Part shown: positions 1-64,000 of the stretch, piece by piece
How positions within the stretch are numbered: position 1 is the stretch's first letter
Layout: each line of letters starts with the position of its first letter
From: a phage
Reading direction: 5' to 3' (one strand)
Length of the DNA stretch: 64,000 nt
NCBI GenBank assembly: GCA_011884725.1
Contig: GCA_011884725.1_3919.1
Made by a program: the position numbers and the translations under genes
The notes under the pieces: generated by a model
Databases searched by the model: none
Seen by the model: only the letters and a program-made list of their open reading frames with translations
Told to the model about the DNA's origin: nothing

Positions 1-153
1 AAAAAACAGTATGGTAAGTGGTCTACACAGATAACTTTTAAGAAGAGGGTTTACTTCTTCGGCTACTATGACACTATTGATGAAGCAGCAGAGGTTGTAA
101 ATAGGGAACGCCAACGTTTACACAAAGAGTTTGCTAATAAAGGTGATGAATGA
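1..153 (+). CDS. C-terminal fragment of AP2-domain (homing-endonuclease-associated DNA-binding) protein; 5' end outside window
   Basis: In-frame translation ...KWSTQITFKKRVYFFGYYDTIDEAAEVVNRERQRLHKEF ends at TGA 151-153; YxGxFxTxEEA pattern typical of AP2 domains at C-termini of HNH/GIY-YIG homing endonucleases. Confidence 0.5.
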   Translation, partial: KKQYGKWSTQITFKKRVYFFGYYDTIDEAAEVVNRERQRLHKEFANKGDE

Positions 154-650
154 GAAAAATAAAAGGTTTTGGCAATTGCCCTGAATATGGACATTGGGTT
201 TCACTATGTGGTGAAGTTGACCCAGCAAAGCACTTTGGTTTTGTCTACCTAGTGTACTGCAAAAAGACTGGACAGTACTATTTGGGTAAGAAACAACTTA
301 ATAGTGTGACCAAAAGAAAAGTTGCTGGCAAGACTCGGAAGAAGGTAGTCACTAAGGAAAGTGATTGGATGACTTATGAGACTTCTTCTGAGTATATTAA
401 AAAAGATATTGAGAGCTTTGGAAAAGAATTTTTTGACTTTTACATTATTCAGACCTACTACACAAAAGGTGGCCTAGTCTATGGTGAAGCAAACCTTCAA
501 CATAAATTCGATGTAATGACAAAAAGGATTGACTCTAAGCTCAGACTCTTCTACAATGCCAATATTGCAGCAATTAAGTTTATTACTAAAGAAACTTATG
601 AAGATGCTGAAAAAAGAATCCATAAGGTAATGAAAGCAAACTGTGCTTGA
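150..650 (+). CDS. hypothetical protein, possible GIY-YIG-like endonuclease
   Basis: ORF track; N-terminal FVYLVY...GQYYLGKK resembles GIY-(10-11)-YIG spacing; ATG overlaps upstream stop (ATGA). Confidence 0.35.
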   Translation: MRKIKGFGNCPEYGHWVSLCGEVDPAKHFGFVYLVYCKKTGQYYLGKKQLNSVTKRKVAGKTRKKVVTKESDWMTYETSSEYIKKDIESFGKEFFDFYIIQTYYTKGGLVYGEANLQHKFDVMTKRIDSKLRLFYNANIAAIKFITKETYEDAEKRIHKVMKANCA

Positions 651-656
651 TAACTA

Positions 657-920
657 TTGAGAGAGAATAAAATGTTTAATAAAAGCAAAGCTGTGAGTCA
701 TGTAGCAAAAGTTGACAGTAAGATTGAAGAACTTGAGCGCATTCTTGCAAATGCTAGAGAGTCGATAATTAAAGAAGTTGAAGCTGTTGAATCTCAAATG
801 CAGCACCTAATGCTTAAACGCCAAGAGCTACGTGAACATCTGGAATATATTGAAACACGAGAGCTAAAGGTTAACAGATATTTTAAGGAGTCCAAATGTT
901 TAACTCAAGAGAATCAGTAA
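657..920 (+). CDS. hypothetical protein (coiled-coil)
   Basis: ORF track, 87 aa. Confidence 0.5.
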   Translation: MRENKMFNKSKAVSHVAKVDSKIEELERILANARESIIKEVEAVESQMQHLMLKRQELREHLEYIETRELKVNRYFKESKCLTQENQ

Positions 921-1651
921 AAAACTGGAATCTTCGTTGCGGAAAAACTCAAAAACAACCATACAGTAATGAGTATTGGGAGTCTTTGAAATCTCAATCT
1001 CTGTGTATGCTTGAAGAAGCAAAAGAGCTTGTAAAAGCAATTGAAGAGAAAGACCCCATTGAGACACTGGATGCTCAGGCAGATTTGCAATATGTTCTTG
1101 ACGGTTTGATTTATCTGTCACAACATGACCACAATGGTGCTATGGAAGCTGTTTGCCATAATAATGACCTGAAGTATACAGACGACTATGAAGAAGCTTT
1201 AAAACGTCTTGCAGATATTGAGAAGCGTACTGGTCAAGAGTGTATTATCAGAATGTCAGTAGTTGATGGTAAAGAGTGGTATGCGATTGTCCGTGCAGCC
1301 GATGGGAAGATTATGAAGCAATCAAATCTCCCTAAAGTACAGCTTGGTGAATACATTGTAGAACTTGAAAGCCAAGAACTTTTTGTGGTAGTATCTGAGA
1401 CATGCGTTATCTGCAAAGGTATTGTAGGTAGCTTAAAGGATTTGGGTGTAGATGGTTTTGTAGAAGTTAATCCAATTACCTCTAAAGCAGATAAAGATTT
1501 CTGTAAAGAGAATGGACTATGGATTGCAGATATTGTCTACTATGATGGTGAGCAGTTCCATGTAACCTCATACCCGAAACTGAATTATGATGCTAATAAC
1601 CTGAAGTGCTGGTTAAAAGGGGTTGGTTATAATGGATTCACAGAACATTAA
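896..1651 (+). CDS. hypothetical protein, possible MazG-like NTP pyrophosphohydrolase N-domain
   Basis: AGGAG 5 nt upstream of ATG 896; EEAKELVKAIEEKD...LDAQADLQYVLDGLIY resembles the MazG EExxE...D motif pattern. Confidence 0.4.
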   Translation: MFNSRESVKNWNLRCGKTQKQPYSNEYWESLKSQSLCMLEEAKELVKAIEEKDPIETLDAQADLQYVLDGLIYLSQHDHNGAMEAVCHNNDLKYTDDYEEALKRLADIEKRTGQECIIRMSVVDGKEWYAIVRAADGKIMKQSNLPKVQLGEYIVELESQELFVVVSETCVICKGIVGSLKDLGVDGFVEVNPITSKADKDFCKENGLWIADIVYYDGEQFHVTSYPKLNYDANNLKCWLKGVGYNGFTEH

Positions 1652-1955
1652 TAAAGAAGGTGTGGCTCAGAAGAGCCACTTCTCAAACTACAATATCTCT
1701 ATGACGGTGTTTATGAATGACCCGTTACTTGAGAAGTATGGTGAGACTCCAGATACACTTCTGGATAATGAACAAGTTTTAAAAGCAGTTCTGTACAAAT
1801 ACGGGATTGATATTGAGAAAGAGTATTCTTTTGAAATCTGTCAACACAGGAATACTTTTGGTAAAGTTGTAATGGCTCCACTCTTCATGGGTGTAGAAAG
1901 AACTGACTATGGTTGGTTATATCTAAAAAGAAACTTGGAGAAATACCGTGTCTAA
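1623..1955 (+). CDS. hypothetical protein
   Basis: ORF track, 110 aa. Confidence 0.45.
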   Translation: MVIMDSQNINKEGVAQKSHFSNYNISMTVFMNDPLLEKYGETPDTLLDNEQVLKAVLYKYGIDIEKEYSFEICQHRNTFGKVVMAPLFMGVERTDYGWLYLKRNLEKYRV

Positions 1956-2280
1956 AGCAAAAAAGTTATCTTATGATGACATTATCTCAGGTGCTAAATT
2001 AGGTGTTGATAGTATCGGACAAGATGTTAAGCACGGAGACACAGTTATGTACTGTGACGACCGAAGAGGCAGAAGTGCAATCTTGTTTGGAAGAGTTGTT
2101 TGCAAGATGCGAGGTAATTACGTTGTTGAAGACATGAATGTGGATGTCACAAAACAGCTTGAAATAATTATGAATAGTAATATATCATGGTTCGTCAATT
2201 GTATGCACACTTCGTCAGTCACAAAGGTAAGTGATAAGTTTTACGATATGTGGCAGAATGAGCAAATTTTCAAGATTTAA
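1948..2280 (+). CDS. hypothetical protein
   Basis: ORF track, 110 aa; followed by hairpin 2285-2304. Confidence 0.5.
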   Translation: MSKAKKLSYDDIISGAKLGVDSIGQDVKHGDTVMYCDDRRGRSAILFGRVVCKMRGNYVVEDMNVDVTKQLEIIMNSNISWFVNCMHTSSVTKVSDKFYDMWQNEQIFKI

Positions 2281-2284
2281 ACTA

Positions 2285-2304
2285 GGGAGCCTCTTCGGAG
2301 GCTC
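2285..2304 (+). terminator. hairpin GGGAGCCTCTTCGGAGGCTC (TTCG loop), no clear U-run
   Basis: Direct read between the 1948 ORF and nrdA. Confidence 0.35.
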
Positions 2305-2326
2305 TTCTCATCTGTAGGATTCAAAA

Positions 2327-4561
2327 ATGATTAAGACAATTAAAAAATCAAACGGTACAGTAGTCAGCTTTGACCCAGAAAGACTGAATAAGTGGGCATC
2401 ATGGGCAGATAAGCGTGGAATTATCTGGTCAGAAGTCACTATGGAAGCCATGAAGCGTGTCTATGAGGGTTGCACTACAAAAGAGATGCACCAAGCCATG
2501 ATTGATGTTTGTGTTGATAAGCAAACTCAAGAGTACTCAGATATGGCTGGACGGCTACTTCTGGGGATTATCTACAAAGAAGCCTTTGGAGGCTTTACTA
2601 AGGTTCCTACGCTGGTTACCTTCGTTAAAAATATGGAGAGAGCAGGGCTTTGGGAGAAGATGGACTATTCTCAGGAAGAGCTTGAATATCTGCAAGGGTA
2701 CATTGTGCACTCAAAAGATATCTCTTACGGCTATGCAGTCCTGAAACAGTTCAGAGACAAGTATGGTATCCGTGATATTAAAACGGGAAGACTTTTTGAG
2801 TCACCACAATTTATGTTTATGGGTATGGCTATGAAAGCCTTCGAGAAGCAACCAAAGCACCGCAGACTGCAAGATGTTATCAAGCTGTACACTTACTTAT
2901 CTGACCTGAAGATTAACGCTCCTACGCCTTATCTGAATGGTTTACGTGCTACTAAGTCAGGTTATGCGTCATGCTGTTTGATTAAGGCGAATGATACTGC
3001 TGAATCTCTCGGTATTGCTGCAAAGGTTGCTTATGATATGACTACAAAGCAAGCTGGTATTGGTATGCTGATGGAGACTCGGACTATTGGTGATGGTATC
3101 CGTCAAAACACTATCGAACACATGGGTAAGCTGCCTTATTACAAGCTTGTACGTTCATCTGTAGAGGCAAATAAACAGAAGAGTCGTGGTGGTTCAGCTA
3201 ACAACTTCTACACCGCTCTAGACCCGCAGATTGAAGATTTACTACGTTTGAAGCACCCTACAACGGTTCCTTCTAAACGTATTAACGAGATGGACTACTC
3301 ATTTGGTACAAATGATTATTTCTGGCAGTGTGTTCAGTATGATACAGATTGGTTGCTATTCTCTTACAAAGATGCACCAAAACTTTATGATATGTTCTAC
3401 ACCGCATCTGCTGATGAGTTCGCTATGGCAGTTGGTCACGCAGTACATTCTGGTGTTAAGCACAGACGAGTAAAGGCTCGTGAAATTGCTAAACTGTTTA
3501 TCCAGCAGCGTTACGCAACAGGTCGTGTGTATCCATTCTTCACAAATAATGCAAATACACATACACCATTTAAAGAACCTTTGAAGATGTCAAATCTTTG
3601 TATGGAAATTGTATTGCCAGTATATGGCTTTGAGAAGGAGACAAACCTTTACAGAGATGATGCTGTGAAAGAGGATGGTGAGGTAGCTCTTTGCTTCCTA
3701 GCTAGTTTGGTTGCAGGGAGAATTTCAGAAGATGAATACGCTGACGTTGCTTATTATGCTCTTGCAATGGTTGACTCCGTTATTGACCTTATGGATTATC
3801 CGTATCCGTCGATGCGTAACCATGTTCAGAAGCGTCGTTCTGTTGGTATTGGCCTTACGAATGTGGCTCATTACCTTGCGAAGAACTACGTGAACTATTC
3901 TTCAAGAGTAGGTAAGACGAAGCTTCATGAGCTTGCTGAAATGCACTCTTACTACTTACACGAAGCTTCTTTAAGACTTGCTAAAGAACGTGGTGTGCCT
4001 GAGTATATGCAGTTCACTAAGTATCCTGAAGGATGGGTTCCTCCAAAGACAGCTAACAGGAAGATTGATGAGAAGCATGATGCAAAACTAAGATATGATT
4101 GGGATGACTTAGCACAACGTATCAAAGAGAACGGTGGAATCCGTAACTCTGTATTAGAGGCTTACATGCCTAATGAGAGTTCTTCTCTGGCGACTAATAC
4201 AACTAACGGCTTGTACCCAATTCGTGACTTTATTTTAACTAAAAAGTCTGCAACTGGTAACGTACTGTTTATTGTTCCAGATTATGAAGAGTTGAAGTAT
4301 GTATATGAAATTGCTTGGGATATTGATACCTTTGACCTGATTGATTGTTATGCAATTGTTCAAAAGTTCACTGGTCAAGCTATCTCTTCAGACTTCTATG
4401 TTGACTATGCAAAGTCTAAGAAGGTATCATTGGCTCAAGCTCTGAAGTACATGATTTATGCCAACTCTGTAGGTATGAAAACCATGTACTACCTTAACAG
4501 TCGCATTGGTGTAGGTAAATCTGCACTGCAAGATGCTTATTGCGAGGGTTGTGGTGTTTAG
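2327..4561 (+). CDS. nrdA: ribonucleoside-diphosphate reductase large subunit (class Ia)
   Basis: 744 aa; N-terminal ATP-cone-like segment; active-site-like SNLCMEI; C-terminal CEGCG cysteine pair; immediately upstream of the small subunit. Confidence 0.9.
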   Translation: MIKTIKKSNGTVVSFDPERLNKWASWADKRGIIWSEVTMEAMKRVYEGCTTKEMHQAMIDVCVDKQTQEYSDMAGRLLLGIIYKEAFGGFTKVPTLVTFVKNMERAGLWEKMDYSQEELEYLQGYIVHSKDISYGYAVLKQFRDKYGIRDIKTGRLFESPQFMFMGMAMKAFEKQPKHRRLQDVIKLYTYLSDLKINAPTPYLNGLRATKSGYASCCLIKANDTAESLGIAAKVAYDMTTKQAGIGMLMETRTIGDGIRQNTIEHMGKLPYYKLVRSSVEANKQKSRGGSANNFYTALDPQIEDLLRLKHPTTVPSKRINEMDYSFGTNDYFWQCVQYDTDWLLFSYKDAPKLYDMFYTASADEFAMAVGHAVHSGVKHRRVKAREIAKLFIQQRYATGRVYPFFTNNANTHTPFKEPLKMSNLCMEIVLPVYGFEKETNLYRDDAVKEDGEVALCFLASLVAGRISEDEYADVAYYALAMVDSVIDLMDYPYPSMRNHVQKRRSVGIGLTNVAHYLAKNYVNYSSRVGKTKLHELAEMHSYYLHEASLRLAKERGVPEYMQFTKYPEGWVPPKTANRKIDEKHDAKLRYDWDDLAQRIKENGGIRNSVLEAYMPNESSSLATNTTNGLYPIRDFILTKKSATGNVLFIVPDYEELKYVYEIAWDIDTFDLIDCYAIVQKFTGQAISSDFYVDYAKSKKVSLAQALKYMIYANSVGMKTMYYLNSRIGVGKSALQDAYCEGCGV

Positions 4562-4616
4562 TTTTAACAACTATGAGGGTCGTAAAAGACCCTCTAAAAA
4601 TAACTTTGGAGAGACC

Positions 4617-4874
4617 ATGAAAGATTTAATAGAAAAACATGAGCGACCAATATACTTGCTCTACAAACCCCGCAAAGCATTATACTATGTGAGCAGCACA
4701 GGTATCATGATAAAGCAGAATGATGACTTATGGGTCACTGGAGCCTCTTACATCTCTACAGCAGATGGTAAAATCTACGCAAGACCTTATGAGATGTTTA
4801 ACAAAGAAAATTGGGAAGTTTTAGACAGAAAACAAGCCTTAGAAATGATAAAGAAAGGAGAAATCACGCTATGA
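4617..4874 (+). CDS. hypothetical protein
   Basis: ATG 4617 preceded by GGAGAG; the track ORF from 4533 overlaps the nrdA end, so the start was trimmed. Confidence 0.45.
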   Translation: MKDLIEKHERPIYLLYKPRKALYYVSSTGIMIKQNDDLWVTGASYISTADGKIYARPYEMFNKENWEVLDRKQALEMIKKGEITL

Positions 4875-5944
4875 TTAACCAGCACCCAATATTTTTAGGT
4901 GGTGAGAGAAAAACTTTTGACTCACTCAATAAGCACTACCCAAAAATCTTTGAACTTTATAAACAACAAAAAGCACAAGACTGGTCAGAAGATGAGTTCC
5001 CTTTTGAACAATCACGTCTTGATTTTGAGAGTGTCCCAGCATCAATGTCAGGTGTAATGCTTGAGATTCTTAAGTGGCAATGGGAAGCAGATACTCAAGT
5101 TGCTAAGAGCTTGGCATTTGCCTTTGCACCCTTTATCTCTGATGACATCTACGCAACTGCAATTATGAAGCAGTCTGAGATTGAGAACCTTCATGCTTTG
5201 ACTTACTCAGAGATTGTAAGGCAATGTATTAAAAACCCTGAAACAATCTTAGATGAGATTAACCAGAATGTTGCTGTACAAGACCGATTAAAAACTGTGA
5301 ATCGTGTTCTTGAAGAATTACTGGATGAAGGTATAAACTATCGCCTGAGTTATGTCCGTGATTCACTTCTGGACAAAGACCCTCTACACTTCCATAAAGT
5401 GATTCTGAAAGGTCTATTTGCAGTGACTGCACTGGAAGGTATATCTTTTATGGCATCCTTTGCATGTACTTTTGCACTTGATGCTCAAGATAAATTTCAG
5501 GGTATTGCTCAAGCTGTCCAGAAAATTATGCTTGATGAAATCCTTCACACTAAAATTGATATTGAAGTTTTAAAAGAAACTTTAAGAGATGATGAGTGGC
5601 AAAAAGCTTTCCAACAAATTCTTCCAGAGATTAAAGTAATCTTAGATGAAGTAGTTGAAAGTGAAGAAAAATGGTCGTATTATATCTTCTCCGAAGGACG
5701 TGCTGTAGTTGGTTTAAATACAAAGCTTCTTCATGAGTGGGTTTACTATAATGCTGCCCCACTGTATGATATGTTTGGCATTCCCAGAGATTTTGTAGCT
5801 CCTAAAGAACCACCTTTGAAGTATATGATTAAGAAGATGGAAATTGATAAAGAGCAGAATGCTAATCAGGAGCAACAGAACGGTGCGTATTTATTGAATA
5901 CTGTTGTAGATGATTTGAATAGTGGATTTTTAGAGGTTCCTTAA
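4871..5944 (+). CDS. nrdB: ribonucleoside-diphosphate reductase small subunit (class Ia)
   Basis: Start taken at ATG 4871 (AAAGGAG upstream; track start 4811 is a TTG); ferritin-like diiron-type protein (EILHTK) following nrdA. Confidence 0.85.
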   Translation: MINQHPIFLGGERKTFDSLNKHYPKIFELYKQQKAQDWSEDEFPFEQSRLDFESVPASMSGVMLEILKWQWEADTQVAKSLAFAFAPFISDDIYATAIMKQSEIENLHALTYSEIVRQCIKNPETILDEINQNVAVQDRLKTVNRVLEELLDEGINYRLSYVRDSLLDKDPLHFHKVILKGLFAVTALEGISFMASFACTFALDAQDKFQGIAQAVQKIMLDEILHTKIDIEVLKETLRDDEWQKAFQQILPEIKVILDEVVESEEKWSYYIFSEGRAVVGLNTKLLHEWVYYNAAPLYDMFGIPRDFVAPKEPPLKYMIKKMEIDKEQNANQEQQNGAYLLNTVVDDLNSGFLEVP

Positions 5945-6186
5945 TGACTTATGTAATTTACTCCAAAACTGGATGCCCTCAGTGTGAGACTGCAAAGAAT
6001 TTTGCGAAAGCTCGTGGTATTGACCATGTTGTGAGAATGTTAGGGCAGGATTATGAACTGTCAGACCTGATGGATATTGCACAGATGCCAGTTCGTCAGA
6101 TGCCATTCATCATGAAAACTGATGGACAAAACCTAAAGCCTGTTGGGACGCTACAGAATTTTATGGCAGAGGTGAATAATGCTTAA
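5944..6186 (+). CDS. glutaredoxin-like protein (NrdH/Grx-type redoxin)
   Basis: 80 aa with CPQC active-site motif near the N-terminus, adjacent to nrdB. Confidence 0.75.
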   Translation: MTYVIYSKTGCPQCETAKNFAKARGIDHVVRMLGQDYELSDLMDIAQMPVRQMPFIMKTDGQNLKPVGTLQNFMAEVNNA

Positions 6187-6385
6187 ACGCATTTGGGAAG
6201 GTTTGGTTGTTGATGCACCAGCTATTGTGATTGGTATGCTGATTGTTAACCTATTTACTGATTTTGAACAAGGTTCGTTGTTTGGGGCCATGTTACTATG
6301 GGTTATCTTTGAAATATTAGAGATACAGTTAGGCATCACTGAAAAACTAAGAAAACTCGTTTCGAAGTTTTCTAAAAAGATTTAA
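6179..6385 (+). CDS. hypothetical small membrane protein
   Basis: ORF track; hydrophobic; followed by terminator 6393-6415. Confidence 0.45.
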   Translation: MLKRIWEGLVVDAPAIVIGMLIVNLFTDFEQGSLFGAMLLWVIFEILEIQLGITEKLRKLVSKFSKKI

Positions 6386-6392
6386 AATGAAA

Positions 6393-6415
6393 GGGTCTCT
6401 TCGGAGACCTTTTTA
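6393..6415 (+). terminator. rho-independent terminator GGGTCTC-TTCG-GAGACC + TTTTT
   Basis: Direct read. Confidence 0.65.
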
Positions 6416-6433
6416 GCATGTAAAGGGGCAATA

Positions 6434-8578
6434 ATGAACAAAGTACAGATTATTAAAAAGAATGGCTCACTTGAAGAACCTGATATCAAAAAAGTTTTAG
6501 CGGCAGTAACAAAGTCAGCTAACAGGGTTGGGTATAGAGAACTTCCACCAGATGTTACCCAAGCTCTTGAGTCAGCATTTATGAGGATTCTGGTAAAGTC
6601 CACTAAGCAGAATAATTTACTAATCTCGGTAAATGATATTCACAGTATTGTTGAGGGTGCTTTGGCAGAAGTTAATCACGAGATTTATGAGTCTTACTCA
6701 ACATATAGAAATTACCGTAAAGAGGTTGCTCAAAATTGGGATGAGCTTTACCAAAAGACCAGAGACACACTCTTCTTAGGTGACCGTGAAAATGCTAACT
6801 TTGACAGCAGTTTAATTTCTACAAAGGGTTCAATTATTCGTGGTTATCTGACTAAAGAAATCTTTAAACAATACTATTTAACACCAGAGGAACTTGAAGC
6901 CATTGAAAAAGGGTTTATCTACATCCATGACTTAAGAGACTTAATTTTTGGTGGTATTAACTGCTGCTTGTTTGACATTGGTAAAGTACTGAAAGGTGGC
7001 TTTGAAATGTCTGGCATCGAATACTGTGAACCGAAGTCTGTACTGTCAGCCTTACAAGTTATCGGTGATGTAGTTCTTTCAGCAACTGCACAGCAATTTG
7101 GTGGCTTTACTTTAGCAGAGATTGATAAGGTACTTGTACCATATGCTAAGAAGTCTCTACGCTATCATGCTGAGAAAGCATCATCTTATGGTATTCCTAA
7201 AGAGCATTACCACAATTATGTAATGGAGCAGTTACAAATTGAACTGACTCAGGGTTTTCAGTCACTTGAGATGAAACTAAATACCGTACCTTGTAGCCGT
7301 GGTGATTTTGCATTCACAACTTTAACATTTGGTTTACTTGACTCAGATATGTCTAATGAGGATAATCGACTCCAATACATGATTGCAAGTACTCTCCTAG
7401 ATGTTCGTATGAATGGACAAGGCAAGAGCAAAAAACCTGTTGTATTCCCTAAACTGGTTTATATTTATGACCAGAAGAGACATGATGAAAATATCTGTCA
7501 AGGTCACCTGTACAGTAAAGCTATTGAGTGTTGCTCTAAAGCGATGTACCCAGATTTCTTAAGTGTGTCTGGTCATGGTGCTGTAGCAGAGGCTTTTGAG
7601 CGTTCTGGTAAGGTAATTTCACCGATGGGTTGCAGAGCCTTCTTATCTCCATATTTTAATGAGGATGGGGAAGAGTTTTACGTTGGTCGTGCTAACATTG
7701 GTGCTGTATCTTTGAACTTGCCAATGATTTACCAGTACTCTAAAGAGAATGGTTTAGATTTCTGGAAAGAGCTTGATAAGTACCTAGAGATGATTCGCAA
7801 CTTCCACAAGAAACGCTACGAAATGATTGCTAATATGCCAGCAAGTTCTAACCCTCTTGCGTTCACACAAGGTGGTCTGTACAAAGGAACTAAGAAACCT
7901 ACTGACAAGGTTGGTTGGGATATTGTGAAGTCCTTCACAGCTTCTTTTGGTGTTACTGCGCTTGATGAGTTGTCTGTTCTTGCTGAAGGTAAACGACTTC
8001 ATGAAGTTGGAAGCTATAGTTTTGCATATGATGTTCTGGCATACATTAACATGAAAACCGAAGAGTTTAAAAATGAAGATGGCTTCTTATATGCCGTCTA
8101 TGGTACTCCAGCAGAATCACTATGTGGGACTCAGCTAAAACAGTTCAGAGATATGTTTGGGGTTATCAAAGGTGTTTCCGATAAGGAATACTTTACAAAC
8201 AGTTTCCATATGAATGTTGCAGCAGACATCTCACCATTTGAGAAGCAGGACTTAGAAGAGCCATTCTTCCATATCTGTAGAGGTGGTAGAATCCAGTATG
8301 TAAGAGTAGCTAACCCAGAAAACTTATCAGCACTTAAGAGTTGTATTACAAGAGGGATGTTGAAAGGTTTCTATCAGGGACTTAACTTTGACTTAGCAAT
8401 CTGTGAGCATTGTGGTAACAGACCAAAGGCTGATGTTGAAGAATGTGAGGTTTGTCATTCACATGATATCTCTGTGATTAACAGGGTGTGCGGGTACTTG
8501 TCATTCACAAAAATTAAAGGTCAGTCTCGAATGAATGACGCTAAGATGGCAGAAATTAAGGATAGGGTTTCTATGTAG
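6434..8578 (+). CDS. nrdD: anaerobic ribonucleoside-triphosphate reductase (class III)
   Basis: 714 aa; C-terminal glycyl-radical-like RVCGYL and CxxC...CxxC zinc ribbon (CEHCG...CEVCHS). Confidence 0.9.
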   Translation: MNKVQIIKKNGSLEEPDIKKVLAAVTKSANRVGYRELPPDVTQALESAFMRILVKSTKQNNLLISVNDIHSIVEGALAEVNHEIYESYSTYRNYRKEVAQNWDELYQKTRDTLFLGDRENANFDSSLISTKGSIIRGYLTKEIFKQYYLTPEELEAIEKGFIYIHDLRDLIFGGINCCLFDIGKVLKGGFEMSGIEYCEPKSVLSALQVIGDVVLSATAQQFGGFTLAEIDKVLVPYAKKSLRYHAEKASSYGIPKEHYHNYVMEQLQIELTQGFQSLEMKLNTVPCSRGDFAFTTLTFGLLDSDMSNEDNRLQYMIASTLLDVRMNGQGKSKKPVVFPKLVYIYDQKRHDENICQGHLYSKAIECCSKAMYPDFLSVSGHGAVAEAFERSGKVISPMGCRAFLSPYFNEDGEEFYVGRANIGAVSLNLPMIYQYSKENGLDFWKELDKYLEMIRNFHKKRYEMIANMPASSNPLAFTQGGLYKGTKKPTDKVGWDIVKSFTASFGVTALDELSVLAEGKRLHEVGSYSFAYDVLAYINMKTEEFKNEDGFLYAVYGTPAESLCGTQLKQFRDMFGVIKGVSDKEYFTNSFHMNVAADISPFEKQDLEEPFFHICRGGRIQYVRVANPENLSALKSCITRGMLKGFYQGLNFDLAICEHCGNRPKADVEECEVCHSHDISVINRVCGYLSFTKIKGQSRMNDAKMAEIKDRVSM

Positions 8579-8585
8579 CATACAA

Positions 8586-9143
8586 ATGAATTACGAACTA
8601 ATATATAATGCAATTATTAAGAAGGCACATTCTGAAAGGGGTGTGCCTCTTACATACTACAAATGTCAAGGTAAGGGTTATGAAAGACACCATATCATAC
8701 CAGTATGTCTAGGTGGCGATAAAATTAGTGGAGATAATATTGCTTTACTTACACCTAGAGAGCATTATATAGCTCATAAATTACTGGTTAAGATGTATCC
8801 AAACAATCATAAGTTATGGTTTGCATGGAACAGGTTAGCTCATGATGGCCTAGATAGGAAAATATCATCCAGAGACTATGAAAAGGTAAGGGCTTTGAAC
8901 TCGAAAGCTCTATCTATTGTGAATAAAGGTAGGGTTTTCACTGAAGAACATCGAAGACGATTAGGAGAATCTCAAATAGGCAATACAAAATCAAAAGGTT
9001 GTAAAAGGTCTATAGAAACAAGGAAGAAGATGTCAGAAGCCGGAAAAAAGCCAAAGAAAAAGAAAACTTGCCCTCATTGTGGTATGACTGGTGGTGCTGG
9101 TAACATGACTCGATATCATTTTGACAATTGTAAGAAAAAATAA
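8586..9143 (+). CDS. HNH homing endonuclease
   Basis: ATG 8586 just after the nrdD stop; HNH motif YERHHIIPVCLGGDKISGDNIALLTPREHYIAHK; basic C-terminus with CPHCG zinc-finger-like pair. Confidence 0.75.
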   Translation: MNYELIYNAIIKKAHSERGVPLTYYKCQGKGYERHHIIPVCLGGDKISGDNIALLTPREHYIAHKLLVKMYPNNHKLWFAWNRLAHDGLDRKISSRDYEKVRALNSKALSIVNKGRVFTEEHRRRLGESQIGNTKSKGCKRSIETRKKMSEAGKKPKKKKTCPHCGMTGGAGNMTRYHFDNCKKK

Positions 9144-9307
9144 CCTTATGTAAAACTTGACAAGGTGGTGTGGGTCTTGATAGGCTTACATCACCTTTTT
9201 TATTGGATGTTAGATATGGCAGAGAGTATTATTGGGTTGTTCATAGGTTCTGTCTTACTAGGGTTCTTTTTAGGACTCTCTTATTGTGAATTAAGAGGCA
9301 AGTTAAA

Positions 9308-9508
9308 ATGTTTAAAATATCAAAAGCGTTGATATACATTCTCCACATTCTAATCTTCTTCTTTGGGGTTAGTGTTATGGTATGGGGTTTTTCAGACCCA
9401 CAATGGAGTTTCGCATATCAGGGTCAGATGGATTTATGGTCATGCTTCAAACCATTTTTAGGGTTAGTCATAGCATTCAGTGCATTGCCAACTAAGGTGA
9501 AATTATGA
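9308..9508 (+). CDS. hypothetical small membrane protein
   Basis: ORF track, 66 aa, hydrophobic. Confidence 0.4.
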   Translation: MFKISKALIYILHILIFFFGVSVMVWGFSDPQWSFAYQGQMDLWSCFKPFLGLVIAFSALPTKVKL

Positions 9509-9900
9509 TTAAGTTGAACAAAAAACAGTTAGAGTGGATTAAAGATTATGCCTCAGAGTGTGGCTCTTGCGAAAAGAATCACGTAAGATATTCAACATTC
9601 CATACGACCTTCACATTGTACATCAGCGACAACGTTCTAAGTGATTCCGTAGAAGATGGTGTAGCGTTACCTAATGAATTGCTTGACAAATTAGCTGTAG
9701 TCTCTGGAACTTGGTCTGAAGAAGACGGTCATGAATTATCTAACGATGTTGTCTTCTACACTCTTGAAAATATTATGAATCCAGAGTACATTATGCTAAT
9801 GACTTGTGCACAAGATTGTGTGCCATTACAAAACTTCATTAAAGAACACTGCGAAGAATTTATTACTAAACAGGTTCCTTGTCAGGTGGTGTTTGAATGA
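9505..9900 (+). CDS. hypothetical protein
   Basis: ORF track; start overlaps upstream stop. Confidence 0.5.
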   Translation: MIKLNKKQLEWIKDYASECGSCEKNHVRYSTFHTTFTLYISDNVLSDSVEDGVALPNELLDKLAVVSGTWSEEDGHELSNDVVFYTLENIMNPEYIMLMTCAQDCVPLQNFIKEHCEEFITKQVPCQVVFE

Positions 9901-10196
9901 GTAAAACAATTCGAAGAAAAGGTTTAAAGAACGTTCATGGACTCTATGAGTGGAGAAATGAGGTACGTAACAGAGAAAATGCTTCAGATGTCTACTTCCA
10001 TTCTGATATGATGTCCAGAAAAGGTGGCTCTTACGACTTCACAAGCCAGCCTTGTAGAGAGATTAAGAAGGCCACTAAACGTCTTACAAGAACACAAATA
10101 AGGCAGCTTTCTAAGACATCCTTCTTAGATGAAGATTTTGATATTGATAGCAAGTCTCCAAAGAAAGCCGCTAAGAACACTTATATGTATTGGTGA
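9897..10196 (+). CDS. hypothetical protein
   Basis: ORF track; start overlaps upstream stop. Confidence 0.5.
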   Translation: MSKTIRRKGLKNVHGLYEWRNEVRNRENASDVYFHSDMMSRKGGSYDFTSQPCREIKKATKRLTRTQIRQLSKTSFLDEDFDIDSKSPKKAAKNTYMYW

Positions 10197-10205
10197 GGTA
10201 ACTAG

Positions 10206-10691
10206 ATGAATTACATGGAGATTCGACCATTTGACACAGCTAATGGTGAAGGGGTTCGTGTAAGCCTCTTCGTAGCTGGTTGTAAGCATCACTGTGAAGG
10301 TTGCTTTAATAAGGAATCTTGGAAGTTTAATGCTGGTAAAGAGTTCACTTATGCAAACCTTTATGGCATCATTAAGTTAATGGATGATAATGCCATCAGT
10401 GGGCTGTCAATACTTGGTGGAGAACCTCTGGATGATAGAAACATTCAAGAGGTTACCAACATATGCAAACGTATTAAAACCGTTTACCCAGAAAAATCTA
10501 TCTGGCTCTGGACAGGTTTTCAGTTACATGAAAAAATTCACCTTGATGTGATGAAATATGTTGACGTGGTGATTGATGGTAAGTATGATTCATCTAAACC
10601 AACAGTTAAACCATATCGTGGTTCTGATAACCAAAACCTCTGGAGAAAAGAGTATGGGTGGCAAGGTGATTGTCAGTGGAGAGCAGAGTGA
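10206..10691 (+). CDS. nrdG: anaerobic ribonucleotide reductase activating protein (radical SAM)
   Basis: 161 aa with CKHHCEGCFNKESW (CxxxCxxC radical-SAM cluster motif); downstream of nrdD. Confidence 0.85.
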   Translation: MNYMEIRPFDTANGEGVRVSLFVAGCKHHCEGCFNKESWKFNAGKEFTYANLYGIIKLMDDNAISGLSILGGEPLDDRNIQEVTNICKRIKTVYPEKSIWLWTGFQLHEKIHLDVMKYVDVVIDGKYDSSKPTVKPYRGSDNQNLWRKEYGWQGDCQWRAE

Positions 10692-10791
10692 TTATTCTGG
10701 CAAATGGACTAAGGTATAACTCCAATTGGTATCACTGAAGAAGAACTTCATAAGTTCTGTATTAAACTTTAATGAGAGAGAGAGACTAAAA

Positions 10792-11058
10792 ATGGGAATT
10801 TTAGGTAATATGAAAGCTGGCTTCTTGAAGGCACTGGCAAAAGCAGCAGCAATTGTTTCTATGACTGGAAAGCAGGTCGGTGTAGATGCTTCAGCGGTTG
10901 CACAGGTTCTTACAAGCCAAATTGAACAGCAGCCTTACATCTATGTAGGCCGTGGCAAAGGTGGTAAGAAACAAGCCCACCGTCCGTCTGGTGCAGCAGC
11001 TATTAAACGAGCAGCTAAGAAAGCTCGTAACCGTAAACGTAATAAGAAGGCTAAATAA
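10792..11058 (+). CDS. hypothetical highly basic protein
   Basis: ATG 10792 in track ORF frame; Lys/Arg-rich C-terminus (KKARNRKRNKKAK). Confidence 0.45.
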   Translation: MGILGNMKAGFLKALAKAAAIVSMTGKQVGVDASAVAQVLTSQIEQQPYIYVGRGKGGKKQAHRPSGAAAIKRAAKKARNRKRNKKAK

Positions 11059-11060
11059 TC

Positions 11061-11381
11061 ATGAGCAAAGTTTATAACACTCGTAAATTACAGATTTTCT
11101 TACTGTGCCAGTTTATGGCTAGAGAGCATAACTCCTACTATTGTGGTACAGGATTCATTAGTGATAATGATGGCTCATATCTCCCATTCAAAGAGGCTGT
11201 AAAACTCTTCAATGAAGAGAAAAGCTCTGAGAAAGATATTGAAAAAGTTAAATTAACCTACAGTAAGAAAGATAAGAAGATTATCTGCCTAGATAACTTT
11301 GTGAAAGTTACCAAAGAAACTAAAGAGTTAATGGAAGAAAGTGAAATTCCATTCACAAGAATCTTGAAAGTAGCTCAGTAA
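11061..11381 (+). CDS. hypothetical protein
   Basis: ORF track; followed by terminator 11395-11420. Confidence 0.5.
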   Translation: MSKVYNTRKLQIFLLCQFMAREHNSYYCGTGFISDNDGSYLPFKEAVKLFNEEKSSEKDIEKVKLTYSKKDKKIICLDNFVKVTKETKELMEESEIPFTRILKVAQ

Positions 11382-11394
11382 GCAGATACTATAA

Positions 11395-11420
11395 GGGAAC
11401 TGTAAAGGTTCCCTTTTTAT
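11395..11420 (+). terminator. rho-independent terminator GGGAAC-TGTAAAG-GTTCCC + TTTTT
   Basis: Direct read. Confidence 0.65.
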
Positions 11421-11432
11421 TTTGGAGATAAT

Positions 11433-11948
11433 ATGTATCTGTCAAATCTGAAACGTTCTGCTGCAATGTCAGTGTTAAGACTCAGTTTTGAGGAACGTCA
11501 AGAGTTCATTGACTCCCACCAATACGACCCTTCCAACTCCAATCACATGATTCTCTGGAATCGTGAGAGTACTCGTGAAAGAGCATTATTTCGATATTAT
11601 CCACACTACACCATAGACAACCTGTATGAATGTTTTGTTGTGAAGAACACCATTACAGTACTCAATAAACTTTGCAGATACACAGGCAGTCAATCCTTCA
11701 CATTAGGCCACCACAAACCTGTTACAAAAGGTGGTGAACATCACTGTGCAAACTGGTTTATTCAGACTAAAGCTGATAACCAGAAGCAAGGAGATAGCCT
11801 TTTAAGTGCCCCTAAGATGACCTATGAAGAGCAAGAGAAATATATCAAAAATAATATGCCAGATGTGCTTGACAACAACTATACAGATTTGGCAATATCT
11901 CTCCTGTTGAAGTTCGAGACAGTTTATAGGGCAACTTATAATGGCTAA
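11433..11948 (+). CDS. hypothetical protein with HNH-like nuclease motif
   Basis: GGAG upstream of ATG; LGHHKPVTKGGEHHCANWFIQTKADNQKQG resembles an HNH core. Confidence 0.45.
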   Translation: MYLSNLKRSAAMSVLRLSFEERQEFIDSHQYDPSNSNHMILWNRESTRERALFRYYPHYTIDNLYECFVVKNTITVLNKLCRYTGSQSFTLGHHKPVTKGGEHHCANWFIQTKADNQKQGDSLLSAPKMTYEEQEKYIKNNMPDVLDNNYTDLAISLLLKFETVYRATYNG

Positions 11949-12219
11949 AGAAAAGTGGGAGATTTTACCATTAGTCAGTGAAGGAGGTAATGGTTGTGAA
12001 ATGTACATGATACGTGGTCATGTTCCAGAGCCAATTGCACTTGAGATGGTAAACAACTTTACAGATGGTTCTTACAAAGACTTAGGCGAACCAACTGTCA
12101 AGCAACAATGGGTTAAACCTGTACCAGACAGCACAGGTAACTGTAGTGTACTTTATCACGTTGTAGACCCTGCAAAATGCAAATCTGCAATGGCAGTAAC
12201 AAACGTAACTTTTGATTGA
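11941..12219 (+). CDS. hypothetical protein
   Basis: ORF track, 92 aa. Confidence 0.45.
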   Translation: MAKEKWEILPLVSEGGNGCEMYMIRGHVPEPIALEMVNNFTDGSYKDLGEPTVKQQWVKPVPDSTGNCSVLYHVVDPAKCKSAMAVTNVTFD

Positions 12220-12230
12220 GAGAGAAAACT

Positions 12231-13112
12231 ATGAAAACATCTATCCGTGTTACAGTTCATTCACCAACTAAAGGGACTCATGAAGAAGAGTTTAACATCG
12301 TCCAATTCCCTTCTGGTGAGATTGGTGGACACTTTTCGCCAGAGTTTGTTGATTTTACTGCTTATGCAGCATCATCCATCAGCAATGTGATTATGATTGT
12401 AAAAGGTTATGACAAGGACACATTGTTTGCTGTGGCACTTGCTAAAGAAGCAATTGATGATTTAATTCCTCATGATTATGCTTTAAAGACTGTCATCTTT
12501 TACTACTTACCAAATGCACGATATGACCGTCACATGTTTAAAGGTGACGCAGCAGCTTTAAAGGTTTTTGCTAAACAGATTAATGCAATGGGATTTGGCG
12601 CAGTCTGTGCAGTTGACCCTCACAGCTATGTACCAGATAACCTGTTTAACTGCTTCCAGAGTATTCCTCAAAAGGAAATTGCAGTCCACTATGCAAATGA
12701 CCCACTGGTTGATTACTTAGTAGCCCCAGATGCAGGTGCTGCTAAGAAGGTTGCAGAGACCGCTAAAGAGGTGGATAAACCATATATCACAATGTCTAAG
12801 GTGCGTAACCTTAAGACTGGTGAAATTACTGGTATGCGAATCCTTGATGATGTTGATTTGACAGATAAAACCGTCATGATTCTGGATGATATCTGTGATG
12901 GTGGTCGAACCTTCATAGAAGCAGCTAAACATCTTCGTGAAGCAGGTGCAAAACGTGTGGAACTCTATGTAACACACGGTATCTTCTCTAAAGATGTTGA
13001 AAACCTTCTTGACAATGGCATTGACCACATCTACACTACAAACTCTTTAGGGGAAGCTAAAGACCGTGGCTTAACACATTATGGTCAAGTTACTGTAGCA
13101 AACCTTGATTGA
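12231..13112 (+). CDS. ribose-phosphate pyrophosphokinase family protein (Prs-like; candidate ADP-ribose pyrophosphokinase Adps of NARP1)
   Basis: ATG 12231 (track start 12216 is a TTG); PRPP-binding motif MILDDICDGGRTF; adjacent to NAMPT-family gene. Confidence 0.75.
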   Translation: MKTSIRVTVHSPTKGTHEEEFNIVQFPSGEIGGHFSPEFVDFTAYAASSISNVIMIVKGYDKDTLFAVALAKEAIDDLIPHDYALKTVIFYYLPNARYDRHMFKGDAAALKVFAKQINAMGFGAVCAVDPHSYVPDNLFNCFQSIPQKEIAVHYANDPLVDYLVAPDAGAAKKVAETAKEVDKPYITMSKVRNLKTGEITGMRILDDVDLTDKTVMILDDICDGGRTFIEAAKHLREAGAKRVELYVTHGIFSKDVENLLDNGIDHIYTTNSLGEAKDRGLTHYGQVTVANLD

Positions 13113-13121
13113 AACTTTATA

Positions 13122-13142
13122 GGGGCTTAAAAGCCCCATTTT
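13122..13142 (+). terminator. terminator-like hairpin GGGGCT-TAAA-AGCCCC + ATTTT
   Basis: Direct read between Prs-like and NAMPT-like genes. Confidence 0.5.
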
Positions 13143-13157
13143 GAGAGAGATTAAAAG

Positions 13158-14939
13158 ATGACTAAATCACTTTATGCAGTACCAGCAGGTTTAAACGCAG
13201 ATGCTTACAAATCTGGTCATGTTTACCAGTACCCTAGTGCAACAGAGTACTTGATGTTCAACCTGACACCACGTAGTGACAAATGGTTTAACAGCCCCTT
13301 AGCAATTGATGGTGTAGTAGCTTTTGGTATTCAACGTTTCGTTAAAGATTACTTGATAGACCACTGGAACGCCACTTTCTTTGAACGTGATAAAAAAGAA
13401 GCCATTGATGAAATCTTAGAAGTCATGAATGGTGTTCTGGGTAAAGATGCTATCGGTCGAGAGCATTGGGAAGCACTTCACGACTTAGGCTATCTACCAG
13501 TTGAAGTATACGCTGTAGAAGAAGGTACAGTTGTTCCTATGCGTGTACCAATGATTGTCTTCCAGAACACTGTTTCAGGTTTCCATTGGGTAGCGGGATA
13601 TCTGGAAGATGCTTTCTCTGCTGAGATTTGGAAGGCTTGTACCATTGCAACTATTGCATTGCATTATAAACGCATCTGTAAGAAGTGGGCTGACCTTACT
13701 TGCGACAATGACTTACATTTACCTTATCAGTGCCATGACTTTGCTATGCGTGGTATGTCCGGCTTTACTGATGACGCATTTAACGCTGTAGGCCACTTAA
13801 CCAGCTTTAAAGGGACTGATAGCTTCCCTGCTGTATATACAGCTAAACGCATCTACGGACAGTCTTACCCAGTCTCTGATATTGGTGGTTCTGTACCAGC
13901 CACTGAACACTCTGTAATGTGTGCAAACATTGCTTGGGAAGGTGGTAATGAGTTGGTTGAAGAAGAAAGACGCTTTAAAGGTGAGTTGCAAACCTTCCGT
14001 CGCTTCTTAACAGAAACTTATCCAACTGGTATTGCAAGTGTTGTTTCAGACACTTATAACTTCTGGAGAACTGTGTCAGAAATCTTACCAGCACTCCGTA
14101 AAGAAATTATGGAACGTGATGGCAAACTGGTAATTCGTCCTGACTCTGGAGACCCTGTACACATTGTCACAGGTTATAAAGCAATCCACTTAGAGTGTGC
14201 TAAAAAGGCTTATTATGAGCACCTAAGCAATCTGGAAGCCAGTGACACAATGCTGAATGCTGTTCTGAACATGAAGCTTGAAAACATCAGTTATGGTATT
14301 GCTGGATGGCTACTGTCAGAAGGCTACGAAATGGTTGTTGACAGAGAAGACTTTGAAGTTGCTGATACAGTGATGTTGAAGAACGCTTATATGGTTGGTT
14401 CTGCAAACGTTGTAACACGCCCTGTAGCAGAGATTGATGGAGCTATTAAGACCTTGTATAACATCTTTGGAGGAACTATTAACTCTAAAGGTTTTAAGGT
14501 ACTGGATGAGCACATTGGCCTTATCTATGGCGACTCTATCACGTTGGAACGTGCAAACGAAATCCTGAAGCGTCTGTATGAAATGGGGTTTGCAAGCTCT
14601 AACGTGGTGTTTGGTGTGGGCTCTTACACTTACCAGTACATGACTCGTGACACCTTTGCATTTGCTGTCAAAGCAACTCTTGCAAGCATTGGTGGCAAAG
14701 AGATTATGCTTGCAAAAGACCCTAAAACAGATAGTGGTGTTAAGAAATCTGCCTTTGGTGGTGTAGCACCTATGTGGGATGGTGAGAATTTGAAAGCTGT
14801 AGATGGCTATGGATTCCAGAGCTTTGCAGATGCACTTGAACATCCAGCTTGTGCTTTACGTTTAGTCTTTAGCGACTCTGAGCAGTACGGTTACACAACT
14901 CTTGGTGATATTCGAAATAATATTGACAAGCAGCTTTAA
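13158..14939 (+). CDS. nicotinamide phosphoribosyltransferase family protein (NAMPT/NadV-like; candidate Namat of NARP1)
   Basis: 593 aa; segments match NAMPT signatures recalled from human NAMPT (DAYKSGHVYQYP, CHDFAMRGMSG, SFKGTDSF, VPATEHSV, VVSDTYNFW, IRPDSGDP). Confidence 0.8.
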   Translation: MTKSLYAVPAGLNADAYKSGHVYQYPSATEYLMFNLTPRSDKWFNSPLAIDGVVAFGIQRFVKDYLIDHWNATFFERDKKEAIDEILEVMNGVLGKDAIGREHWEALHDLGYLPVEVYAVEEGTVVPMRVPMIVFQNTVSGFHWVAGYLEDAFSAEIWKACTIATIALHYKRICKKWADLTCDNDLHLPYQCHDFAMRGMSGFTDDAFNAVGHLTSFKGTDSFPAVYTAKRIYGQSYPVSDIGGSVPATEHSVMCANIAWEGGNELVEEERRFKGELQTFRRFLTETYPTGIASVVSDTYNFWRTVSEILPALRKEIMERDGKLVIRPDSGDPVHIVTGYKAIHLECAKKAYYEHLSNLEASDTMLNAVLNMKLENISYGIAGWLLSEGYEMVVDREDFEVADTVMLKNAYMVGSANVVTRPVAEIDGAIKTLYNIFGGTINSKGFKVLDEHIGLIYGDSITLERANEILKRLYEMGFASSNVVFGVGSYTYQYMTRDTFAFAVKATLASIGGKEIMLAKDPKTDSGVKKSAFGGVAPMWDGENLKAVDGYGFQSFADALEHPACALRLVFSDSEQYGYTTLGDIRNNIDKQL

Positions 14940-14954
14940 AAGTATATGATAAGA

Positions 14955-14976
14955 GGCTCCTACGGGAGCCTTTTTA
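14955..14976 (+). terminator. rho-independent terminator GGCTCC-TACG-GGAGCC + TTTTT
   Basis: Direct read after the NAMPT-like gene. Confidence 0.7.
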
Positions 14977-14992
14977 ATTTCTGGAGAAAATT

Positions 14993-15328
14993 ATGAAAAT
15001 CAAAGAGATGAACATCAACATTGTCTTAGAAGAGCGTTGGGAGAACATCAAGAAGCCTGAAAATGGTCATAAGTTCCTCAATAAAATCTTAGTAGCAGCT
15101 AAAGAAGAACTGACTGGCAAGGTTGCAGCAGCAATCACAATAAAGGTCTGTGTAAAAGGTCTTCCAGACAATCACCAATTTGCACTTGACGAGTTTAAAG
15201 AAAGCTTCTACAATCCAAACAAACAGATGCTTGAAAGTAACTTTGCAGTATCTACAAGTATCGTCCATGACAGAAGCTTTATCCTTTACAAGAATATGAG
15301 AGGTGAGTCATGCAAGCATATTGGATAG
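14993..15328 (+). CDS. hypothetical protein
   Basis: ORF track; GGAGA upstream. Confidence 0.5.
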   Translation: MKIKEMNINIVLEERWENIKKPENGHKFLNKILVAAKEELTGKVAAAITIKVCVKGLPDNHQFALDEFKESFYNPNKQMLESNFAVSTSIVHDRSFILYKNMRGESCKHIG

Positions 15329-15486
15329 AAATTTTACTGTCACTTGGTAGTGTAGCAGTATTTGTTTACCTTCTTTGCAAGTACTATGCAGAGCACAAAA
15401 AATGTGACTACTGTAATGGAGAAGGCTATACAAGAGCAGGTTGTTGCCCTATGTGTGGCGGTTCTGGTAAAATGTTTAATAAGTAA
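15310..15486 (+). CDS. hypothetical small membrane protein with CxxC...CxxC zinc-ribbon-like tail (58 aa, below ORF-track cutoff)
   Basis: ATG 15310 after AGGTGAG; MQAYWIEILLSLGSVAVFVYLL...CDYCNGEGYTRAGCCPMCGGSG; stop 15484-15486. Confidence 0.4.
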   Translation: MQAYWIEILLSLGSVAVFVYLLCKYYAEHKKCDYCNGEGYTRAGCCPMCGGSGKMFNK

Positions 15487-15514
15487 TTTAACAGTAAACT
15501 AAGAGGAAAGTATT

Positions 15515-17881
15515 ATGCGCATGGTAAACGACCACGCAGAAGTGATTAAGAGTTCAACTTCTTTAGAGACGTCTCAAGCACAGATTACAATGACACCTGA
15601 AATGTTCAGCCTTTTGAGTTCTGGTGTATATACCTTTAAAGAAAGGGCAGTGATTCGTGAACTGTCATGTAACGCAGTAGATGCTCAGAAAGAAGCTGGA
15701 AAAGAGAACATCCCGTTCCATGTGCATTTACCTACTCGTTTTGAGCCTTACTTTGAAGTCCGTGATTTTGGAACTGGATTGACTCATGATAAAGTTATGA
15801 GTTTGTACCTAAACTACGGGGCTTCTACGAAGAATGACTCTAATGACTACATTGGTGCAATGGGTATCGGCTCAAAATCCCCATTTGCAATTGCTCAGTC
15901 ATTCACAGTGTCTAGCTATGTTGACGGTGTTGTTAATAAGTACTCTGTTTATCTTGAGAATGGTATCCCTCAAGTAACTAAGCTTACCACTAACCCAACA
16001 AAAGAGCCTAATGGTTTAGCTGTACGTGTAGCAGTTGCTGACCACCGTATCTCAAAGTTCTTTGAAGAAGCGGGTCACGTATACTCATACTTTGCTGTAA
16101 AACCAGAAAGTAATATCGAGTATGATGATGTATTAGCAGATATGAACGTCATTGCCCGTGAAGAAGGTGTTTACGATGCCATGATTCATAAGCAAAGCTG
16201 GCGTTCTAGTGGTAACAGGACAGAGTTTAATGTGGTGATGGGTAATATTGCCTATCCAGTGAACATGGAAGCATTACTTGGTGATGATTTCTTCAAAGTC
16301 TTGCCAGAGTTTTTCCGTAGGAGCGTAGACCTTGTAAACATCTACATGCCTATTGGTTCAGTTGCTATTGCAGCTTCTCGTGAAGCATTGCAGATGAATG
16401 ACACGACAAAAAATGTTATCATTGAGGCCACTAAAAAGATAACTGAAGCAATTACAAAGGATGTTATCAAGAAAGTTAATAGTCAACCTACACTTATGGA
16501 TGCTGCACAGGCTTATGCTGAGTTACGTTTGAACTCACGAGAGATGTTTAATGCTGTGTGTCCAAAGCTAGAGTGGGGAGGCGTTAAGCTTGATTCTCTG
16601 GAAGAAGAATTACTAAACATTCGTCGTGGAATTATCTACGCAGAAGACGGCTCAGTCATTTATGAACGTGACGGTAAAGGTAATATTAAGGTTGATAGGA
16701 ATGGGAACAATATCCCTAAAGTAGATTATCTTTATGACCCAGTTGCTTATGTCAAGTTCAACTCTTTAGAGAGTAAGATTCGTGCAACATCACTTTCCTA
16801 CACTCAAGAGGCAAGTATGTTCAATATCTTTGGCGCAATGCGTAAAAGCCAAATTGAACAGTTTTTGTTTGTTATAAATGACCGTCGAAATAAAAACGGT
16901 ACTGAGAAGACTGTAGGACGCAACCAAATCTTGCGTGGTGCATGTCGAGACTATGCCAGTGAATCAAGTCTGTTTCACAGATACAATGGTATTGTCTTTG
17001 TATTCTCTACAGAGAAAGAGCTAGACGACTTAATCAATCTGCACAAACTTGATAAAAGCTTGTTAAAGATTGTGAAGATGTCTGATAAGGAACATCATTA
17101 TCAGCGTAAAGAAGCTGTAAGAGGCGTTGTAAAACTTTGGAAAGCTGTTCCAGCAGAAGGTGTAGCTTCCTATAAAGAGGTTTCAGAGGACTTTGATACA
17201 ATTGAAGAACCTCAGCTTTACATTAAGGCAGTCGGTGACACAGTTGATGGTGAATGTTTTTGCTCATCTCCAGAAGATGTAGCTAAGTCAGTTGCTAATG
17301 TTACAGGTAAGACAGTCTATGTTTTCCGAAAAGCAAATTGGAAAAAGATACCAGAAGACTGGATTGAAGTAGATGAGAAACTCTTGAACGACAGCTTAAC
17401 TGATGTTCATTGGATTAATCATAACAGGTATATGACACGTATCTATATGAATGGTGTCCTCGACCTTACAAGCAGTTGGATTATTGCCAGAAACTTTACG
17501 TTCAATAACAGGAAGATTTCTCGTGGCTATTGTTATTCGCGGGATACAAACAAAACTATCTTCTTAGAAGGTAATGAAGATGCTGTAGAGGCAATGTTTG
17601 GTAAAATCCAATACGTTGCTGCACCTTTTGCATACACTTACACTATTAGTGTGTTGCAAGATTTAAAAAGATGTCTTGATAATGATACAAAGCTGTACAA
17701 GAAAATTAAGAAAGCTGGTGACCGTATGGTCATCAAGGTGACAAACTACCTTTCAAAAAGAAAACAAGAAAACTTCTTGCTTTCTCATTTAGATTGGAAT
17801 AAAGTGTCACCCATCGAAGTGAGTAAGTTCTTAGGCTTTGATGTGAAGTGTGTTCCAGAAGGGACTACAATTTACGATTAA
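15515..17881 (+). CDS. rIIA: rIIA protector-from-prophage-exclusion protein (GHKL ATPase fold)
   Basis: 788 aa; N-terminal RELxxNAxDA, DFGTGL, GxGxGSKSPF motifs and overall resemblance to T4 rIIA as recalled; directly upstream of rIIB. Confidence 0.8.
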   Translation: MRMVNDHAEVIKSSTSLETSQAQITMTPEMFSLLSSGVYTFKERAVIRELSCNAVDAQKEAGKENIPFHVHLPTRFEPYFEVRDFGTGLTHDKVMSLYLNYGASTKNDSNDYIGAMGIGSKSPFAIAQSFTVSSYVDGVVNKYSVYLENGIPQVTKLTTNPTKEPNGLAVRVAVADHRISKFFEEAGHVYSYFAVKPESNIEYDDVLADMNVIAREEGVYDAMIHKQSWRSSGNRTEFNVVMGNIAYPVNMEALLGDDFFKVLPEFFRRSVDLVNIYMPIGSVAIAASREALQMNDTTKNVIIEATKKITEAITKDVIKKVNSQPTLMDAAQAYAELRLNSREMFNAVCPKLEWGGVKLDSLEEELLNIRRGIIYAEDGSVIYERDGKGNIKVDRNGNNIPKVDYLYDPVAYVKFNSLESKIRATSLSYTQEASMFNIFGAMRKSQIEQFLFVINDRRNKNGTEKTVGRNQILRGACRDYASESSLFHRYNGIVFVFSTEKELDDLINLHKLDKSLLKIVKMSDKEHHYQRKEAVRGVVKLWKAVPAEGVASYKEVSEDFDTIEEPQLYIKAVGDTVDGECFCSSPEDVAKSVANVTGKTVYVFRKANWKKIPEDWIEVDEKLLNDSLTDVHWINHNRYMTRIYMNGVLDLTSSWIIARNFTFNNRKISRGYCYSRDTNKTIFLEGNEDAVEAMFGKIQYVAAPFAYTYTISVLQDLKRCLDNDTKLYKKIKKAGDRMVIKVTNYLSKRKQENFLLSHLDWNKVSPIEVSKFLGFDVKCVPEGTTIYD

Positions 17882-17886
17882 AGTGT

Positions 17887-17916
17887 TTGACAAGGGGCTT
17901 TGAAGCCCCTTAGAAT
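17887..17916 (+). promoter_or_regulatory. promoter-like TTGACA-18-TAGAAT with GGGGCTTTGAAGCCCC hairpin in the spacer, upstream of rIIB
   Basis: Direct read; hairpin may instead terminate rIIA transcripts. Confidence 0.35.
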
Positions 17917-17960
17917 AGCCTTACAAAATGATTTATTAACTAACAAGAGAGAGTAATAAG

Positions 17961-19070
17961 ATGACTACTAAAACTAAAGCACAGATTGACGCAGAAATTT
18001 ACGAACTGGTTAAAGAAGGTAAGCTTACTAAAACAGCTATTGCACAGAAGTTCAATACTTCAACCCGTTCAGTTGGTCGTGCTGTAGAGCGTCATGAAGC
18101 AACCTTAAAAGGTAAGAAGAAGGTGACTTCTACACCAGCTAAGAAGACCCTAAAACAAGTTGCTAAGTCAGTTAAAAAGAAAGCTGACAAACCAGTTGAA
18201 AAGGCCGTTAAAGACGCTGTACAGAAAGCTCCAGTAAATAAACTGCATGAAGCTATGCAGAAAGATGACAAGATTGAGTACATGATTACTGGTGACTCTG
18301 TAATTATGACTTACGGTTCAGAATCTGAAATTGTTGAGTCTACTCATCCGAACTATCAAGAGATTGTAGTTCATGTTGTGAAAGGTGAGTTCAAGAAAGC
18401 ATTTGAACTGATGAACATTCGTAAGTCTATCGAAAACTTCACTCAGGGTGCTATCACAATCAAAGGTGACAAGCTCTTCTACGGTGCTGTTGAGATGCGT
18501 TCTACTCTGGTTGACCGTATTCTTCACATGATGAAAACTGGTGATAAAGGTTTTGAACGACTTGTAATGTTCTTCGAAAAACTGATGGAAAACCCATCTA
18601 AAGATTCTGTAGAACAACTTTGGGGATTTGTATCTCACCTTGATGTTGAAATTGATGAAGAAGGTTACATCATTGGTTGGAAGAAAGTCTCTACTCGTGA
18701 AGGCAAGCTGGTTGACTCTCACACCTACAAAGTGCCTAATGATTTGGGTAACATTGTAGAGATGCCACGTTGGATGGTTGATAACAACCGTAACGTAACT
18801 TGCTCTCAAGGTCTTCATGTTGGCGCTTGGGATTATGTTCGTTGCTTCTCAGGTGATACCATCCTGAAGGTTCGTGTCCATCCACGAGATGTTGTATCCG
18901 TACCAACTGATTACAACGATATGAAGATGCGTTCCTCTCGTTATGAAGTTGCAGCAATCGTTGATAATCAACGTAAAGTGCTGAAAGCATGGGATGGTAA
19001 GACTGAAGCTTTGCATGTCATCGTTGGCACTGCTGGTGAACTTATCTCTCAACGTAAACGTGAAATCTAA
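17961..19070 (+). CDS. rIIB: rIIB protein
   Basis: 369 aa; C-terminal region (LFYGAVEMRSTLVDRIL, CSQGLHVG, VRVHPRDVVSVPTDYNDMKMR) resembles T4 rIIB as recalled. Confidence 0.8.
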   Translation: MTTKTKAQIDAEIYELVKEGKLTKTAIAQKFNTSTRSVGRAVERHEATLKGKKKVTSTPAKKTLKQVAKSVKKKADKPVEKAVKDAVQKAPVNKLHEAMQKDDKIEYMITGDSVIMTYGSESEIVESTHPNYQEIVVHVVKGEFKKAFELMNIRKSIENFTQGAITIKGDKLFYGAVEMRSTLVDRILHMMKTGDKGFERLVMFFEKLMENPSKDSVEQLWGFVSHLDVEIDEEGYIIGWKKVSTREGKLVDSHTYKVPNDLGNIVEMPRWMVDNNRNVTCSQGLHVGAWDYVRCFSGDTILKVRVHPRDVVSVPTDYNDMKMRSSRYEVAAIVDNQRKVLKAWDGKTEALHVIVGTAGELISQRKREI

Positions 19071-19086
19071 TAAGTAATTTCTTAAA

Positions 19087-19109
19087 AGGCTGCTTCGGCG
19101 GCCTTTTTT
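19087..19109 (+). terminator. rho-independent terminator AGGCTGC-TTCG-GCGGCCT + TTTTT
   Basis: Direct read after rIIB. Confidence 0.7.
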
Positions 19110-19140
19110 ATTTGTATTTTGTGCAGAGTGCTGTATAATT
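19110..19140 (+). promoter_or_regulatory. promoter-like element with TGTATAAT (extended -10-like)
   Basis: GTGCAGAGTGCTGTATAATT upstream of the 19171 gene; similar TTGTGCAGGTAGCTGTATAGG at about 23590. Confidence 0.4.
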
Positions 19141-19170
19141 GTTGTCACGATAAACTAAACAGGAGAACCA

Positions 19171-19719
19171 ATGAAGAAATTGATTCTAGGCTTGTGCTTA
19201 ATGTTTACAGCACACTTATCTTATGCAGTTGACTGCCCAGAGCTATCAATTAGCCAAAAAGTTAACATGTTAAAAGCTTACCAGTATGGTGAGAATAATA
19301 TGGGGAAAGGCTGGGGTATTACTCTAGCAGCTATAGCCTTACAAGAGTCAGAGTTAGGTCTGAAGGTAGAGAATAAAAAGACCCACGACTATGGTATTTT
19401 CCAGAATCACTTGAAGACTGTTGTAAAGCGTAACAAAATTAGTCCTAATGTGGCTAAAAAGAAACTCTTAAAAGATTTTGACTATGCAGCAAAAGAGACA
19501 CATAAAGAGCTTGAGTTTTGGACTAAGGTACATGGTCACCCGAAGTCAAAGAAGACTTTACAAAAAGTTTTAGCATCATATAATGCTGGGTATTCGTACA
19601 AAATCCCTAAAGCTAAGAAATACTCTCAAGATGTCTATAACAATATGAAAGTTATCGCTCAATGTGAATTTGCAACAAACATTTCTAAGGTAAATCATGA
19701 AAAAATTAAGAAAGTCTGA
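19171..19719 (+). CDS. secreted protein, possible lytic transglycosylase (SLT-like)
   Basis: Signal-peptide-like MKKLILGLCLMFTAHLSYA; LQESELG...YGIFQN resembles the SLT catalytic E-S...GLMQ pattern; promoter-like TGTATAAT upstream. Confidence 0.4.
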   Translation: MKKLILGLCLMFTAHLSYAVDCPELSISQKVNMLKAYQYGENNMGKGWGITLAAIALQESELGLKVENKKTHDYGIFQNHLKTVVKRNKISPNVAKKKLLKDFDYAAKETHKELEFWTKVHGHPKSKKTLQKVLASYNAGYSYKIPKAKKYSQDVYNNMKVIAQCEFATNISKVNHEKIKKV

Positions 19720-20392
19720 TGAAGTCCTGTGCCATGCTTATGACTTGCATCCTCATGAGTTAGGTCTTGATTCCTGTGTATGGACTCCAGAACAGTGCAG
19801 GGATTTTGAAGACACTGCAAGAGAAGTTGTATGTTCACTTGAAGAGTTCCACACATCAGAGCCAATTGTGAATGTTGTAGATAAAGCGACTGGACAAACT
19901 ATAGGTGTAAGGCGTGACAGCTTAGTCATAGTCAATAGAGACCTTGTAGAAAAAGGTAACCTTATCTTAGCAGACATTGATGGTGTTCTTACAAATTTTA
20001 ATCACGAAGATTACTCAACAGAATTGATTGATGGGTCATTTTCACAGTACACTAATTTGCTTGACTCTGTAAGTGCAAAGCCAACGTATGTTTTCAATAT
20101 CATTGATGCAATTGCTAATCATGCTGCCATTGGACTCTTGACAGCTAGAGGTGAATCTCAGAGAATACCTACTGAGATGTTTTTAAGGCATAACATAGAG
20201 CATGATTACATGCTTTTTATGCGTGGTTTTGGAACTAACTCTATAAGTGCAGAAAGTTTAAAAGTGAGGATGATTCAGTCTTGCATTCTTCCTTATTTTA
20301 ATATAGTATGCTTTATAGAAGATACAGAGAAGAATGTTCAGAAGGTAAACAGAATCCTTCCACACATTAAAACCATGTTAGTTAAACATTGA
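19697..20392 (+). CDS. HAD-superfamily phosphatase-like protein
   Basis: ILADIDGVLTNF matches HAD motif I (DxDGT/V). Confidence 0.45.
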   Translation: MKKLRKSDEVLCHAYDLHPHELGLDSCVWTPEQCRDFEDTAREVVCSLEEFHTSEPIVNVVDKATGQTIGVRRDSLVIVNRDLVEKGNLILADIDGVLTNFNHEDYSTELIDGSFSQYTNLLDSVSAKPTYVFNIIDAIANHAAIGLLTARGESQRIPTEMFLRHNIEHDYMLFMRGFGTNSISAESLKVRMIQSCILPYFNIVCFIEDTEKNVQKVNRILPHIKTMLVKH

Positions 20393-20403
20393 GAGAAAAA
20401 CTT

Positions 20404-20868
20404 ATGAACAATATCATTACGGTAGCACTGGACGATACGGCAAACAAATCTGAAGTAGTTCGTAAAATGATTCAAGGTAACTTTGAAGGTAAAATTTTCC
20501 GTGCTGTTAATGTAAAAGCTGATGGCAGTATTCGTGAATACCGTGCATTGTTGAATGTTAAAAAGCACGTAAAAGGTGCTGGTTCAACGACTGCACACAA
20601 AGAAAACCTGATGACTATCTATGATATGGGTAAGGCTTCAGAGTTAGGTGCTGAAGGTATCGTTAAAGAAGGTGCTCCGTATCGCTCTTTCAATCTGGAA
20701 ACTACTCTTATGCTTTCCTTTACGAGTGGTTCTAAAACAATCACTTATCTCTTTACTGATGCTGCAACGGTATCTGCTATTAAGGATAGCACTGTCAAAG
20801 CTGGCGTAGTTGCTGCTGCAAAAGCTTCTTCGATGGCTGCAAATATCCTTGCTAAAGTCCTCGGTTAA
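20404..20868 (+). CDS. hypothetical protein
   Basis: ATG 20404 (track start 20389 is a TTG); followed by terminator 20891-20911. Confidence 0.5.
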   Translation: MNNIITVALDDTANKSEVVRKMIQGNFEGKIFRAVNVKADGSIREYRALLNVKKHVKGAGSTTAHKENLMTIYDMGKASELGAEGIVKEGAPYRSFNLETTLMLSFTSGSKTITYLFTDAATVSAIKDSTVKAGVVAAAKASSMAANILAKVLG

Positions 20869-20890
20869 GGTTAAGATACAGGCTCCTTCG

Positions 20891-20911
20891 GGAGCCTTTT
20901 TCATTTCAGGA
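20891..20911 (+). terminator. rho-independent terminator GGCTCC-TTCG-GGAGCC + TTTTT
   Basis: Direct read. Confidence 0.7.
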
Positions 20912-20920
20912 GATTGTTAA

Positions 20921-21268
20921 ATGACATTTAAAGAGTTCTGTCAAGCTACTTTCATAATTGTTTTCTTAGTTGGGGCAGGTGTCTGGGGAGGATACTCTTA
21001 CAGAGACTACCAAGTTGCTGAAGCTGAGTTAAGCAATGAGAAACTAATAAGTGTTGCTAAAGATGCTTATCAGGAAGGTTTAGCCACACTGAGCACCAAT
21101 TACAAAAATGATTTGAAAGATGTGCTTGCTAAGAATAAGCATACAAAAGAGGTACTAACATATGAAAAAACTAAGCCAGAGTTTTATAATGTTTGTGTTA
21201 CTGATAATTATGTCAGGGTGTTCAACGAACAAAGTGAACAGTACATTCAAAAACTCCCAAGTAAGTGA
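20921..21268 (+). CDS. possible i-spanin (Rz-like): N-terminal TM then coiled-coil
   Basis: AGGAGA upstream; N-terminal hydrophobic segment FIIVFLVGAGVWGG then charged helical region; an embedded lipoprotein ORF overlaps its 3' end in another frame. Confidence 0.4.
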   Translation: MTFKEFCQATFIIVFLVGAGVWGGYSYRDYQVAEAELSNEKLISVAKDAYQEGLATLSTNYKNDLKDVLAKNKHTKEVLTYEKTKPEFYNVCVTDNYVRVFNEQSEQYIQKLPSK

Positions 21269-21431
21269 GAGTGACAAGTACACTCAAGAAGAGTCAAGAT
21301 TCACTGTCAAAGGTAATACTGGTAGTGATGTGGCAGCAGCCCTTGAGTTTTATCGTGATGGTTTTTACCAGTGCACAATCAAAGCTAATAACCTTATTGA
21401 TATGATTTTATTAGGAAATAAACAGCAATGA
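21162..21431 (+). CDS. possible o-spanin (Rz1-like) lipoprotein
   Basis: MKKLSQSFIMFVLLIIMSGC lipobox-like signal; starts inside the preceding ORF in a different frame (overlapped spanin architecture). Confidence 0.4.
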   Translation: MKKLSQSFIMFVLLIIMSGCSTNKVNSTFKNSQVSESDKYTQEESRFTVKGNTGSDVAAALEFYRDGFYQCTIKANNLIDMILLGNKQQ

Positions 21432-21697
21432 CAGAGAATGAAGATACTTTTTACGTAGAGGGTTACTTACTGTTACCACGACCAAAAGAAACTTATATGC
21501 GAATTGACTTCTTACCAACCATTATGGATAATGTGATGTGTCATATCTTTATGCAAGGTGTCACAGCACAGCTTAAGCACGTTGGTAAAGAGTGCAAAAT
21601 AAAGGTTGACACTCATCCAGAAATCAAAGAGAATCACTACACATGGTTCTTACCAGACTCTAAAGAAATCTTAGCAGTTCTCAAAACGAGGAAATGA
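21428..21697 (+). CDS. hypothetical protein
   Basis: ORF track. Confidence 0.45.
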   Translation: MTENEDTFYVEGYLLLPRPKETYMRIDFLPTIMDNVMCHIFMQGVTAQLKHVGKECKIKVDTHPEIKENHYTWFLPDSKEILAVLKTRK

Positions 21698-22008
21698 TTA
21701 TGCAATTCCAGCCAACAAATCGTGGATTTTCTTATGCAGAATTTAAAGATGCTAAAGGGGAAATTTGTACTTTACAAGAGAGTTCATCATATGAACCATG
21801 TATTTGGTTAGGTGCTAAAGAGGTCTCTGTTCAGTACCTAGATGGTGGCTGGAAAACACTTGATATCCCAGCATTAGTAGGCAAAGATTTTGTAGGTAAC
21901 CAAAGAATGAAACTCAACCAAGAACAGGTGAAAGAGTTATTGCCATACCTTCAGTACTTTGCTGAAAATGGTGAATTACCAACAGAGGAACTTACAAATG
22001 CAGATTAA
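21694..22008 (+). CDS. hypothetical protein
   Basis: ORF track; GAGGAA upstream. Confidence 0.5.
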   Translation: MIMQFQPTNRGFSYAEFKDAKGEICTLQESSSYEPCIWLGAKEVSVQYLDGGWKTLDIPALVGKDFVGNQRMKLNQEQVKELLPYLQYFAENGELPTEELTNAD

Positions 22009-22324
22009 TGGAAGAGACTTTGTAGCCGTTTACTACGAGAAAGATAAAGAAGTTGGCGTAGCACAAGTATCTTATGGTAATGGTAAGTGGTTGTATGGGA
22101 CAATCGCAGTAGTCGGAACAAGAAGTGATACAAAAACTTTTAAAGATTGTGTTGACCTTCTTGAAGAATCCATCCACAATCATTGGTGTCTGATATGGAT
22201 GACTGACAACGAAGTGATAGAACGCTTCAAAAAGATTGGTATCAACATTGATAGTATTGAGCATGTTGATTTATATGAGCTAACTGAGAAGGTAAACTAT
22301 GAAAGTAATACTAGCCAGAGATAA
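21998..22324 (+). CDS. hypothetical protein
   Basis: ATG 21998 with AGAGG upstream (track start 21959 is a TTG). Confidence 0.45.
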   Translation: MQINGRDFVAVYYEKDKEVGVAQVSYGNGKWLYGTIAVVGTRSDTKTFKDCVDLLEESIHNHWCLIWMTDNEVIERFKKIGINIDSIEHVDLYELTEKVNYESNTSQR

Positions 22325-22532
22325 AAAGACACGTAAGATTGTAAGTTCAGCAGTATTCAAAGGGAGACATGAAGTCGTCCCGTTTACAGGAGAAGATGTG
22401 TTAACTTACAAGAAGGTGATGAAACGTGAGTGCAGTAACCATTTCCGTGACTTCTTCTCTGAACCATTAGGAGACTTTAAAAGTCGCTGTGGTAAAGGCA
22501 TCATCACTCAAGAGGTAATTATTCATGGCTGA
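22299..22532 (+). CDS. hypothetical protein
   Basis: ORF track. Confidence 0.45.
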   Translation: MKVILARDKKTRKIVSSAVFKGRHEVVPFTGEDVLTYKKVMKRECSNHFRDFFSEPLGDFKSRCGKGIITQEVIIHG

Positions 22533-22686
22533 CTTCTGCAAAGACTGTGCTATCGAAATGTTCGGACGTGATACAGGTGACTTAAAAGGTCTTATCACTG
22601 AAGATGACTTTAAAGCTGGCTATGCAATGCCAGTAATCTGTGAAGGTTGTGGATGTATCTGGGTAGACCATGAGGGCAACGTGTAA
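22525..22686 (+). CDS. hypothetical small Cys-rich protein (53 aa, below ORF-track cutoff)
   Basis: ATG 22525; MADFCKDCAIEMFGR...VICEGCGCIW; stop 22684-22686. Confidence 0.35.
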   Translation: MADFCKDCAIEMFGRDTGDLKGLITEDDFKAGYAMPVICEGCGCIWVDHEGNV

Positions 22687-22724
22687 AACCTTCAGAAGAT
22701 AAAGAATCTTGGGAGAGATGTTAA

Positions 22725-23504
22725 ATGGGTATTGTAAAAGTTGTGAAAGGTAACTTACTAGCTGCCTTCAAAAACACAGACATTGAGTTAATTGCTCATG
22801 GTTGCAACTGCCGTAACCTCATGGGTGCTGGAATCGCTCAAAAAATTGCTAAGATTTTCCCAAAAGCTGAAGAAGCTGACCGGAAATTCCATAAAAAGTT
22901 TGGCTACAGCGCTCATGATATCGGATACCAGATGATTGGTGAGGTGTCACATGCTCGAACGGAGTATGGTTACATTTTTAACCTATATACACAGTTGGAT
23001 GTTGGGAAGTGTGCATCATACCGATACTTAGTGGAGTCACTAGAAAAACTCCGTAAATTTTGCTGGATGCACAACATTCGTAAGATTGGTTTACCCATGA
23101 TTGGTGCAGGTATCGGTGGTTTAGACGCACAAGCTGTGAAAAGCCTCATTAATAGCGTTATGTACAACGTTGATGTGTACCTATACGTCTATGATGAAGC
23201 AATGGCAACTGTAGTTACCCCTAAGTATGCCACCTCAGCACCACAATTCTATGATGGTGTCGTGCTAAGTGACGGTAAGTCTAACCATGTTACCCTCTAT
23301 CAGCTTGTTGATGGTAAGGTCGAGGCTAGTTACCCTCTGGTTAGTGAGATGGGTATGTGTAATAGTGAAATGTTCTCAATTGACCCGTTTGGTAGATACG
23401 AAGGGGTGTTCTTTGATAGCTACCCAGCAGCATACATCTACACAACAAATCAGGATGAAGTTCACTACTTGCTGTATTCTAAAAAGTTCAAATTCATAAA
23501 CTAA
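22725..23504 (+). CDS. macro-domain-like protein (possible ADP-ribose binding/processing)
   Basis: N-terminal VKGNLLAAFKNTDIELIAHGCNCRNLMGAGIAQKI resembles the macro-domain GD(I/L)...AIVNAAN...GGGV pattern; assignment is tentative. Confidence 0.4.
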   Translation: MGIVKVVKGNLLAAFKNTDIELIAHGCNCRNLMGAGIAQKIAKIFPKAEEADRKFHKKFGYSAHDIGYQMIGEVSHARTEYGYIFNLYTQLDVGKCASYRYLVESLEKLRKFCWMHNIRKIGLPMIGAGIGGLDAQAVKSLINSVMYNVDVYLYVYDEAMATVVTPKYATSAPQFYDGVVLSDGKSNHVTLYQLVDGKVEASYPLVSEMGMCNSEMFSIDPFGRYEGVFFDSYPAAYIYTTNQDEVHYLLYSKKFKFIN

Positions 23505-23537
23505 TTAGTGCTTCACAGCACCTATAATTAATCTAAG

Positions 23538-23584
23538 AAGGCCGCCTAACCCATTGAAAAATTTAAGGTAAGGCAGCCTTTTTC
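23538..23584 (+). terminator. terminator-like long hairpin AAGGCCGCCT...AGGCAGCCTT + TTT
   Basis: 10 bp arms with one mismatch, after the macro-domain gene. Confidence 0.4.
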
Positions 23585-23830
23585 ATTTTCAATTTGTGCA
23601 GGTAGCTGTATAGGTCTGCACAGGTGTCTCAAAAAATCTCATCGCCGGATAGAAAAATCATTTTCAAAACGTGCAGACTCCGCTCAGGTCGGGCAAGAAA
23701 AATCATTTTAGAATTGTGCAGGTAGGTTTTTATGGGGAGCCAGACCAACCCCTCTCCCCCTATTACTCCCCCTCTCCCCAAAAGTCAAGAGAAAAATTTG
23801 TAGCGGATTGAAAAATAATTCTTGATTTGT
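23580..23830 (+). repeat. four degenerate direct repeats (about 25 bp, ATTTT(C/A)AA...TGTGCAG core) plus CT-rich tract CCCCTCTCCCCCTATTACTCCCCCTCTCCCC
   Basis: Copies read at about 23583, 23653, 23697, 23807; only a probable antisense ORF here. Confidence 0.55.
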
Positions 23831-23932
23831 GTTCTGTTTTGTGGTAGTCGTGTGCGCACGTTTCATTACAGTTTTTCCAAAAATATTTTTAAAATTTTTC
23901 TTGACTCTTTGAACGGGGTTATCTAGTATTTG

Positions 23933-23992
23933 CATCAACGGGGAGGGAATGACCTTCCCCACTAAATAAAGTCCTAAACTGGAGATTCAAAA
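23933..23992 (+). repeat. type-A intergenic cassette: hairpin GGGGAGGGAATGACCTTCCCC plus conserved leader ...TAAAGTCCTAAACTGGAGATTCAAAA-ATG
   Basis: Direct read; hairpin 23940-23960; same cassette recurs at 25501-25552, 26352-26416, 27571-27640, 28712-28779 and degenerate at 29041-29109. Confidence 0.8.
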
Positions 23993-24376
23993 ATGGCATA
24001 CCGTGCACCTAAATTCATCAACAAAGACAACTTTCGCAACGCACTGGAGAAGTCACTTGATGAGAATTTTAAAGGTAACGTTATTGTTGTTCACTCATTT
24101 AATTTCAAGTATGATATCAATGGGAATAAAATCAACCATTACACGGCAACAATGCTAGATGGTACTCTTTCAAGTGAAAAAGCCATTTTACATGCACTTG
24201 CTGGACGTGGTAAAAACCTGATAAGATGCGATAAGAGACGTTATCAGGGTGGCGCATATGGTTACGATGATGCTGTTTATCATCTTGAAAATATGGGCTA
24301 TCAAGTAGAAAAAGCTGGAGTGTCTCAAATAATTGGTAGTGATGGTTACGTAACTATCTTCAAAATTAACAAATAA
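23993..24376 (+). CDS. hypothetical small protein (array gene 1)
   Basis: ORF track; conserved type-A cassette and GGAG-N9-ATG upstream. Confidence 0.55.
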   Translation: MAYRAPKFINKDNFRNALEKSLDENFKGNVIVVHSFNFKYDINGNKINHYTATMLDGTLSSEKAILHALAGRGKNLIRCDKRRYQGGAYGYDDAVYHLENMGYQVEKAGVSQIIGSDGYVTIFKINK

Positions 24377-24461
24377 AGTACTTTACAGGGGGCTTATAGT
24401 TCGATAAAGTAAGCCCCAGATAAAGAGCTTTACCACTAAATCCTAAATTGGAGATTCAAAA
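24377..24461 (+). repeat. type-B intergenic cassette: AAGTACTTTACA, hairpin GGGGCTTA...TAAGCCCC, then AGATAAAGAGCTTTACCACTAAATCCTAAA(C/T)TGGAGATTCAAAA-ATG
   Basis: Direct read; hairpin 24388-24417; recurs at 24757-24840, 25824-25910, 26619-26707 with variable loop sequence. Confidence 0.8.
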
Positions 24462-24752
24462 ATGGCTACTATCAAAAACGTTGTAATCCCTGTAAAAACT
24501 CGTGATGACGCTCGCATCATGGCGAAAAAGTTAGGCGGGAAAGTGGTTGACAACGGAAAACAATCTGCTGTAAGATGGGGTGTGAAGGCTGATAAACAGT
24601 TGAAGTTAAAAAATTCACCAATAAATCTTTTTACATGTGTAAACACTATCGGAAAGACAAATGTATACACGAAAAAGGCATATATTAGACGCGTAGCCTT
24701 AACATCTCCAACTCGTACAATGAGAAGTCATGCAAAGCTGAAAATTAACTGA
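24462..24752 (+). CDS. hypothetical small protein (array gene 2)
   Basis: ORF track; type-B cassette and GGAG leader upstream. Confidence 0.55.
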   Translation: MATIKNVVIPVKTRDDARIMAKKLGGKVVDNGKQSAVRWGVKADKQLKLKNSPINLFTCVNTIGKTNVYTKKAYIRRVALTSPTRTMRSHAKLKIN

Positions 24753-24840
24753 TAAAGTACTTTACAAGGGGCTTAAAAGTTGATACCTTAAGCCCCAGAT
24801 AAAGAGCTTTACCACTAAATCCTAAACTGGAGATTCAAAA

Positions 24841-25137
24841 ATGAAATTATCAAATAAAGTTCGTGAAAATCTAAGCAAATTACTCAACAAAATTGATTTC
24901 ATTGAAACATCAAGAAATAGCCATGATGTTATGGAATGGTTACACGGCAAAATAAAAGGTCGTCGTGTAGTGATTTGCTTATGGAATAGTTGCAGGGAGT
25001 ATAAAAAACCTGTATTGCAAGTCAATATCTATGATGATAATCTTAAAAGTCCTGTCAAATCTAAAAGCGATTTACTAGATTCTTATGAGATAACTGTAAA
25101 TGGCAAAGTGTCACGTAAAGAGGAAGCACCATGTTAA
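24841..25137 (+). CDS. hypothetical small protein (array gene 3)
   Basis: ORF track; type-B cassette upstream. Confidence 0.55.
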   Translation: MKLSNKVRENLSKLLNKIDFIETSRNSHDVMEWLHGKIKGRRVVICLWNSCREYKKPVLQVNIYDDNLKSPVKSKSDLLDSYEITVNGKVSRKEEAPC

Positions 25138-25463
25138 TGACTGGTATCACTGCAATCATTGCCATTTTCGCGCTCTATAAGGCATATAAAGCCTATAATC
25201 TAGCAAATAAGGCAATCACACAACAGGTTAGTAATAGCCTTGTAATGAGCTTTCTAGAGCGGTTGAGCGATGAACAATTAAAGCGGTTAGAAATGAGCTT
25301 CAGATTCAGGGCGAGAACTTATCAAATCAGCGACATTTTCAAAGATGATTTTCAATTAGTCGATGATTATAATTCTCTGATAAATGCTTTAAATATTAGT
25401 GACTTAAAAGACTATCATACTGTAATTGTTCAAGAGTTGAGCAAACGAAAACAAAACTGTTGA
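25131..25463 (+). CDS. hypothetical small membrane protein (array gene 4)
   Basis: ORF track; start overlaps upstream gene; hydrophobic N-terminus. Confidence 0.45.
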   Translation: MLMTGITAIIAIFALYKAYKAYNLANKAITQQVSNSLVMSFLERLSDEQLKRLEMSFRFRARTYQISDIFKDDFQLVDDYNSLINALNISDLKDYHTVIVQELSKRKQNC

Positions 25464-25488
25464 CACTGATTTTTAGATAGATTAAATT
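25460..25488 (+). promoter_or_regulatory. sigma70-like promoter TTGACA-17-TAAATT inside type-A cassette
   Basis: Hexamers read directly; an identical roughly 60 bp segment including this promoter recurs at 26324-26352. Confidence 0.5.
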
Positions 25489-25552
25489 ACACATCAACGG
25501 GGAGGGAATGACCTTCCCCACTAAGTAAAGTCCTTAAACTAGGAGATTCAAA

Positions 25553-25825
25553 ATGTATACTACTAACAACGGTCGCACTTTAAATGTCACTCTACGTCAC
25601 TATGTCGACGGTGTGATGCACTTTGAGGATTTACAGGCTGAGCAACATATCTTAAATTGGCAAGTCGCAGGACTCCAAAAAACTGCTACCGGATACGGCA
25701 AAAAGATTCCAACTAGCTGGAAAGTTCACTATGAAGGCCGTTTGCGCAGAATTTATCAGGATGTATGTAACAATAGCACATCAAGTTACATCATAGTAAA
25801 AGGTAAAAAACTGCATTTAGTATAA
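25553..25825 (+). CDS. hypothetical small protein (array gene 5)
   Basis: ORF track; type-A cassette with TTGACA-17-TAAATT promoter upstream. Confidence 0.55.
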   Translation: MYTTNNGRTLNVTLRHYVDGVMHFEDLQAEQHILNWQVAGLQKTATGYGKKIPTSWKVHYEGRLRRIYQDVCNNSTSSYIIVKGKKLHLV

Positions 25826-25910
25826 AGTACTTTACAGGGGGCTTATTAGTCTGTACAGTAAGCCCCAGATAAAGAGCTTTACCACTCAATCCTAAATTGG
25901 AGATTCTAAA

Positions 25911-26315
25911 ATGACTATTAATAATCGTGAGTTGTCAATCTTAAAAGCACGTTTAACCGTTAATCGAATCAATGTTATTACATCATCAGCACCGGATGAA
26001 ACATTGCACAACATTATCGGAAAGATTCAAAGCGTTATCTTAGACGTTGAAAACGTAAAAAACTCATTGGCTGACGTTGCAGCAGGTATCACGCTAGACG
26101 GTGCACAATATGAAATGGCCGACATGTTAGGCAAATCTAAGGTAATGAATAAAGAGTTAGACTTGAAAATGTTTAGATTTGCCGTGAAAGTGTGGCTATC
26201 TGTTGAGTATGATGCTAATTTTGCAATCGCTGATTTCTTTGCCACTTGGTTACAACGTAATTTGGCAAATCATGACTTTCGTGACATCTGCGACGCAATT
26301 TATGCAGAACTCTAA
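25911..26315 (+). CDS. hypothetical small protein (array gene 6)
   Basis: ORF track; type-B cassette upstream. Confidence 0.55.
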   Translation: MTINNRELSILKARLTVNRINVITSSAPDETLHNIIGKIQSVILDVENVKNSLADVAAGITLDGAQYEMADMLGKSKVMNKELDLKMFRFAVKVWLSVEYDANFAIADFFATWLQRNLANHDFRDICDAIYAEL

Positions 26316-26323
26316 AAATTTTA

Positions 26324-26352
26324 TTGACACTGATTTTTAGATAGATTAAATT
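26324..26352 (+). promoter_or_regulatory. sigma70-like promoter TTGACA-17-TAAATT (second copy)
   Basis: Same sequence as 25460-25488. Confidence 0.5.
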
Positions 26353-26416
26353 ACACATCAACGGGGAGGGAATGACCTTCCCCACTAAGTAAAGTCCTTA
26401 AACTAGGAGATTCAAA

Positions 26417-26614
26417 ATGGCTATTATCAACGGTTTAACCATTGAAACCACGCACATCAAAGACATTAAAGTTGGTGATGTAGTTCTTTCCCACGGCGTA
26501 GAAAAAACAGTCACTGCAAAGGGTATCAAAGATGATTCTTTCATGGGTAGAACTCTCTTCGGTGATTCTTATTGCTTAGGTTATCTTGCAGTTTTAAAAG
26601 TTGTCAAAAATTAA
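26417..26614 (+). CDS. hypothetical small protein (array gene 7)
   Basis: ORF track; type-A cassette with promoter upstream. Confidence 0.5.
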   Translation: MAIINGLTIETTHIKDIKVGDVVLSHGVEKTVTAKGIKDDSFMGRTLFGDSYCLGYLAVLKVVKN

Positions 26615-26707
26615 CTGATAAAGTACTTTACAAGGGGTTTATAGTTCGATAAAGTAAGCCCCAGATAAAGAGCTTTACCACTAAATCCTTAAACTAGGAG
26701 ATTCAAA

Positions 26708-27250
26708 ATGAAATGCTTTCACGGTACTACTCAAGAAAACTTTATCAACCTGATTAATAACGGTGATAAACCATCAGGTGTATGGAATTGTTCGGATATG
26801 GACGGCAATTTTTACGTGTACCCAGAAAATAAACTCTATGGTGATGATGAGGAAGAGATAGCATCGGAAGGTATCCAGCAAGCTCTAGGAAATGCCACTA
26901 TCACGGCAGCTTTTCAGATGAAAACTCAAAATATTGTTATCTTAGAACTTGACATTCCAGAGGATGAGCTAAATGATGATTATTCTTGTGATAACATGTC
27001 AAATATAGCAAGCTTTACAGAGTACTTTGATGTAAATTGGATTAAAAAGGTCTATACAACAGAGTTCAACGCTATGTATTCACCTTTTTGTCTCCCTTCA
27101 CTGGATAACCCAAATTTAAATTATCTTGATGAAACATTGGAGCTACTTGCTAAAAGTATCCAACAATCCGACAGTATTCAGGTTTTTTGTGACATCATGG
27201 ATACACTGACAGAAAACATTGTAGAGAGTGATTTAAAGGTCTTTTTCTAA
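26708..27250 (+). CDS. hypothetical acidic protein (array gene 8)
   Basis: ORF track; type-B cassette upstream. Confidence 0.55.
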   Translation: MKCFHGTTQENFINLINNGDKPSGVWNCSDMDGNFYVYPENKLYGDDEEEIASEGIQQALGNATITAAFQMKTQNIVILELDIPEDELNDDYSCDNMSNIASFTEYFDVNWIKKVYTTEFNAMYSPFCLPSLDNPNLNYLDETLELLAKSIQQSDSIQVFCDIMDTLTENIVESDLKVFF

Positions 27251-27316
27251 AAACCTATACATTCACCTTATAAACACTGATTAACCCCTTACAGGGGCTT
27301 TTAGAGGGCTTAAATC

Positions 27317-27550
27317 ATGCTTACAACCATTTATCTCATCCTTTCTATCTGTAGCGGTCATTCATGTGACTTTAAAGGGCTTGAAGAGTTTACAGGAAGT
27401 AAAGAAAATGCTATTCAGGTTTGCCAGATAGCAAGACAAGACTATCCCGCCAGTGATGATATACAATGCTACTTTAAGACAGAAGATGAAGAAGGAATCT
27501 ATTTCGACAGTGTTGATGGTCAATATGAAATTATCATTGAAAAAGACTAG
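27317..27550 (+). CDS. hypothetical small protein (array gene 9)
   Basis: ORF track; short hairpin 27285-27297 upstream. Confidence 0.45.
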   Translation: MLTTIYLILSICSGHSCDFKGLEEFTGSKENAIQVCQIARQDYPASDDIQCYFKTEDEEGIYFDSVDGQYEIIIEKD

Positions 27551-27640
27551 ACAAGCCTGATAAAAGTCTGTAAATTACACATCAACGGGGAGGGAATGAC
27601 CTTCCCCACTAAATAAAGTCCTAAACTGGAGATTCTAAAA

Positions 27641-27982
27641 ATGGCTTATGTAACCGTAATTACTGATAAAGAGAATTCATCTTGGTCAACTCAGGTTAGT
27701 GACAAGATGTCACCTATGCAGTGCCTAAAATACTTTGAGCAGTGGAATAAAGGCGAGGATGTAAGCCCATTTCAAGTGATGCAGGTTATCCATGTAGATA
27801 ACGAAGGGAATAAAACGGTTTTAAATAGTGAGTACTACGCAAGCCGTTTTGAAACTAGAAGTAAAACAATGAAGCTTTTACGTGAATCCGGTTATGCCCA
27901 TATCGCCGCGCTAATCTGGGATGACCTGCTAAAAAGTCAGCGTATCAGCTATGTAAAACCTGAAAAAATATTCATCAGTTAA
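27641..27982 (+). CDS. hypothetical small protein (array gene 10)
   Basis: ORF track; type-A cassette upstream. Confidence 0.55.
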   Translation: MAYVTVITDKENSSWSTQVSDKMSPMQCLKYFEQWNKGEDVSPFQVMQVIHVDNEGNKTVLNSEYYASRFETRSKTMKLLRESGYAHIAALIWDDLLKSQRISYVKPEKIFIS

Positions 27983-28014
27983 TCAATAACTTATAAAAAA
28001 CTTTTAAAAAAGTG

Positions 28015-28043
28015 TTGACAACACCCCTTGACAATAGTACATT
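28015..28043 (+). promoter_or_regulatory. sigma70-like promoter TTGACA-17-TACATT with A-rich upstream tract; second TTGACA 13 bp downstream
   Basis: Direct read: AAAAAAGTGTTGACAACACCCCTTGACAATAGTACATT. Confidence 0.4.
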
Positions 28044-28183
28044 TGTTCGAGGGGGTTTATCTAAAAGGGATTCACTTAAAAGATTCTTTATAGATAAACT
28101 TAAAAAATTGCTTGCAATCATCTTCCAAAAACTTTATAGTTTATCTCAAGCAATAATGCTTTCCTAAACTGGAGATTCAAAAA

Positions 28184-28714
28184 ATGAACAAGTTCAAAGC
28201 TATCAACTACATTCGCTCAAATAGTGTCATGTCTAAGCCTGTTAAGGATACCTACGAATTCCGTTGCAATGGTGAACACTTTGCTACCATCACCAAATCA
28301 AACAACGGGGCTTATTATATCCATCGTCGTAATGTTTCTACGGTTGTAGTTTCTAACTTTATGCAAGCTGTAGCGGAACTCCTCCCGCTCTTCTTAGAAA
28401 AGTATGCCGTACAGTGTGAAAGTGTTCGTGAATGCACTAAAACAGTGTTAAACGGTTATCGTATGGCTTACGAGCGCTCTTTAAAGAATCTCAATAAATA
28501 CTACAAAGCACCGGAAGGCACTTCATCCACAGCCTACGGGGTAGGGGGCTTCAATGTCAGCCTTTACGAAGTGGAAGAAATCGAGCTTTATGACCATCGC
28601 CCAAATGGTTACGCTAAGACACTGGGAGAGGGGTTAATGCTGAATATCAAGAACTTAGAAAAAACTTTAAGAGAAATTGAAAAAGATATTGACGAGACAA
28701 TCAAAAGTCTGTAA
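28184..28714 (+). CDS. hypothetical protein (array gene 11)
   Basis: ORF track; tandem TTGACA promoters at 28015-28043 and the conserved leader upstream. Confidence 0.55.
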   Translation: MNKFKAINYIRSNSVMSKPVKDTYEFRCNGEHFATITKSNNGAYYIHRRNVSTVVVSNFMQAVAELLPLFLEKYAVQCESVRECTKTVLNGYRMAYERSLKNLNKYYKAPEGTSSTAYGVGGFNVSLYEVEEIELYDHRPNGYAKTLGEGLMLNIKNLEKTLREIEKDIDETIKSL

Positions 28715-28779
28715 ATTATCAATCAACGGGGAGGGAATAACCTTCCCCACTAAGTAAAGTCCTAAACTGGAGATTCAAA

Positions 28780-29043
28780 ATGGAACACGTAGAACTGACC
28801 ACACTCTTACAAATCGCAACCGACAAGGAAGACGTAGCATTATTTCACCGTATAGAGAGTGATTTGTTCAATGGTGAAATCATCAAAGAATCTTACGAAG
28901 TTGTCGGATTCAAAGATGGTAAAGCATTTGGCTTTTTTGACCTCGACAAAAGCAAAGCGGTTACAAAGTACGATGTTCTATCTTGTGAGATTCTTACAAA
29001 ATACAACGAAAAAAGGCTTGCAACCTACGCCAACATGCAGTAA
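28780..29043 (+). CDS. hypothetical small protein (array gene 12)
   Basis: ORF track; type-A cassette upstream. Confidence 0.55.
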   Translation: MEHVELTTLLQIATDKEDVALFHRIESDLFNGEIIKESYEVVGFKDGKAFGFFDLDKSKAVTKYDVLSCEILTKYNEKRLATYANMQ

Positions 29044-29109
29044 ATTACTAATCAACGGGGAGGGATGACCTCCCTACTAAACAAAGTCCTAAACTGGAGA
29101 ATCTAAATT

Positions 29110-29358
29110 ATGTCAACTATCCGCGTAACTGTTAATGCTTATGGCTGCCACCAACTTGATGCAAAATTCGATATCGGTGGAACAGATAACACCTTTGACC
29201 TTATCAAAATGCTGATTCAGCAGGTGATACCAGATTATAACCCTACTGATGACTTCTGGAAAGATGCCGTAAAAGAAGCCATAAACGAGGAATCTCACTA
29301 CCATTATTGGGGTGACTTGATTATCTCTCTGTACTACAGCAAACAAGGTTACAACTAA
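29110..29358 (+). CDS. hypothetical small protein (array gene 13)
   Basis: ORF track; degenerate type-A cassette upstream; followed by terminators 29369-29422. Confidence 0.5.
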   Translation: MSTIRVTVNAYGCHQLDAKFDIGGTDNTFDLIKMLIQQVIPDYNPTDDFWKDAVKEAINEESHYHYWGDLIISLYYSKQGYN

Positions 29359-29368
29359 TCGACGCAGC

Positions 29369-29422
29369 GGGGCTAAATAGCCCCAGATACCTGAAAAGCT
29401 CCTTCTCATAGGGGCTTTTTTA
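29369..29422 (+). terminator. tandem terminator hairpins (GGGGCT-AAAT-AGCCCC; AGCTCC...GGGGCT + TTTTTT) ending the rightward small-gene array
   Basis: Direct read. Confidence 0.55.
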
Positions 29423-30992
29423 CGTCTATAAAGAGACTCTATACAGTCCCTTTCCTTTCCTTCCTAGAATCTATCCCACTAATTCGATAGAGACTATCTC
29501 ATACCTTAAAAAGCAATAACTCTATAGTCTACTCTATAACCTCTTATCAAATCAACTTAAATATAAGCCCATAACCCGAAAGGGAAGGGCAACCACTAAA
29601 ACGCTCTATAAAGCTCTATAACAGCCTTATCAATCTAACTTAAGCAATCATATTAACCTACTCTAAAAAGCCCTTTATAGAGCTTCCCAGAGCCTTAAAA
29701 GAATCTTATAAGGGTGTAAGCTTTATTATCTCGTTAGCTATCTTGTGAACTACTAAAAAGGGCTTGTTAGTGTCTTAAAAGTATGTTATAGGGGCTATAA
29801 AGTTACTTCAAAGTTACGTAAAAGGGGCTATAAAGTTACGTAAATGCTAGCCCCCTTAACATTTTCTTAACAATTTCTTAACAATCCCTACATAGTTATG
29901 CTTTTAAGGCACTTGTTAGAGACTTGTTAGCCCCTTGTTAAATCTCTGTTAAGACCACGTAAAAGCCTTGTAAGAGTCTTTAGCATAGCCTTTAAAGCCT
30001 CTGTAAAGCCCTATAAAGAGGTGTCTGTATAGTTGGGGTGTAATTACTAGGAAGAGACTTAAAAGAGCTTACAAGGAGCTATAGAGAGCTTTTAAGAGGG
30101 CTATTTAGAGAATCACTAAGAGGGAAAGGGAACGATAAGAAAAGAGATAGTGACCATGTTAATAGCTTGTTAAAAAGATTAAACACTTGTTAGGAACTTG
30201 TTAATTATCCCTACAAAATAACTCTTTAAAATTAACTTGTTAGCTCTTGTTAGTCATCTGTTAAGATTCTGTAAAGCCTATGTATCAACTGTTAAGAAAC
30301 TGTTACACCCTTGTTAGTTCTGTTAAGAATCTGTTAAGACCTCTGAAGAGATGTTAAGAAGATGTGAGAACTGTTAAGGAATTGTTAATGATATTTTAAA
30401 ATTTTGCAAAGTACTTGTAAGGGAGTTGTTAAGGGCTACCAAGCAGATATACATCTTCTACAGATATTTTTCAGTCCCTTCAAAGACCCTAAAAAATGAC
30501 TTGATAGTCCTATTTTATAAAAATTTTAAAATTCTGAATAATTACCTATACAGTCTTTTAAAAATACAGGTAATAACAGGCTTATAAGATACCTTGTTAG
30601 TACCGTGTTAGACCTTGTGAGATAAGGTCTGTAAAGATATTCCTGTTAAGTTTGTTAAAACAGTCTATATAGAGGCTTAGTATTTCCTAGTGAACACCTA
30701 TAGAGGGTAACATAGCTAACCTAGAGATTAAGAGGTGTATAGGAGCTTCTAAGAGGGTGTAGAGAGATGGTTAAGGTGATTGTATAGGTTGTTAAGAAGG
30801 CTTGTTAGAAGAGTGTTTAGAAGGGCTATACAGAGGGGCTATTAAGACCACTAGATAGATACTAAGATACTATATAGTACTATATAACTATATAGAGAGT
30901 AAGATTAAGAAGGTTGTTAAGAAGGGTAGATATTTTATTCACATATGATGGTGACCCAGCGGTTGGGACAACCGATAAATTTTATAAAAATT
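29423..30992. repeat. ORF-free region densely packed with short degenerate repeats (CTATA(A/G)AG family in the left part; (C/T)TGTTA(A/G)G family in the right part)
   Basis: No ORF of 60 aa or more on any frame; about 30 copies of TTGTTAG/CTGTTAAG-like octamers and about 12 CTATAAAG-like copies counted by eye; bounded by convergent terminators. Confidence 0.75.
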
Positions 30993-31022
30993 AAAAAGCC
31001 CCCGATTAAGGAGGCTCTTAAG
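30993..31022 (-). terminator. minus-strand terminator-like hairpin GAGCCTCC-TTAATC-GGGGGCTT + TTTTT
   Basis: Reverse complement read; downstream of the last leftward gene. Confidence 0.45.
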
Positions 31023-31027
31023 ATATT

Positions 31028-31576
31028 TTAAATCAGTGTTTCCAGAACTGTTTTCAATGATGACTTGGTTGTCTGATAAAAATGAGTAAATCCATTGTTA
31101 TTATCGAATACCTGCATCATGATATCATCTCCCTTGATTGGGTACACTCGGATATCATAGTGAAAACCATTAAAGACACAAGAACCACTACAGAATGCTC
31201 TAAAGTCATCTACTGAGATATACTCTTCATGACCTGTGATTTTTATACAAACGCCTTTACTCGGTCTCTTAGGGTTGATATCTTCCATCACAGACATACT
31301 CTGTCCACCAAGAGATACCATAGTGACCACTTTACGGTTCTTCTGTTTAAAGTACATCTTAACTTTCTGCAAAGTGTCTTCATAGAATGGATAAGACCTT
31401 TCTACAAAGATTCCTTCAAGTGGCTCTTTACCATTTTCAACTTCTCGGTTATGCCGTACTGCAAAGATAATTTGTTCGAACCAGTCAAGATTTTCTTCGG
31501 AGAGTGCTTCCCGAACATCCTTCCAGTCAAGTACTAAGTAGTTACCTTCAACTTCTTTTAAGTTATCTTTTTCCAT
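31028..31576 (-). CDS. hypothetical protein
   Basis: ORF track frame; start set to internal ATG 31576 (GGTG 8 nt upstream), which avoids a 62 bp overlap; track start 31651 is also possible. Confidence 0.4.
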   Translation of the reverse strand: MEKDNLKEVEGNYLVLDWKDVREALSEENLDWFEQIIFAVRHNREVENGKEPLEGIFVERSYPFYEDTLQKVKMYFKQKNRKVVTMVSLGGQSMSVMEDINPKRPSKGVCIKITGHEEYISVDDFRAFCSGSCVFNGFHYDIRVYPIKGDDIMMQVFDNNNGFTHFYQTTKSSLKTVLETLI

Positions 31577-31589
31577 ATCTATCACACCA

Positions 31590-32054
31590 TTATCGTAAAA
31601 CTTGATATTCTGGTACTGCGAATTTATTACTATTGTTCTTGATGAGGTCATCCTCTGAAACTAAAAATGTAATCCCACATAAGTGTCTGTAACGACTATC
31701 ATACTCGAATATCTTAAACAGATATTTACCATCATGATAAACCTGTTGCACTTCACCTTCTGCAACAGTCTCGCCTGTAATAAAATTTTTTAGTTTATAC
31801 ACATTACCAACTTTAGGTACTGTTTTCATCTCAGGCTCTTTTAGTGCTACACCTATTTTTGCATCACCGAGTAAATGAGAACTCTCAAAAGCTACGTGTT
31901 TCATATAAGCTTCTGAGCATTCCCAAATAAAACAATGTACAAGAACCTTAGCAGCATGTCTTGAGCAGTTCAACTTATCACAAATTTCTGTGTACATCTC
32001 ATCTTTAGTAGAATTGTCAAGCATTGCTCTTTGCACTACTTCTTTAATTTTCAT
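31590..32054 (-). CDS. hypothetical protein
   Basis: ORF track. Confidence 0.45.
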   Translation of the reverse strand: MKIKEVVQRAMLDNSTKDEMYTEICDKLNCSRHAAKVLVHCFIWECSEAYMKHVAFESSHLLGDAKIGVALKEPEMKTVPKVGNVYKLKNFITGETVAEGEVQQVYHDGKYLFKIFEYDSRYRHLCGITFLVSEDDLIKNNSNKFAVPEYQVLR

Positions 32055-32472
32055 AAGCTCTCCGAATAACCCTATTAAGCATCTCTAAAGTCAGCTTTCC
32101 AGACTCTAAATGTGGCATAACAAGCTTTAAAGCTTTTTCAACATCATGCACAACATCTATTATACCTTCTTCATAGGCTTCTACAAGGATATCTTTTACG
32201 TTTTGTTGGTTATCTTTTTGTGGTATTGCTAGACGCATATCAAACTCATTTGCTTGAGGGTGGTCACTACCATGCCAGTAACCATCTTTGTTAAAGCTGA
32301 TGTAGTCACCGTGGTAAAAGTGTACACCATTAGCTTTAAACTTCTCCAGCACAAGGCATTGAATTGGGTATTCAGTATTCCACTCCCTGACTCCTATAAC
32401 CTTCACTGTTGCGATGTACTCCTGTGTTTTTGCATCTACGATGTCAAGTTCTTGACCAGCTATGATTTGCAT
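32044..32472 (-). CDS. hypothetical protein
   Basis: ORF track. Confidence 0.45.
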   Translation of the reverse strand: MQIIAGQELDIVDAKTQEYIATVKVIGVREWNTEYPIQCLVLEKFKANGVHFYHGDYISFNKDGYWHGSDHPQANEFDMRLAIPQKDNQQNVKDILVEAYEEGIIDVVHDVEKALKLVMPHLESGKLTLEMLNRVIRRAYEN

Positions 32473-32526
32473 ATTCTCTACCTTCTAAGTTTCTACAAAG
32501 GGGCTATCAAGTAACCCCTCAAGTTA

Positions 32527-32751
32527 TTACTCAGACTTTTCAGTCTTCTTGTCGGATTTCTTACTAGTCTTCTTCTCAGCTTTCTGTTCAGGCTCCTTCT
32601 CAGAAGTTGCCTTAATAACCATATCAAGAAGCTCTGATAAGTCACTCTTCAGTAAAGTAACAGGCTGCTCATTGTAGAAGTTTTTGTCAAGATAGACTTT
32701 GAACTCTTCAATAGATGGAAATCCAAAAATTGGTACAGGTGTCTTAGTCAT
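32527..32751 (-). CDS. hypothetical small protein with Lys-rich C-terminus
   Basis: ORF track. Confidence 0.4.
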   Translation of the reverse strand: MTKTPVPIFGFPSIEEFKVYLDKNFYNEQPVTLLKSDLSELLDMVIKATSEKEPEQKAEKKTSKKSDKKTEKSE

Positions 32752-32827
32752 TACTTAGTTTCTCCATAAGCATCTTTCAAGATTGCCTTGTTAATCATTT
32801 CAGCGATTGCAAAACGAACACATACAG

Positions 32828-33331
32828 CTATAATTGTAGGTTGCATTCTTTACTTACCTCTTCAAGTTTAACCTCAGAGTCCTTAAGTCGTTTCTTATGA
32901 ACTCTGAATCTCATTAGTGAGATGATGATACCAACTAAAGGGACAGCATACAAGTACCAAACATCATATACCTTTGCAGTAATCTGTGTAATTGTCAAAT
33001 CTTGAGCTATGCAGCTAATTGCTGATACTGCCAGTAGCATTGCTAAGAAGAACGCCAGTACCATAACAATACTTAGGCATCCTCTAGCATGGTGTTCATG
33101 CTTAATGCACTTATTCTTTTCGTCAACAACCCTGTTGTAGTCATTTGTAAAGTCTCTGTAGAAAGCTTTCAAGTATTCTTGAGTGTAGCCTTCAAAGCAA
33201 CCTGTACCATACCAATAATCACCACCGAAATGTGCTATGATACCAGTATCTCCATTTGGTTTGGTTACTTTCAAAGAAGTATGATGGCGAGTGTCCTGAT
33301 AATCTATCTTATATCTTTCTTCGTAAATCAT
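32828..33331 (-). CDS. hypothetical membrane protein
   Basis: ORF track; internal hydrophobic stretch LSIVMVLAFFLAMLLAVSAISCIA. Confidence 0.45.
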   Translation of the reverse strand: MIYEERYKIDYQDTRHHTSLKVTKPNGDTGIIAHFGGDYWYGTGCFEGYTQEYLKAFYRDFTNDYNRVVDEKNKCIKHEHHARGCLSIVMVLAFFLAMLLAVSAISCIAQDLTITQITAKVYDVWYLYAVPLVGIIISLMRFRVHKKRLKDSEVKLEEVSKECNLQL

Positions 33332-33546
33332 TTTTCAATCCCTCTCAATCGTTTGTTCCACTCAAGGTCAACAAGTCTTTGCAGGACTTTCCCTCTAGGT
33401 GTTACACCTTTTAAATCTGCATTGTAACAATGGTAAAAATCACCTTCAGTATGTCTACCATAGCATTTTCTGATGTTCTGACTTCTACGATACTGCTCTA
33501 ATAGGGACAGTTTGTAGTAATCTTCAACTGTAGTTAGTTTTTTCAT
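33328..33546 (-). CDS. hypothetical protein
   Basis: ORF track; 4 bp overlap with downstream gene. Confidence 0.4.
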   Translation of the reverse strand: MKKLTTVEDYYKLSLLEQYRRSQNIRKCYGRHTEGDFYHCYNADLKGVTPRGKVLQRLVDLEWNKRLRGIEK

Positions 33547-33629
33547 TCTTTCACCACGTATCTTCTCAAGAAACTAAAAAGGGAACTACCTCTCGATAGC
33601 TCCCATCATAGTTAATGTTGTATATTCGG

Positions 33630-34211
33630 TCAAGAGTATTTTTTAGGCAGTAATGCACTGCGCTTATTGCTCTCTTCACTCAATAGTGCGATAAATTCAT
33701 CACCTTTACCCTTCCACGGGCTGAATGTCGGAATGTGCTCTCTGATAGCATCAATCACTGTTTTAAGGGCGTTGTTCTTTAACCACCAATCAGATACCGC
33801 TGAAGCTACAATGTAGTAAGCACCGTCATCTGTGAAGATTGGCTCAGAGATACATGGCGAAATCATAGTGGTAATGATAGAACCATTATTCATGTAGTAT
33901 GTTCTTTTTTCAACCTTATCAAGAAGCTTATGAAGGTCTGCAAAGAGACTCACCACCTCTTTATGGTCAATATCTTTTTCAAGATTTGCTCTATATTTCA
34001 ATAGTGCAGCATCGACCTCTTTGTCATTGAATTTGAAGTATTGAACTTCTTCATTCACACATACACTGATGTTGTTGGTGTTTATCGTCAATTTGCACAG
34101 TTTGACTGGAGAGTTAATGTTGGTCTGAAAAAGTGCTACACAGCCTTCTACATTCCCGAAATGTTTGACTAATGTAACTTCTGGTTGGATGTGCTCATGT
34201 TCTTCTGACAT
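33630..34211 (-). CDS. hypothetical protein
   Basis: ORF track. Confidence 0.45.
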   Translation of the reverse strand: MSEEHEHIQPEVTLVKHFGNVEGCVALFQTNINSPVKLCKLTINTNNISVCVNEEVQYFKFNDKEVDAALLKYRANLEKDIDHKEVVSLFADLHKLLDKVEKRTYYMNNGSIITTMISPCISEPIFTDDGAYYIVASAVSDWWLKNNALKTVIDAIREHIPTFSPWKGKGDEFIALLSEESNKRSALLPKKYS

Positions 34212-34555
34212 TATAGTTTCCTCATTAAATACTTTTTAAGTTGTGTGTTAGGTTTCTCAAAAACTTCTATAGAAGATATTTTGACAGATTCACCACGCAT
34301 ACCAGTATGTTTGAATATATAGTACTCTAACATCCCTATGTACTTTGCTGGTAAGTCATGCTTGACATACACCGTTACAGAATCTTCAAATTCAACGACC
34401 TTTGTACCATCTTTGTAGTTAAACTCTTTAGGATGGTCGTAGTTATCGATATCGTACATTAAAAAGAGTCTTTTACGTTGTAAGTCAAGCTTATTTGTTA
34501 AAGACTCTTTGATATCTGAGAAGTTTTTGTACACTGTGACATGGAGCTTACTCAT
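34211..34555 (-). CDS. hypothetical protein
   Basis: ORF track; 1 bp overlap with neighbour. Confidence 0.45.
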   Translation of the reverse strand: MSKLHVTVYKNFSDIKESLTNKLDLQRKRLFLMYDIDNYDHPKEFNYKDGTKVVEFEDSVTVYVKHDLPAKYIGMLEYYIFKHTGMRGESVKISSIEVFEKPNTQLKKYLMRKL

Positions 34556-34841
34556 CGTTAAACTCTCTGACGAAGAAATAGTTGACTTTGTTATTACCTA
34601 CCATAAGGTCAAAGCAGGTATTTTCAAAAGGTTTGTTGTAGGCATCATATGAAACATATGGGTCAGCTACTTGCTTAGTGCTTAACTTCTTACTTGATGG
34701 GTTTAAGAGGCCACCATACAGCTTCTTGATAGCCTCTTCTACAACAGACCAGATAATTTCGTCAGTAATTTCTTCGTACAGGTCAAGTTCACGCTCTAGT
34801 GAGAAGTCACAAATAGGGAAAATAACCTGTACTTTACTCAT
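34548..34841 (-). CDS. hypothetical protein
   Basis: ORF track. Confidence 0.45.
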   Translation of the reverse strand: MSKVQVIFPICDFSLERELDLYEEITDEIIWSVVEEAIKKLYGGLLNPSSKKLSTKQVADPYVSYDAYNKPFENTCFDLMVGNNKVNYFFVREFNDE

Positions 34842-35239
34842 TAACGAATCACCTGTGAGACTTGAATTGCTTCAGTTACTGACAAGTCACCTACTTTCTC
34901 TTCTTTGATAAAGGTGAAGGTAAGTTCAACAGGCTCTCGCTCTTCTTGCTCAACTGGAACACCATTAAGCTCATCAAAGATTGATTGGGTTGTCCAATCT
35001 TCACCACCATCTGGGTAGTGGATTGCGTAAAGAGGGAACTCCCTGTCAAACCAACCAAATACAGGACAACCATCTTCATCATCTCGTACTCGATGAAGTG
35101 TGCTTCCAGACCCTGTAAACTGAAGGAATAAATCTCCGTTGCACTTGTATATTACTGCATCGGCAAAACCTATATCTTCTCGACCATCATAGCCAAACGT
35201 GTCAACTTTTACTTGGATATCTCTAACATCTTTATTCAT
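34841..35239 (-). CDS. hypothetical protein
   Basis: ORF track. Confidence 0.45.
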   Translation of the reverse strand: MNKDVRDIQVKVDTFGYDGREDIGFADAVIYKCNGDLFLQFTGSGSTLHRVRDDEDGCPVFGWFDREFPLYAIHYPDGGEDWTTQSIFDELNGVPVEQEEREPVELTFTFIKEEKVGDLSVTEAIQVSQVIR

Positions 35240-35630
35240 AAAAACCTCTCTCTGCTTGTTCGATTTTTGCTCTTAAAGTTTCGCAATGATGTAGATGGTA
35301 GTTAGCTTCTTGTTCATGTGTTGCTAACTGCCTTTCAAGAACAGTTTTATAGTAACCTGCAAGTTGCTCTTTTGTCAATGGGTGCTCTGAAATAATATCA
35401 AGTCCACTTTCACCAAGAGGATTGAATTGTCCATGCTCATTGACATTGTAAGTCTCAAACTTGAACATACCATTGTTCACAGACTCAATAGGTGACAGTT
35501 CAACAAGCTCTACAGTAAACCGTGTATACACCTTGTCGCCTCTTGAAACTACATTGTTTCCAATGATGCGTACAAGCGAACCATTACGAGTGTATTTAAA
35601 AGTCCCAAAATCACTAGCCCAAAGCTTCAT
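35232..35630 (-). CDS. hypothetical protein
   Basis: ORF track. Confidence 0.45.
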   Translation of the reverse strand: MKLWASDFGTFKYTRNGSLVRIIGNNVVSRGDKVYTRFTVELVELSPIESVNNGMFKFETYNVNEHGQFNPLGESGLDIISEHPLTKEQLAGYYKTVLERQLATHEQEANYHLHHCETLRAKIEQAERGFYE

Positions 35631-35649
35631 AGTTTTCTCCTTAGAAAAT

Positions 35650-35671
35650 AAAAAAGGCTCCCGAAGGAGCC
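35650..35671 (-). terminator. minus-strand rho-independent terminator GGCTCC-TTCG-GGAGCC + U-run (plus strand shows AAAAAA-GGCTCCCGAAGGAGCC)
   Basis: Direct read just downstream of the lysozyme gene on the minus strand. Confidence 0.65.
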
Positions 35672-35681
35672 TATGAAGATA

Positions 35682-36146
35682 TTACTTTGGATATACACTG
35701 TCAAGATAAATGTCAGCTTCCATTCTACGTCTATTTTTCAAGCCGTTTGAAGTTACCTTCTTACCTTTGACTGTAATCTTGTTCCACCACTGCATAGCTT
35801 CTGCACAACCTACCTTATTACCAGCATTGTGGCGCTTGATAAATGTAGAGTCCTGCATAGCTGTGATACCGATGTTATATGTTTCACTTACAAGTGCATC
35901 GAACTCATTCTGAGAAGTTGGAGCCTTGATAGCTTTGTTCACTGCTGCAACAAACTTTTCAACATCTGCGAGAAGATACTGTTCAGCTTGTTCAGCCGTG
36001 ATTTTCATACCCATCTTAACAGGTTTCCCGTCAATACGGATTGTACCATACCCGATTGTTGGGATTCCGGCAGAGTCTTCGTAAGCCTCTAACTCCAGAC
36101 CTTCGAAGAACTTAATAGCGTCTAAACCTTTTCTTGAGAGTTGCAT
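35682..36146 (-). CDS. endolysin, T4 e-type lysozyme (glycoside hydrolase family 24)
   Basis: 154 aa; FEGLELEAYEDSAGIPTIGYGT matches the catalytic Glu/Asp/Thr region of T4 lysozyme; minus-strand terminator immediately downstream. Confidence 0.8.
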   Translation of the reverse strand: MQLSRKGLDAIKFFEGLELEAYEDSAGIPTIGYGTIRIDGKPVKMGMKITAEQAEQYLLADVEKFVAAVNKAIKAPTSQNEFDALVSETYNIGITAMQDSTFIKRHNAGNKVGCAEAMQWWNKITVKGKKVTSNGLKNRRRMEADIYLDSVYPK

Positions 36147-37279
36147 TACGCCTCCCCTGCTGGGTTAACTGTAACTGTTGCTGCATTGGATGTTACAGAG
36201 CCACCTGCACCAGTAACTACACAGGTGTAGCTTCCTGCATCAGCAGCGGTTGCACCTTCTTTGGTGTAAGTTGCAGTAGTTGCATCGAGGATGTCTTCCT
36301 CACCTTTCTTCCATTGGTAACCTGTCGCACCTGTTGCCACAACATTCAGCGTTAAGGTCTCACCTTCAGTGATTTCTTGATTGGTTGGCTGTTGAGTGAT
36401 AACTGGTAAAGCTTTCACAGTAACGGTTGCAGGGTTAGAAGTGACAGAACCACCTGCACCTGTTACAACGCAAGTGTATGAACCTGCATCTGCTGGCAGA
36501 GCACCAGACTTACTATAGGTTGCATCTGTAGCCGAAGGAATGTCAGAGCTATCTTTCTCCCACTGATAACCTGTTGCACCTGTTGCAGTCACTTCCAAGT
36601 TGATGTTTCCACCCTCATTGACGGTCTGGCTAGAAGGTTGTTGTGTAATCACAGGCAGTGCGTTGACAGTAACTGTTGCCGCATCTGAGGTAACGCTTGT
36701 CCCAGCCTCTCCAGATACAACACAAGTGTATGAACCAGCATCAGAAGGTTCTACAGACTGTTTTGTGTAGGTTGCAGATGTGGCGCTAGTGATATCCTCA
36801 CCATCCTTTTTCCATTGATATCCAGTGGCATTAGTTGCAATAACACTTAGGGTAAGTGTACCACCTTCATTTACTGTTTGATTGGTTGGTTGCTGAGTGA
36901 TTGATGGTGGCTTGATAGCGTCCTTCAACTTAGCATTCAACATTGAGAATGGTTTAACTCTTGCCAGCCATTCACAATAAACTGTATCAACGTCTTTACC
37001 ATTGATAATTGCATATTGTAAGTCCATGAAGAAGTCAGAAGTTCTCATTTGAGCACCAACACTGTAAAGCAACTCATCACTAAATGGAACTTTGTAGTCT
37101 GGTTTATAGTCAAACTTCTCAACTTCTGCAATATCAGCTTCAGGCCAATACGAGCTATAGGTAAGTGGTAAAATAGCCTCTTGATATGTTCTAAAATCAT
37201 ATCTCTTACCAGCCTTTACGTTTGCAATGAAGCCCTTCACAAACTCTTTGAAGTCTGGGTAAGTCTTTGCTTTAATCAT
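36146..37279 (-). CDS. Ig-like repeat protein (Hoc-like candidate capsid decoration/adhesin)
   Basis: N-terminal domain paralogous to the adjacent 123 aa ORF, then three tandem Ig-like repeats each ending ...ADAGSYTCVV(T/S)G(A/E)(G/A)G(S/T)VTS(N/D)(A/P)ATVTV. Confidence 0.55.
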   Translation of the reverse strand: MIKAKTYPDFKEFVKGFIANVKAGKRYDFRTYQEAILPLTYSSYWPEADIAEVEKFDYKPDYKVPFSDELLYSVGAQMRTSDFFMDLQYAIINGKDVDTVYCEWLARVKPFSMLNAKLKDAIKPPSITQQPTNQTVNEGGTLTLSVIATNATGYQWKKDGEDITSATSATYTKQSVEPSDAGSYTCVVSGEAGTSVTSDAATVTVNALPVITQQPSSQTVNEGGNINLEVTATGATGYQWEKDSSDIPSATDATYSKSGALPADAGSYTCVVTGAGGSVTSNPATVTVKALPVITQQPTNQEITEGETLTLNVVATGATGYQWKKGEEDILDATTATYTKEGATAADAGSYTCVVTGAGGSVTSNAATVTVNPAGEA

Positions 37280-37647
37280 TTCTTTTCAGCCTCTAAATGT
37301 GCGTTTAGTCTAAAATAACCTTTGTGATTCGGAGATACATCACCAACGACAATACCTTTAACCTTATAGCCTTTACCAATTACATACTGGATATCCATAA
37401 GGAATCTTCCAAGACCAACAATATGGAACATTGGGTATAATAGATTCTCAGAGTCTGGAATATTGATTTCAGGTTTGTAGGTACGCTGTTCGCTTGTTGG
37501 TGTAATATCTTCTTCAGGCCATTTACTGAGTCTCCATGTCAAAGGTGTTGGGATAACATCATTAAGGTTGTACCTTTCACCATTTTGCACGGAATTGATA
37601 TAGGATTGTAGGAAGCAATAAAAGTCTTTTGCACTCTTAGCTTTCAT
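37276..37647 (-). CDS. hypothetical protein, paralog of the N-terminal domain of the Ig-repeat protein
   Basis: Alignable with N-terminus of the 36146-37279 protein (KAK..F..F......V..G.RY...WPE.DI...YKP...LLY...MD.QY). Confidence 0.5.
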   Translation of the reverse strand: MKAKSAKDFYCFLQSYINSVQNGERYNLNDVIPTPLTWRLSKWPEEDITPTSEQRTYKPEINIPDSENLLYPMFHIVGLGRFLMDIQYVIGKGYKVKGIVVGDVSPNHKGYFRLNAHLEAEKK

Positions 37648-37694
37648 TAAATATCCTTATAAATAGTTAAAGGGGCATAAGCCCCTATTCACAC

Positions 37695-38285
37695 TTAAGC
37701 TTTGGTCTTAAGTAGGTTCTTAAGTTTTTTAAGATTCATACTCTCATCAAACTTAAAACCAAATCCATTGACATAATCAATGAACTCGGATTTCTTACTG
37801 AGTGACAATGCGTAACTCATATCAAAGTTCTTGCTTGTTTCTGCGTCTGGACTAGAGTTCACATCAAATGAAATTTCCGTAGGCTCTTGCTTACTTTTTC
37901 TCATATTATCAACCAACAAACATGTATAGTTTGCTGGATAGAAATTTACACTACCATCAACGTAGCTATACTTATTATTATGGACAAGGTTGGAAAATAC
38001 CTTAAGGAATGTTTCTGAGTCGTGGCAAACAAGTTTGAATTGGCTGCTCTCTCCAAGCGCAACTAATGAATACGGACTTTCACTATCGAAGTGATAATTT
38101 GGATTCGATGCCGTTACTGTTACACGCATCAAGTTATTAGCAATAGTCTTCTGTTTAAAAGAATTTTGAACATAGTGAAGACCTCTATCACACTGATTGA
38201 CTAGCTCTTTAAGTAGGTCATTTGCATAAGGTGAGTTAATTGATACAGAGCCATCACTATTGTAATTAAAACTTACTGTTAACAT
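37695..38285 (-). CDS. hypothetical protein
   Basis: ORF track. Confidence 0.45.
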   Translation of the reverse strand: MLTVSFNYNSDGSVSINSPYANDLLKELVNQCDRGLHYVQNSFKQKTIANNLMRVTVTASNPNYHFDSESPYSLVALGESSQFKLVCHDSETFLKVFSNLVHNNKYSYVDGSVNFYPANYTCLLVDNMRKSKQEPTEISFDVNSSPDAETSKNFDMSYALSLSKKSEFIDYVNGFGFKFDESMNLKKLKNLLKTKA

Positions 38286-38512
38286 TTTTCAGTTCTCCTG
38301 CGATTTATAATTTTGCTGCAATAGAGAAACGAAGTAAACTCACTGGAAGAAACCATTAAGTGTTGTTCACTAGATTGAGCCATTGCCCTGAAATACATTC
38401 CAGTCAAAGCATCATAGTGACTATTCTTTCCAATTGAGGTTATATAGCCATGACTCTTTGCAGTTTGATATAAATCTATAATATCTGCGATTTCTAATTG
38501 GGAACTACACAT
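38279..38512 (-). CDS. hypothetical protein
   Basis: ORF track. Confidence 0.4.
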   Translation of the reverse strand: MCSSQLEIADIIDLYQTAKSHGYITSIGKNSHYDALTGMYFRAMAQSSEQHLMVSSSEFTSFLYCSKIINRRRTEKC

Positions 38513-38676
38513 AGATAATCCTCTTGTCTTCTGTAATTTTGAAAGAACAGGTACAGACCAATTTCAGAGGATGAATAGTAGATTAACTCTACCCTTTTTG
38601 ATTCCTTACAGTGATTGGTATTCTTACCTTTCTTCGGTTTATTTGATTTTCTCATTAAGTCTCCTTTGTAGAACAA
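38494..38676 (-). CDS. hypothetical small basic protein
   Basis: ORF track; first gene of the leftward block. Confidence 0.35.
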   Translation of the reverse strand: MFYKGDLMRKSNKPKKGKNTNHCKESKRVELIYYSSSEIGLYLFFQNYRRQEDYLCVVPN

Positions 38677-38904
38677 GGCAGACCTACAGCTTTAACTAAG
38701 ATGGTACAGTAATCCATACAACAAGTCAAGAACTATTGCAAGTTAAAAAAGTTGTTGACAAAGTACTTGACAAGGTGTAGGCTTATAAATACTTAGAAGA
38801 TAACTTAAAAGGTTCCTCTAAAAAGGCTATTTAAACAGATATCTTTCTGGATATCTATCTTTTATCTTAAAAGCCTTTTAAGAGGTCTTATAAGAGGCAT
38901 ACCA

Positions 38905-39276
38905 ATGAAAAACAGAACAAACAAAGGCCAGTTTAAAAAAGGCCAGTCTGGAAACCCATCTGGAAGACCGAAAGGCTCACGTAACAAAAGTTCACTCGTA
39001 AAAGCTCAACTGACCATTGATAATTCTGCTGAGTTTGCTGCAAAGTTGTTTGAAGCGATTGTTACAAGGGACGCTGCTAAGCTTGCAGAGTTCGGGTTAA
39101 ACACAGACGATGTAACCATCAAGAGCATGATTGAAGTCGGTAAAACCATCATGACTCACTCAGCAGGTGAGATGAAAGCAATTGCAGCAGACACTAAGAA
39201 GACCCCTGATAACGGTGGTCAGTCTCAGACAGATAACAAACCAACGTTCTCTGCTGTTGCAACCCTCAAAAAATAA
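38905..39276 (+). CDS. hypothetical protein with N-terminal GNPSGRPKG motif
   Basis: ORF track; AGAGG upstream; basic Gly/Pro-rich N-terminus. Confidence 0.5.
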   Translation: MKNRTNKGQFKKGQSGNPSGRPKGSRNKSSLVKAQLTIDNSAEFAAKLFEAIVTRDAAKLAEFGLNTDDVTIKSMIEVGKTIMTHSAGEMKAIAADTKKTPDNGGQSQTDNKPTFSAVATLKK

Positions 39277-39288
39277 TTTTAAAAGGTG

Positions 39289-39318
39289 TTGACAGACTCT
39301 ACAAAGTTGCTCTAAAGT
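39289..39318 (+). promoter_or_regulatory. sigma70-like promoter TTGACA-18-TAAAGT flanked by perfect 9 bp inverted repeat TGACAGACT / AGTCTGTCA
   Basis: Direct read upstream of the vWA gene; inverted-repeat arms at 39290-39298 and 39316-39324. Confidence 0.5.
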
Positions 39319-39357
39319 CTGTCACATCAAACAACAAATGAGAGAAGAGAGTAAAAT

Positions 39358-40773
39358 ATGAGCGAATTATTTAAACATGCGCACCTTCATGCAGGTCGAA
39401 CTGAAAATGGTGCTGTAAACCATACTTCATCAATGTCTGCTCTTGTAGACTTTTACAAAGCTGCTGGTTCAAGCCGTAGCAATGTAGAAATCTTACCAGA
39501 CCTGTTCTACAAAGCTTTGCGTGAGGATGTTGATGTTGCAGTTCGTATTTTACTGCATATGCGAGATGTACGAGAAGGTATGGGTGAGCGTAAAGCCTTC
39601 AGAACTGTTTTACTTCAAGCGATTGAAGACAAAGTTTTAGAGCCTACGCAGGTTCTTCGCATTATGGATAAGATTGCAGAACTTGGTCGTTTTGATGACT
39701 TCAAAATCTTTGTAGGTACTCGTTTCGAGACAGATGCCTTCAAGCATTTAGAAGCAGCATTACTAGACCCTGCAACAGCAGGTTTGGCAGCTAAGTGGTT
39801 ACCACGAGTCAAACCACGTCATAAGCAGTTTGTAAAACGTTTCTGCAAGTTTGCCAACTTGAGCGAGAAAGAGTACCGCACACTGTTGTCTGCACTATCT
39901 GATACAGTTGAGCAAAAAATCTCTGCTAATGAGTTTGGTAAGATTGACTACAGTAAGATTCCTTCACTTGCTGCTGCACGCTACCAAAAACTGTTTAACC
40001 GTAAAGATGGAGAGCGATACAAAGCTTACATCGAGTCCTTATCAAAGGGTGAGGCTAAGATTAATGCTGGTGCTGTTTACCCATACGATGTGATTAAATC
40101 TGTCAAGCATGGTAATGCAGATGTTGCTAATGAGCAGTGGAAAGCACTACCAAACTGGATGGCAGAAGGTGAAAACATCTTGTGTATGTCTGATGTATCA
40201 AGTTCAATGTCTTGGGTGAATTTTGGCTCCATTACTGCTCTGGATATTGGTGTATCACTTGCCTTGTATGTAGCAGAACGCAATACAGGCTGCTTTAAGA
40301 ATGAGTTGATGGTTTATTCAACAAACCCTCACTTCATCGAACTGAGTGGTGATTTACGAAACCGTCATCGTCAGGTGATGCGACACGTTGAATATGGCTC
40401 AACTAACTTACAAGCAGCTTTTGACCGCATTCTTGAAACAGGTAAAAGAAACAACTTGACTCAGAAAGATATGCCAAGTAAGCTTATCATCTTCTCCGAT
40501 ATGGAGTTCAATCAGGTTGATGGAGCTAACGGTCGTACAAACTTTGAAGCAATTCAGAGTAAGTACAAAAAAGCTGGATATGAGATGCCACAACTGGTAT
40601 TCTGGTACTTAGCAAACCGTAATGGTACTTGCGAAGTGTCTGTTAAGGATAACGGTGTAGCAATGGTATCTGGTTTCTCTCCAGCCACTTTAAAAGCTCT
40701 GCTTGGTGGTGAGAAGTTTGACCCAATCAGCGTAATGCTCAAAGCAGTAATGATTGACCGTTATATCTGGTAA
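39358..40773 (+). CDS. vWA-domain protein with MIDAS motif
   Basis: 471 aa; C-terminal half has DxSxS (CMSDVSSSM) and a later IIFSDMEF acidic motif typical of von Willebrand A domains; helical N-terminal half. Confidence 0.55.
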   Translation: MSELFKHAHLHAGRTENGAVNHTSSMSALVDFYKAAGSSRSNVEILPDLFYKALREDVDVAVRILLHMRDVREGMGERKAFRTVLLQAIEDKVLEPTQVLRIMDKIAELGRFDDFKIFVGTRFETDAFKHLEAALLDPATAGLAAKWLPRVKPRHKQFVKRFCKFANLSEKEYRTLLSALSDTVEQKISANEFGKIDYSKIPSLAAARYQKLFNRKDGERYKAYIESLSKGEAKINAGAVYPYDVIKSVKHGNADVANEQWKALPNWMAEGENILCMSDVSSSMSWVNFGSITALDIGVSLALYVAERNTGCFKNELMVYSTNPHFIELSGDLRNRHRQVMRHVEYGSTNLQAAFDRILETGKRNNLTQKDMPSKLIIFSDMEFNQVDGANGRTNFEAIQSKYKKAGYEMPQLVFWYLANRNGTCEVSVKDNGVAMVSGFSPATLKALLGGEKFDPISVMLKAVMIDRYIW

Positions 40774-40791
40774 AAAGTTTTAAAAAGGGTA

Positions 40792-40820
40792 TTGACAATG
40801 TGTTTAATACCCTTTAATAT
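40792..40820 (+). promoter_or_regulatory. strong sigma70-like promoter TTGACA-17-TAATAT overlapping 9 bp inverted repeat AAGGGTATT / AATACCCTT
   Basis: Direct read, about 120 bp upstream of the first tRNA; inverted-repeat arms 40785-40793 and 40806-40814. Confidence 0.6.
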
Positions 40821-40882
40821 GTTCTACATAGAAACGAAATGAGAGCTTTTCTAAGATACTGAAAAATATTTTAAAAAAGTTC

Positions 40883-40917
40883 TTGACAACCACTAAAAAA
40901 TAATGTTAAAGTGGTTA
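40883..40917 (+). promoter_or_regulatory. promoter-like TTGACA with inverted repeat AACCACT / AGTGGTT; -10 weak
   Basis: Direct read; same A-rich-GT-TTGACA upstream pattern as the other promoters. Confidence 0.3.
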
Positions 40918-40938
40918 CATAGAGTTTGAAAAGTTTAT

Positions 40939-41015
40939 CTCTGTTTAGCTCAGCTTGGTAGAGCGTTCCGTTTGGGGCGGTAAGGCCGGAGGTTCAAGTC
41001 CTCCAACAGAGACCA
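40939..41015 (+). tRNA. tRNA-Pro (anticodon TGG)
   Basis: Acceptor CTCTGTT/AACAGAG, C1:G72, T-arm GGAGG-TTCAAGT-CCTCC, anticodon loop TTTGGGG, A73, encoded CCA. Confidence 0.75.
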
Positions 41016-41022
41016 AATTAAT

Positions 41023-41100
41023 GTTCCAGTAGACAAAATGGTAAAGTCACCACTCTTTCAAAGTGGATATCTGAGGGTTCAAATCCCTTCTGGAACGCCA
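41023..41100 (+). tRNA. tRNA-Glu (anticodon TTC)
   Basis: Acceptor GTTCCAG/CTGGAAC, anticodon stem CCACT/AGTGG loop CTTTCAA, T-loop TTCAAAT, G73, CCA. Confidence 0.75.
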
Positions 41101-41191
41101 GTTTTGACAGAAGACCAATTACAGCAAACTTAATCTTATTCATCTGAAGGTAAATCGGACAAAGAAGAGATTTGGTCTGGTCATTAAGAAT

Positions 41192-41268
41192 TGCGGGTAT
41201 AGAGAAAGGGCGTCTCACATGTCTCATTAGCATGGTATCGGCAGGTTCGACTCCTGCACCCGCCTCCA
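41192..41268 (+). tRNA. tRNA with CAT anticodon (Met or Ile2 type), atypical 5' region
   Basis: T-arm GCAGG-TTCGACT-CCTGC, 3' acceptor ACCCGCC, anticodon stem CATGT/GCATG loop CTCATTA; 5' acceptor has a 1:72 mismatch or an extra nt before the D-stem. Confidence 0.5.
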
Positions 41269-41352
41269 AATTTACAGAAGACCGTTTACAGCAAAATTGA
41301 ATGAAATTTTTAGCGGAAAAATTGAAAGATACGGTCTGGTAATACTAAACAT

Positions 41353-41426
41353 GGTTAGGAAGCACATAAGGTATGTGCGGTCGCCTGTTAAGCGAATGGC
41401 ACAGGGTTCGAATCCCTGACTAACCG
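41353..41426 (+). tRNA. tRNA-Asn (anticodon GTT)
   Basis: Acceptor GGTTAGG/ACTAACC, anticodon loop CTGTTAA, T-arm CAGGG-TTCGAAT-CCCTG, G73, no encoded CCA. Confidence 0.7.
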
Positions 41427-41438
41427 CAAAATTGAAAT

Positions 41439-41526
41439 GTGTCGTTATCCCGTAGATGGTAGCGGTGGGGACTGTAAATCCCTTGTCATTGAGACTCGGT
41501 AGGTTCGACTCCTACACGGCACACCA
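41439..41526 (+). tRNA. tRNA-Tyr (anticodon GTA), long variable arm
   Basis: 88 nt; acceptor GTGTCGT/ACGGCAC, anticodon loop CTGTAAA, T-arm GTAGG-TTCGACT-CCTAC, A73, CCA. Confidence 0.75.
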
Positions 41527-41531
41527 ATAAA

Positions 41532-41608
41532 GGCTATGTAGTTTAACTGGAGAAAATACTCCCCTGTCACGGGAGATGATGTGAGTTCAAGTCTCATCGT
41601 AGCCGCCA
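41532..41608 (+). tRNA. tRNA-Asp (anticodon GTC)
   Basis: Acceptor GGCTATG/CGTAGCC, anticodon stem CTCCC/GGGAG loop CTGTCAC, T-loop TTCAAGT, G73, CCA. Confidence 0.8.
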
Positions 41609-41837
41609 AATTATAATAAGTATTTCAAAATGATGTTTTGAGAGGGCTATTTAGCCCCTCCCTTAAAGAGTTCTTACGAGTATTCTTTAAAGGAGCAGAA
41701 GACCAAATACAGCAAGAATGTATGATATTTTCAAGCCAATCCAATTTTGAAAAAATTTAAAACTTGGTCTGGCTCAACAAATTTACAGAAGACCGTTTAC
41801 AGCAAAACTTAAACAATCTATTTCTCGGTAAAGAAAA

Positions 41838-41892
41838 GGCGAAGGTTCGATTCCTTCACTCGGCAGATGTCGAGTTGGTGTAATGGTAGCAC
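41838..41892 (+). pseudogene. tRNA remnant: 3'-half-like T-arm segment followed by 5'-half-like acceptor/D-arm segment, no intact cloverleaf
   Basis: GAAGG-TTCGATT-CCTTC-ACTCGGCA then GTCGAGTTGGTGTAATGGTAGCAC; no complementary acceptor partner found in correct order. Confidence 0.4.
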
Positions 41893-42065
41893 TTAAGATG
41901 ATAAACAACGGTCTGGTAATTATCTTTGTAGATAAGTTATTAAGCTTACCTGTGAGTATGCGACCACAAAGGGTGAAAGGGTAAATTCTAGATTTAAACC
42001 CAAAAAGGCACATCGCTACAGACCTTAAGCAAGTCTGGGTAGCTTATCTACAAAGATAATTTAAT

Positions 42066-42141
42066 GGAAGTGTAGCAGAATGGTGATGCGGCAGACTTTT
42101 AATCTGACAGGCGATGGGTTCGAATCCCTCCACTTCTACCA
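42066..42141 (+). tRNA. tRNA-Lys (anticodon TTT)
   Basis: Acceptor GGAAGTG/CACTTCT, anticodon loop CTTTTAA, T-loop TTCGAAT, A73, CCA; weak T-stem shared with the CTT Lys tRNA. Confidence 0.65.
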
Positions 42142-42145
42142 ATAT

Positions 42146-42222
42146 GGTTCAGTCGCAGATAAGGTAATGCAAGGGTCTCATAAGCCCTATGAATGTGGGT
42201 TCGATTCCCATCTGAACCTCCA
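42146..42222 (+). tRNA. tRNA-Met (anticodon CAT)
   Basis: Acceptor GGTTCAG/CTGAACC, anticodon stem AGGGT/GCCCT loop CTCATAA, T-arm GTGGG-TTCGATT-CCCAT, CCA. Confidence 0.75.
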
Positions 42223-42223
42223 A

Positions 42224-42299
42224 GCTGGTATAGTTAAGAAGGTTATAACACTCCCCTGATAAGGGAACATCGGTGGTTCGATTCCACCTACCAGTACCA
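42224..42299 (+). tRNA. tRNA-Ile (anticodon GAT)
   Basis: Acceptor GCTGGTA/TACCAGT, anticodon loop CTGATAA, T-arm GGTGG-TTCGATT-CCACC, A73, CCA. Confidence 0.7.
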
Positions 42300-42314
42300 A
42301 TTTCAATAAAGTTG

Positions 42315-42343
42315 TTGACATTGAGATGTGACTACTTTATAGT
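42315..42343 (+). promoter_or_regulatory. strong sigma70-like promoter TTGACA-17-TATAGT inside the tRNA cluster
   Basis: Direct read; followed by about 200 bp without ORF or tRNA before tRNA-Arg. Confidence 0.55.
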
Positions 42344-42545
42344 AACCTTAGTTTTCGTTGCGTAGCGTCTATTTTGCAAATTTAAAATAAATGCAAACGA
42401 CAATGTTTTTCTGGCAGTAGCTTGATAGGCTAAACACCAGTGAGGTCTTCCAATCCCTCATCAAAGAATTTGGCGTACTCGCCCACGGTATGATTAATAA
42501 GGTGGGCATCTTTAAGGGCTTTCTAAGAGAGTCTTTAAAGATAAT

Positions 42546-42622
42546 GCACCCTTAGTTCAATTGGATAGAGCAACGGTCTTCTAAATCGTTAGTTACAGGT
42601 TCGAATCCTGTAGGGTGTACCA
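42546..42622 (+). tRNA. tRNA-Arg (anticodon TCT)
   Basis: Acceptor GCACCCT/AGGGTGT, D-arm GTTCAATTGGATAGAGC, anticodon stem ACGGT/ATCGT loop CTTCTAA, T-loop TTCGAAT, A73, CCA. Confidence 0.8.
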
Positions 42623-42764
42623 AATAGTTAGCAGATTACTTAGACGGCCTTAGCGGGTCTTCCTGTAGGGAGGTGGTCTGTATCTCATGTTTTCCAGAAC
42701 ATGTAAATAATCTGAGAAGAAGCTTGACAGTGTTGAGATAACAGGGTAAGCTTCGAATTATAAT

Positions 42765-42847
42765 ATGGGACGATGTTAAGACTCTAAGGCATGAGCAACG
42801 GCCTCCAAAACCGTTTCAAAGGGGTTCAACTCCTCCGTCCCATGCCA
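42765..42847 (+). tRNA. tRNA-Trp (anticodon CCA) with enlarged D region
   Basis: Perfect acceptor ATGGGAC/GTCCCAT, anticodon stem ACGGC/ACCGT loop CTCCAAA, T-loop TTCAACT, G73, CCA; about 7 extra nt between acceptor and anticodon stem. Confidence 0.55.
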
Positions 42848-42860
42848 AAGTCTTATTAGG

Positions 42861-42948
42861 GGTAGGTAGCGGCTAATGGTAGCCAAACTGTCTTGAAAAC
42901 AGTTGCCACTGTAGAGATACGGTGAGGGTTCGACTCCTTTACTTACCG
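42861..42948 (+). tRNA. tRNA-Ser (anticodon TGA), long variable arm
   Basis: 88 nt; acceptor GGTAGGT/ACTTACC, anticodon stem ACTGT/ACAGT loop CTTGAAA, T-loop TTCGACT, G73. Confidence 0.7.
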
Positions 42949-43104
42949 CCTAATAAGATTTACTCCGTCCATGCTTGTTCGCATTGTCGGTTTATCCCTC
43001 GTGTATTGTCGTACACTGTCAAAGCACCTAGTAGGTGTCACGGAGAAGAGATAATATCAAGCTCTCCAAAGGTTCTAGTCACCGGATTAAACAAGACTAT
43101 GCAA

Positions 43105-43124
43105 AGACCTATTTAGGTCTTTTT
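43105..43124 (+). terminator. terminator-like hairpin AGACCT-ATTT-AGGTCT + TTTT inside tRNA cluster
   Basis: Direct read. Confidence 0.45.
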
Positions 43125-43204
43125 AGAGGGCTTCTAAGGTTATTAGTCGCTTGTTGTGGAACCTTGTTGCTTAGGTTCTTAGAAGTTCTCTAAAAAGATT
43201 TAAT

Positions 43205-43282
43205 GGGAGATTGACGGTAATTGGTAAACCTACCATCCTTAGAAGTTGGTGTTTGAGGGTTCGAATCCCTTGTCTCCTACCA
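43205..43282 (+). tRNA. tRNA with Leu-type anticodon TAG but short variable arm
   Basis: Acceptor GGGAGAT/GTCTCCT (two G-U pairs), D-loop AATTGGTAAA, anticodon loop CTTAGAA, T-arm GAGGG-TTCGAAT-CCCTT, A73, CCA. Confidence 0.5.
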
Positions 43283-43289
43283 AATTAAT

Positions 43290-43365
43290 GCAGGTGTAGC
43301 AAAATGGTTATGCGGCTGACTCTTAATCAGTAAGACGATGGGTTCAATTCCCTCCACCTGTACCA
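43290..43365 (+). tRNA. tRNA-Lys (anticodon CTT)
   Basis: Acceptor GCAGGTG/CACCTGT, anticodon stem GCTGA/TCAGT loop CTCTTAA, T-loop TTCAATT, A73, CCA. Confidence 0.65.
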
Positions 43366-43371
43366 AACATT

Positions 43372-43447
43372 GGGGATGTAGTTTACATGGTTAAAACATA
43401 AGTTTTGCAAACTTAAGTACAGGGTTCAATTCCCTGCTTCTCCACCA
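43372..43447 (+). tRNA. tRNA-Ala (anticodon TGC)
   Basis: G3:U70 pair in acceptor, anticodon stem TAAGT/ACTTA loop TTTGCAA, T-arm CAGGG-TTCAATT-CCCTG, A73, CCA. Confidence 0.7.
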
Positions 43448-43453
43448 ATTAGT

Positions 43454-43528
43454 GCATCCATAGTTTAAACGGGAAAATTACAGTCTTCCAAACTGAGGTT
43501 GAGGGTTCGATTCCCTCTGGATGCTCCA
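43454..43528 (+). tRNA. tRNA-Gly (anticodon TCC)
   Basis: Perfect acceptor GCATCCA/TGGATGC, anticodon loop CTTCCAA, T-arm GAGGG-TTCGATT-CCCTC, U73, CCA. Confidence 0.8.
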
Positions 43529-43534
43529 AACAAT

Positions 43535-43611
43535 GCTGCTTTCGTATAATTGGCTATTACACATCCCTTGTAAGGATGGAAATGCAGGTTCGAGTCCTGT
43601 GAGCAGCACCA
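43535..43611 (+). tRNA. tRNA-Thr (anticodon TGT)
   Basis: Acceptor GCTGCTT/GAGCAGC, anticodon stem CATCC/GGATG loop CTTGTAA, T-loop TTCGAGT, A73, CCA. Confidence 0.8.
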
Positions 43612-43707
43612 ATTCAGAGGTCAAGTGAAAGACCGCTTTGAGTCAACTGAAGACCGTAACAAATACCACGGAGTTGAGTTAGCGGCACAACTTCAGACCT
43701 CTTTCAT

Positions 43708-43782
43708 ACTCGCTTAGTTTATATGGTAAAACATCACCCTTACAAGATGAAGAAAAAGGTTCAAGTCCTTTAGTGAGTACCA
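43708..43782 (+). tRNA. tRNA-Val (anticodon TAC)
   Basis: Acceptor ACTCGCT/AGTGAGT, anticodon loop CTTACAA, T-arm AAAGG-TTCAAGT-CCTTT, A73, CCA. Confidence 0.65.
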
Positions 43783-43783
43783 T

Positions 43784-43861
43784 GTTCCAGTATCCCAATT
43801 GGCAGAGGATGCAAGCTCAAACCTTGTATTAGTGACGGTTCGAATCCGTCTTGGAACACCA
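43784..43861 (+). tRNA. tRNA with Leu-type anticodon CAA but short variable arm
   Basis: Acceptor GTTCCAG/TTGGAAC, D-loop AATTGGCAGAGGA, anticodon stem GCAAG/CTTGT loop CTCAAAC, T-arm GACGG-TTCGAAT-CCGTC, A73, CCA. Confidence 0.55.
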
Positions 43862-43866
43862 ATTTT

Positions 43867-43942
43867 GCAGGATTAGTTCAAATGGAAAGAGCAACAGTCT
43901 ACGAAGCTGTTAATAGGGGTTCGAATCCCTTATCCTGCGCCA
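43867..43942 (+). tRNA. tRNA-Arg (anticodon ACG)
   Basis: Perfect acceptor GCAGGAT/ATCCTGC, anticodon stem ACAGT/GCTGT loop CTACGAA, T-loop TTCGAAT, G73, CCA. Confidence 0.8.
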
Positions 43943-43959
43943 GATAAAAAGGTGATACT

Positions 43960-44202
43960 ATGCAAACATTAACAGTAGTTGAACATGAAAACTGTGAGAG
44001 TATTGAGTTTGTCAGGGTCATTGGTGTTGAACACCACATTTTCTTAAAAGTGGGATACTTATGTGACCCCGCTAGAGTAGAAAGATTTATACGTGATTGT
44101 TTTGGTGGTAGACATCTGAAGAGTGTTATTTTTGAGACAGTTTTACCAGAAGGTTTAGAAACGAATAATAACATTTACCTCCTTACGAGGATTAGACAAT
44201 GA
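43960..44202 (+). CDS. hypothetical protein (inside tRNA cluster)
   Basis: ORF track; AAAGGTGA upstream. Confidence 0.5.
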   Translation: MQTLTVVEHENCESIEFVRVIGVEHHIFLKVGYLCDPARVERFIRDCFGGRHLKSVIFETVLPEGLETNNNIYLLTRIRQ

Positions 44203-44756
44203 GATACTTAAAGTATGCTTCATGGATTTTCTTAGCTTTGTTAGAGCCATTTGCAGCAATCTTAGCAGTTATCTTAGCACCTTTTGTAGTTCCATTCTAC
44301 AGTGAGAAGAAAGGACACTTACCTTTCGGGTTCAGATGGATGGAGACATATGACAACCCAATTGATGGTGATGAAGGTCACGTTAAAAGATGGGCTAATA
44401 TTAGATGGATTGGTAAACTAGGTGTCTACATGCAAAGAGTCGGATGGCTCTGGAGAAACAAAGCTTATAACTTCTCTTACCATGTATTAGGAAGAGATGT
44501 AAGAGATGTTACTAAGTGGAAAGGTAATATCAACGTAAGTTCTAACCCTGAAGATAATCAGACTGGTTATCTCCTAATGTGGAACAGTAATGCTTGGGGA
44601 TTATTCGCTTTTATCCCATCAATTAAAGTCTTCGGTAAACAGTTTTACTGGAGAATTTATGTTGGATGGAAACTTAAAAGTGTTGTCCCAGAAGAAAGAG
44701 CATTCTCAAGGGAAAGAGTTATGTTGGCATTCTTTATTCATCCACTGAGAAAGTAA
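44199..44756 (+). CDS. hypothetical membrane protein (inside tRNA cluster)
   Basis: ORF track; N-terminal hydrophobic segment WIFLALLEPFAAILAVILAPFVVPF; Trp-rich. Confidence 0.5.
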   Translation: MRYLKYASWIFLALLEPFAAILAVILAPFVVPFYSEKKGHLPFGFRWMETYDNPIDGDEGHVKRWANIRWIGKLGVYMQRVGWLWRNKAYNFSYHVLGRDVRDVTKWKGNINVSSNPEDNQTGYLLMWNSNAWGLFAFIPSIKVFGKQFYWRIYVGWKLKSVVPEERAFSRERVMLAFFIHPLRK

Positions 44757-44764
44757 AGATTTAA

Positions 44765-44840
44765 AGGGGATTAGTTTACAAGGTTAAAACCTCGGTCTTT
44801 GAAATCGAAGAAGTTGGTTCAATTCCAACATCCCCCGCCA
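44765..44840 (+). tRNA. tRNA-Gln (anticodon TTG)
   Basis: Anticodon stem TCGGT/ATCGA loop CTTTGAA, T-arm GTTGG-TTCAATT-CCAAC, unpaired 1:72 and G73, CCA. Confidence 0.7.
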
Positions 44841-44842
44841 AT

Positions 44843-44921
44843 GCTCCATTACTCCAATTGGCAGAGAGGCCAGACTTAAAATCTGTGTTATGTATCGGTT
44901 CGAATCCGATATGGAGTACCA
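44843..44921 (+). tRNA. tRNA with Leu-type anticodon TAA but short variable arm
   Basis: Acceptor GCTCCAT/ATGGAGT, D-loop AATTGGCAGAGAG (paralogous to the CAA tRNA), anticodon loop CTTAAAA, T-arm ATCGG-TTCGAAT-CCGAT, A73, CCA. Confidence 0.55.
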
Positions 44922-44926
44922 AATTT

Positions 44927-45002
44927 AGCGGTATAGCATAACTGGCAATGCAGCAGTCTCTGAAGCTGTCCTATTAAGGTTCAAATCCTTATGCCGCTGC
45001 CA
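44927..45002 (+). tRNA. tRNA-Gln (anticodon CTG)
   Basis: Acceptor AGCGGTA/TGCCGCT, anticodon stem GCAGT/GCTGT loop CTCTGAA, T-arm TAAGG-TTCAAAT-CCTTA, G73, CCA. Confidence 0.7.
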
Positions 45003-45033
45003 CTTCTAAGGATTCTTACGAGAGTCCTTAAAT

Positions 45034-45109
45034 GTGGCCTTATCATAAATGGTAATGACCCATGCTGTGAACATGGTCTATACGGGTTCAAATCCCGTAG
45101 GTCACCCCA
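45034..45109 (+). tRNA. tRNA-His (anticodon GTG)
   Basis: Acceptor GTGGCCT/AGGTCAC, perfect anticodon stem CCATG/CATGG loop CTGTGAA, T-loop TTCAAAT, C73, CCA. Confidence 0.8.
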
Positions 45110-45114
45110 ATTTA

Positions 45115-45191
45115 TAGTCCAAGTAGCTTATATGGTTAAAGCGCGTGTCTGAAAAACATGAGAAGAGGGTTCAAATCCCACTGGACTACCA
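45115..45191 (+). tRNA. tRNA-Phe (anticodon GAA)
   Basis: Acceptor TAGTCCA/TGGACTA, anticodon stem CGTGT/ACATG loop CTGAAAA, T-loop TTCAAAT; exact 3' end ambiguous by 2 nt. Confidence 0.65.
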
Positions 45192-45207
45192 ATTTCAAAG
45201 GTGCTTA

Positions 45208-45942
45208 ATGAAAGAGATGACAGAACAAGGTAAGGAGATTTTCAATCTCTTAAAAACCGGTAAAGGGTTTTCTAACCCCCTTATTACTGGTGCAGCAGTT
45301 CTCGGTGGAACCGTAGCTGCCTCTACATCACTTGTAAGCTCTATTAGCTCTGTATCAGACCCTACAGTAAAGGATAAGCTTGTTGCTGCTGGACTTACAA
45401 CAGTTCTGCTTAACAGCTTTACCACGAGTCTGACAAGCACTACATCAACTACCAAAACACTAACAGATTACGGTCAAAAGTCCATTGATGAGTTTTCATC
45501 ACGTATGCAGGTAGCAAAAGGTTACTCTAATGTTATGGGTGCAGCAGGTGAACAAGTTGGCTGTACACCATTTAGTGGTATTATGGGTGTTGCTACAGAG
45601 TATGGTCAAAAAACTATTGATACGATTAACAGTGTACTAGATAGTGTTAATGGTGTGTTAAGTGACTTACAAGATGCTATTGACAAAGGTCTTGATACTA
45701 TTTCTGATTTAGCTGAGCAAGCTGTTAGTAAGATTAATGAAGGTATTTCAAAAATTACAGCTTATGCAGATGAAGTTGTGCAGATGATTGAAGAAGAAGC
45801 TGCTCTTATTGCAGAGTACCTTAAAACGAATATCAATGGGTTCTTAGCAGGTATCTTACCAGACTGGTTTGATGATGCTTGTAAAACTGGTGTAATTGAC
45901 ACTATTGCAACACCAGAAATGAAGAACGCATTACAGAAATAA
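45208..45942 (+). CDS. hypothetical Ser/Thr-rich protein
   Basis: Start set to ATG 45208 (track ORF start 45145 lies inside the tRNA-Phe gene); stop 45940-45942 sits 2 nt before a tRNA. Confidence 0.45.
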   Translation: MKEMTEQGKEIFNLLKTGKGFSNPLITGAAVLGGTVAASTSLVSSISSVSDPTVKDKLVAAGLTTVLLNSFTTSLTSTTSTTKTLTDYGQKSIDEFSSRMQVAKGYSNVMGAAGEQVGCTPFSGIMGVATEYGQKTIDTINSVLDSVNGVLSDLQDAIDKGLDTISDLAEQAVSKINEGISKITAYADEVVQMIEEEAALIAEYLKTNINGFLAGILPDWFDDACKTGVIDTIATPEMKNALQK

Positions 45943-45944
45943 AT

Positions 45945-46037
45945 GGAAGATTAACCCTAAAAGGTAAGGGAGCAGTTTGCTAAACTGCCAGTAGCTGAGA
46001 AATCGGTGTACCAGTTCAAGTCTGGTATCTTCCTCCA
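45945..46037 (+). tRNA. tRNA-Ser (anticodon GCT), long variable arm
   Basis: 93 nt; perfect acceptor GGAAGAT/ATCTTCC, perfect anticodon stem GCAGT/ACTGC loop TTGCTAA, T-arm ACCAG-TTCAAGT-CTGGT, CCA. Confidence 0.7.
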
Positions 46038-46041
46038 ATTT

Positions 46042-46117
46042 GAATCCGTGACAGAAACGGCTATGTGCCTGTCTGCAAAACAGGTTTATAAGGGTTCGAG
46101 TCCCTTCGGATTCTCCA
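46042..46117 (+). tRNA. tRNA-Cys (anticodon GCA)
   Basis: Perfect acceptor GAATCCG/CGGATTC, perfect anticodon stem CCTGT/ACAGG loop CTGCAAA, T-arm AAGGG-TTCGAGT-CCCTT, U73, CCA. Confidence 0.8.
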
Positions 46118-46339
46118 AGTTATTTTACTCTCTCTCAATTAAAATAATAATAATGCCCTGCTATAAGTATTCTTCCTTTCGCTACCGAAGAGTATTTTTA
46201 GACAGGGCTTTTTTACAGAGTTATACTTTATAGGAAGACTTATACAGTATGTCTCTGACGTACATTGTGGTTTCTCCTTGACGGTCTCTGTGCCGTCTTT
46301 TTTAAGGGGAAACATGATTAACTATTTGGAGAAAACATA

Positions 46340-46540
46340 ATGAGCGAGACCGTTTATAAAGAACTTTATGAAGCTAATAAAAAGCTAGAATTTATGCAGA
46401 ATACTATCATGGCAATTGCAGACAGATTGTCTGTAGCAACAGGTATTGATATTAAAGAAGCATCTATGGATGCACTTCTTGATGCTGTTGATGCAAAGTT
46501 CGAAGTTAAGAAAGAAGAGACTGCTACAGACTCTGAATAA
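46340..46540 (+). CDS. hypothetical small acidic protein upstream of terminase
   Basis: ORF track; GGAGAA upstream. Confidence 0.45.
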   Translation: MSETVYKELYEANKKLEFMQNTIMAIADRLSVATGIDIKEASMDALLDAVDAKFEVKKEETATDSE

Positions 46541-46561
46541 TTCTATTTGCGGAGGTGCTTA

Positions 46562-48163
46562 ATGGACTTAAATGCTGTTAAGCAGAAGCGAGTGGAAGAT
46601 GTTAGGAAAGTCCTAGCTGGAGAGTTGGGGCTTTCTGATGAAGTAAAAGAAATTATTAAATCATTCGGTAAAGACCCCTCTAAATTCCTTCCAACTCAAA
46701 TTCTGACTTTATTAAGATACACACCAGACCAAGTTCGCCTTATCTTTAAATTGATGACTGATAAGAATTATGTAGCCCCTCAGCCGGGTTCTCAAGAGGT
46801 CTTTTTAAATACTAATGCTGACTTGGTTCTCTATGGTGGTGCTGCGGGTGCTGGTAAGACTGCTGCATTGTTAATGGACTCTTTAAGGTTTATTGATGAC
46901 CCTAATTATAATGCTGTATATTTCCGTCGAAATACAACACAGCTACAAGGTGGTTTGTGGCCTGCTGCAAAGAAACTATTTGGTAAGTTTGGTGGGGTTC
47001 CTCACGAGCAGAAGATGACTATCACATTCCCTTCTGGGGCAACTATCAAGTTTACCTATCTAGAGCTTGAAAAGCACGCTGAAGGTCATCAGGGTATTGA
47101 GTATTCAGCTATTTACTTTGACGAAGGTACTCACTTCTCTGCTTCACAGATTTCATACCTACAGACTCGTCTACGTTCTGGGGCTGAAGGTGATTCATAC
47201 ATGAAGATTTCTATGAACCCAGACAGAGACCACTTTATTTACGATTGGGTAGAACCATTCTTAGATGAAGAAGGTTACCCAGACCCTGAAAAGTGTGGTC
47301 GTATTCGTTGGTATGTAATGAATGATGGTGTTATGGTTTCTGATTGGGAGAGAGACAAGATTCTTGAAATGTTTCCTCTTGAGATTCCTCAAACATATAC
47401 ATTCATCTCTGGTACGATTGATGATAACCCAATTCTTGACTTCTTAGAACCTAAATATCGTGGTAAGTTGGAAAACAACACCCCTGTAAACGTTGCAAGA
47501 CTTCGTTTCGGTAACTGGAAGGCTCGTGCAGAAGGTTCAAACTATTGGCAAAGACAATGGTGTGAAATTGTTGATTCACTCCCAGAAGATGTATTCGATG
47601 TCAGAGCATGGGACTTAGCAGCAACTTTACCATCTGAGATTAACCCTAACCCAGACTGGACAGCAGGTGTTAAGATGGGTAAATCTAAAAAAGACGGTTG
47701 CTATTATATCATTGATGTAGTAAGATTTAGAGATAGACCCTCTGGAGTCGAAACACAAATTAATTTGACTGCTGAAAGTGACGGTAAGCGAACTGGTATT
47801 TTTATCCCTCAAGACCCAGGCGCTGCTGGTAAATCCTACGCAACATCCCTCATCAGGAAACTTGCCGAGAAAGGTTATCGAGCAAGAGCTAAACCAACAA
47901 ATAAAGACAAAGTTACCCGATTTGCGGGGTTTTCTGCTGCTTCTGAAGCTGGACTTGTAAAAGTCTTGAGAGGTAGTTGGAACGAAGCTTACTTTCAAGA
48001 ACTTGAAGGTTTTTGTGGTGATGGTAAAACTAAAGATGACCAAGTGGATGCTACCAGTGATGCTTTCAACAGTCTTAACGAAGTTAAATTATTCAAGCCA
48101 CCATCAATGGGTGCTCACACAGACTTAGTGAGAGGAAACCCATATGAGGGGCTTAGACGTTGA
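46562..48163 (+). CDS. terL: terminase large subunit
   Basis: ATG 46562 with GGAGG upstream (track start is a TTG); Walker A YGGAAGAGKT; size and position before the portal gene. Confidence 0.8.
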   Translation: MDLNAVKQKRVEDVRKVLAGELGLSDEVKEIIKSFGKDPSKFLPTQILTLLRYTPDQVRLIFKLMTDKNYVAPQPGSQEVFLNTNADLVLYGGAAGAGKTAALLMDSLRFIDDPNYNAVYFRRNTTQLQGGLWPAAKKLFGKFGGVPHEQKMTITFPSGATIKFTYLELEKHAEGHQGIEYSAIYFDEGTHFSASQISYLQTRLRSGAEGDSYMKISMNPDRDHFIYDWVEPFLDEEGYPDPEKCGRIRWYVMNDGVMVSDWERDKILEMFPLEIPQTYTFISGTIDDNPILDFLEPKYRGKLENNTPVNVARLRFGNWKARAEGSNYWQRQWCEIVDSLPEDVFDVRAWDLAATLPSEINPNPDWTAGVKMGKSKKDGCYYIIDVVRFRDRPSGVETQINLTAESDGKRTGIFIPQDPGAAGKSYATSLIRKLAEKGYRARAKPTNKDKVTRFAGFSAASEAGLVKVLRGSWNEAYFQELEGFCGDGKTKDDQVDATSDAFNSLNEVKLFKPPSMGAHTDLVRGNPYEGLRR

Positions 48164-48179
48164 TAGCTAGGTGAGAAGA

Positions 48180-49646
48180 ATGGCAGATATTACAGAAACA
48201 CAAGAAAGCTTACCACCATTTAGAATGGGTGAAGTAGGTTCTTTGGGTCTGAAGGTTAAGAATGGAAGAATCTATGAAGAACCTCGTCAGGCACTAAGGT
48301 TCCCTGAAAGTATTAAAACTTTCCAATTAATGATGCGTGACCCTGCTGTAGCAGCATCTGTAAATATTATTAAGATGTTTGTCAGAAAAGTCAACTGGAG
48401 ATTCGTACCTCCAAAGGGAAAAGAGCAAGACCCTAAAATGCTTGAAAGAGCAGACTTCTTTAATTCTTTAATGGATGACATGGAGCATGATTGGGCAGAT
48501 TTTATTAATTCTGTAATGTCATTCTGCACTTATGGGTTCTGTGTTAACGAGAAAGTTTATAAGAAGCGTCAGGGTAAAAAAGGAAAGTACCAGTCTAAAT
48601 TTGATGATGGTCTAATTGGATGGGCTAAATTACCAATCAGAAACCAATCAACACTTGATAAGTGGTATTTTGACGAAGACTTTAGAAAAGTTACAGGTGT
48701 TAGGCAGAATCTGAGAAATGTTTCACATATTGCTGGAGCAATTAATCTCGGAGAAAGACCACTAACAAGAAAACTTCCACGAGCTAAATTCATGCTGTTC
48801 AAGTATGACGATGAATATGGAAATCCAGAAGGTCGTTCACCATTACTTAATGCTTATGTACCGTGGAAGTATAAAGTACAGATTGAAGAGTATGAAGCTG
48901 TTGGTGTTTCAAGAGACTTGGTAGGTATGCCAAAGATTGGTTTACCACCAGATTATCTGGATGAAAATGCAGAACCTGAAAAGAAAGCTTTCGTACAATA
49001 CTGCAAAACTGTTGTCAACGATATGATTGCTAATGACAGAGCAGGTTTAATCTGGCCTAGATATATCGACCCAGATACTAAAGAGGATATTTTCGAGTTC
49101 TCATTAGTTTCTAGACAGGGTGCTAAAGCATACGATACAGGTTCTATTATTGACAGATACTCCAAGCAGATTATGATGGCATTTATGTCAGATGTTCTTG
49201 CTATGGGTCAGTCAAAATACGGTTCATTCTCTCTTGCAGATTCTAAGACAAGCTTATTAGCGATGTCAGTAGATATTCTGCTGAAGCAAATTAAGAACGT
49301 AATTAACCGTGACTTAGTTGCACAGACTTATGCTCTTAATATGTGGGATGATGAAGAACATGTACAAATCACATATGATGATATCGAAACTCCAGACCTT
49401 GAAGCAATTGGTTCTTATATTCAGAAGACTGTTGCAGTAGGTGCTTTGGAAGTTGACAAAGAACTATCTAACAAGCTTAGAGAGCATATTGGTCTTCCTC
49501 CTGCTGATGAGTCTCAGCCAGTATCTGAAAAGCTTTCTCCAAATAGCCAAAGCCGTTCAGGAGATGGTTATAAGACCGCTGGAGAAGGTACTGCAAAGAC
49601 ACCTTCAGCGAAAGACCCAAGCACAGCAAATAAGGCAAATAAATAA
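48180..49646 (+). CDS. portal protein
   Basis: About 490 aa directly after terL, with acidic C-terminus; assignment by position and size. Confidence 0.6.
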   Translation: MADITETQESLPPFRMGEVGSLGLKVKNGRIYEEPRQALRFPESIKTFQLMMRDPAVAASVNIIKMFVRKVNWRFVPPKGKEQDPKMLERADFFNSLMDDMEHDWADFINSVMSFCTYGFCVNEKVYKKRQGKKGKYQSKFDDGLIGWAKLPIRNQSTLDKWYFDEDFRKVTGVRQNLRNVSHIAGAINLGERPLTRKLPRAKFMLFKYDDEYGNPEGRSPLLNAYVPWKYKVQIEEYEAVGVSRDLVGMPKIGLPPDYLDENAEPEKKAFVQYCKTVVNDMIANDRAGLIWPRYIDPDTKEDIFEFSLVSRQGAKAYDTGSIIDRYSKQIMMAFMSDVLAMGQSKYGSFSLADSKTSLLAMSVDILLKQIKNVINRDLVAQTYALNMWDDEEHVQITYDDIETPDLEAIGSYIQKTVAVGALEVDKELSNKLREHIGLPPADESQPVSEKLSPNSQSRSGDGYKTAGEGTAKTPSAKDPSTANKANK

Positions 49647-50146
49647 TGGCTGAAGTTATCTCTATTTCAAATGCTACACGAGTGCATTCGTATAGAGGTG
49701 TTCTTATTATCACTGACAAATTATCTGTAGAGGTTGGCTCAAGGGTCAGCCTTTCAGGTTATGTAAGTGATGGTGAAACCTCTGACGTTTTCACTATTTG
49801 CAGGTTACTTGATGCTCCAATGAGTGGGAAACCGTTTATTTCAGGAAATTGTAGTGAAATTGTTAAAATTCCATTTGACAGTTCATGCCTTTTGGGTGTA
49901 AAGTTATATAACTGCGAGAATAAACGTATCAATGTTAATAGCATTGAAGCCGCTTTCATTACCCTCGACACTGCATTTCAATCTCCAATGACAGTTAATA
50001 AAGAAACAAACAGACTTGAATACATTTTTTCACAAAATGATTACAAAGTACTTGTCAAAGGTAAAGTATATGATATGATTGTAAATGTGGTAGATGAATC
50101 TGGTAACCATTCAACAGTCCTTAAACAAAAAGTAAGGTTTAATTAA
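49646..50146 (+). CDS. hypothetical head-module protein
   Basis: ORF track. Confidence 0.45.
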   Translation: MAEVISISNATRVHSYRGVLIITDKLSVEVGSRVSLSGYVSDGETSDVFTICRLLDAPMSGKPFISGNCSEIVKIPFDSSCLLGVKLYNCENKRINVNSIEAAFITLDTAFQSPMTVNKETNRLEYIFSQNDYKVLVKGKVYDMIVNVVDESGNHSTVLKQKVRFN

Positions 50147-50478
50147 TGGGAACATTAACTATTGATGGTAAGAATAAAATCCTCGCCACGCTAACCCCAA
50201 CGACTATTATTTTACACAATGTAGACCCAACGGCAGACCCTACAGCAAATAAGGTTACTCAGCCAGTGGCTATTTATTTTTCTGAACCGGATAACGGCTT
50301 AATTGCCTCAGAAGACACAGTTAATATTACTGTTCCAGCTTCTGCAACGGTCTCACACTATAGCTTGTGGGATGCTAACGATAAATGCGTGGCAACTGGT
50401 GCTCTTAGCAAACCTCAATTCTTTGCTGAAGAAGGTATTTATGTTATCTCTTCAGTCTCTGTAGATTTAAACAAATAG
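50146..50478 (+). CDS. hypothetical head-module protein
   Basis: ORF track. Confidence 0.45.
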   Translation: MGTLTIDGKNKILATLTPTTIILHNVDPTADPTANKVTQPVAIYFSEPDNGLIASEDTVNITVPASATVSHYSLWDANDKCVATGALSKPQFFAEEGIYVISSVSVDLNK

Positions 50479-50489
50479 GGTGAGTAAAA

Positions 50490-51836
50490 ATGAGTTCGAA
50501 TATCTTCAGACTTGCTGATAGATTATTCAACCAACCTTTACTAGCCACTGAATCATTAGCTCACTCAGCAGCAACTTATGTGAATAACAGATTGCTGGGT
50601 GATGTCCAAGCAGCAGTAAACTTTGATAAACCCAAAGGTGACGCAAGAAGTCTTTTAAAAGTAAAAGATGACATTGCTATTATCCCTATTATGGGTGGTT
50701 TAACTCATCGTATGACGTTCATTGATGCAATGTGTACAGGTGGATTAAGCTCTTATGAGGGTTTACGTAGAGGCTTTGACGAAGCTTTAGCAGATGAGTC
50801 AATCAAGACTATTGTTCTGCATATTGATTCTGGTGGTGGTGAAGCTTCAGGTTGCTTTGAATTAGCACGTCACATCATGGCTTCAAGAGGCCAAAAGAAA
50901 ATTATTGCTTATGTAGATGAGTTCGCTTGTTCCGCTGCATATGCTCTTGCATCTTCTGCTGAAGAAATTATTGCATCACCAGATGCAGATGTTGGTTCTA
51001 TTGGTGTAATCATGGTTCATCAGGAATTAACTAAGGCATTTGAAAAGAATGGCGTAACAATTAACGTCATCAAAGCTGGTGAGTTTAAAGGTATGGGTTC
51101 ACCATTCCAAGCACTTTCAGAAGAAAGCAAAGAAAGACTTCAAAAGAGAATTAATGATACCTACGCAACCTTTACAGGTTTTGTAGCTGAAGCTCGTAAT
51201 ATCTCTGAAGAAGCTGTAAAGAATACTGAGGCGAATGTTTATTCTGCTCAGGAAGCTCTTGAACTTGGTTTAATTAACTCAATCATGTCTCAAGATGATT
51301 TCTTAAATTACTTACAAGGTTCTGAAGAGGCTCCTGTAAGTTTAAACGTTAACAATTCAGGTGAAGAAATGACTGAACAAGAAAAGCAAGAACTAGAAGC
51401 TTTGCGTCTTCAGGTTGCTCAAATGAAAGCTAAAGAACAGGAAGCTGCTTTGTCAGATTTGACTAATAAGATTTCTGCTTCTGCTGAAGCTTTTGGATTT
51501 GATGCAAAAGAAGCTGCAACGACTATTTTAGGTGCTGGTCTTGATAACCCTCTGAGTGTTCTGTTTATGAATGCTATGGAAGGTGCTAACCAGAAACTTA
51601 ATGAAACTATCGCGTCCCATGCTTCTGCAATGGAAGAAAAAGAATCAGAAATTACCAAGCTGAAAGAAACTGCTGGTGCTGTTCTTGAACATTCCAACGC
51701 TATGGAAGAAGTGGGTAATGACGGCGAAGCTGATTTAGTTGAAGAAGAAAAAGAACCAGCTAAGAATGCTTCCGAAGACACCGCTGAACAACGCAAACTG
51801 GCTCTCCAGAATGCTCTAAAATCTCTTATCAAATAA
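50490..51836 (+). CDS. prohead protease (S49/ClpP-like) fused to scaffolding-like coiled-coil domain
   Basis: N-terminal peptidase-like region (IPIMGGL..., IDSGGGEASG, FACSAAYALAS) then Glu/Ala/Lys-rich helical C-terminus. Confidence 0.65.
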   Translation: MSSNIFRLADRLFNQPLLATESLAHSAATYVNNRLLGDVQAAVNFDKPKGDARSLLKVKDDIAIIPIMGGLTHRMTFIDAMCTGGLSSYEGLRRGFDEALADESIKTIVLHIDSGGGEASGCFELARHIMASRGQKKIIAYVDEFACSAAYALASSAEEIIASPDADVGSIGVIMVHQELTKAFEKNGVTINVIKAGEFKGMGSPFQALSEESKERLQKRINDTYATFTGFVAEARNISEEAVKNTEANVYSAQEALELGLINSIMSQDDFLNYLQGSEEAPVSLNVNNSGEEMTEQEKQELEALRLQVAQMKAKEQEAALSDLTNKISASAEAFGFDAKEAATTILGAGLDNPLSVLFMNAMEGANQKLNETIASHASAMEEKESEITKLKETAGAVLEHSNAMEEVGNDGEADLVEEEKEPAKNASEDTAEQRKLALQNALKSLIK

Positions 51837-51847
51837 GGAACACAATA

Positions 51848-52225
51848 ATGGCATATCAAGGTTTTACTAAGTTAGGTAAAAGAGAACCTCTGAATGATAT
51901 CATTCTTTGGGAACAGGTTACCCCAACAGGCCACTCTCGTAAAGAGTACACCCCACAGGCATCTACAGAATATCGTGTAGGTGAAGTTCTGAAAGCAGAT
52001 GGTACTAAAGTTGCAGCAGGGGAAGAAGCTCAGGCTGATTCTGTATGTATCGTTAACTTTTATGCAGACCTGCAACTGTCTTACCACGGTCAGTTGAAAG
52101 TTGTTGGTATTTACCGTGACGCAGAACTGAAAGACATGCTGACTCTTGAGTCTGGTGTTAATGCCGAGAGCGTCAAGACAGCTCTGGCTGCTAAAGGTAT
52201 TGATTTCGTACCAACTGGCCTGTAA
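51848..52225 (+). CDS. possible head decoration protein
   Basis: 125 aa between protease and capsid gene; assignment by position only. Confidence 0.35.
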   Translation: MAYQGFTKLGKREPLNDIILWEQVTPTGHSRKEYTPQASTEYRVGEVLKADGTKVAAGEEAQADSVCIVNFYADLQLSYHGQLKVVGIYRDAELKDMLTLESGVNAESVKTALAAKGIDFVPTGL

Positions 52226-52258
52226 TAACAATAATAAGACATTCTGGAGAATTTTACA

Positions 52259-53365
52259 ATGTTGACTAATTCTGAAAAAAGCAGATTTTTCCTTGCTGAC
52301 CTGACTGGTGAAGTCCAGTCTATCCCAAATACTTATGGGTATATTTCCAACTTAGGTCTGTTCCGTTCAGCACCAATCACCCAAACTACTTTCCTTATGG
52401 ACTTGACTGATTGGGATGTTAGCTTGCTTGATGCGGTAGACCGTGATAGCCGTAAAGCAGAGACTAGCGCACCTGAGCGTGTTCGTCAAATCAGCTTCCC
52501 AATGATGTACTTCAAAGAAGTTGAAAGCATTACTCCTGATGAAATTCAGGGTGTACGTCAGCCAGGCACTGCAAACGAACTGACTACTGAAGCTGTAGTA
52601 CGTGCTAAGAAGCTGATGAAGATTCGTACCAAGTTCGATATTACTCGTGAGTTCCTGTTTATGCAAGCTCTGAAGGGTAAAGTTGTTGATGCTCGTGGTA
52701 CTCTGTATGCTGACCTGTACAAGCAGTTCGACGTTGAGAAGAAGACTGTTTACTTCGACCTTGACAACCCTAATGCTGACATCGACGCTTCTATTGAAGA
52801 ACTGCGTATGCACATGGAAGACGAAGCTAAGACTGGCACTGTAATCAACGGTGAAGAAATTCACGTAGTTGTTGACCGTGTATTCTTCAGCAAGCTGACT
52901 AAACACCCTAAGATTCGTGATGCCTATCTTGCACAGCAGACCCCACTGGCTTGGCAACAGATTACTGGTTCTCTGAGAACTGGTGGTACTGACGGCGTTC
53001 AGGCTCACATGAACACTTTCTACTACGGTGGTGTTAAGTTTGTCCAGTACAACGGTAAGTTCAAAGACAAGCGTGGTAAGGTTCATACTCTGGTGAGCAT
53101 TGATGGTGCTGGTGCAGAGGTTGGTGTAGGACACGCTTTCCCTAACGTTTCTATGCTGGGTGAAGCAAACAACATCTTCGAAGTGGCTTATGGCCCATGC
53201 CCTAAGATGGGTTACGCAAATACACTTGGTCAGGAACTGTATGTATTCGAATACGAAAAAGACCGTGATGAAGGTATTGACTTCGAAGCTCACTCTTACA
53301 TGCTGCCATACTGTACTCGTCCTCAGTTGCTGGTAGACGTTCGTTCTGACGCTAAAGACGAATAA
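52259..53365 (+). CDS. major capsid protein
   Basis: 368 aa after protease/scaffold; GGAGA upstream; assignment by position and size. Confidence 0.6.
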   Translation: MLTNSEKSRFFLADLTGEVQSIPNTYGYISNLGLFRSAPITQTTFLMDLTDWDVSLLDAVDRDSRKAETSAPERVRQISFPMMYFKEVESITPDEIQGVRQPGTANELTTEAVVRAKKLMKIRTKFDITREFLFMQALKGKVVDARGTLYADLYKQFDVEKKTVYFDLDNPNADIDASIEELRMHMEDEAKTGTVINGEEIHVVVDRVFFSKLTKHPKIRDAYLAQQTPLAWQQITGSLRTGGTDGVQAHMNTFYYGGVKFVQYNGKFKDKRGKVHTLVSIDGAGAEVGVGHAFPNVSMLGEANNIFEVAYGPCPKMGYANTLGQELYVFEYEKDRDEGIDFEAHSYMLPYCTRPQLLVDVRSDAKDE

Positions 53366-53386
53366 TATTCTTAAGGAGGGTTATGA

Positions 53387-53836
53387 ATGTGTTATACAGG
53401 CGACCCAGCCAATAACCCTCTTGATAGAGTAAGAATCCTCTGCACAGACACCAATAATGATGAAATTCTTATTGAACAGTCTGTGCTAGAGTGGTTCTAT
53501 CTAGAATCTGGAAAGGATGAAAAGAAAGCAGCCATCAAAGCTCTTAAATATTTACTCTTTCAAGTAGCCAAGATGGGAGATGAGAAGGTTGGTGGTGTTT
53601 ATTTACGTAACTCTTCCAGATTCAAATCTCTGAAAGCTGTTTATGATGACCTTGTTAAAAGCTCTGTTTCAGGACTACCCTATGCAGGTGGTATTAACCA
53701 GTGCGATATTGATATGCGTCGTCAGAATCCTTGCTCTGTCAAGAAATACACAGAATATGGTGATGCTGCCAGATACGAAGGCAGAGATTACTGCAACCGT
53801 GTTAATGGCGTATTTATTATCGAGCGAGATGAATAA
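53387..53836 (+). CDS. hypothetical head-tail joining protein
   Basis: ORF track; position between capsid and tail genes. Confidence 0.4.
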   Translation: MCYTGDPANNPLDRVRILCTDTNNDEILIEQSVLEWFYLESGKDEKKAAIKALKYLLFQVAKMGDEKVGGVYLRNSSRFKSLKAVYDDLVKSSVSGLPYAGGINQCDIDMRRQNPCSVKKYTEYGDAARYEGRDYCNRVNGVFIIERDE

Positions 53837-54318
53837 TGGTTAAAAGGGTTATTCACCCCGCTAGAGCAAAATTAGTCGGGGCTATGAAGAACTTGCAAAC
53901 GGCTAATGCTCAAGTTGGGTATTTTCAAGAACAAGGTCAACATAGCTCTGGTTTTTCTTATCCTGCTTTAATGTATTTGCAAGAAGTTATTGGGGTTCCC
54001 TCAGCTTCTGGTAAAGTATATCGTAGGTTGTTTGAAATCACTATGATGCTAAACAGACAGACCTTGTTAGAGCAGACTAAGAAGAATCTATATAAGCAAC
54101 TTAGCAGTCTCAACACAGACCCTTCAAATACCCTAGAAGCATTTGCAAAGAATGCTCAAAAGGCAATTAAAAGAGGTTTTGGTAATTCTGCTATCCTCCC
54201 TCCTAACGCACCTTCCACAGTCAAGAAAAAAGGCTTTAATGCACCTCTTGTTGAGACAGGTGACTTAAGGGATAACCTTGCTTATAAAATTTCTACTAAG
54301 AAGGGTATTAAGAAATGA
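53836..54318 (+). CDS. hypothetical head-tail joining protein
   Basis: ORF track. Confidence 0.4.
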   Translation: MVKRVIHPARAKLVGAMKNLQTANAQVGYFQEQGQHSSGFSYPALMYLQEVIGVPSASGKVYRRLFEITMMLNRQTLLEQTKKNLYKQLSSLNTDPSNTLEAFAKNAQKAIKRGFGNSAILPPNAPSTVKKKGFNAPLVETGDLRDNLAYKISTKKGIKK

Positions 54319-54716
54319 GACTCTTAAACAGACACAGCTTTGTAGTAAAGCGTAAAGTCTCTGAAGACGGTTATTACAATGATGATGGTGATTGGGTAGC
54401 TTCACAAGATATTGTAGAGGTTAACTGCAAAGGTAATATCCAGCCATATATCAAAGGTTCTGTAAAGAACGGTACACAGATTGCTTTACCGGAAGGTATC
54501 AGGCTTACCGATACAAGAATCCTGTATACTACATATAAACTTAGAACTTCAGATGATGTAGAGTGGAATGAGTCTGACATTGTTATGATTGATGGTCATG
54601 AGTATGAAGTATTTATGACTATGGATTGGTCACAGCAATTAGCTCATACGTCCCATTATGAATATATCATTATTAGAAGGGATAAAATGAATGCAGTTAG
54701 AAACAGCAGAACTTGA
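54315..54716 (+). CDS. hypothetical head-tail joining protein
   Basis: ORF track. Confidence 0.4.
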   Translation: MRLLNRHSFVVKRKVSEDGYYNDDGDWVASQDIVEVNCKGNIQPYIKGSVKNGTQIALPEGIRLTDTRILYTTYKLRTSDDVEWNESDIVMIDGHEYEVFMTMDWSQQLAHTSHYEYIIIRRDKMNAVRNSRT

Positions 54717-55290
54717 AAAAGGTCTAGTTAGAACCTTAGTGGATGTTATTGGTCACAGACTAGCTCGTGATAAAAATAATAGACCAAATGTAATTAGAGC
54801 TTACCCTTCTGATAACTCAAATGACAAAGGTTTAAAACCTGACCAGCCATTTATTACCGTATATTGTCAAGATGCTGCAACACCTTATGGTTGGGTTCTT
54901 GATAAGTTTGTTGAGGATGATGTAGTTTGCTACAGAATTGCTTTTCAGATTCCAGTATTAATTACGGTAAATGGTAAAGGTGCTCACAGTATTATGCTTG
55001 AGCTTAAACAACGATTAGAGATGAGTTCAGTCAGAGATTTAATTCTTGAAGAGACAGGAGCTACAGTTTTAGACACTGGAGCTATCCCGAATGACTATAC
55101 CTATCTCAATACAGATTTCGAAAATTCTGCGCCTCTTGTTGTAACTCTTGTAAAAAATTCAGTCCTGAAAGATGAACGTGGGGGAATTATTGAACGTGTC
55201 ATTGTTGATGGTGAATTAGTTTACGAAGAAGGACAAGAGCCACCAGAATATACTATCCATCTAGATGTAGACTCCAAAGGGGTAAAATAA
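54691..55290 (+). CDS. hypothetical tail completion/terminator protein
   Basis: ORF track. Confidence 0.4.
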   Translation: MQLETAELEKGLVRTLVDVIGHRLARDKNNRPNVIRAYPSDNSNDKGLKPDQPFITVYCQDAATPYGWVLDKFVEDDVVCYRIAFQIPVLITVNGKGAHSIMLELKQRLEMSSVRDLILEETGATVLDTGAIPNDYTYLNTDFENSAPLVVTLVKNSVLKDERGGIIERVIVDGELVYEEGQEPPEYTIHLDVDSKGVK

Positions 55291-56643
55291 ATGTGGAATC
55301 CAATTGTTAATGTAGATATTACATTGAACACCGCAGGAACTACAAGAGAAGGTTTTGGGCTACCACTATTTTTAGCTTCAACAGATAACTTTGAAGAAAG
55401 AGTCCGTGGTTACACTTCCTTAACTGAAGTTGCTGAAGATTTCGATGAAAACTCTGCTGCATATAAGGCTGCTAAACAACTTTGGAGTCAGACTCCTAAA
55501 GTAACTCAGCTTTATATTGGTAGACGTGCTATGCAGTACACTGTATCAATTCCTGATGAGGTTACTGAGAGCACCGACTATTCTTTAACTGTAGCTGTGA
55601 GCGGTGGAGTTTCTCAGCCATTCCAGTACACTTCACAGTCAGAAGATACTGCTGAGAAGGTGCTACAGCAGCTTAAAACTCAGATTGAAGCAGAGCCTTC
55701 TGTAAAAGACCTTGTTACCGTCAATGTAACTGGTGCTGGTGGTTCAGCAACAATGGTAATCACCAAAGCGGGTGACAATGACTTCGTGAAGGTTACCACT
55801 ACAGCACAAACAGTGTCAATTGCAAGTACAACTGCTGACACAGCATCGACTGCTCTGGCAGCTATTGAGGCTTATTCAACTGACTGGTATTTCATTGCAG
55901 CAGAAGATAGAACTCAACAGTTTGTCTTAGCAATGGCTTCTGAGATTCAAGCTCGTAAGAAGATTTTCTTTACAGCTAACTCTGATGTAACAGCCCTACA
56001 AGGTACAGAATTATCCAGTGCAAATGATGTTCCAGCACAACTTGCTAAGAATAAGTACACTCATACAGTTTGCTTGTGGCATCACACAGCAGCAGAAGAT
56101 TATCCAGAAATGGCATACATTGCTTATGGTGCTCCTTATGATGCAGGTTCAATTGCTTGGGGTAACGCACAGTTAACTGGTGTAGCTGCTTCTCTACAGC
56201 CATCTAATCAGAGACCTCTGACAAGTATTCAGAAGTCAGCTTTAGATGCACGTCACTGTAACTTTATTGACCTTGATGGTGGTGTTCCAGTGGTTCGTAG
56301 AGGGATTACTTCTGGTGGGGAATGGATTGATATCATCCGTGGTGTTGACTGGTTAGAATCAGACCTGAAAACTTCTCTGAGAGACTTGCTAATTAACCAG
56401 AAGGGTGGTAAGATTACTTATGATGATACTGGTATTACCCGTATTCGTCAAGTCATTGAAACCTCTCTGCAAAGAGCAGTCAACAGAAACTTCCTGTCAT
56501 CTTACACAGTTAATGTTCCTAAAGCCTCTCAAGTTGCTTTGGCAGACAAGAAAGCTCGTATCCTGAAAGACGTTACCTTCTCAGGTATCTTAGCAGGGGC
56601 TATCTTGGATGTTGACTTGAAAGGTACAGTGGCTTACGAATAA
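55291..56643 (+). CDS. tail sheath protein
   Basis: 450 aa immediately before a roughly 150 aa tube-sized gene and chaperone/tape-measure genes (Mu/P2-like order). Confidence 0.6.
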   Translation: MWNPIVNVDITLNTAGTTREGFGLPLFLASTDNFEERVRGYTSLTEVAEDFDENSAAYKAAKQLWSQTPKVTQLYIGRRAMQYTVSIPDEVTESTDYSLTVAVSGGVSQPFQYTSQSEDTAEKVLQQLKTQIEAEPSVKDLVTVNVTGAGGSATMVITKAGDNDFVKVTTTAQTVSIASTTADTASTALAAIEAYSTDWYFIAAEDRTQQFVLAMASEIQARKKIFFTANSDVTALQGTELSSANDVPAQLAKNKYTHTVCLWHHTAAEDYPEMAYIAYGAPYDAGSIAWGNAQLTGVAASLQPSNQRPLTSIQKSALDARHCNFIDLDGGVPVVRRGITSGGEWIDIIRGVDWLESDLKTSLRDLLINQKGGKITYDDTGITRIRQVIETSLQRAVNRNFLSSYTVNVPKASQVALADKKARILKDVTFSGILAGAILDVDLKGTVAYE

Positions 56644-56658
56644 TAGAGGTAAATTGGA

Positions 56659-57105
56659 ATGGCTATGTATCAGCAATATTCCCCTAAAGACGTTGTGTGT
56701 AGCTGGAATGGTATTGCCATTGAAGGCTTTGCCCCAGACTCATTCTTACGTCTACAGAGAACATCACCACTTGTGACACCAGTTGTAGGTGCAGGTGGTC
56801 AAGTTGCTCTGACAAGAAATGCAGACAAGACAGGTACTATTGAGATTGAGCTAATGCAGACTTCTCTCTCTAACCAGATGCTTTCTGCAATTCAAGCTAA
56901 ACAAGACAATATGGAACTTGAAGAAGATATCTCTTCTAACTTCGTAATCTACGACCCATCAGGCTCTGTTCTGGCAACTGGTATTAATGCTTGGTTGCAG
57001 GAATTACCACAGATTGAACTTGGTCGTGACCAGAACTCTAAGACTTGGATTTTTGGTTGTGAGAAGCTAGACTACACTTCTACAATTCCAGCGTCAAGTG
57101 TTTAA
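56659..57105 (+). CDS. tail tube protein
   Basis: 148 aa after sheath; strong terminator follows at 57119-57150. Confidence 0.55.
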   Translation: MAMYQQYSPKDVVCSWNGIAIEGFAPDSFLRLQRTSPLVTPVVGAGGQVALTRNADKTGTIEIELMQTSLSNQMLSAIQAKQDNMELEEDISSNFVIYDPSGSVLATGINAWLQELPQIELGRDQNSKTWIFGCEKLDYTSTIPASSV

Positions 57106-57118
57106 TAAATCCTATAAG

Positions 57119-57150
57119 GGGGAGACTTTAAAAGGTCTTCCCCTTTTTTG
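57119..57150 (+). terminator. rho-independent terminator GGGGGAGAC...GTCTTCCCC + TTTTTT after the tail tube gene
   Basis: Direct read; 9 bp G/C-rich stem. Confidence 0.7.
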
Positions 57151-57178
57151 TTTCTTTTAAAAATATTAAGGAATCACA

Positions 57179-57577
57179 ATGAAAACAGAATCTAGAGTAA
57201 TTAATGGTAAGAAAGTAAATATCGTTCTGCTTGGGGCAAGAGATGGTATTAAGATGTCTATGAAGTTGGGTAAAATTGTTGTTCCAACATTTGCACAGAT
57301 GCTGTCAAGCCTGACTGATAAAGATAAGAAAGAAGCTCCAATGGTTCCATTTAAAGAACTTGTTGAAGCTTGTTTTGACAGAATTGAAGAAATCAACCTT
57401 GAAGAAATGGCTACCATGTTATTTCAAGGGGCAACTGTTGATGACTTCCCACTTAATATTGATACATACTTCCAAGCAAACTACGGTGAATTTATTGATT
57501 ACTTAGCATTTGCGCTGGAGGCAAACTTCGGAAGTTTTTTCGAAGCAAGCATTTTCAAAAGCCTAACTTCTCAGTAA
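57179..57577 (+). CDS. tail assembly chaperone
   Basis: Small acidic ORF directly upstream of the tape measure gene. Confidence 0.45.
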   Translation: MKTESRVINGKKVNIVLLGARDGIKMSMKLGKIVVPTFAQMLSSLTDKDKKEAPMVPFKELVEACFDRIEEINLEEMATMLFQGATVDDFPLNIDTYFQANYGEFIDYLAFALEANFGSFFEASIFKSLTSQ

Positions 57578-57579
57578 AC

Positions 57580-57818
57580 ATGGGTAACACTCTACAGACA
57601 CCACTAACTGATGCTGCTGTAGAGGCAACCTATGAAGAAGCAGACGAGATGAAATTTGTGCTTGCTATTTATGGTATGGAAGGGTGTAAAGAAACACTTG
57701 ACCAACTCTTTGCTATGACATTCTCTGATTTATTATCATTGAGACAATTTCTTGAAATTCAGAGGTCGTATAAAGAGGAAATTGCTTACAACGAACTTAG
57801 AAGAGCAGGAAAAATGTA

Positions 57819-57819
<1 letters not shown>
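57580..57819 (+). CDS. hypothetical protein (possible second tail assembly chaperone)
   Basis: ORF track. Confidence 0.4.
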
Positions 57820-63203
<5,384 letters not shown>

Positions 63204-63204
<1 letters not shown>

Positions 63205-64000
63205 TGGCAGGATTAACTACAACAGGATTACAAACTCTAAGATATCAGGAAATTTTTGATAATATCAAATCAAGACTTCTTAGAGATATCTCACCAAACC
63301 TTGACGTTTCTGAAGATAGCCAATTAGGTCTCTTCCTAGCTTCAATTGCAAGGTCTTTAGCAGATACTCATGAGATTCTATCAGAAATCTACGATGGGGG
63401 TACAATTGATAAGGCTGAAGGCTTTAACCTTGATGATATTACAGCTTTAAATGCGGTATACAGATACGTTGCTCAGGCAACAAGAGGTCAAGTTGAGTTT
63501 ACTGGAACTACTGGTGCTACCATTCCTTCAACAACAAGATTAAGAAGTACTGCCGGAAACATCTTTTATCCAGTTAACAACATTACCCTTACTCCGTCAT
63601 ATTGTGTTGAAGCTGTTCTTGAAGTTAACTCTTTACGAACTGATGCAGATTATGTTATTATTATTGATAACGTTATTTTCTCATATAAACCAACCTCATC
63701 AGACACAATTACCACACTCCTAACTAAATTAGCAGAGGCTATTAATGGTGGTATTGTAGCAAAAGCAGAAGTTATCAATGATGGAGCCGCATTAAGAGTC
63801 TATAAAGATGAGGGTGATATCATTGCAAGAACAAACCCTATGGTTGTCACTGCAACAACGTTTCTGACCTTTACAAAGATTACAACTATCTCAGATGTAG
63901 TAGCTGAAGAGGTTGGTGCTATCCCTGCTTTAGCTGGAACTCTTATTGAGATTGAGACAACTGTTGATGGTCTTGACAGTATTTATAACAGGTATGACTT
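63204..64000 (+). CDS. baseplate J-like protein (partial, 3' end outside window)
   Basis: ATG 63204 overlapping upstream stop; open to window end; position after gpW-like gene. Confidence 0.45.

Follow-up and report, generated by a model that had tools for sequence, protein, structure and literature searches.

Positions 40939-46117 on the + strand of the window (the whole 64,000-nucleotide stretch of DNA that was analyzed) are, judged by sequence, the conserved island of tRNA genes carried by an E. coli myovirus of the Felix O1-like group (Felixounavirus). The island is made up of 26 tRNA genes of canonical structure and a tRNA-Trp that is conserved but non-canonical, and all of them lie on a single strand. 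It would also be more than a set of tRNAs, with its gaps encoding four Y-RNA-like modules and a promoter-driven tag RNA. Taken whole, an account that combines the Felix O1-like island, the non-canonical tRNA-Trp, an accessory role, and the additional gap RNAs is probably correct.

The tRNA genes called by ARAGORN are as follows, with bit scores from the Rfam tRNA model:

40939..41015, + strand: tRNA-Pro (TGG); 57.7 bits; C1-G72, A73, CCA encoded
41023..41100, + strand: tRNA-Glu (TTC); 60.4 bits
41192..41268, + strand: tRNA CAT #1, atypical; below Rfam gathering
41353..41427, + strand: tRNA-Asn (GTT); 48 bits; CCA not encoded
41439..41526, + strand: tRNA-Tyr (GTA), long variable arm; below Rfam gathering
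41532..41608, + strand: tRNA-Asp (GTC); 60.6 bits
42066..42141, + strand: tRNA-Lys (TTT); 54.4 bits
42146..42222, + strand: tRNA CAT #2 (Met or Ile2; G1-C72); 55.6 bits
42224..42299, + strand: tRNA-Ile (GAT); 62.3 bits
42546..42622, + strand: tRNA-Arg (TCT); 64.1 bits; cognate codon AGA 7.9x enriched
42861..42950, + strand: tRNA-Ser (TGA); 33.2 bits
43205..43282, + strand: tRNA-Leu (TAG); 40 bits
43290..43365, + strand: tRNA-Lys (CTT); 56.9 bits
43372..43447, + strand: tRNA-Ala (TGC), G3.U70; 62.7 bits
43454..43528, + strand: tRNA-Gly (TCC); 59.6 bits
43535..43611, + strand: tRNA-Thr (TGT); 54.7 bits
43708..43782, + strand: tRNA-Val (TAC); 60 bits
43784..43861, + strand: tRNA-Leu (CAA); 44 bits
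43867..43942, + strand: tRNA-Arg (ACG); 59.5 bits
44765..44840, + strand: tRNA-Gln (TTG); 56.6 bits
44843..44921, + strand: tRNA-Leu (TAA); 47.5 bits
44927..45002, + strand: tRNA-Gln (CTG); 57 bits
45034..45109, + strand: tRNA-His (GTG), C73; 53.3 bits
45116..45191, + strand: tRNA-Phe (GAA), T stem and 7:66 pair imperfect; 45 bits
45945..46037, + strand: tRNA-Ser (GCT); 46.2 bits
46042..46117, + strand: tRNA-Cys (GCA); 56.3 bits

The original prediction had placed 27 tRNA genes here. The order, coordinates, and anticodons of 26 agree with ARAGORN; the 27th, Trp-CCA, is uncalled, yet it forms a conserved, covarying cloverleaf. The Rfam tRNA model scores 24 of the 26 genes at or above its gathering threshold, where it misses CAT #1 (41192) and Tyr (41439), and it gives the long-arm Ser-TGA a low score. 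Most of the island tRNAs encode their own CCA end. The expectation that discriminator bases would mostly be those of bacterial tRNAs was broadly right, as acceptor inspection finds G3.U70 with A73 in the Ala tRNA, C1-G72 in Pro, C73 in His, and G73 with a weak 1:72 pair in Gln. CAT #1 combines a U1.C72 mismatch with an initiator-like acceptor (G2-C71, C3-G70) and U37, and it may be an fMet, Met, or Ile2 tRNA. In Felix O1, the Cove score of CAT #1 is 28.9 and tRNAscan labeled the tRNA-Tyr a pseudo-tRNA (PMC3185647). The tRNA-Trp, CAT #1, and Tyr all have non-canonical structures and may function poorly.

The window belongs to Felixounavirus, sharing 97% identity with the E. coli phages Ro111lw and TP1. 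The region matches 311 phage records, with at least 80% of its length covered in 228 of them, and the best matches are to Felixounavirus at 95-97% identity with identical gene order. Gene content and order are shared, at 95-97% nucleotide identity, with the clusters of Felix O1, wV8, typing phage 1, and further members of Felixounavirus or Ounavirinae, in which 22-26 tRNAs are annotated; there is essentially no difference in the 26 tRNAs, and those phages carry the same embedded hypothetical ORFs and an upstream "RNA-binding/vWFA" gene. Across Felixounavirus, 17-26 tRNAs are annotated, and single tRNAs are lost or interrupted in close relatives. Because the Felix O1 cluster and its codon-usage argument were published in 2010 (PMC3185647), the tRNA finding as originally written is already known. 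The Trp element, the four modules (M1-M4), and the tag RNA are also present in Felix O1-type genomes, without annotation in the records examined. Phages T4 and T5 also have clustered, same-strand, co-transcribed tRNAs that are accessory in laboratory hosts and have non-tRNA small RNAs embedded among them, and the T4 tRNA region encodes small stable RNAs of unassigned function. The T4 and T5 clusters are not known to be related in sequence to the Felixounavirus island, nor are the T4 small RNAs known to have a Ro60-like protein partner.

The 27th element is distinctive in structure:

42765..42847, + strand: non-canonical tRNA-Trp (CCA); minimum free energy cloverleaf, covariation, weak match (23 bits) to a tRNA-Sec model

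It has no ARAGORN call and no Rfam match at gathering, and the RefSeq and GenBank records of the relatives examined leave it without annotation. The minimum free energy fold of the region is a cloverleaf with an 8-bp acceptor stem, a 9-nt connector, a 3-bp D stem (a remodeled D arm), and a 4-bp T stem, with ends formed by A1-U72, G73, and an encoded CCA. An alignment of 12 distinct homologues has 99.5% of its cells paired, with two-sided changes at 8 of 20 pairs; this covariation was matched by 0 of 500 shuffles and collapses in slid controls. U33-CCA-A37 does not vary, and the canonical tRNA-Trp of Erwinia phage phiEa104 has an identical anticodon arm. In wV8-type phages, the Trp region is truncated. 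Since the tRNA-Trp is non-canonical, the claim of a complete 20-amino-acid set hinges on it: every amino acid is represented only if this putative tRNA works.

Several protein-coding genes and transcription signals frame or interrupt the island:

39358..40773, + strand: Ro60-like protein gene, TROVE-like ring and vWA; Pfam DUF2828 and DUF7788
40792-40820 and 40883-40912, + strand: two sigma70-like promoters before the first tRNA; consensus matches only (consensus scan, 10/12 each)
43960..44756, + strand: two small ORFs within the island (80 aa; 185 aa, DUF7338); ORF list and Pfam
45208..45942, + strand: embedded ORF, DUF7217 (Pfam 3e-88), about 245-265 aa by start codon; annotated in TP1
46280..46297, + strand: intrinsic-terminator-like hairpin and T run past the last tRNA; consensus scan

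The 80-aa and DUF7338 ORFs are annotated as hypothetical proteins in TP1. The gene directly upstream of the island is predicted to encode a protein with a Ro60-like fold. Its AF2 model has a pLDDT of 87, the best 12 Foldseek PDB matches to the model are all full-length matches to Ro60/TROVE (E 8e-9 to 2e-6), and the DxSxS MIDAS residues D279, S281, and S283 are invariant. In the Felixounavirus phage Bas63, the gene at the same position encodes gp130, which counters the ppl defense (PMC11482910).

We infer that the island would be transcribed by host RNA polymerase into polycistronic precursors, from which host RNase P and 3'-end nucleases would free the tRNAs for charging by host synthetases. 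Host aminoacyl-tRNA synthetases and processing and modification enzymes are still required for such a set. The likeliest job of the island would be accessory, a tRNA supply fitted to phage codon demand, and a spare tRNA pool could sustain late translation once the host's own tRNAs run low or are cleaved. The set approximates a minimal decoding set, with a U34 isoacceptor for each four-codon box, and the extra tRNAs serve codons far more common in this A+T-rich phage than in E. coli (AGA, AAG, ACA, UCA, CUA, GUA, CCA, and UUA). The adaptation to codon usage that had been proposed, an argument that is not new, is supported: across 65 window ORFs, Watson-Crick cognate codons of the phage tRNAs are enriched relative to a reference table of E. 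coli codon usage (mean log2 ratio +0.40 versus -0.63, Mann-Whitney p=0.018). Against the same table, AGA is enriched 7.9x, ACA 3.3x, and AAG 3.1x. The correlation is modest in size and depends on that table. The set reads ~77% of phage codons with standard wobble, a share that rises to ~95% should U34 decode entire four-codon boxes. There is no phage decoder for GGU/GGC (5% of codons) or CGG, and probably none for AUA. GGU is the commonest Gly codon in the phage, so its lack of a phage tRNA is a misfit with a purely codon-demand model. The tRNA genes of Bas63 are mostly non-essential on four laboratory hosts and were viewed by the authors as "toolbox" genes, likely of use under some conditions (PMC11482910); any benefit would thus be conditional.

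It is a serious possibility, if somewhat short of an even chance, that the island acts mainly in counter-defense, with codon fit secondary. Phage tRNAs would then stand in for host tRNAs lost to cleavage or depletion by anticodon nucleases or by retron-type or PARIS-type effectors, or would resist cleavage themselves. One tRNA per codon box resembles a back-up set rather than rare-codon tRNAs alone, and the Ro60-like gene, which has a defense-countering counterpart in Bas63, is physically linked to the island. Phage tRNAs reportedly evade tRNA-targeting defenses in published work by van den Berg in 2023 and Azam in 2024. In addition, the tRNA-cutting retron Eco2 did not restrict most Felixounavirus species, although the paper offers no reason for the missing restriction (PMC12916289). 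The codon enrichment is nonetheless real, and counter-defense and codon supply can both hold.

The ORF-free gaps of the cluster, just downstream of the Ro60-like gene, hold four paralogous stem-closed RNA modules:

41106..41182, + strand: M1, stem-closed module without a tRNA-like domain; R1 39.6 bits; closing-stem covariation; motif pair CAGAAGACCAA...TTGGTCTGG
41273..41341, + strand: M2, Y-RNA-like; R1 46.3 bits; motif pair CAGAAGACCGT...ACGGTCTGG
41694..41774, + strand: M3, Y-RNA-like; motif pair CAGAAGACCAA...TTGGTCTGG; outer stem AGC/GCT covaries
41784..41918, + strand: M4, Y-RNA-like with a predicted permuted tRNA-like domain; scanner; R1 166.9 bits; covariation

M4 is composed of a closing stem, a UACAGCAA box, a V hairpin, a T-arm (41841-41857), an acceptor-like hairpin (41858-41875), and a D-arm, and its alignment (A4) is 98% paired. 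By this arrangement it encloses a predicted circularly permuted tRNA-like domain, as YrlA Y RNAs do. All 44 matches to the covariance model R1, in ~30 unrelated phage contigs, lie on the strand of the protein gene, and most abut a homologue of the Ro60-like gene. The R1 RNAs show broad covariation, at 93% paired versus 59% when shuffled. The Ro60-like protein encoded directly upstream is a likely candidate partner of the modules.

The known bacterial YrlA/YrlB RNAs that accompany the Ro60 protein Rsr, for example in the Salmonella rsr-yrlBA-rtcBA operon, likewise have a terminal stem of the 5' and 3' ends followed by V, T, acceptor-like, and D stem-loops, occur as several tandem Y RNAs with a full tRNA-like domain in only one, and adjoin a Ro60-type gene on the same strand. 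The helix motif differs (NNC-AGA-AGACC / GGUCU-G-GNN in the modules, GNCGAAN0-1G in YrlA/YrlB), the acceptor-like stem of the modules is 7 bp and often followed by N-CCA, and the Rfam YrlA model has no match to M1-M4. Mycobacteriophages of the Bxz1/ET08 type also combine many tRNAs with a Ro60-type protein and a nearby same-strand tRNA-like Y RNA (PMC4201824), as well as a tmRNA-type element (PMC4131195). In contrast to those phages, the protein here is of the DUF2828/DUF7788 family rather than Pfam TROVE, the RNA is unmatched by Rfam YrlA, the tmRNA-like RNA lacks a tRNA-like domain, and the modules are interleaved with tRNAs. A PhageMaP preprint speculates that some annotated tRNAs are themselves the Y RNAs of the Ro60-like protein, in which case the modules would not be its partners. 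Y RNAs do mimic tRNAs (PMC4201824), the atypical CAT #1 sits between M1 and M2, and the Trp element is non-canonical. This seems unlikely, however, given that cloverleaves, anticodons, and identity elements are normal in the 26 genes, that the permuted T/acceptor/D order typical of YrlA is found in M4 and absent from the tRNAs, and that M4-like RNAs lie beside the protein gene even in contigs where ARAGORN calls no tRNA gene in the ~15 kb covered (e.g., L079).

A further gap contains an RNA of a different type:

42315..42540, + strand: tmRNA coding-piece-like tag RNA; promoter 11/12, conserved tag, covarying helices

Its promoter (TTGACA-N17-TATAGT, 42315-42343) is the strongest promoter match of the region at 11/12. 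The frame at 42393-42428 encodes ANDNVFLAVA followed by TGA TAG, and the RNA also has a GTTTTCG box, a helix whose loop contains the stops, and pseudoknot-like helices. The tag is conserved with synonymous changes among 9 variants, the helices covary, and tag length and double stop are kept across genera and in contigs without tRNAs. ARAGORN finds no tmRNA at 42315..42540, Rfam tmRNA matches there are only sub-threshold, and a tRNA-like domain was looked for and is not recognizable. The RNA is clearly homologous to the coding piece of two-piece tmRNAs, including true ones in jumbo-phage contigs (L207, L208, L209, and L233). As in these and in alpha-proteobacteria, it has the resume context AAAUAAAU-GCA-AAY-GAY, a 10-residue tag ending in L[AM]VA, a double stop in a helix loop, and downstream pseudoknot-like helices. 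Unlike them, it lacks the 5' acceptor strand (GGGCCUG) and a separate acceptor piece (T-arm, G3.U70-ACCA), has its own promoter, and stands alone in some phages.

It is improbable that the gap elements are functionless debris, such as tRNAs that have decayed, fragments of tmRNA, and processing hairpins. Pseudo-tRNAs do build up in phage tRNA arrays (PMC3185647), and neither the tag RNA nor M1-M3 has a tRNA-like domain. Against this, the gaps are at least as conserved as the tRNAs, with identities for gap B of 99-100% among members of the genus and 80% to Erwinia phages, and their helices are maintained by compensatory changes. Changes in the tag frame are mostly synonymous, its length and double stop persist across genera, and the RNA would be driven by the region's strongest promoter match.

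Strong translational autonomy from the host tRNA pool, as the original prediction had read the full set, is very unlikely: 20 of 20 amino acids would be represented if the Trp element functions, and up to ~95% of codons read if U34 decodes entire boxes, but it is not supported because of the decoding gaps (GGU/GGC, CGG, and probably AUA), the need for host enzymes on an island without a phage synthetase or modification enzyme, and the dispensability of most Bas63 tRNAs (PMC11482910), and relatives lose tRNAs without apparent harm. A spare or counter-defense role is at least as likely as such autonomy. The more interesting part of the cluster lies in its ORF-free gaps, which would make the island a source of Y-RNA-like modules and a tag RNA as well as of tRNAs.

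The tRNA cluster on the + strand at 40939–46117 belongs to a Felix O1-like phage, and as originally described it is already known, since a cluster of 22 tRNAs by tRNAscan-SE, two of them labeled "pseudo," appeared in the 2010 genome paper on Felix O1 (PMC3185647), and later comparative papers give 17–26 tRNAs per genome. Of 311 phage records that match the 6-kb region, 228 cover 80% or more of it. The best matches are Felixounavirus genomes at 95–97% identity over 6 kb (vB_EcoM-Ro111lw, typing phage 1 [TP1], wV8, and others), which share the order of tRNAs and genes and place the region within the Felixounavirus tRNA island. On its own, the cluster is a confirmation of textbook phage biology. 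The gaps between the tRNA genes hold structured RNAs of three kinds that lack annotation, all of them strongly supported by comparison. We infer the functions proposed below for these RNAs from sequence comparison.

The island has two promoter-like sites ahead of its first tRNA, a terminator-like hairpin after its last, and three conserved open reading frames (ORFs) inside it, encoding DUF7338, DUF7217, and an 80-aa product. In relatives, extra ORFs are found between tRNA genes, several of them annotated as HNH endonucleases (e.g., 4611–5024 in contig L002), and the island resembles an insertion hotspot for homing endonucleases. One ORF-free gap (gap C) is matched in wV8-type phages only over the portion upstream of the tRNA-Trp-like element described below. 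Other ORF-free stretches are highly conserved in the genus, at 41919–42065, 42623–42760 (with a promoter-like TTGACA at 42724), and 42951–43204. A long hairpin lies at about 43109–43209, where Rfam gives spurious miRNA-like matches only.

A search of the whole window with ARAGORN recovers 26 tRNA genes, all on the + strand within the cluster, and reports no other gene. Their order and anticodons are exactly those of the original prediction, and the RefSeq annotation of typing phage 1 contains all 26. The prediction had counted 27; the additional gene, tRNA-Trp, is called by no program and is backed by covariation. The Rfam tRNA model (RF00005) passes its gathering score for 24 of the 26, missing the first tRNA with a CAT anticodon (41192–41268) and a long-arm tRNA-Tyr (41439–41526). 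In the structures drawn by ARAGORN, 24 of 26 tRNAs encode their own CCA end, and the identity elements are those expected for charging by enterobacterial synthetases: G3·U70 and A73 in tRNA-Ala, C1–G72 and A73 in tRNA-Pro, C73 in tRNA-His, and G73 with a weak 1:72 pair in both tRNA-Gln species. Three of the genes had originally been marked as uncertain. The first CAT tRNA is indeed odd, with a U1·C72 mismatch over G2–C71 and C3–G70 in an acceptor that resembles the initiator's, as well as U37 and a weak anticodon stem; tRNA-Phe has an imperfect T stem; and tRNA-Trp escapes every program. Candidate identities for the two CAT tRNAs are fMet, Met, and Ile2.

The Trp element, at 42765–42847 on the + strand, is passed over by ARAGORN and by the Rfam tRNA model at gathering; the best Rfam match there is to the tRNA-Sec model (42767–42841), at 23 bits only. 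No tRNA is annotated at this position in the RefSeq and GenBank entries of typing phage 1, Ro111lw, and Moogle, or in any of 40 sampled records. The gap around it is 92–100% conserved across the genus, and in the distant Yersinia phage P778 a 78% match is confined to the element itself. The structure derived from an alignment of 12 distinct versions has an acceptor stem of 8 bp (AUGGGACG/CGUCCCAU) and a T stem of 4 bp; together they keep the coaxial stack at 12 bp. A connector of 9 nt leads to a D stem of 3 bp with an 8-nt loop containing GG, and the 5-bp anticodon stem carries the loop C/U-U-C-C-A-A-A (CUCCAAA in the window), with U33 and a purine at 37. This departs from canonical geometry (7-bp acceptor, 5-bp T stem, 2-nt connector, 4-bp D stem), and it retains a conserved four-arm fold, a 7-nt anticodon loop, and the Trp identity elements. 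The E. coli TrpRS recognizes a CCA anticodon, G73, and A1–U72; the element has G73 as its discriminator, A1–U72, and an encoded CCA.

Across the 12 versions, 99.5% of alignment cells are paired and 8 of the 20 pairs show changes on both sides. These compensatory changes are spread over all four helices, with the anticodon stem switching from ACGG/CCGU to UAAG/CUUA to UAGG/CCUA. None of 500 shuffles matched the observed values, and sliding the partners abolished the signal. Energy minimization gives the same cloverleaf. In Erwinia phage phiEa104, ARAGORN does call a canonical tRNA-Trp, whose anticodon arm has exactly the sequence of the element's. A canonical D stem pairing G11–U13 with A32–C34 was rejected because the A32-to-U change of Moogle-type versions is compensated at position 19, not 13. 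From the covariation, the minimum-energy fold, and the shared anticodon arm, the element is read as a real, selected RNA derived from tRNA-Trp with a remodeled D region, whose charging and use are putative.

The original prediction took the tRNA set to imply codon-usage adaptation and strong translational autonomy. Phage codons were compared with the set using 65 non-overlapping ORFs (47 kb) called in the window. Relative to an E. coli K-12 codon table, codons that are Watson–Crick cognate to the 27 anticodons have a mean log2 phage/host ratio of +0.40 versus –0.63 for the others (one-sided Mann–Whitney p = 0.018), led by AGA (7.9×), ACA (3.3×), AAG (3.1×), UCA (2.5×), CUA (2.2×), and GUA (2.1×). 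This enrichment agrees with the Felix O1 paper, which also set phage against host codon usage (PMC3185647). A U34 isoacceptor is present for every four-codon box. By standard wobble, 77% of phage codons are readable, rising to 95% if U34 reads whole boxes, and AUA is readable only if one CAT tRNA is of the Ile2 type. GGU/GGC and CGG are unreadable by the phage set; GGU/GGC make up 5% of codons, and GGU is the commonest Gly codon. In the related phage Bas63, transposon-style knockouts showed that the tRNAs are mostly nonessential on four laboratory strains (PMC11482910). Codon matching is thus supported by the enrichment, and strong autonomy is not supported, given the unread codons and the dispensability in Bas63. 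In a more recent alternative, cited in PMC11482910 and PMC12916289, phage tRNAs may act as spares or decoys against tRNA-targeting defenses; a set with one tRNA per box would be compatible with such a role.

Four gaps of the island, of 240–460 nt, hold no credible ORF. Repeat analysis and a motif scan found that exact copies of CAGAAGACC and of GGTCTGG strictly alternate four times across 41108–41916; the 64 kb contain only one further exact GGTCTGG on that strand. Each CAGAAGACC/GGTCTGG pair closes one hairpin, giving four modules that resemble Y RNAs:

41106–41182, + strand: M1, module with a simple interior, from its motif pair
41273–41341, + strand: M2, module with a simple interior, from its motif pair
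41694–41774, + strand: M3, module with a simple interior, from its motif pair
41784–41918, + strand: M4, module enclosing a permuted tRNA-like domain, from its structure and the covariance model R1

The closing helix is bipartite, 5' NNC-[AGA]-AGACCNN pairing with 3' NNGGUCU-[G]-GNN. Relatives supplied 61 distinct module sequences, and the N positions pair in 60–61 of these, switching between AU, UA, GC, and GU, and the AGA/G internal loop is invariant. Between tRNA-Thr and tRNA-Val, at 43640–43680, a small hairpin UCAACU-GAAGACCGU...ACGG-AGUUGA carries part of the module motif (CUGAAGACCGU) but no GGUCUGG arm; it is 96–98% conserved in relatives.

Inside M4, a UACAGCAA box and a small hairpin come first; a perfect T-arm follows, then a 7-bp hairpin with arms that resemble the 3' and 5' acceptor strands, and last a D-arm. 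The acceptor-like hairpin comes in three unrelated sequence versions, all of which pair. The interior is a circularly permuted tRNA-like domain, and with its terminal 5'/3' stem around V, T, acceptor-like, and D stem-loops, M4 has exactly the layout that Chen et al. described for the bacterial YrlA Y RNAs; their search was limited to TROVE-annotated genomes and listed 22 phages (PMC4201824). Membership in the Rfam YrlA family (RF02553) was rejected: the model gives no match at E ≤ 10 in the 156-nt M4 region and none at gathering among nine related loci. The YrlA motif GNCGAAN0-1G, part of the Ro60-binding strand, is lacking in M4, where the invariant helix motif is CAGAAGACC/GGTCTGG. A candidate copy, GGCGAAG at 41838, was discarded because close relatives have GGAGAAG. 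Because the family model is unmatched and its motif is not conserved, the modules are best described as candidate RNAs that would work like YrlA/YrlB but stand outside that family.

The modules begin about 330 nt downstream of an ORF (39358–40773, +) on the same strand. GenBank labels this gene "RNA-binding protein" or "vWFA protein," NCBIfam provides no name, and Pfam assigns DUF2828 and DUF7788 only, without TROVE. No significant match to PDB sequences was found with the single sequence or a profile. An AlphaFold (AF2) model built from 39 homologues has a pLDDT of 87, and the top 12 Foldseek matches in the PDB are all Ro60/TROVE proteins aligned along their full length (E 8e-9 to 2e-6, TM up to 0.66), including Xenopus Ro60 with RNA and a Ro60 from a Thermus phage. 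The DxSxS MIDAS motif is invariant. The assignment comes from fold comparison, the one approach that worked where sequence searches against the PDB gave nothing, and the ORF is confidently predicted to form a Ro60/TROVE HEAT-repeat ring with a C-terminal vWA fold. The protein has thousands of phage homologues, including ones in KVP40-like Vibrio phages and jumbo phages.

At the corresponding position in Bas63, gp130 was described in the PhageMaP preprint as a Ro60 look-alike that counters the "ppl" defense; its authors raised the idea that Y RNAs might be found among the annotated tRNAs downstream, and none was identified (PMC11482910). From this position and description, we infer that the gene of the window is an orthologue of gp130.

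The association of modules with the Ro60-like gene extends well beyond the genus. A sample of 80 viral contigs encoding Ro60-like homologues at 39–99% identity was used. A scanner for a T-arm directly followed by a 7-bp hairpin found 24 matches, 24/24 on the strand of the protein. The covariance model R1, built from 13 M4 sequences and run over 1.05 Mb at E < 1, gave 44 matches on about 30 unrelated contigs, every one spanning the full model and lying on the protein's strand. Most abut the Ro60-like gene, upstream or downstream, tandem pairs and triplets are frequent, and there is no overlap with called tRNAs. When the 20 best matches were aligned, 93% of cells were paired versus 59% in shuffled controls, 22 of 27 pairs varied on both sides, and covariation scored 0.73 versus 0.20 for shuffled and about 0.1 for slid partners; the alignment was fitted to the model and leans toward the structure, but the margin is large. 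Phage phiEa104 has no Ro60-like gene and no modules in the 11.5 kb around its tRNA cluster, and it has kept the canonical tRNA-Trp.

Many R1 members carry N-CCA directly after the 3' acceptor strand, which recalls the YrlA of M. smegmatis, cut by RNase P and then given CCA (PMC4201824). M4 may be a permuted tRNA mimic in which an RNase P cut exposes an N-CCA end. On balance, we lean toward a reading in which the Ro60-like protein and M1–M4 would form a ribonucleoprotein, with M4 possibly cut by RNase P, that underlies anti-defense activity of the gp130 type.

In about 40% of the 80 sampled contigs, tRNA genes share the strand of the Ro60-like gene and lie no more than about 7 kb from it, in several contigs directly downstream. 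ARAGORN finds tmRNA genes a few kilobases from it in five comparison contigs (L028, L031, L032, L044, and L077), with tags including ANTNFALAA, ...GELAVA, and ANDNNAYGAYALAA. This suggests that a neighborhood of Ro60-like, tRNA, and tmRNA genes is recurrent, as in Bxz1-type mycobacteriophages. An unrelated comparison contig, L025, has a group I intron at 12696–12922 (Rfam, 71.5 bits).

A further RNA lies between tRNA-Ile and tRNA-Arg(UCU), at 42315–42540 on the + strand, and resembles the coding piece of a tmRNA. The stretch includes the best sigma70 match of the region, TTGACA-N17-TATAGT (42315–42343), followed by a conserved GTTTTCG box, AAAAUAAAU, and then a tag frame:

42393–42428, + strand: tag frame GCA AAC GAC AAU GUU UUU CUG GCA GUA GCU UGA UAG

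The product would be ANDNVFLAVA, with two stops; the E. coli tmRNA tag is ANDENYALAA. The gap is 99–100% conserved in the genus and has 80% identity to Erwinia phages. Pattern searches of viral contigs turned up nine variants of the tag, all fitting ANDxx[F/Y/I]L[A/M]VA plus two stops; the second query imposed part of this pattern, and the first, which left the 3' half free, still gave LAVA and LMVA ends with both stops. Nucleotide changes among the variants are mostly synonymous (AAC/AAU, GAC/GAU, CUG/CUA, GUA/G/U/C, GCU/G/C, UGA/UAA). The frame thus has the features of a tmRNA tag: a GCA resume codon, a hydrophobic degron-like end, stops, and coding-type constraint. A covarying helix (CUGG/CCAG to CUGA/UCAG) holds the stops in its loop, and two downstream helices also covary. 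An ATG-started frame over the tag, MQTTMFFWQ, was rejected because relatives conserve the tag frame but not this peptide or its length.

Curated models fall short of a match, with tmRNA_permuted at 29.2 bits (gathering 47) and tmRNA at 15.7 bits in Rfam. ARAGORN, including its -m option, reports no tmRNA in the window. No tRNA-like domain (G3·U70 acceptor stem, T-arm, 3' CCA) was found for the tag RNA, in one piece or separate: the 64-kb window has no orphan T-arm with NCCA, and no acceptor stem emerges from the consensus fold. ARAGORN does call a permuted tmRNA in Citrobacter phage Moogle. That call is chimeric, its 5' tRNA domain lying inside tRNA-Lys and its 3' domain being the T-arm of M4, and was set aside.

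Such a tmRNA-like RNA without a tRNA-like domain is conserved in several phage genera, namely Felixounavirus, Mooglevirus, and the Erwinia Kolesnikvirus. In contigs L101, L141, and L226 it is solitary, with no tRNA-like gene within 9–13 kb. In jumbo-phage contigs, the same tag is found in bona fide two-piece tmRNAs that have an Ala-type acceptor piece (G3·U70, ACCA). Their coding piece begins with the acceptor strand GGGCCUG; judged by homology, the start of the Felixounavirus version lies past this strand. Complete two-piece (permuted) tmRNA genes are found in jumbo contigs of 240–355 kb (L207 547–941, L208 689–1268, L209 1816–2214, L233 7077–7475), with the tags ANDSQFLMVA and ANDEQFLMVA; contig L206 has the same coding piece without an ARAGORN tmRNA call.

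The tag RNA may be a split tmRNA with its acceptor elsewhere, may act as a decoy that binds trans-translation factors, or may have some other nature. As an acceptor in trans, neither M4 nor the Trp element is favored, since duplex energies with the tag RNA are no better than those of shuffles. Two further elements, both without G3·U70, could be remnants or partner acceptor domains: in phiEa104 (L005 5200–5260), an orphan T-arm with AAUCACUC-G-CCA after it, immediately upstream of the tag RNA promoter, and in L136 (10062–10147), an odd 86-nt tRNA-like gene that ARAGORN calls Phe-AAA, directly after the tag RNA. That the tag RNA is a functional tmRNA coding module lacking its tRNA-like domain, served by an acceptor in trans or acting as a decoy for host trans-translation, we regard as doubtful. 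In a tmRNA survey, phage ssrA genes were limited to Bxz1-like mycobacteriophages, Bacillus phage G, and DS6A, which has the tRNA-like domain only (PMC4131195). A full-text literature search turned up neither a tmRNA-like element reported for Felixounaviruses nor a description of a tmRNA coding module without a tRNA-like domain.

Two corrections follow for the Felixounavirus tRNA island: public annotations miss a conserved, noncanonical tRNA-Trp, and the tRNA set gives less than full decoding autonomy. A broader reading, in which the island would be a coordinated phage RNA toolkit combining the Ro60-like/Y RNA ribonucleoprotein with a functional tag RNA module, requires both proposals to be true and appears more doubtful still than the second of them. 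For the phage Ro60-like protein, the gaps offer candidate RNA partners with exact positions and a covariance model, so the published speculation about Y RNAs among the tRNAs is now directly testable. The tag RNA, if functional, would be a new phage route into ribosome rescue or proteolytic tagging.

Follow-up and report, generated by a model that had tools for sequence, protein, structure and literature searches.

Four candidate Y-RNA-like non-coding RNAs in the tRNA gene cluster of a Felix O1-like phage, downstream of the gene for a predicted Ro60-fold protein

The tRNA gene cluster of a Felix O1-like phage (genus Felixounavirus), analysed here in a window of 64,000 nucleotides (the whole stretch of DNA under study), contains four repeated units which are probably genes for Y-RNA-like non-coding RNAs, partners of a Ro60-like protein of the same phage. 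The structure and covariation of the units and the Ro60 fold of the neighbouring protein, the latter in a predicted model, are results of this analysis; we infer transcription, processing, protein binding and biological role, and consider the partnership with the protein the most likely reading. The elements of the region, in window positions, are the following:

39358..40773, + strand: gene for the predicted Ro60-fold protein (471 aa; HEAT-repeat ring and vWA domain), the proposed partner of the RNAs

40792..40912, + strand: two sigma-70-like promoter matches, TTGACA-17-TAATAT (40792-40820) and TTGACA-18-TAAAGT (40883-40912), just 5' of tRNA-Pro

41105..41183, + strand: unit 1, short Y-like RNA candidate, between tRNA-Glu (ending at 41100) and tRNA-Met (starting at 41192)

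41272..41342, + strand: unit 2, short Y-like RNA candidate, between tRNA-Met (ending at 41268) and tRNA-Asn (starting at 41353)

41609..41692, + strand: structured spacer after tRNA-Asp, with three hairpins (folding z-score -4.2), outside the Y-like family

41693..41775, + strand: unit 3, short Y-like RNA candidate

41783..41919, + strand: unit 4, long YrlA-like RNA candidate

41918..42061, + strand: element 5, a long hairpin whose closing stem, of about 24 bp, encloses about 100 nt, ending 4 nt before tRNA-Lys

The four units share one layout, composed of a 4-bp outer helix, an AGA/G internal loop, a helix of 7-8 bp, the sequence UWCAGCAA and a variable interior. The common 5' motif of the original prediction, CAGAAGACC-N3-TACAGCAA, is indeed present four times in the window (0.01 expected from shuffles), and CAGAAGACCNNNTACAGCAA is found at 41108, 41275, 41696 and 41786, always on the + strand and without mismatch. 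GGTCTGG, also predicted, follows each copy (41174, 41333, 41766 and 41910); the whole window has 13 copies of this heptamer versus 4.15 expected. The 26-mer reported as identical in units 2 and 4 is correct but too short, since the identical stretch measures 30 nt (41267-41296 and 41778-41807). The pairing of GGTCTGG with CAGACC, which had been proposed as the closing stem, is wrong: AGACCNN pairs with NNGGTCT over 7-8 bp, and a separate 4-bp outer helix is formed by TGAC/GTCA in unit 1, TTAC/GTAA in units 2 and 4 and GAGC/GCTC in unit 3. The AGA/G loop between the two helices is invariant in all four. The N3 of the motif covaries with the bases before GGTCT, giving CCGT/ACGG in units 2 and 4 and CCAA/TTGG in units 1 and 3, and the outer helix of unit 2 changes from strain to strain in a compensatory way (TTAC/GTAA to TTGC/GCAA). 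As in Y RNAs, the ends of every unit pair as a stem broken by an internal loop, with covariation in both helices, and every unit lies on the same strand as the Ro60-fold gene and within 1.15 kb of it. Each unit is 4-10 nt from its neighbours.

In unit 1 the inner helix AGACCAA/TTGGTCT (41112-41118 with 41172-41178) is followed by UUACAGCAA (41119-41127) and an interior hairpin. The same UUACAGCAA follows the inner helix AGACCGT/ACGGTCT of unit 2 (41279-41285 with 41331-41337). Unit 3 has the inner helix AGACCAA/TTGGTCT (41700-41706 with 41764-41770), then AUACAGCAA, and a conserved interior hairpin UUUCAA...UUGAAA. A covariance model trained only on distant phages, with no Ounavirinae sequences (R1), recovers units 1 to 3 as its three best matches in the window, with 30.8 bits (E 8e-6) for unit 1, 29.0 bits (E 2.5e-5) for unit 2 and 18.1 bits for unit 3 (E 0.027 for the whole window, and 0.003 when the cluster was searched with filters off). 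The weakest case of the four is unit 3, for which minimum-energy folding of the single sequence prefers another pairing; folded as single sequences, units 1, 2 and 4 have unremarkable z-scores (-1.1 to -2.0). One further R1 match (27099-27165, - strand, E 0.047) was judged to be due to chance because it carries UAGCAA instead of CAGCAA and lies antisense inside a 180-aa + strand open reading frame.

Unit 4 has the TTAC/GTAA outer helix, the AGA/G loop, an 8-bp inner helix (41790-41797 with 41907-41914) and UUACAGCAA, and encloses a tRNA-like domain in permuted order. The arms are a V hairpin (41822-41837), a T arm (41841-41857), an acceptor-like hairpin (41858-41875) and a D arm (41878-41892). 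The acceptor-like (AS) hairpin, of 7 bp, is composed of the 3' acceptor-like strand (41858-41864), the loop AGAU and the 5' acceptor-like strand (41869-41875); the T loop is UUCGAUU and the D loop AAUGGUA. Only unit 4 combines the V-T-AS-D order with the consensus bases of the T and D loops which characterise YrlA, and its interior is of the YrlA-type Y RNA architecture. A second covariance model (R2), built from nine modules from outside the Ounavirinae, matches unit 4 over its full length with 57.2 bits (E 3e-10), the second-best match being at a tRNA junction with 24.5 bits. Between genera the acceptor-like stem is fully compensated (ACTCGGC/GTCGAGT, ACCCTTC/GAAGGGT and ACACGTT/GGCGTGT). 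For the tRNA-like class as a whole (24 sequences) 93.9% of cells are paired, compared to 59% in shuffled and about 40% in slid controls, and both sides have changed in 192 cells versus 63 in shuffled ones; RNAalifold independently gives the closing stem and the T, acceptor-like and D arms. The fold confirms that the tRNA-like pieces are where they had been predicted, while the description of them as a tRNA remnant is not tenable, as the permuted arms are an intact domain kept by compensatory changes. Unit 4 is neither a canonical tRNA nor a pseudogene of one: it has no anticodon arm, and the closing helix stands in that place. ARAGORN made no tRNA call over 41609-42065, and the Rfam tRNA model covers only the T arm and the 3' strand of unit 4, with 15.7 bits for a threshold of 29. 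The permuted tRNA genes of Cyanidioschyzon merolae also have the 3' half ahead of the 5' half, and their RNA is joined again to yield a functional tRNA that possesses an anticodon loop. Unit 4, in distinction to these genes, cannot form an anticodon stem-loop, and its ends pair into the CAGCAA-bearing helix.

The gene upstream of the tRNA cluster (39358-40773) ends 332 nt before unit 1. Its 471-aa product matches DUF2828 and DUF7788 in Pfam and phrog_850, annotated "RNA-binding protein", in PHROGs. An AlphaFold2 model of the protein (pLDDT 88.5, pTM 0.88) was compared to solved structures with Foldseek, and all twelve best matches were Ro60 over the full length (E 5e-8 to 4e-6), including 9l5y, 9kop, 2i91, 1yvr and 2nvo. 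The predicted model has the ring of HEAT-like repeats followed by a MIDAS-bearing vWA domain which is typical of Ro60/TROVE proteins, and the MIDAS residues D279, S281, S283, T349 and D381 (DxSxS, T, D) are unchanged in 37 homologues. The protein is predicted on this basis to adopt the Ro60 fold. By sequence, it has no Pfam match to TROVE (PF05731), the two DUF domains being all that Pfam returns, and phmmer against PDB sequences gave nothing at E<0.01. Homologues are encoded in 710 of 50,697 phage records; among them the mycobacteriophage "Ro-like RNA binding proteins", also DUF2828 and DUF7788 proteins in Pfam, are 34% identical over the full length. This gene, the main clue to the nature of the units, had no part in the original prediction.

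The signature of the units extends well beyond this phage. As a strict pattern we used a 7-nt strand with G at position 2, N3, CAGCAA, 25-230 nt, the perfect complement of the strand and a G. In the window this pattern is matched by the four units and by nothing else. Scanning of eighty non-redundant loci encoding a homologue of the protein gave 80 matches on the strand of the gene, 2 on the opposite strand and 0-2 (about 0.3) in shuffles, and a second collection, of genome contigs, gave 131 matches versus 5 on the opposite strand and 1-5 in shuffled sequences, with at least one match in 63 of 80 loci. In a looser scan 73 of the 97 matches outside the gene fell within 1 kb of it. The strict pattern is absent from about a quarter of the homologue loci, many of which are short contigs. 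In two independent collections the RNA signature is tied to the protein family in a strand-specific manner, and the 80:2 strand bias, together with G-U pairs on the + strand, indicates that the elements act as RNA and not as DNA. Among 83 modules, features beyond those required by the scan include U at position 8 (75/83), A or U at position 9 (83/83), a pyrimidine at position 4 (75/83) and an A-rich run before the 3' strand. Over the family as a whole the 5' flank shows no conservation, the invariant element being N-U-W-CAGCAA after the helix. Units 1 to 4 keep their position in Felixounavirus, Mooglevirus and Suspvirus, with invariant helices and motif and with interiors which diverge with compensation; the conservation that had been expected in related phages is present, and it argues together with covariation and the wider RNA family for stem-closed structured elements, as originally predicted, rather than for random spacer. 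Phages of Listeria, Staphylococcus and Campylobacter, and many contigs from metagenomes and genomes, have the modules in tandem with no intervening tRNAs, always beside the Ro-like gene and co-oriented with it.

Rfam does not recognise these RNAs. The search which had been suggested as a check returned only tRNAs and chance matches, both at the gathering threshold and at E<10, for the window, the cluster and unit 4 alone. The YrlA model gave no match to the units at its gathering threshold (69 bits), nor at E<10 on a 161-nt slice, and nothing but tRNAs reached gathering in ten related loci, which contain about 30 modules. The Ro-binding sequence of the 5' strand of Y RNAs (GNCGAAN0-1G in bacteria, GGUCCGA in metazoa) is absent from the units; in that place the Ounavirinae carry ACAGAAG, which is similar without being a match. 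A literature search for CAGCAA in connection with Y RNA gave nothing relevant.

YrlA and YrlB are the bacterial Y RNAs bound by Rsr/Ro60, as in Salmonella and Mycobacterium smegmatis (PMC4201824); YrlA has V, T, AS and D arms and is encoded next to Ro60, in phages too (Chen et al. 2014, PMC4201824; Rfam RF02553). YrlA is further characterised by modifications of the tRNA type (pseudouridine 55, dihydrouridine) and by being sensitive to RNase P. The units resemble both in adjoining a Ro60-fold gene and being co-oriented with it, in the loop-interrupted helix formed by the 5' and 3' ends, and in a YUAY-type element after the second helix (UUAC in the units). The arms of unit 4 are in exactly the same order as in YrlA, and units 1 to 3, short and with no tRNA-like domain, are like YrlB. 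They differ from YrlA and YrlB in having the helix and UWCAGCAA instead of GNCGAAN0-1G, with no match to the Rfam model, in a partner of the DUF2828/DUF7788 type and not of the Pfam TROVE type, and in context, as four RNAs stand within a tRNA array and no rtcBA repair operon was noted nearby.

A mycobacteriophage system has the same protein family and the same stem-CAGCAA closure. In mycobacteriophage Kingsolomon Rfam YrlA matches with 37.9 bits (E 1e-5) inside a module closed by stem-CAGCAA directly after the Ro-like gene; there are three such modules in tandem, and the middle one holds the tRNA-like domain half-recognised by the YrlA model. No prior description of this closing element or of the two short flanking modules was found in the literature. 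Unlike the units of the window, the mycobacteriophage modules come straight after the gene, uninterrupted by tRNAs, and host phylum and phage family differ. The best structural match to the window protein is Ro60 of Thermus phage phiLo, with about 15% identity in the structural alignment, which binds the phage-encoded Yrl1 and Yrl2 encoded beside its gene (PMC12135203; PDB 9KOP, 9L5Y). The phiLo RNAs carry, unlike the units, a CGAA motif, and a tRNA cluster context is not reported there. For the highly transcribed non-coding regions near CKA15_055 of Listeria phage CKA15 (P100-like) the authors proposed Y RNAs as a possible explanation (PMC12282133). The protein there is homologous to that of the window, the identity being about 29% for cka14 and cka18, two related records. 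The CKA15_055/056 intergenic region contains three stem-CAGCAA modules (about 25,291-25,552) behind a strong TTGACA-17-TATCAT promoter, at a different locus from the most abundant named region, 26,236-26,727, for which alone coordinates are given (PMC12282133). Bas63 is also a Felixounavirus, and its Ro60-like gp130 is reported to counter the Ppl defence system (preprint, bioRxiv 10.1101/2024.10.10.617714). From the description of gp130 (Felixounavirus, Ro60-like, directly upstream of tRNAs) it would be the orthologue of the 39358-40773 product. The RNAs were not identified in that work, which went no further than a guess that Y RNAs are among the annotated "tRNA genes" (bioRxiv 10.1101/2024.10.10.617714); the candidates described here are unannotated spacers and not tRNAs.

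Small RNAs of a phage tRNA cluster have a precedent in phage T4, where "species 1" and "species 2" (rnaC, rnaD) are stable RNAs of unknown function which are matured together with the tRNAs. The candidate units are likewise inside a phage tRNA gene cluster, a likeness by description only, and we know of no Ro60-like partner of the T4 species.

We propose that the promoters at about 40.8 kb would drive transcription of the units along with the phage tRNAs, and that the units would be released by the enzymes which mature the flanking tRNAs, yielding three short RNAs comparable to YrlB and a long one, comparable to YrlA, with its circularly permuted tRNA-like domain. Judging from their position, the two promoter matches are likely to mark the start of a polycistronic tRNA/Y-RNA transcript, a weak assignment because promoter matches in the region as a whole are not above those in shuffles. 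A consensus scan found no + strand terminator from there to 42299, and no promoter or terminator site on the + strand within the units. The two-part closing helix and the single-stranded UWCAGCAA would be the docking site of the Ro60-fold protein, giving a set of phage ribonucleoproteins in which the variable interiors may serve as effector, tether or decoy modules, those of units 1 to 3 being small hairpins and that of unit 4 a tRNA mimic whose T-loop/D-loop elbow is intact. On the model of Ro60/Y RNA, such particles may redirect host RNA-handling enzymes or shield phage RNAs, which would fit the counter-defence role reported for Bas63 gp130.

Other readings of the units were weighed against this one. 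They may be protein-independent structures for processing or insulation of the polycistronic tRNA transcript, guiding cleavage by RNase E, RNase III or RNase P or preventing misfolding of tRNAs, and with no independent life as RNA. The tight fit between the tRNAs, with 4-10 nt on each side, is as this reading would have it, and the cluster has other structured spacers with no CAGCAA signature (41609-41692, 41918-42061 and 43113-43203). We nevertheless consider it unlikely, given that elsewhere the modules are in tandem without tRNAs and always beside and co-oriented with the Ro-like gene, and that a simple spacer would not be expected to carry a full tRNA-like domain or a CAGCAA which is single-stranded and invariant. 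It is also improbable that the units are not free Y RNAs and are instead cis-acting sites, bound by the Ro-like protein to control its own expression or the tRNA operon, in the style of ribosomal protein leaders. In most loci the modules are immediately up- or downstream of the gene, and several copies could titrate the protein; in the window, however, the units are downstream of the gene, apparently past the promoter-like sites and with tRNAs between, and the elaborate covarying interiors, tRNA-like and other, suggest additional partners. The binding step is common to cis-regulation and to the Y RNA explanation.

That the units are functionless decayed tRNA genes and duplicated spacer, with unit 4 the junction of two degraded tandem tRNAs, is already disfavoured and appears very improbable. 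Junctions of a 3' half and the next 5' half do weakly mimic the T-acceptor-D order, but with R2 scores of 21-25 bits, and real junctions do not exceed 25 bits compared to 57 for unit 4; the pseudo-tRNAs annotated in the cluster in some GenBank records are tRNA-Tyr and not the units; the acceptor-like stem of unit 4 is closed by a 4-nt loop and fully compensated between genera; and the family spans many unrelated phage groups. There is hardly any probability that the region encodes small proteins, such as the 76-aa - strand open reading frame 41783-42013, counterpart of wV8 gp048. Reading frames of 31-83 aa overlap the units and some GenBank records call them "hypothetical protein", but none of these frames, the 76-aa one included, has a Pfam match or is conserved in Moogle, where a 34-aa frame is left of the 76-aa one, and the differences between genera are non-triplet indels and compensatory changes of the RNA type. 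Equally remote, and already disfavoured, is the reading as DNA elements defined by AGACCNN...NNGGTCT, such as miniature inverted-repeat mobile elements, recombination sites or promoters. Inverted repeats do flank every unit, and the 5' ends of units 1, 2 and 4 overlap with TTGACA or TTTACA. Against it are the strand biases of 80:2 and 131:5, the G-U pairs, a stem sequence which varies as long as it is complementary, the fixed position of the units across genera, and a scan in which the units showed no correctly spaced sigma-70-like -10 box. A retron, CRISPR and the RNA repeats of a type III toxin-antitoxin system were set aside only because the adjacent protein is Ro60-like.

The Y RNA explanation is of interest since the known range of Ro60/Y RNA particles extends from animals to bacteria with few phage examples, and the RNA partners in phages are mostly yet to be named. 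For the Ro60-like protein of Felix O1-like phages exact candidate RNAs are now given, which makes knock-out, binding and structural experiments directly designable. More than 200 RNA modules beside the protein family bear the signature (7-bp helix, N-U-W, CAGCAA, 3' G); they come from phages of Gram-negative and Gram-positive bacteria and of actinobacteria, and from prophage-like contigs. All of these modules escape Rfam at current thresholds, and in genome records they are often wrongly entered as small open reading frames; their annotation would remove spurious "hypothetical proteins" and open a defined problem of RNA-protein recognition. A more far-reaching joint reading, which we put forward tentatively and hold to be possible but rather doubtful, is that stem-UWCAGCAA is the recognition code of a distinct phage-wide Ro60 branch (DUF2828/DUF7788, phrog_850), that its RNAs are a Y-RNA superfamily and that the particles are counter-defence devices. 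If true, there would be a large unannotated Y-RNA superfamily whose effector modules are interchangeable, namely simple hairpins, a recurrent domain of the CCUUUCUGGAGGGGAAAG type, and tRNA mimics, of which some encode an NCCA end within the acceptor loop; tRNA mimicry would trap or redirect host nucleases, e.g. the Ppl system reported for Bas63 gp130.

Two further structured elements of the cluster deserve mention. A long-range inverted repeat of 16 bp (41920-41935 with 42044-42059) had been predicted after unit 4; it is real, and longer than proposed, with 22-nt arms (41918-41939 and 42040-42061) which are 95% complementary and 100 nt apart. This element 5 has a folding z-score of -6.3 and is kept in Mooglevirus and Suspvirus with five compensatory pairs and a diverging interior. 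Its inner hairpin (42019-42037) has a 9-nt loop, CUUAAGCAA, which resembles UWCAGCAA. Element 5 may be a processing hairpin of the RNase III type or a fifth protein-binding RNA, and a similar long hairpin is present at 43113-43203, just 5' of tRNA-Leu. The structured spacer at 41609-41692 may be a processing or termination signal; its UUACGAG-loop hairpin recurs at 45008-45032, and Yersinia phage P778 has a hairpin after tRNA-Asp which is similar as judged by eye. As a minor observation, AGAAGACCGU of units 2 and 4 has 10 nt of complementarity to the anticodon arm of the phage tRNA-Arg(UCU) (42573-42582), of which about 0.5 would be expected by chance on a rough estimate.

By nucleotide identity the phage is a Felixounavirus (Ounavirinae), the region 40900-42350 being 96-98% identical to many Felix O1-like phages which infect E. 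coli, Salmonella and Shigella. It carries 26 tRNA genes (ARAGORN), all on the + strand between 40939 and 46117, and the non-tRNA spacers in the first part of this cluster are occupied by repeated units. The features of the region are the following.

39358-40773, + strand: gene for a 471-aa protein with a predicted Ro60 fold (Ro-like gene)
41105-41183, + strand: unit 1
41272-41342, + strand: unit 2
41693-41775, + strand: unit 3
41783-41919, + strand: unit 4, with a tRNA-like interior
41918-42061: element 5, a long hairpin
43113-43203, + strand: a comparable long hairpin

The motif CAGAAGACCNNNTACAGCAA, which the original prediction placed in four spacers, is found at 41108, 41275, 41696 and 41786 without mismatches (4 observed, 0.01 expected from shuffles), and GGTCTGG does follow every copy, at 41174, 41333, 41766 and 41910. 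The stretch reported as an identical 26-mer in units 2 and 4 is indeed identical and is 30 nt long. The proposed pairing of GGTCTGG with CAGACC was wrong; the true helix is AGACCNN with NNGGTCT (7-8 bp), and the bases taken as N3 in the motif covary with those preceding GGTCT. An invariant AGA/G internal loop separates this helix from an outer 4-bp helix, which is TGAC/GTCA, TTAC/GTAA or GAGC/GCTC.

Genomes of Felixounavirus, Mooglevirus and Suspvirus all have the four units at the same positions. Within Ounavirinae hardly any variation is seen in the outer helix, AGA/G loop, inner helix or UWCAGCAA, and the interiors vary in length and sequence with their hairpins retained. Compensatory changes include TTAC/GTAA to TTGC/GCAA in the outer helix of unit 2 between strains, and an AS stem of unit 4 which in Moogle and Sf15 has a wholly different sequence and keeps its pairing. 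The view of the spacers as conserved structured elements is thus borne out across genera of the subfamily.

The Ro-like gene ends 332 nt 5' of unit 1. In its product Pfam recognises DUF2828 and DUF7788, the PHROG match is 850 ("RNA-binding protein"), and a sequence search against solved structures gave no match. The AlphaFold2 model, built with 37 homologues, is confident (pLDDT 88.5, pTM 0.88). Compared by Foldseek with solved structures, it has Ro60 proteins for all of its 12 best matches, each with a full-length alignment (Thermus phage phiLo, Xenopus and Deinococcus Rsr); below these only vWA domains are found. Throughout the family the vWA domain keeps its MIDAS residues unchanged. Homologues are present in 710 phage records, including mycobacteriophages and phages of Listeria, Staphylococcus, Enterococcus, Bacillus, Campylobacter and Vibrio; those of mycobacteriophages are annotated as "Ro-like RNA binding protein" and also have DUF2828 and DUF7788. 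Neighbouring genes in two of these phages echo the bacterial Rsr/RtcB repair neighbourhoods, namely an RtcB-like ligase gene 1.3 kb 3' of the gene in Listeria phage LP-083-2 (L087, 6815-8026) and a Band-7-like gene 5' of it in mycobacteriophage Kingsolomon (L086, 731-1663). Neither type was noted beside the gene in the window.

Related modules accompany the homologous genes. At the corresponding spacers Yersinia phage P778, whose protein is 54% identical, has TGC-ACA-GGACTGT-TTACAGCAA...ACAGTCC-A-GCA, a compensatory change of the helix with CAGCAA retained. Homologue-encoding loci (80 viral contigs and the named phages) were scanned for a 7-nt strand, 3 nt, CAGCAA, 25-230 nt and the perfect complement of the strand, the strict version adding G at helix position 2 and G after the helix. 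Over 80 non-redundant loci (about 0.8 Mb) the strict scan gave 80 matches on the gene strand against 2 on the opposite strand and 0-2 in each of ten shuffles; in the 64-kb window it found the four units only. With the looser scan, 73 of 97 matches outside the gene lie less than 1 kb from it. A further 80 independent genome contigs gave 131 matches against 5 on the opposite strand and 1-5 in shuffles, with 63 of the 80 loci positive. The 83 modules also share features outside the scan pattern: U at position 8 (75/83), A or U at position 9 (83/83), a pyrimidine at position 4 (75/83), an A-rich run 5' of the 3' strand, and never a C preceding the helix. They fall into two length classes, 46-77 nt and 87-246 nt, and occur in Campylobacter, Staphylococcus, Enterococcus and Bacillus phages. 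A Listeria phage has three modules 5' of the gene, and Kingsolomon has three in tandem 3' of it.

As the scan selects for pairing, covariance models were built from distant phages only. The model of short modules (R1), trained on 30 sequences with Ounavirinae left out (training helix 98.6% paired, 60.6% when shuffled), has units 1, 2 and 3 as its three best matches in the window (30.8, 29.0 and 18.1 bits; E 8e-6, 2.5e-5 and 0.027); over the tRNA cluster, with filters off, nothing else scored. A weak match at 27099-27165 on the - strand (17.2 bits, E 0.047; UGGAUAC-UUU-UAGCAA...GUAUCCA-G) is antisense within a 180-aa ORF, is probably due to chance, and was rejected as a family member. For nine long modules from distant phages, the structure predicted by RNAalifold, unaided, has the closing helix, the AS hairpin and both the T and D arms, and 20 of its 24 pairs show compensatory changes. 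The model trained on them (R2) matches unit 4 over its full length (57.2 bits, E 3e-10), the next matches in the window being junctions of adjacent tRNAs (25 bits or less). Across all loci R2 has 24 members, 15 of them outside the training set; their alignment, which is fitted to R2 and so biased towards structure, has 93.9% of cells paired (59% shuffled, about 40% with partners slid) and both-side changes in 192 cells (63 shuffled).

Unit 4 folds into closing helices enclosing four hairpins: a V hairpin of 5 bp, a T arm (GAAGG-UUCGAUU-CCUUC), an AS hairpin of 7 bp in which the "3' acceptor" and "5' acceptor" strands join via AGAU, and a D arm with loop AAUGGUA. The tRNA-like pieces lie where they were originally reported. 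YrlA, a tRNA-like Y RNA beside bacterial and some phage Ro60 genes, has the order V-T-AS-D, with the ends of the RNA at the position of an anticodon stem (PMC4201824); order and end placement are identical in unit 4. The Rfam YrlA model did not detect unit 4; its match immediately 3' of the Kingsolomon gene, within the middle module, is below threshold (37.9 bits, E 1e-5). In 6 of the 24 tRNA-like modules the acceptor-like loop starts with a discriminator base followed by CCA (L005/L091, Moogle and HP1; L044 6419-6547; L053 6525-6638; L082 6792-6920 and 9481-9609), so that an encoded NCCA tRNA 3' end would become exposed if RNase P cut this loop; unit 4 has AGAU in its place. Long modules of several unrelated viral contigs have in common a second interior domain with CCUUUCUGGAGGGGAAAGCAAAAACUCGCC (L012 4276-4370, L013 3133-3232, L017 149-280, L020 1265-1373, L030 4734-4828), which suggests that the tRNA mimic is not the sole class of effector.

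The units would be co-transcribed with the tRNAs, since two sigma-70-like promoter matches precede tRNA-Pro, no + strand terminator match lies between these and 42299 (both from scans, weak evidence), and the gaps to the flanking tRNAs are of 4-10 nt. Nucleases maturing the tRNAs would release the units. By analogy with Ro60/Y RNA systems (PMC4201824, PMC12135203), the Ro60-like protein would bind the helix-CAGCAA module, and the interiors would serve to recruit other partners or to mimic them. One phage Ro60 has been shown to bind Y-like RNAs of the phage as well as the PNPase of the host (PMC12135203), and a preprint reports that Bas63 gp130, a Ro60-like protein encoded directly 5' of Felixounavirus tRNAs, counters the Ppl defence; in that preprint Y RNAs among the tRNA genes are speculation only (bioRxiv 10.1101/2024.10.10.617714). 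The units are better Y RNA candidates than the tRNA genes proposed for Bas63. The predicted system would work like Ro60 with YrlA and YrlB, whose architecture it shares; it falls below the Rfam YrlA threshold, its RNAs lack the GNCGAA motif and its protein does not match Pfam TROVE. Neither the helix-UWCAGCAA signature nor the Felixounavirus RNAs were found described in Rfam 15 or the literature, within an incomplete coverage. The system is of real interest for research on Ro60/Y RNA and on phage counter-defence, and introduces no new principle.

Some records annotate ORFs over the units, as if these were coding regions for small proteins, but such ORFs have no family match and are unconserved between genera. 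Elements acting at the DNA level are disfavoured by the strand bias, the G-U pairs and the freely varying helix sequence. A role as pure spacers or processing structures cannot account for modules which accompany the Ro-like gene in phages where no tRNAs separate them. It is possible, if less likely, that the units are cis-regulatory binding sites, a reading which has its binding step in common with the Y-like RNA explanation.

Element 5 directly follows unit 4. The long inverted repeat was correctly located, its arms being of 22 nt and not 16 bp; the stem of about 24 bp surrounds about 100 nt (folding z -6.3). Five compensatory pairs preserve the stem and inner hairpin, and the remaining interior diverges; the inner loop is CUUAAGCAA in the window and CUUUAGCAA in Moogle, and its AGCAA may link the element to the Ro-like protein. 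The near-perfect hairpin 43113-43203 (26-nt arms, z -5.6) ends 2 nt 5' of tRNA-Leu, in the style of the one preceding tRNA-Lys. Such long duplexes directly 5' of tRNAs suggest that both may be RNase III-type processing sites.

In Listeria phage cka15 most of the phage reads late in infection come from the region annotated as CKA15_059-061 (PMC12282133). This region (L089, 26,236-26,727), a non-coding stretch of about 490 nt with tRNAs on either side, is separate from the three stem-CAGCAA modules and gave nothing in Rfam at the gathering threshold.

Other observations concern the tRNA cluster. AGAAGACCGU of units 2 and 4 (41276-41285, 41787-41796) is complementary over 10 nt to 42573-42582 in the anticodon arm of tRNA-Arg(UCU), and CAACGGTCTGGTAA 3' of unit 4 is similar to CAACGGTCTTCTAA within the same tRNA, both at about chance level by a rough estimate. 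The stretch 42764-42845 (+) folds like a tRNA: the acceptor stem has 9 bp, and the anticodon-type stem carries a 9-nt loop, CCUCCAAAA, in which CCA (Trp) occurs; the stretch has no ARAGORN call and only 23 bits in Rfam (tRNA-Sec-like), and the cluster holds no other tRNA-Trp. The spacer 42241-42545 (+), 3' of tRNA-Ile, has a strong promoter match (42315-42343, 11/12) and weak sub-threshold Rfam matches to permuted tmRNA (29.2 bits) and tmRNA (15.7 bits), and in the equivalent region of Moogle (L005 6382-7130) ARAGORN makes a dubious permuted tmRNA call. P778 (L004) has two tRNA-like genes without ARAGORN call, at 7012-7150 and about 7200-7390, with good acceptor and T arms and about 60 nt or more inserted mid-gene. 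A hairpin with a UUACGAG loop (AAGAGTTCTTACGAGTATTCTTTAA) is found in two spacers of the cluster (41609-41692 and 45008-45032, +), and a similar one lies 3' of tRNA-Asp in P778 (L004, about 6720-6760).

Follow-up and report, generated by a model that had tools for sequence, protein, structure and literature searches.

What does a phage make from some 200 bp that hold neither a tRNA nor an ordinary gene, in the middle of a tRNA cluster? The window, as we call the 64-kb stretch of phage DNA analyzed here, is a Felixounavirus tRNA cluster, and the segment in question lies between tRNA-Ile (42224-42299) and tRNA-Arg(UCU) (42546-42622, plus strand; ARAGORN and Rfam, 64.1 bits). The initial annotation described the segment as free of tRNAs, and neither ARAGORN nor Rfam sees one there. 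It also proposed an independent small RNA, but the kind of RNA was invisible to it: a tmRNA-like message domain preceded by an arm antisense to the host tmRNA, as judged from sequence comparison. Bacteria rely mainly on tmRNA and SmpB to rescue ribosomes and tag proteins. Positions 42350-42545 are very probably a tmRNA-derived RNA gene that lacks a tRNA-like domain and carries an anti-ssrA arm. On the comparative evidence set out below, this RNA of about 200 nt is a descendant of the message half of a tmRNA, without the tRNA half.

The promoter is where it was first placed. On the plus strand, a sigma-70-type TTGACA-17-TATAGT at 42315-42343 (TTGACA 42315-42320, a 17-nt spacer, TATAGT 42338-42343) matches the consensus at 11 of 12 positions. 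A scan of both strands of the window for TTGACA-N17-TATAAT with at most one mismatch returns a single match, against a chance expectation of 0.64, so one match is not rare. The significance of the promoter rests instead on its conserved position upstream of the arm. A promoter scoring at least 10/12 lies at a fixed 7 or 12 nt upstream of the 5' motif of the RNA in 22 of 85 distinct upstream contexts, and these 22 come from two unrelated phage lineages. Felix-like loci, the diverged L204 included, keep the same arrangement of promoter and motif, and Klebsiella and E. coli siphovirus-like contigs have an analogous TTGACA-17-TAGATT 12 nt ahead of the motif. The promoter predicts a transcription start at about A42350, such that the RNA would open with the antisense motif. 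RNase P cuts at tRNA 5' ends, and a cut at the 5' end of the downstream tRNA-Arg would set the 3' end, giving a predicted plus-strand RNA of about 196 nt (42350-42545).

The claim that the segment holds no plausible ORF stands for ordinary ORFs, of which mechanical translation yields 21 aa on the plus strand and 46 aa and 23 aa on the minus strand, and fails for a 10-codon tmRNA-type tag frame at 42393-42425 that has no start codon of its own. With its two stops, the frame (42393-42428, plus strand) reads GCA AAC GAC AAU GUU UUU CUG GCA GUA GCU UGA UAG, encoding ANDNVFLAVA. It is entered through a resume context, AUAAAU followed by GCA (42387-42395, plus strand), that is recognizable by invariance and by alignment: AAAUGCAAACGA occurs once in the window, is invariant in 31/31 representatives, and falls in the high-confidence, resume-region part of the Rfam tmRNA (RF00023) and tmRNA_permuted (RF04321) alignments. 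U85 and A86 are the established upstream resume determinants of E. coli tmRNA. The U at -5 and the A at -4 of the phage RNA match them, so that an alanine resume codon, GCA, stands behind conserved upstream determinants.

Conservation of the frame is of the coding type. Exactly 10 codons precede the stop in 131/131 copies, which comprise 44 distinct tag ORFs, while lengths vary in the other frames. Synonymous and nonsynonymous single-base differences number 1231:1005 in the tag frame and 61:2670 and 550:2026 in the other two, a pattern that indicates constraint on the tag at the peptide level. Codon 6 specifies a hydrophobic or aromatic residue in all copies, drawing on 8 different codons for it, and each of the four alanine codons occurs at position 10. 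Further tags include ANDDVVLMAA, ANEEMYLAVA, ANDEQFLAVA, and similar peptides, and their common chemistry, AN[DE]-polar-x-hydrophobic-L-x-[AV]-A, is degron-like. The lambdoid copy encodes ANDDVVLMAA and the P1 copy ANDDLMMVAA. Part of the conservation of codons 7-10 could be imposed by the structure of helix 5, described below.

The element is widespread and almost never annotated. Positions 42384-42508 match Klebsiella siphoviruses, Ackermannviridae, Schitoviridae, and others at 71-87% identity (E down to 1e-23), and a homologous core recurs in unrelated phages and prophages, with more than 120 viral contigs carrying the element. Salmonella Felix-like phages have nearly the same RNA. The downstream tRNA differs or is absent among the unrelated phages that hold the core. 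The element is present in 689 of 5426 E. coli genomes, with 589 sites in P1-like plasmids and 150 chromosomal ones. The P1 copy lies between dmt and trnA, where the P1 record annotates just a 'dicF-like region' immediately upstream of it; the lambdoid prophage copy lies between Q and the holin gene. A first scan of the collection with the 14-mer ATAAATGCAAACGA returned mostly chance matches and some genuine tmRNAs, so a regex filter was applied and the collection was rescanned with a gapped pattern. The genome scan gave 23 matches, 6 of them real, and all 6 are from Enterobacterales.

Unusually stable folding is confined to the plus strand. The plus-strand fold has an energy of -58.8 kcal/mol (z = -4.15; 0/200 shuffles as good), whereas the minus strand folds no better than shuffles (z = -1.2). 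Across the covariation set, 91.7% of cells are paired, compared with 40-46% when the partner is slid, and 98 cells are changed on both sides, compared with 7-18 in the slid controls; 0/500 shuffles reach the observed value. Compensatory changes are present in four helices. Since the MAFFT alignment misplaces gaps in the inner stem of helix 5 and in stem B of PK3, both were left out of the formal covariation counts.

From 5' to 3', the helices are as follows. A PK1-like pseudoknot of Felix type (42358-42389) pairs UUGC 42358-61 with GCAA 42376-79 in S1 and UAUUUU 42370-75 with AAAAUA 42384-89 in S2. This assignment comes from inspecting the sequence alongside four AT-rich relatives (L048, L145, L204, and L208); support is weak, and sequences of Felix type are too few to reveal covariation. 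In the main type, 79-90% of PK1 is paired, with almost no covariation. A helix-5-like hairpin (42411-42440) follows, with an outer stem CUGG/CCAG that is paired in 94% of cells and changed on both sides in 4/4 pairs, and an inner stem UAGCU/GGCUA taken from the sequence because the alignment is unreliable there. The first stop of the tag frame, UGA 42423-25, sits in the loop of this hairpin, as in E. coli tmRNA. In the PK2-like pseudoknot (42441-42473), both stems covary: S1 (UGAGG 42441-45 with CCUCA 42456-60) is 97% paired with 3/5 pairs covarying in 8-14 sequences each, and S2 (loop CCAA 42450-53 with UUGG 42470-73) is 97% paired with 4/4 pairs covarying, through the variants CCGA/UCGG, CCAG/CUGG, CCAA/UUGG, CUAG/CUAG, and GUCG/CGAC. 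In the PK3-like pseudoknot (42474-42507), stem A (CGUACU 42474-79 with GGUAUG 42487-92) is 97% paired with 2 covarying pairs. Its stem B is the hairpin GCCCAC/GUGGGC that the initial annotation had put at about 42479-42506; the hairpin is real and lies at 42481-42486 and 42502-42507. Stem B is assigned by sequence, which varies by lineage (GCCC/GGGC, CCCUGA/UCAGGG, GACGGGAG/CUCCCGUC; seen, with no formal count), and the crossing loop is conserved as AUUAAUAAG. PK4 is absent and a plain hairpin takes its place. By fold and by comparison with other phages, this terminal hairpin of 16 bp (42508-42542, plus strand like the rest), 3 nt ahead of tRNA-Arg, corresponds in Felix to the long-stem modules found after the core elsewhere; in L090 it is longer and carries a cargo insert. 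It may serve as a processing signal or stabilizer.

Existing detectors register the resemblance to tmRNA and stop short of calling it. The Rfam search that the initial annotation had proposed matches the core to tmRNA families alone, all under their gathering thresholds: RF00023 tmRNA at 12-17 bits (gathering 47), RF04321 tmRNA_permuted at 15-31 bits (gathering 47), and RF01850 beta_tmRNA at 12-18 bits (gathering 84) over model positions 206-304. No curated score is reached. ARAGORN reports no tmRNA for the window or for any of 25 related loci, and in 105 contexts its default settings make one call (L204), with a wrong 5' domain that is a tRNA-Lys fragment. Lowered thresholds give many 'permuted tmRNAs' with random tags and are uninformative. 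A scan for acceptors with G3:U70 and A73 shows no enrichment (322 candidates in 350 kb versus 740 in a 640-kb control), and a search for a mini tRNA-like domain yields 2 isolated cases and nothing more. Acceptor stem, T-arm, G3:U70 with A73, and 3' CCA, the marks of a tRNA-like domain, are all missing; with the promoter placing the 5' end at the antisense arm, there is no space for an acceptor strand.

Where a tmRNA would begin with its acceptor strand, the phage RNA has a sequence antisense to host tmRNA. This arm is reverse-complementary to host ssrA over nt 81-106, or over 68-106 in other lineages, a region that takes in the 3' strand of host PK1, the U85/A86 spacer, the resume codon, and tag codons 1-6. 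Block 1, UAGUUUUCGUUG (42349-42360, plus strand), is complementary to E. coli ssrA nt 95-106, host tag codons 2-6; its GUUUUC is invariant across the family. Block 2, GCGUCUAUUUU (42365-42375, plus strand), found by local alignment, is complementary to nt 81-91 with one U-U mismatch, a stretch made up of the A-rich spacer that contains U85/A86, the GUC triplet at -1, and resume-codon nucleotides G90-C91. Against the reverse complement of ssrA 81-106, whose E. coli sequence was verified before alignment, the Felix arm scores 29, compared with 14.5 +/- 2.2 for shuffles (0/500 as high). Arms of the various lineages score 29-42 on the reverse complement of E. coli ssrA, with 0/500 shuffles as high in 13/18 lineages. 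The mean arm score over 76 representatives is 33.2, compared with 14.4 for a sense control, and in 76/76 host ssrA is a better partner for the arm than the corresponding message region of the phage RNA itself, to which the arm is not complementary; phage and host resume sequences diverge exactly at the arm-complementary positions. A lone 10-nt complementarity arises in 3-5% of shuffles, and the significance of the arm therefore lies in its colinear multi-block alignment and the conservation of that alignment rather than in any single block. L041, L086, and L048 retain the first block alone (7-11 nt).

Predicted accessibility is consistent with pairing at this site. Duplex energies of the first 20 nt with ssrA range from -13.5 to -18.9 kcal/mol, nt 1-6 of the Felix RNA are predicted to be unpaired (P > 0.8), and ssrA nt 99-107 are predicted to be mostly unpaired. 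The tmRNA frame is known to be single-stranded. The seed of the RNA is thus conserved, predicted to be accessible, and complementary to one defined target, ssrA. Because PK1 overlaps the arm, its folded and host-bound states would be mutually exclusive. Host-specific covariation of the arm is not demonstrable against tmRNA with the ANDETYALAA tag: such tmRNAs (GAA ACC UAC) would give one mismatch in block 1, yet the RNA of Salmonella Felix-like phages is almost unchanged, and just four arms (UGGUUUUCGU) score marginally better on them.

A tag-bearing message and a host-directed arm suggest that the phage RNA might dock on host tmRNA and swap the tag, a mechanism that we consider a serious prospect, a little short of an even chance. 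Transcribed from its own promoter, the RNA would begin directly with the seed, and RNase P acting at the downstream tRNA would free the 3' end. The phage RNA would then base-pair with host tmRNA, which would bring SmpB and its own alanine-charged tRNA-like domain. The arm would hide the host resume codon and tag template, and the tethered phage RNA would offer its own resume codon, so that rescued nascent chains would receive ANDNVFLAVA in place of ANDENYALAA. More specifically, and more tentatively, the phage RNA may turn host tmRNA into a chimeric two-piece tmRNA, with the arm on ssrA nt 68-106, in P1, lambdoid, Felix O1-like, Vi1-like, and N4-like phages of Enterobacterales; from the sequences, we regard this as possible but somewhat doubtful. 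The spacer from the arm to the phage resume codon ranges from about 17 to 29 nt, which leaves the ribosome geometry of a bimolecular complex unproven.

The main rival to a tag swap is an antisense inhibitor or decoy that pairs with the message domain of host tmRNA and either obstructs it or sets off its cleavage, RNase III acting on a duplex of about 25-35 bp being one possibility, with the phage tag never translated; the tmRNA-like body might also titrate S1, RNase R, or the SmpB tail. The arm, which gives the strongest new signal at the locus, would suit an inhibitor well, as would the absence of a tRNA-like domain, and phage interference with trans-translation has a precedent in the TLD-only tmRNA of mycobacteriophage DS6A, a molecule similar to which inhibits tmRNA (PMC4131195, PMC11915505). 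Inhibition leaves unexplained, however, why the frame has exactly 10 codons in 131/131 copies, a coding-type pattern, and degron-like chemistry, and why phage and host resume regions differ at exactly the arm-complementary positions. We judge an inhibitor unlikely, if still a real contender. Improbable is a multi-piece phage tmRNA for which the core would supply the message and a separate phage RNA the tRNA-like domain, here a circularly permuted tRNA-like gene at 41841-41892 and in other phages modules bearing a T-arm. The core does align best with the coding piece of two-piece beta-proteobacterial tmRNA. The default ARAGORN call in L204, a permuted tmRNA, joins the homologue of 41841-41867, as 3' tRNA domain, to this tag, and the permuted junction is specific to Felix-like loci, with an acceptor stem that covaries (ACTCGGC/GTCGAGT versus ACCCTTC/GAAGGGT). 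Yet the junction (41841-41875) lies 520 nt upstream, with tRNA-Lys, tRNA-Met, tRNA-Ile, and the promoter in between, and the tRNA-like gene lacks the G3:U70 alanine identity. RNAduplex pairs the core with 41609-42065 at -75.8, no better than shuffles (mean -79); L204 does not conserve AGUUUU/AAAACU, a 6-bp match noticed on inspection, and no conserved complementarity was found between the pieces. Nor do the P1, lambdoid, Ackermannviridae, and Schitoviridae copies have a comparable tRNA-like domain in common. A two-piece tmRNA has its acceptor piece immediately upstream, pairing with the 5' acceptor strand, an arrangement not seen here, and the junction is missing in all non-Felix lineages.

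The remaining readings assign the segment no role as a tmRNA-like RNA at all. That it is a passive tRNA leader or spacer, or the decaying remnant of a captured tmRNA fragment without present function, fits its place inside a tRNA cluster directly 5' of tRNA-Arg and its failure at every tmRNA detector threshold. But a plain leader would have no extra conservation or structure and would be confined to relatives sharing the tRNA, whereas this segment is 71-87% conserved over unrelated phage families in different genomic contexts, with compensatory changes in four helices, a tag frame intact in 131/131, and its own conserved promoter. This reading is very improbable; the preference for an independent RNA over a mere tRNA leader, voiced in the initial annotation, is borne out by the conservation across families, the covarying helices and pseudoknots, and the promoter, insofar as sequence can speak to it. 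Less credible still, to the point of being negligible, is a conventional small protein gene, whether the AUG frame MQTTMFFWQ* or the 46-aa reverse-strand ORF at 42369-42509. Such ORFs exist mechanically, and some GenBank records annotate hypothetical proteins here. The AUG frame, however, varies in length (4, 6, 8, 11, 12, or 31 codons), has no visible Shine-Dalgarno sequence ahead of it, and accumulates substitutions in a non-coding manner (61:2670), while on the reverse strand the fold is no better than for shuffled sequence, and an ORF would cross covarying helices.

Several other candidates were considered and set aside. A minus-strand gene was rejected for its weak fold; the reverse complement of the arm resembles ssrA, yet its reading frame is not kept between lineages. 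An attP site or ssrA integration remnant was rejected because integrases duplicate the 3' end of ssrA and not its message region, Felix-like phages are lytic, and the helices covary at the RNA level. The Pas sRNAs known from lambdoid prophages are distinct from this element, and the Pas preprint makes no mention of tmRNA.

A literature search found no earlier description of this phage RNA, and we know of no precedent for a bimolecular tmRNA built of host and phage RNAs. To our knowledge, earlier phage tmRNAs were found through the tRNA-like domain only, mostly in mycobacteriophages. Here, many of the best-studied enterobacterial phages appear to carry an unannotated conserved RNA, the message half of tmRNA alone, antisense to the host tmRNA template; P1 phage-plasmids have it, as do lambdoid prophages, which keep it between Q and the lysis genes, and phages resembling Felix O1, Vi1, and N4. 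At minimum, this is a new RNA family missed by ARAGORN, Rfam, and PGAP. Were the RNA to swap or block the host tag, phages would be manipulating protein quality control by an undescribed route, and a tag swap, if true, would be a natural example of bimolecular tmRNA. Why some phages depend on ssrA, a long-standing puzzle, would then be open to direct test in P1 or lambda-type systems.

Bacterial tmRNA (SsrA; RF00023) is the closest point of comparison. Both RNAs have U at -5 and A at -4 followed by GCA AAC GA, pseudoknots after the frame, and stop codons in a helix-5-like loop, and a putative PK1-like pseudoknot would precede the frame in the phage RNA as PK1 does in tmRNA; with E. coli tmRNA, the phage RNA also shares a 10-codon tag, an AND start, and a hydrophobic, Ala-rich end. 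Unlike bacterial tmRNA, it lacks the acceptor stem, T-arm, G3:U70, and CCA, is shorter (about 200 nt against 363 nt), carries at its 5' end an arm antisense to host tmRNA, has a promoter of its own, adjoins tRNA genes, and falls below the threshold of every tmRNA model. Similarly, the coding piece of two-piece tmRNA in alpha- and beta-proteobacteria and cyanobacteria (RF01850, RF04321) is a separate tag-frame RNA that needs a base-paired hold on a tRNA-like partner, and the best Rfam alignment of the phage RNA is to beta_tmRNA 206-304, with a shared CCUUGUnACCAAA element after the tag. A genuine coding piece, however, opens with a 5' acceptor strand and D-loop, as in L032, with its acceptor piece encoded just upstream, whereas the phage RNA opens with an arm complementary to the host tmRNA message region.

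Other phages carry trans-translation RNAs as well, among them the cluster C mycobacteriophages, Bacillus phage G, and DS6A. PMC4131195 lists mycobacteriophages and Bacillus phage G alone as phage tmRNA carriers and names no Enterobacterales phage; the accessible part of PMC11915505 counts 79 phage sequences, again naming none. The TLD-only tmRNA of DS6A establishes that a phage can keep half a tmRNA, and a similar molecule inhibits host tmRNA (PMC4131195, PMC11915505). DS6A keeps the tRNA half, in contrast to the message half kept by the present family, and the known phage tmRNAs were recognized by the very domain that this family lacks.

T4 species 1 and 2 (rnaC and rnaD) are stable non-tRNA RNAs of the T4 tRNA cluster that are released by tRNA processing enzymes and have no tag frame. 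They resemble the present RNA in being embedded in a phage tRNA cluster, although we know of no sequence or structural relation. The anti-sRNAs AgvB and AsxR of EHEC are encoded in lambdoid prophages and base-pair with abundant host regulatory RNAs, much as the present RNA would with tmRNA; they are short and Hfq-dependent, have terminators, and mimic mRNA targets. The phage RNA described here differs from AgvB and AsxR in its predicted target, tmRNA, and in carrying a full tmRNA-like message domain.

Window positions 42200-42700 are 100% identical to Escherichia typing phage 1, and the window as a whole matches Felixounavirus genomes. Around the core segment lie 26 clustered tRNA genes, its immediate neighbours being tRNA-Ile (42224-42299) and tRNA-Arg(UCU) (42546-42622). 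The initial annotation described a promoter-driven, hairpin-containing stretch without a tRNA or plausible ORF, a description that is confirmed: TTGACA-17-TATAGT lies at 42315-42343 (11/12 to consensus), 42344-42545 contains no called tRNA and only mechanical overlapping ORFs of 21-46 aa, and the GCCCAC/GUGGGC hairpin pairs 42481-42486 with 42502-42507. No other site in the window comes within one mismatch of the consensus; chance alone would give 0.64 such sites. A promoter is conserved 7 or 12 nt before the 5' motif in Felix-like phages and, as TTGACA-17-TAGATT, in Klebsiella/E. coli siphovirus-like contigs, so the transcript is predicted to begin with the motif and to lack an acceptor strand. 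Its 3' end would be made by RNase P cleavage at tRNA-Arg. The plus strand folds at -58.8 kcal/mol (z = -4.15; equalled by 0/200 shuffles); z for the minus strand is -1.2.

The segment carries a tmRNA-type tag frame. AAAUGCAAACGA, common to all copies in a 31-sequence alignment, corresponds to the resume-codon consensus in the Rfam tmRNA models and is the one stretch that their sub-threshold alignments place with high confidence. From GCA, exactly 10 codons precede a stop in 131/131 copies, while lengths in the other two frames vary. The E. coli tag, ANDENYALAA, likewise has 10 residues. In this window the frame encodes ANDNVFLAVA (42393-42425) and is followed by a second stop; the 44 distinct frames also include ANDDVVLMAA, ANEEMYLAVA, ANDEQFLAVA, ANDDLMLMAA and, in phage P1, ANDDLMMVAA. 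Single-base codon differences are synonymous:nonsynonymous 1231:1005 in the tag frame versus 61:2670 and 550:2026 in the others. All four Ala codons are in use at codon 10, and the eight codons used at codon 6 encode only V, M, F, Y or I. This peptide-level constraint implies that the phage tag is translated.

The fold around the frame is also tmRNA-like. A helix-5-like hairpin (42411-42440) holds the first stop codon in its loop, as in tmRNA helix 5, and RNAalifold recovers two helices from the 31-sequence alignment. The named structure (outer helix 5, both PK2-like stems and PK3-like stem A) is 94-97% paired, and 13 of its 19 pairs carry a double-sided change in one or more sequences; the inner stem of helix 5, stem B of PK3 and a Felix-type PK1 are putative elements read from the sequence. 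The overall share of paired cells is 91.7% versus 40-46% with the partner slid, and 98 cells are changed on both sides versus 7-18 in the slid controls (0/500 shuffles as high). Apart from tRNAs, Rfam searches with the window and seven family members matched nothing but tmRNA families on the core, in every case below the gathering threshold; the alignment to the beta-proteobacterial two-piece model extends across the tag and PK2 region.

Outside the resume region, the 5' end is the most conserved part of the RNA, with GUUUUC invariant in the 31-sequence alignment, and this arm is antisense to verified E. coli ssrA. UAGUUUUCGU (42349-42358) is complementary without mismatch to ssrA 97-106, within the host tag frame, and a colinear second block, GCGUCUAUUUU (42365-42375), is complementary with one mismatch to ssrA 81-91, a segment that takes in U85/A86 and the -1 triplet as well as the opening two bases of the resume codon. 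Most other lineages have three blocks (UAGUUUUCGUC, GCGACU and UUUGCGG) jointly covering ssrA 68-106; L041, L086 and L048, from three lineages, retain only the first (7-11 nt). Local alignment of the whole arm to the ssrA reverse complement scores 29-42 (shuffles 14.5 +/- 2.2), a score reached by 0/500 shuffles in 13/18 lineages. Across 76 representatives the arm averages 33.2; the sense strand averages 14.4 and the remainder of the RNA 17.7. In 76/76 the arm matches the host more closely than it matches the corresponding region of its own phage (24.9 versus 11.1). The phage differs from the host at precisely the positions that the arm complements, in the -1 triplet (AAU, host GUC) and in codons 3-6. 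These phage codons change from lineage to lineage under an unchanging arm, evidence that the target is external and constant. With ssrA 79-125, the first 20 nt are predicted to form duplexes of -13.5 to -18.9 kcal/mol, and folding predictions leave nucleotides 1-6 of the Felix RNA unpaired. In a test for covariation of the arm with its host target, an alternative target with tag ANDETYALAA, taken from three viral-contig loci, has one mismatch to the arm and is the slightly better fit for just four arms. The loci carry complete standard tmRNAs (L250 534-896, L251 7989-8348, L252 597-959), presumably host ssrA captured at a prophage boundary.

A tRNA-like domain was not found with the core. ARAGORN, run on the window and on 25 related loci, calls no tmRNA; a scan for a T-arm and acceptor with G3:U70 and A73 gave no enrichment over control DNA, and mini tRNA-like structures are sporadic. 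The lone default ARAGORN call, in the diverged Felix-like locus L204, joins the tag to a "3' tRNA domain" homologous to window 41841-41867. This belongs to a circularly permuted tRNA-like gene (41841-41892; context 41760-42065) ordered T-arm, 3' acceptor strand, 3-8 nt, complementary 5' acceptor strand, D-arm; here these read GAAGG/UUCGAUU/CCUUC, ACUCGGC, A, GAU, GUCGAGU and D-arm. The L204 acceptor (ACCCUUC-G-CCA...GAAGGGU) shows compensatory changes relative to the window, so that the acceptor covaries from phage to phage. The junction signature is confined to Felix-like loci (6 matches/350 kb versus 1/1.5 Mb of control). Directly after this gene and 4 nt before tRNA-Lys lies a hairpin (41918-41939 / 42040-42061) with 22-nt arms, 95% complementary, that encloses 100 nt and whose stem covaries in L204.

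What the sequence comparisons show is an RNA that is conserved and structured, has its own promoter, carries a tmRNA-type tag frame without a tRNA-like domain, and places at its 5' end an arm antisense to the template of host tmRNA. The arm would anneal to host tmRNA; part of it also belongs to the PK1-like fold of the RNA itself, and the two states would compete. The annealed arm would mask the host resume codon, and the phage frame would be read on a host-phage bimolecular tmRNA, a tag swap. Given a translated tag, and an alanine-charged tRNA-like domain with SmpB only on the host molecule, the bimolecular tmRNA is the most economical explanation, and it is favored here tentatively, at somewhat less than an even chance. 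A pure antisense inhibitor or decoy of host tmRNA would fit the arm but not the coding constraint on the tag, and is unlikely, if still a serious contender. A multi-piece phage tmRNA would instead recruit the permuted tRNA-like gene, which ARAGORN joins to the tag in L204; that gene lacks G3:U70, lies 520 nt upstream of the core with three complete tRNA genes between, and has no conserved pairing with it, and this arrangement is judged improbable. Very little weight falls on a passive leader or relic, and scarcely any on an ordinary small ORF.

The element recurs in phages unrelated to one another. A sensitive BLAST query (42300-42545) matched 596 phage records: Felix-like phages at 90-100% identity and, over 42384-42508 at 71-87%, Klebsiella siphoviruses, Ackermannviridae (Kuttervirus), Schitoviridae (Pollock, St11Ph5), and Aeromonas and Serratia phages. 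The matched regions in non-Felix phages almost always lack an annotated feature. Two pattern scans of viral contigs found more than 120 loci, and a one-genome-per-species scan confined true copies to Enterobacterales (Rosenbergiella, Pseudocitrobacter, Rouxiella, Erwinia, Pantoea). With a lambdoid-type query, 689/5426 complete E. coli genomes match, at 589 plasmid sites (plasmids of ~70-120 kb among those listed) and 150 chromosomal sites. The sole plasmid copy examined (L125) carries the element between dmt and tRNA-Asn/Thr, on a P1-like plasmid; the sole chromosomal one (L126) is a lambdoid prophage, with the element between the Q antiterminator and holin genes. In the P1 reference record (NC_005856; L225 815-916) the core is unannotated, in the C1-controlled ban operon. 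It begins directly after the terminator of the annotated "dicF-like region", downstream of C1-repressed P1ban and P2ban, and is therefore predicted to be derepressed on induction, along with tRNA-Asn and tRNA-Thr.

Other modules accompany these loci. In most non-Felix phages, 1-3 repeated modules flank the core (L001, L021, L023, L029, L033, L096, L101, L126 and others; for example, L126 2420-2490 and 2670-2785), with a conserved stem, CACAAC-A-GGUAAGAGCAUU ... CAGUGCUCUUUCCGUUGUGG, around 45-70 nt of variable cargo that in some cases includes T-arms (GGUUCGAAUCC); module position differs between phages. In this window, a 13-bp inverted repeat (42848-42860 / 42949-42961) brackets tRNA-Ser(UGA) and lengthens its acceptor stem, forming a "stem plus cargo" module, and a hairpin with 26-nt arms (43113-43138 / 43178-43203) lies just 5' of tRNA-Leu(UAG). 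Long stems of this kind beside tRNAs may signal processing, perhaps by RNase III. A tRNA-like sequence at 42767-42841 with a Trp-like anticodon loop, CUCCAAA, is not called by ARAGORN and reaches only 23 bits against the Rfam tRNA-Sec model. In two Felix-like variants (L100 ~1915-1998, L090 ~2110-2195), the place of the tRNA-Arg(UCU) found 3' of the core here is taken by a tRNA-like sequence lacking a D-arm, also not called by ARAGORN, with acceptor CGGGGCG/CGCCUCG (G3:U70), A73, encoded CCA and anticodon loop CUUCUAA; in L090 an HNH endonuclease ORF is inserted just 3' of it. L032 1-215, from a viral contig (IMGVR_UViG_3300002161_000828, 85.8 kb), is a genuine permuted beta-proteobacterial-type tmRNA coding piece (RF04321, 72.8 bits; tag ANDAFFGGELRLVA) truncated by the locus end.

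No description of the core RNA was found in the literature on tmRNA-like phage RNAs, P1, Felixounavirus or prophage sRNAs. Two tmRNA surveys list phage tmRNAs identified solely by way of the tRNA-like domain (PMC4131195; PMC11915505), one of them counting 79 phage sequences (PMC11915505). The core RNA is a probable working counterpart and descendant of the message domain of tmRNA. By definition it falls outside the tmRNA family: a tRNA-like domain was tested for and is absent, and its scores stay below every model threshold. The tag-swap mechanism, if true, would itself be new. The tmRNA of mycobacteriophage DS6A consists of the tRNA-like domain only, and the core RNA is its mirror image.
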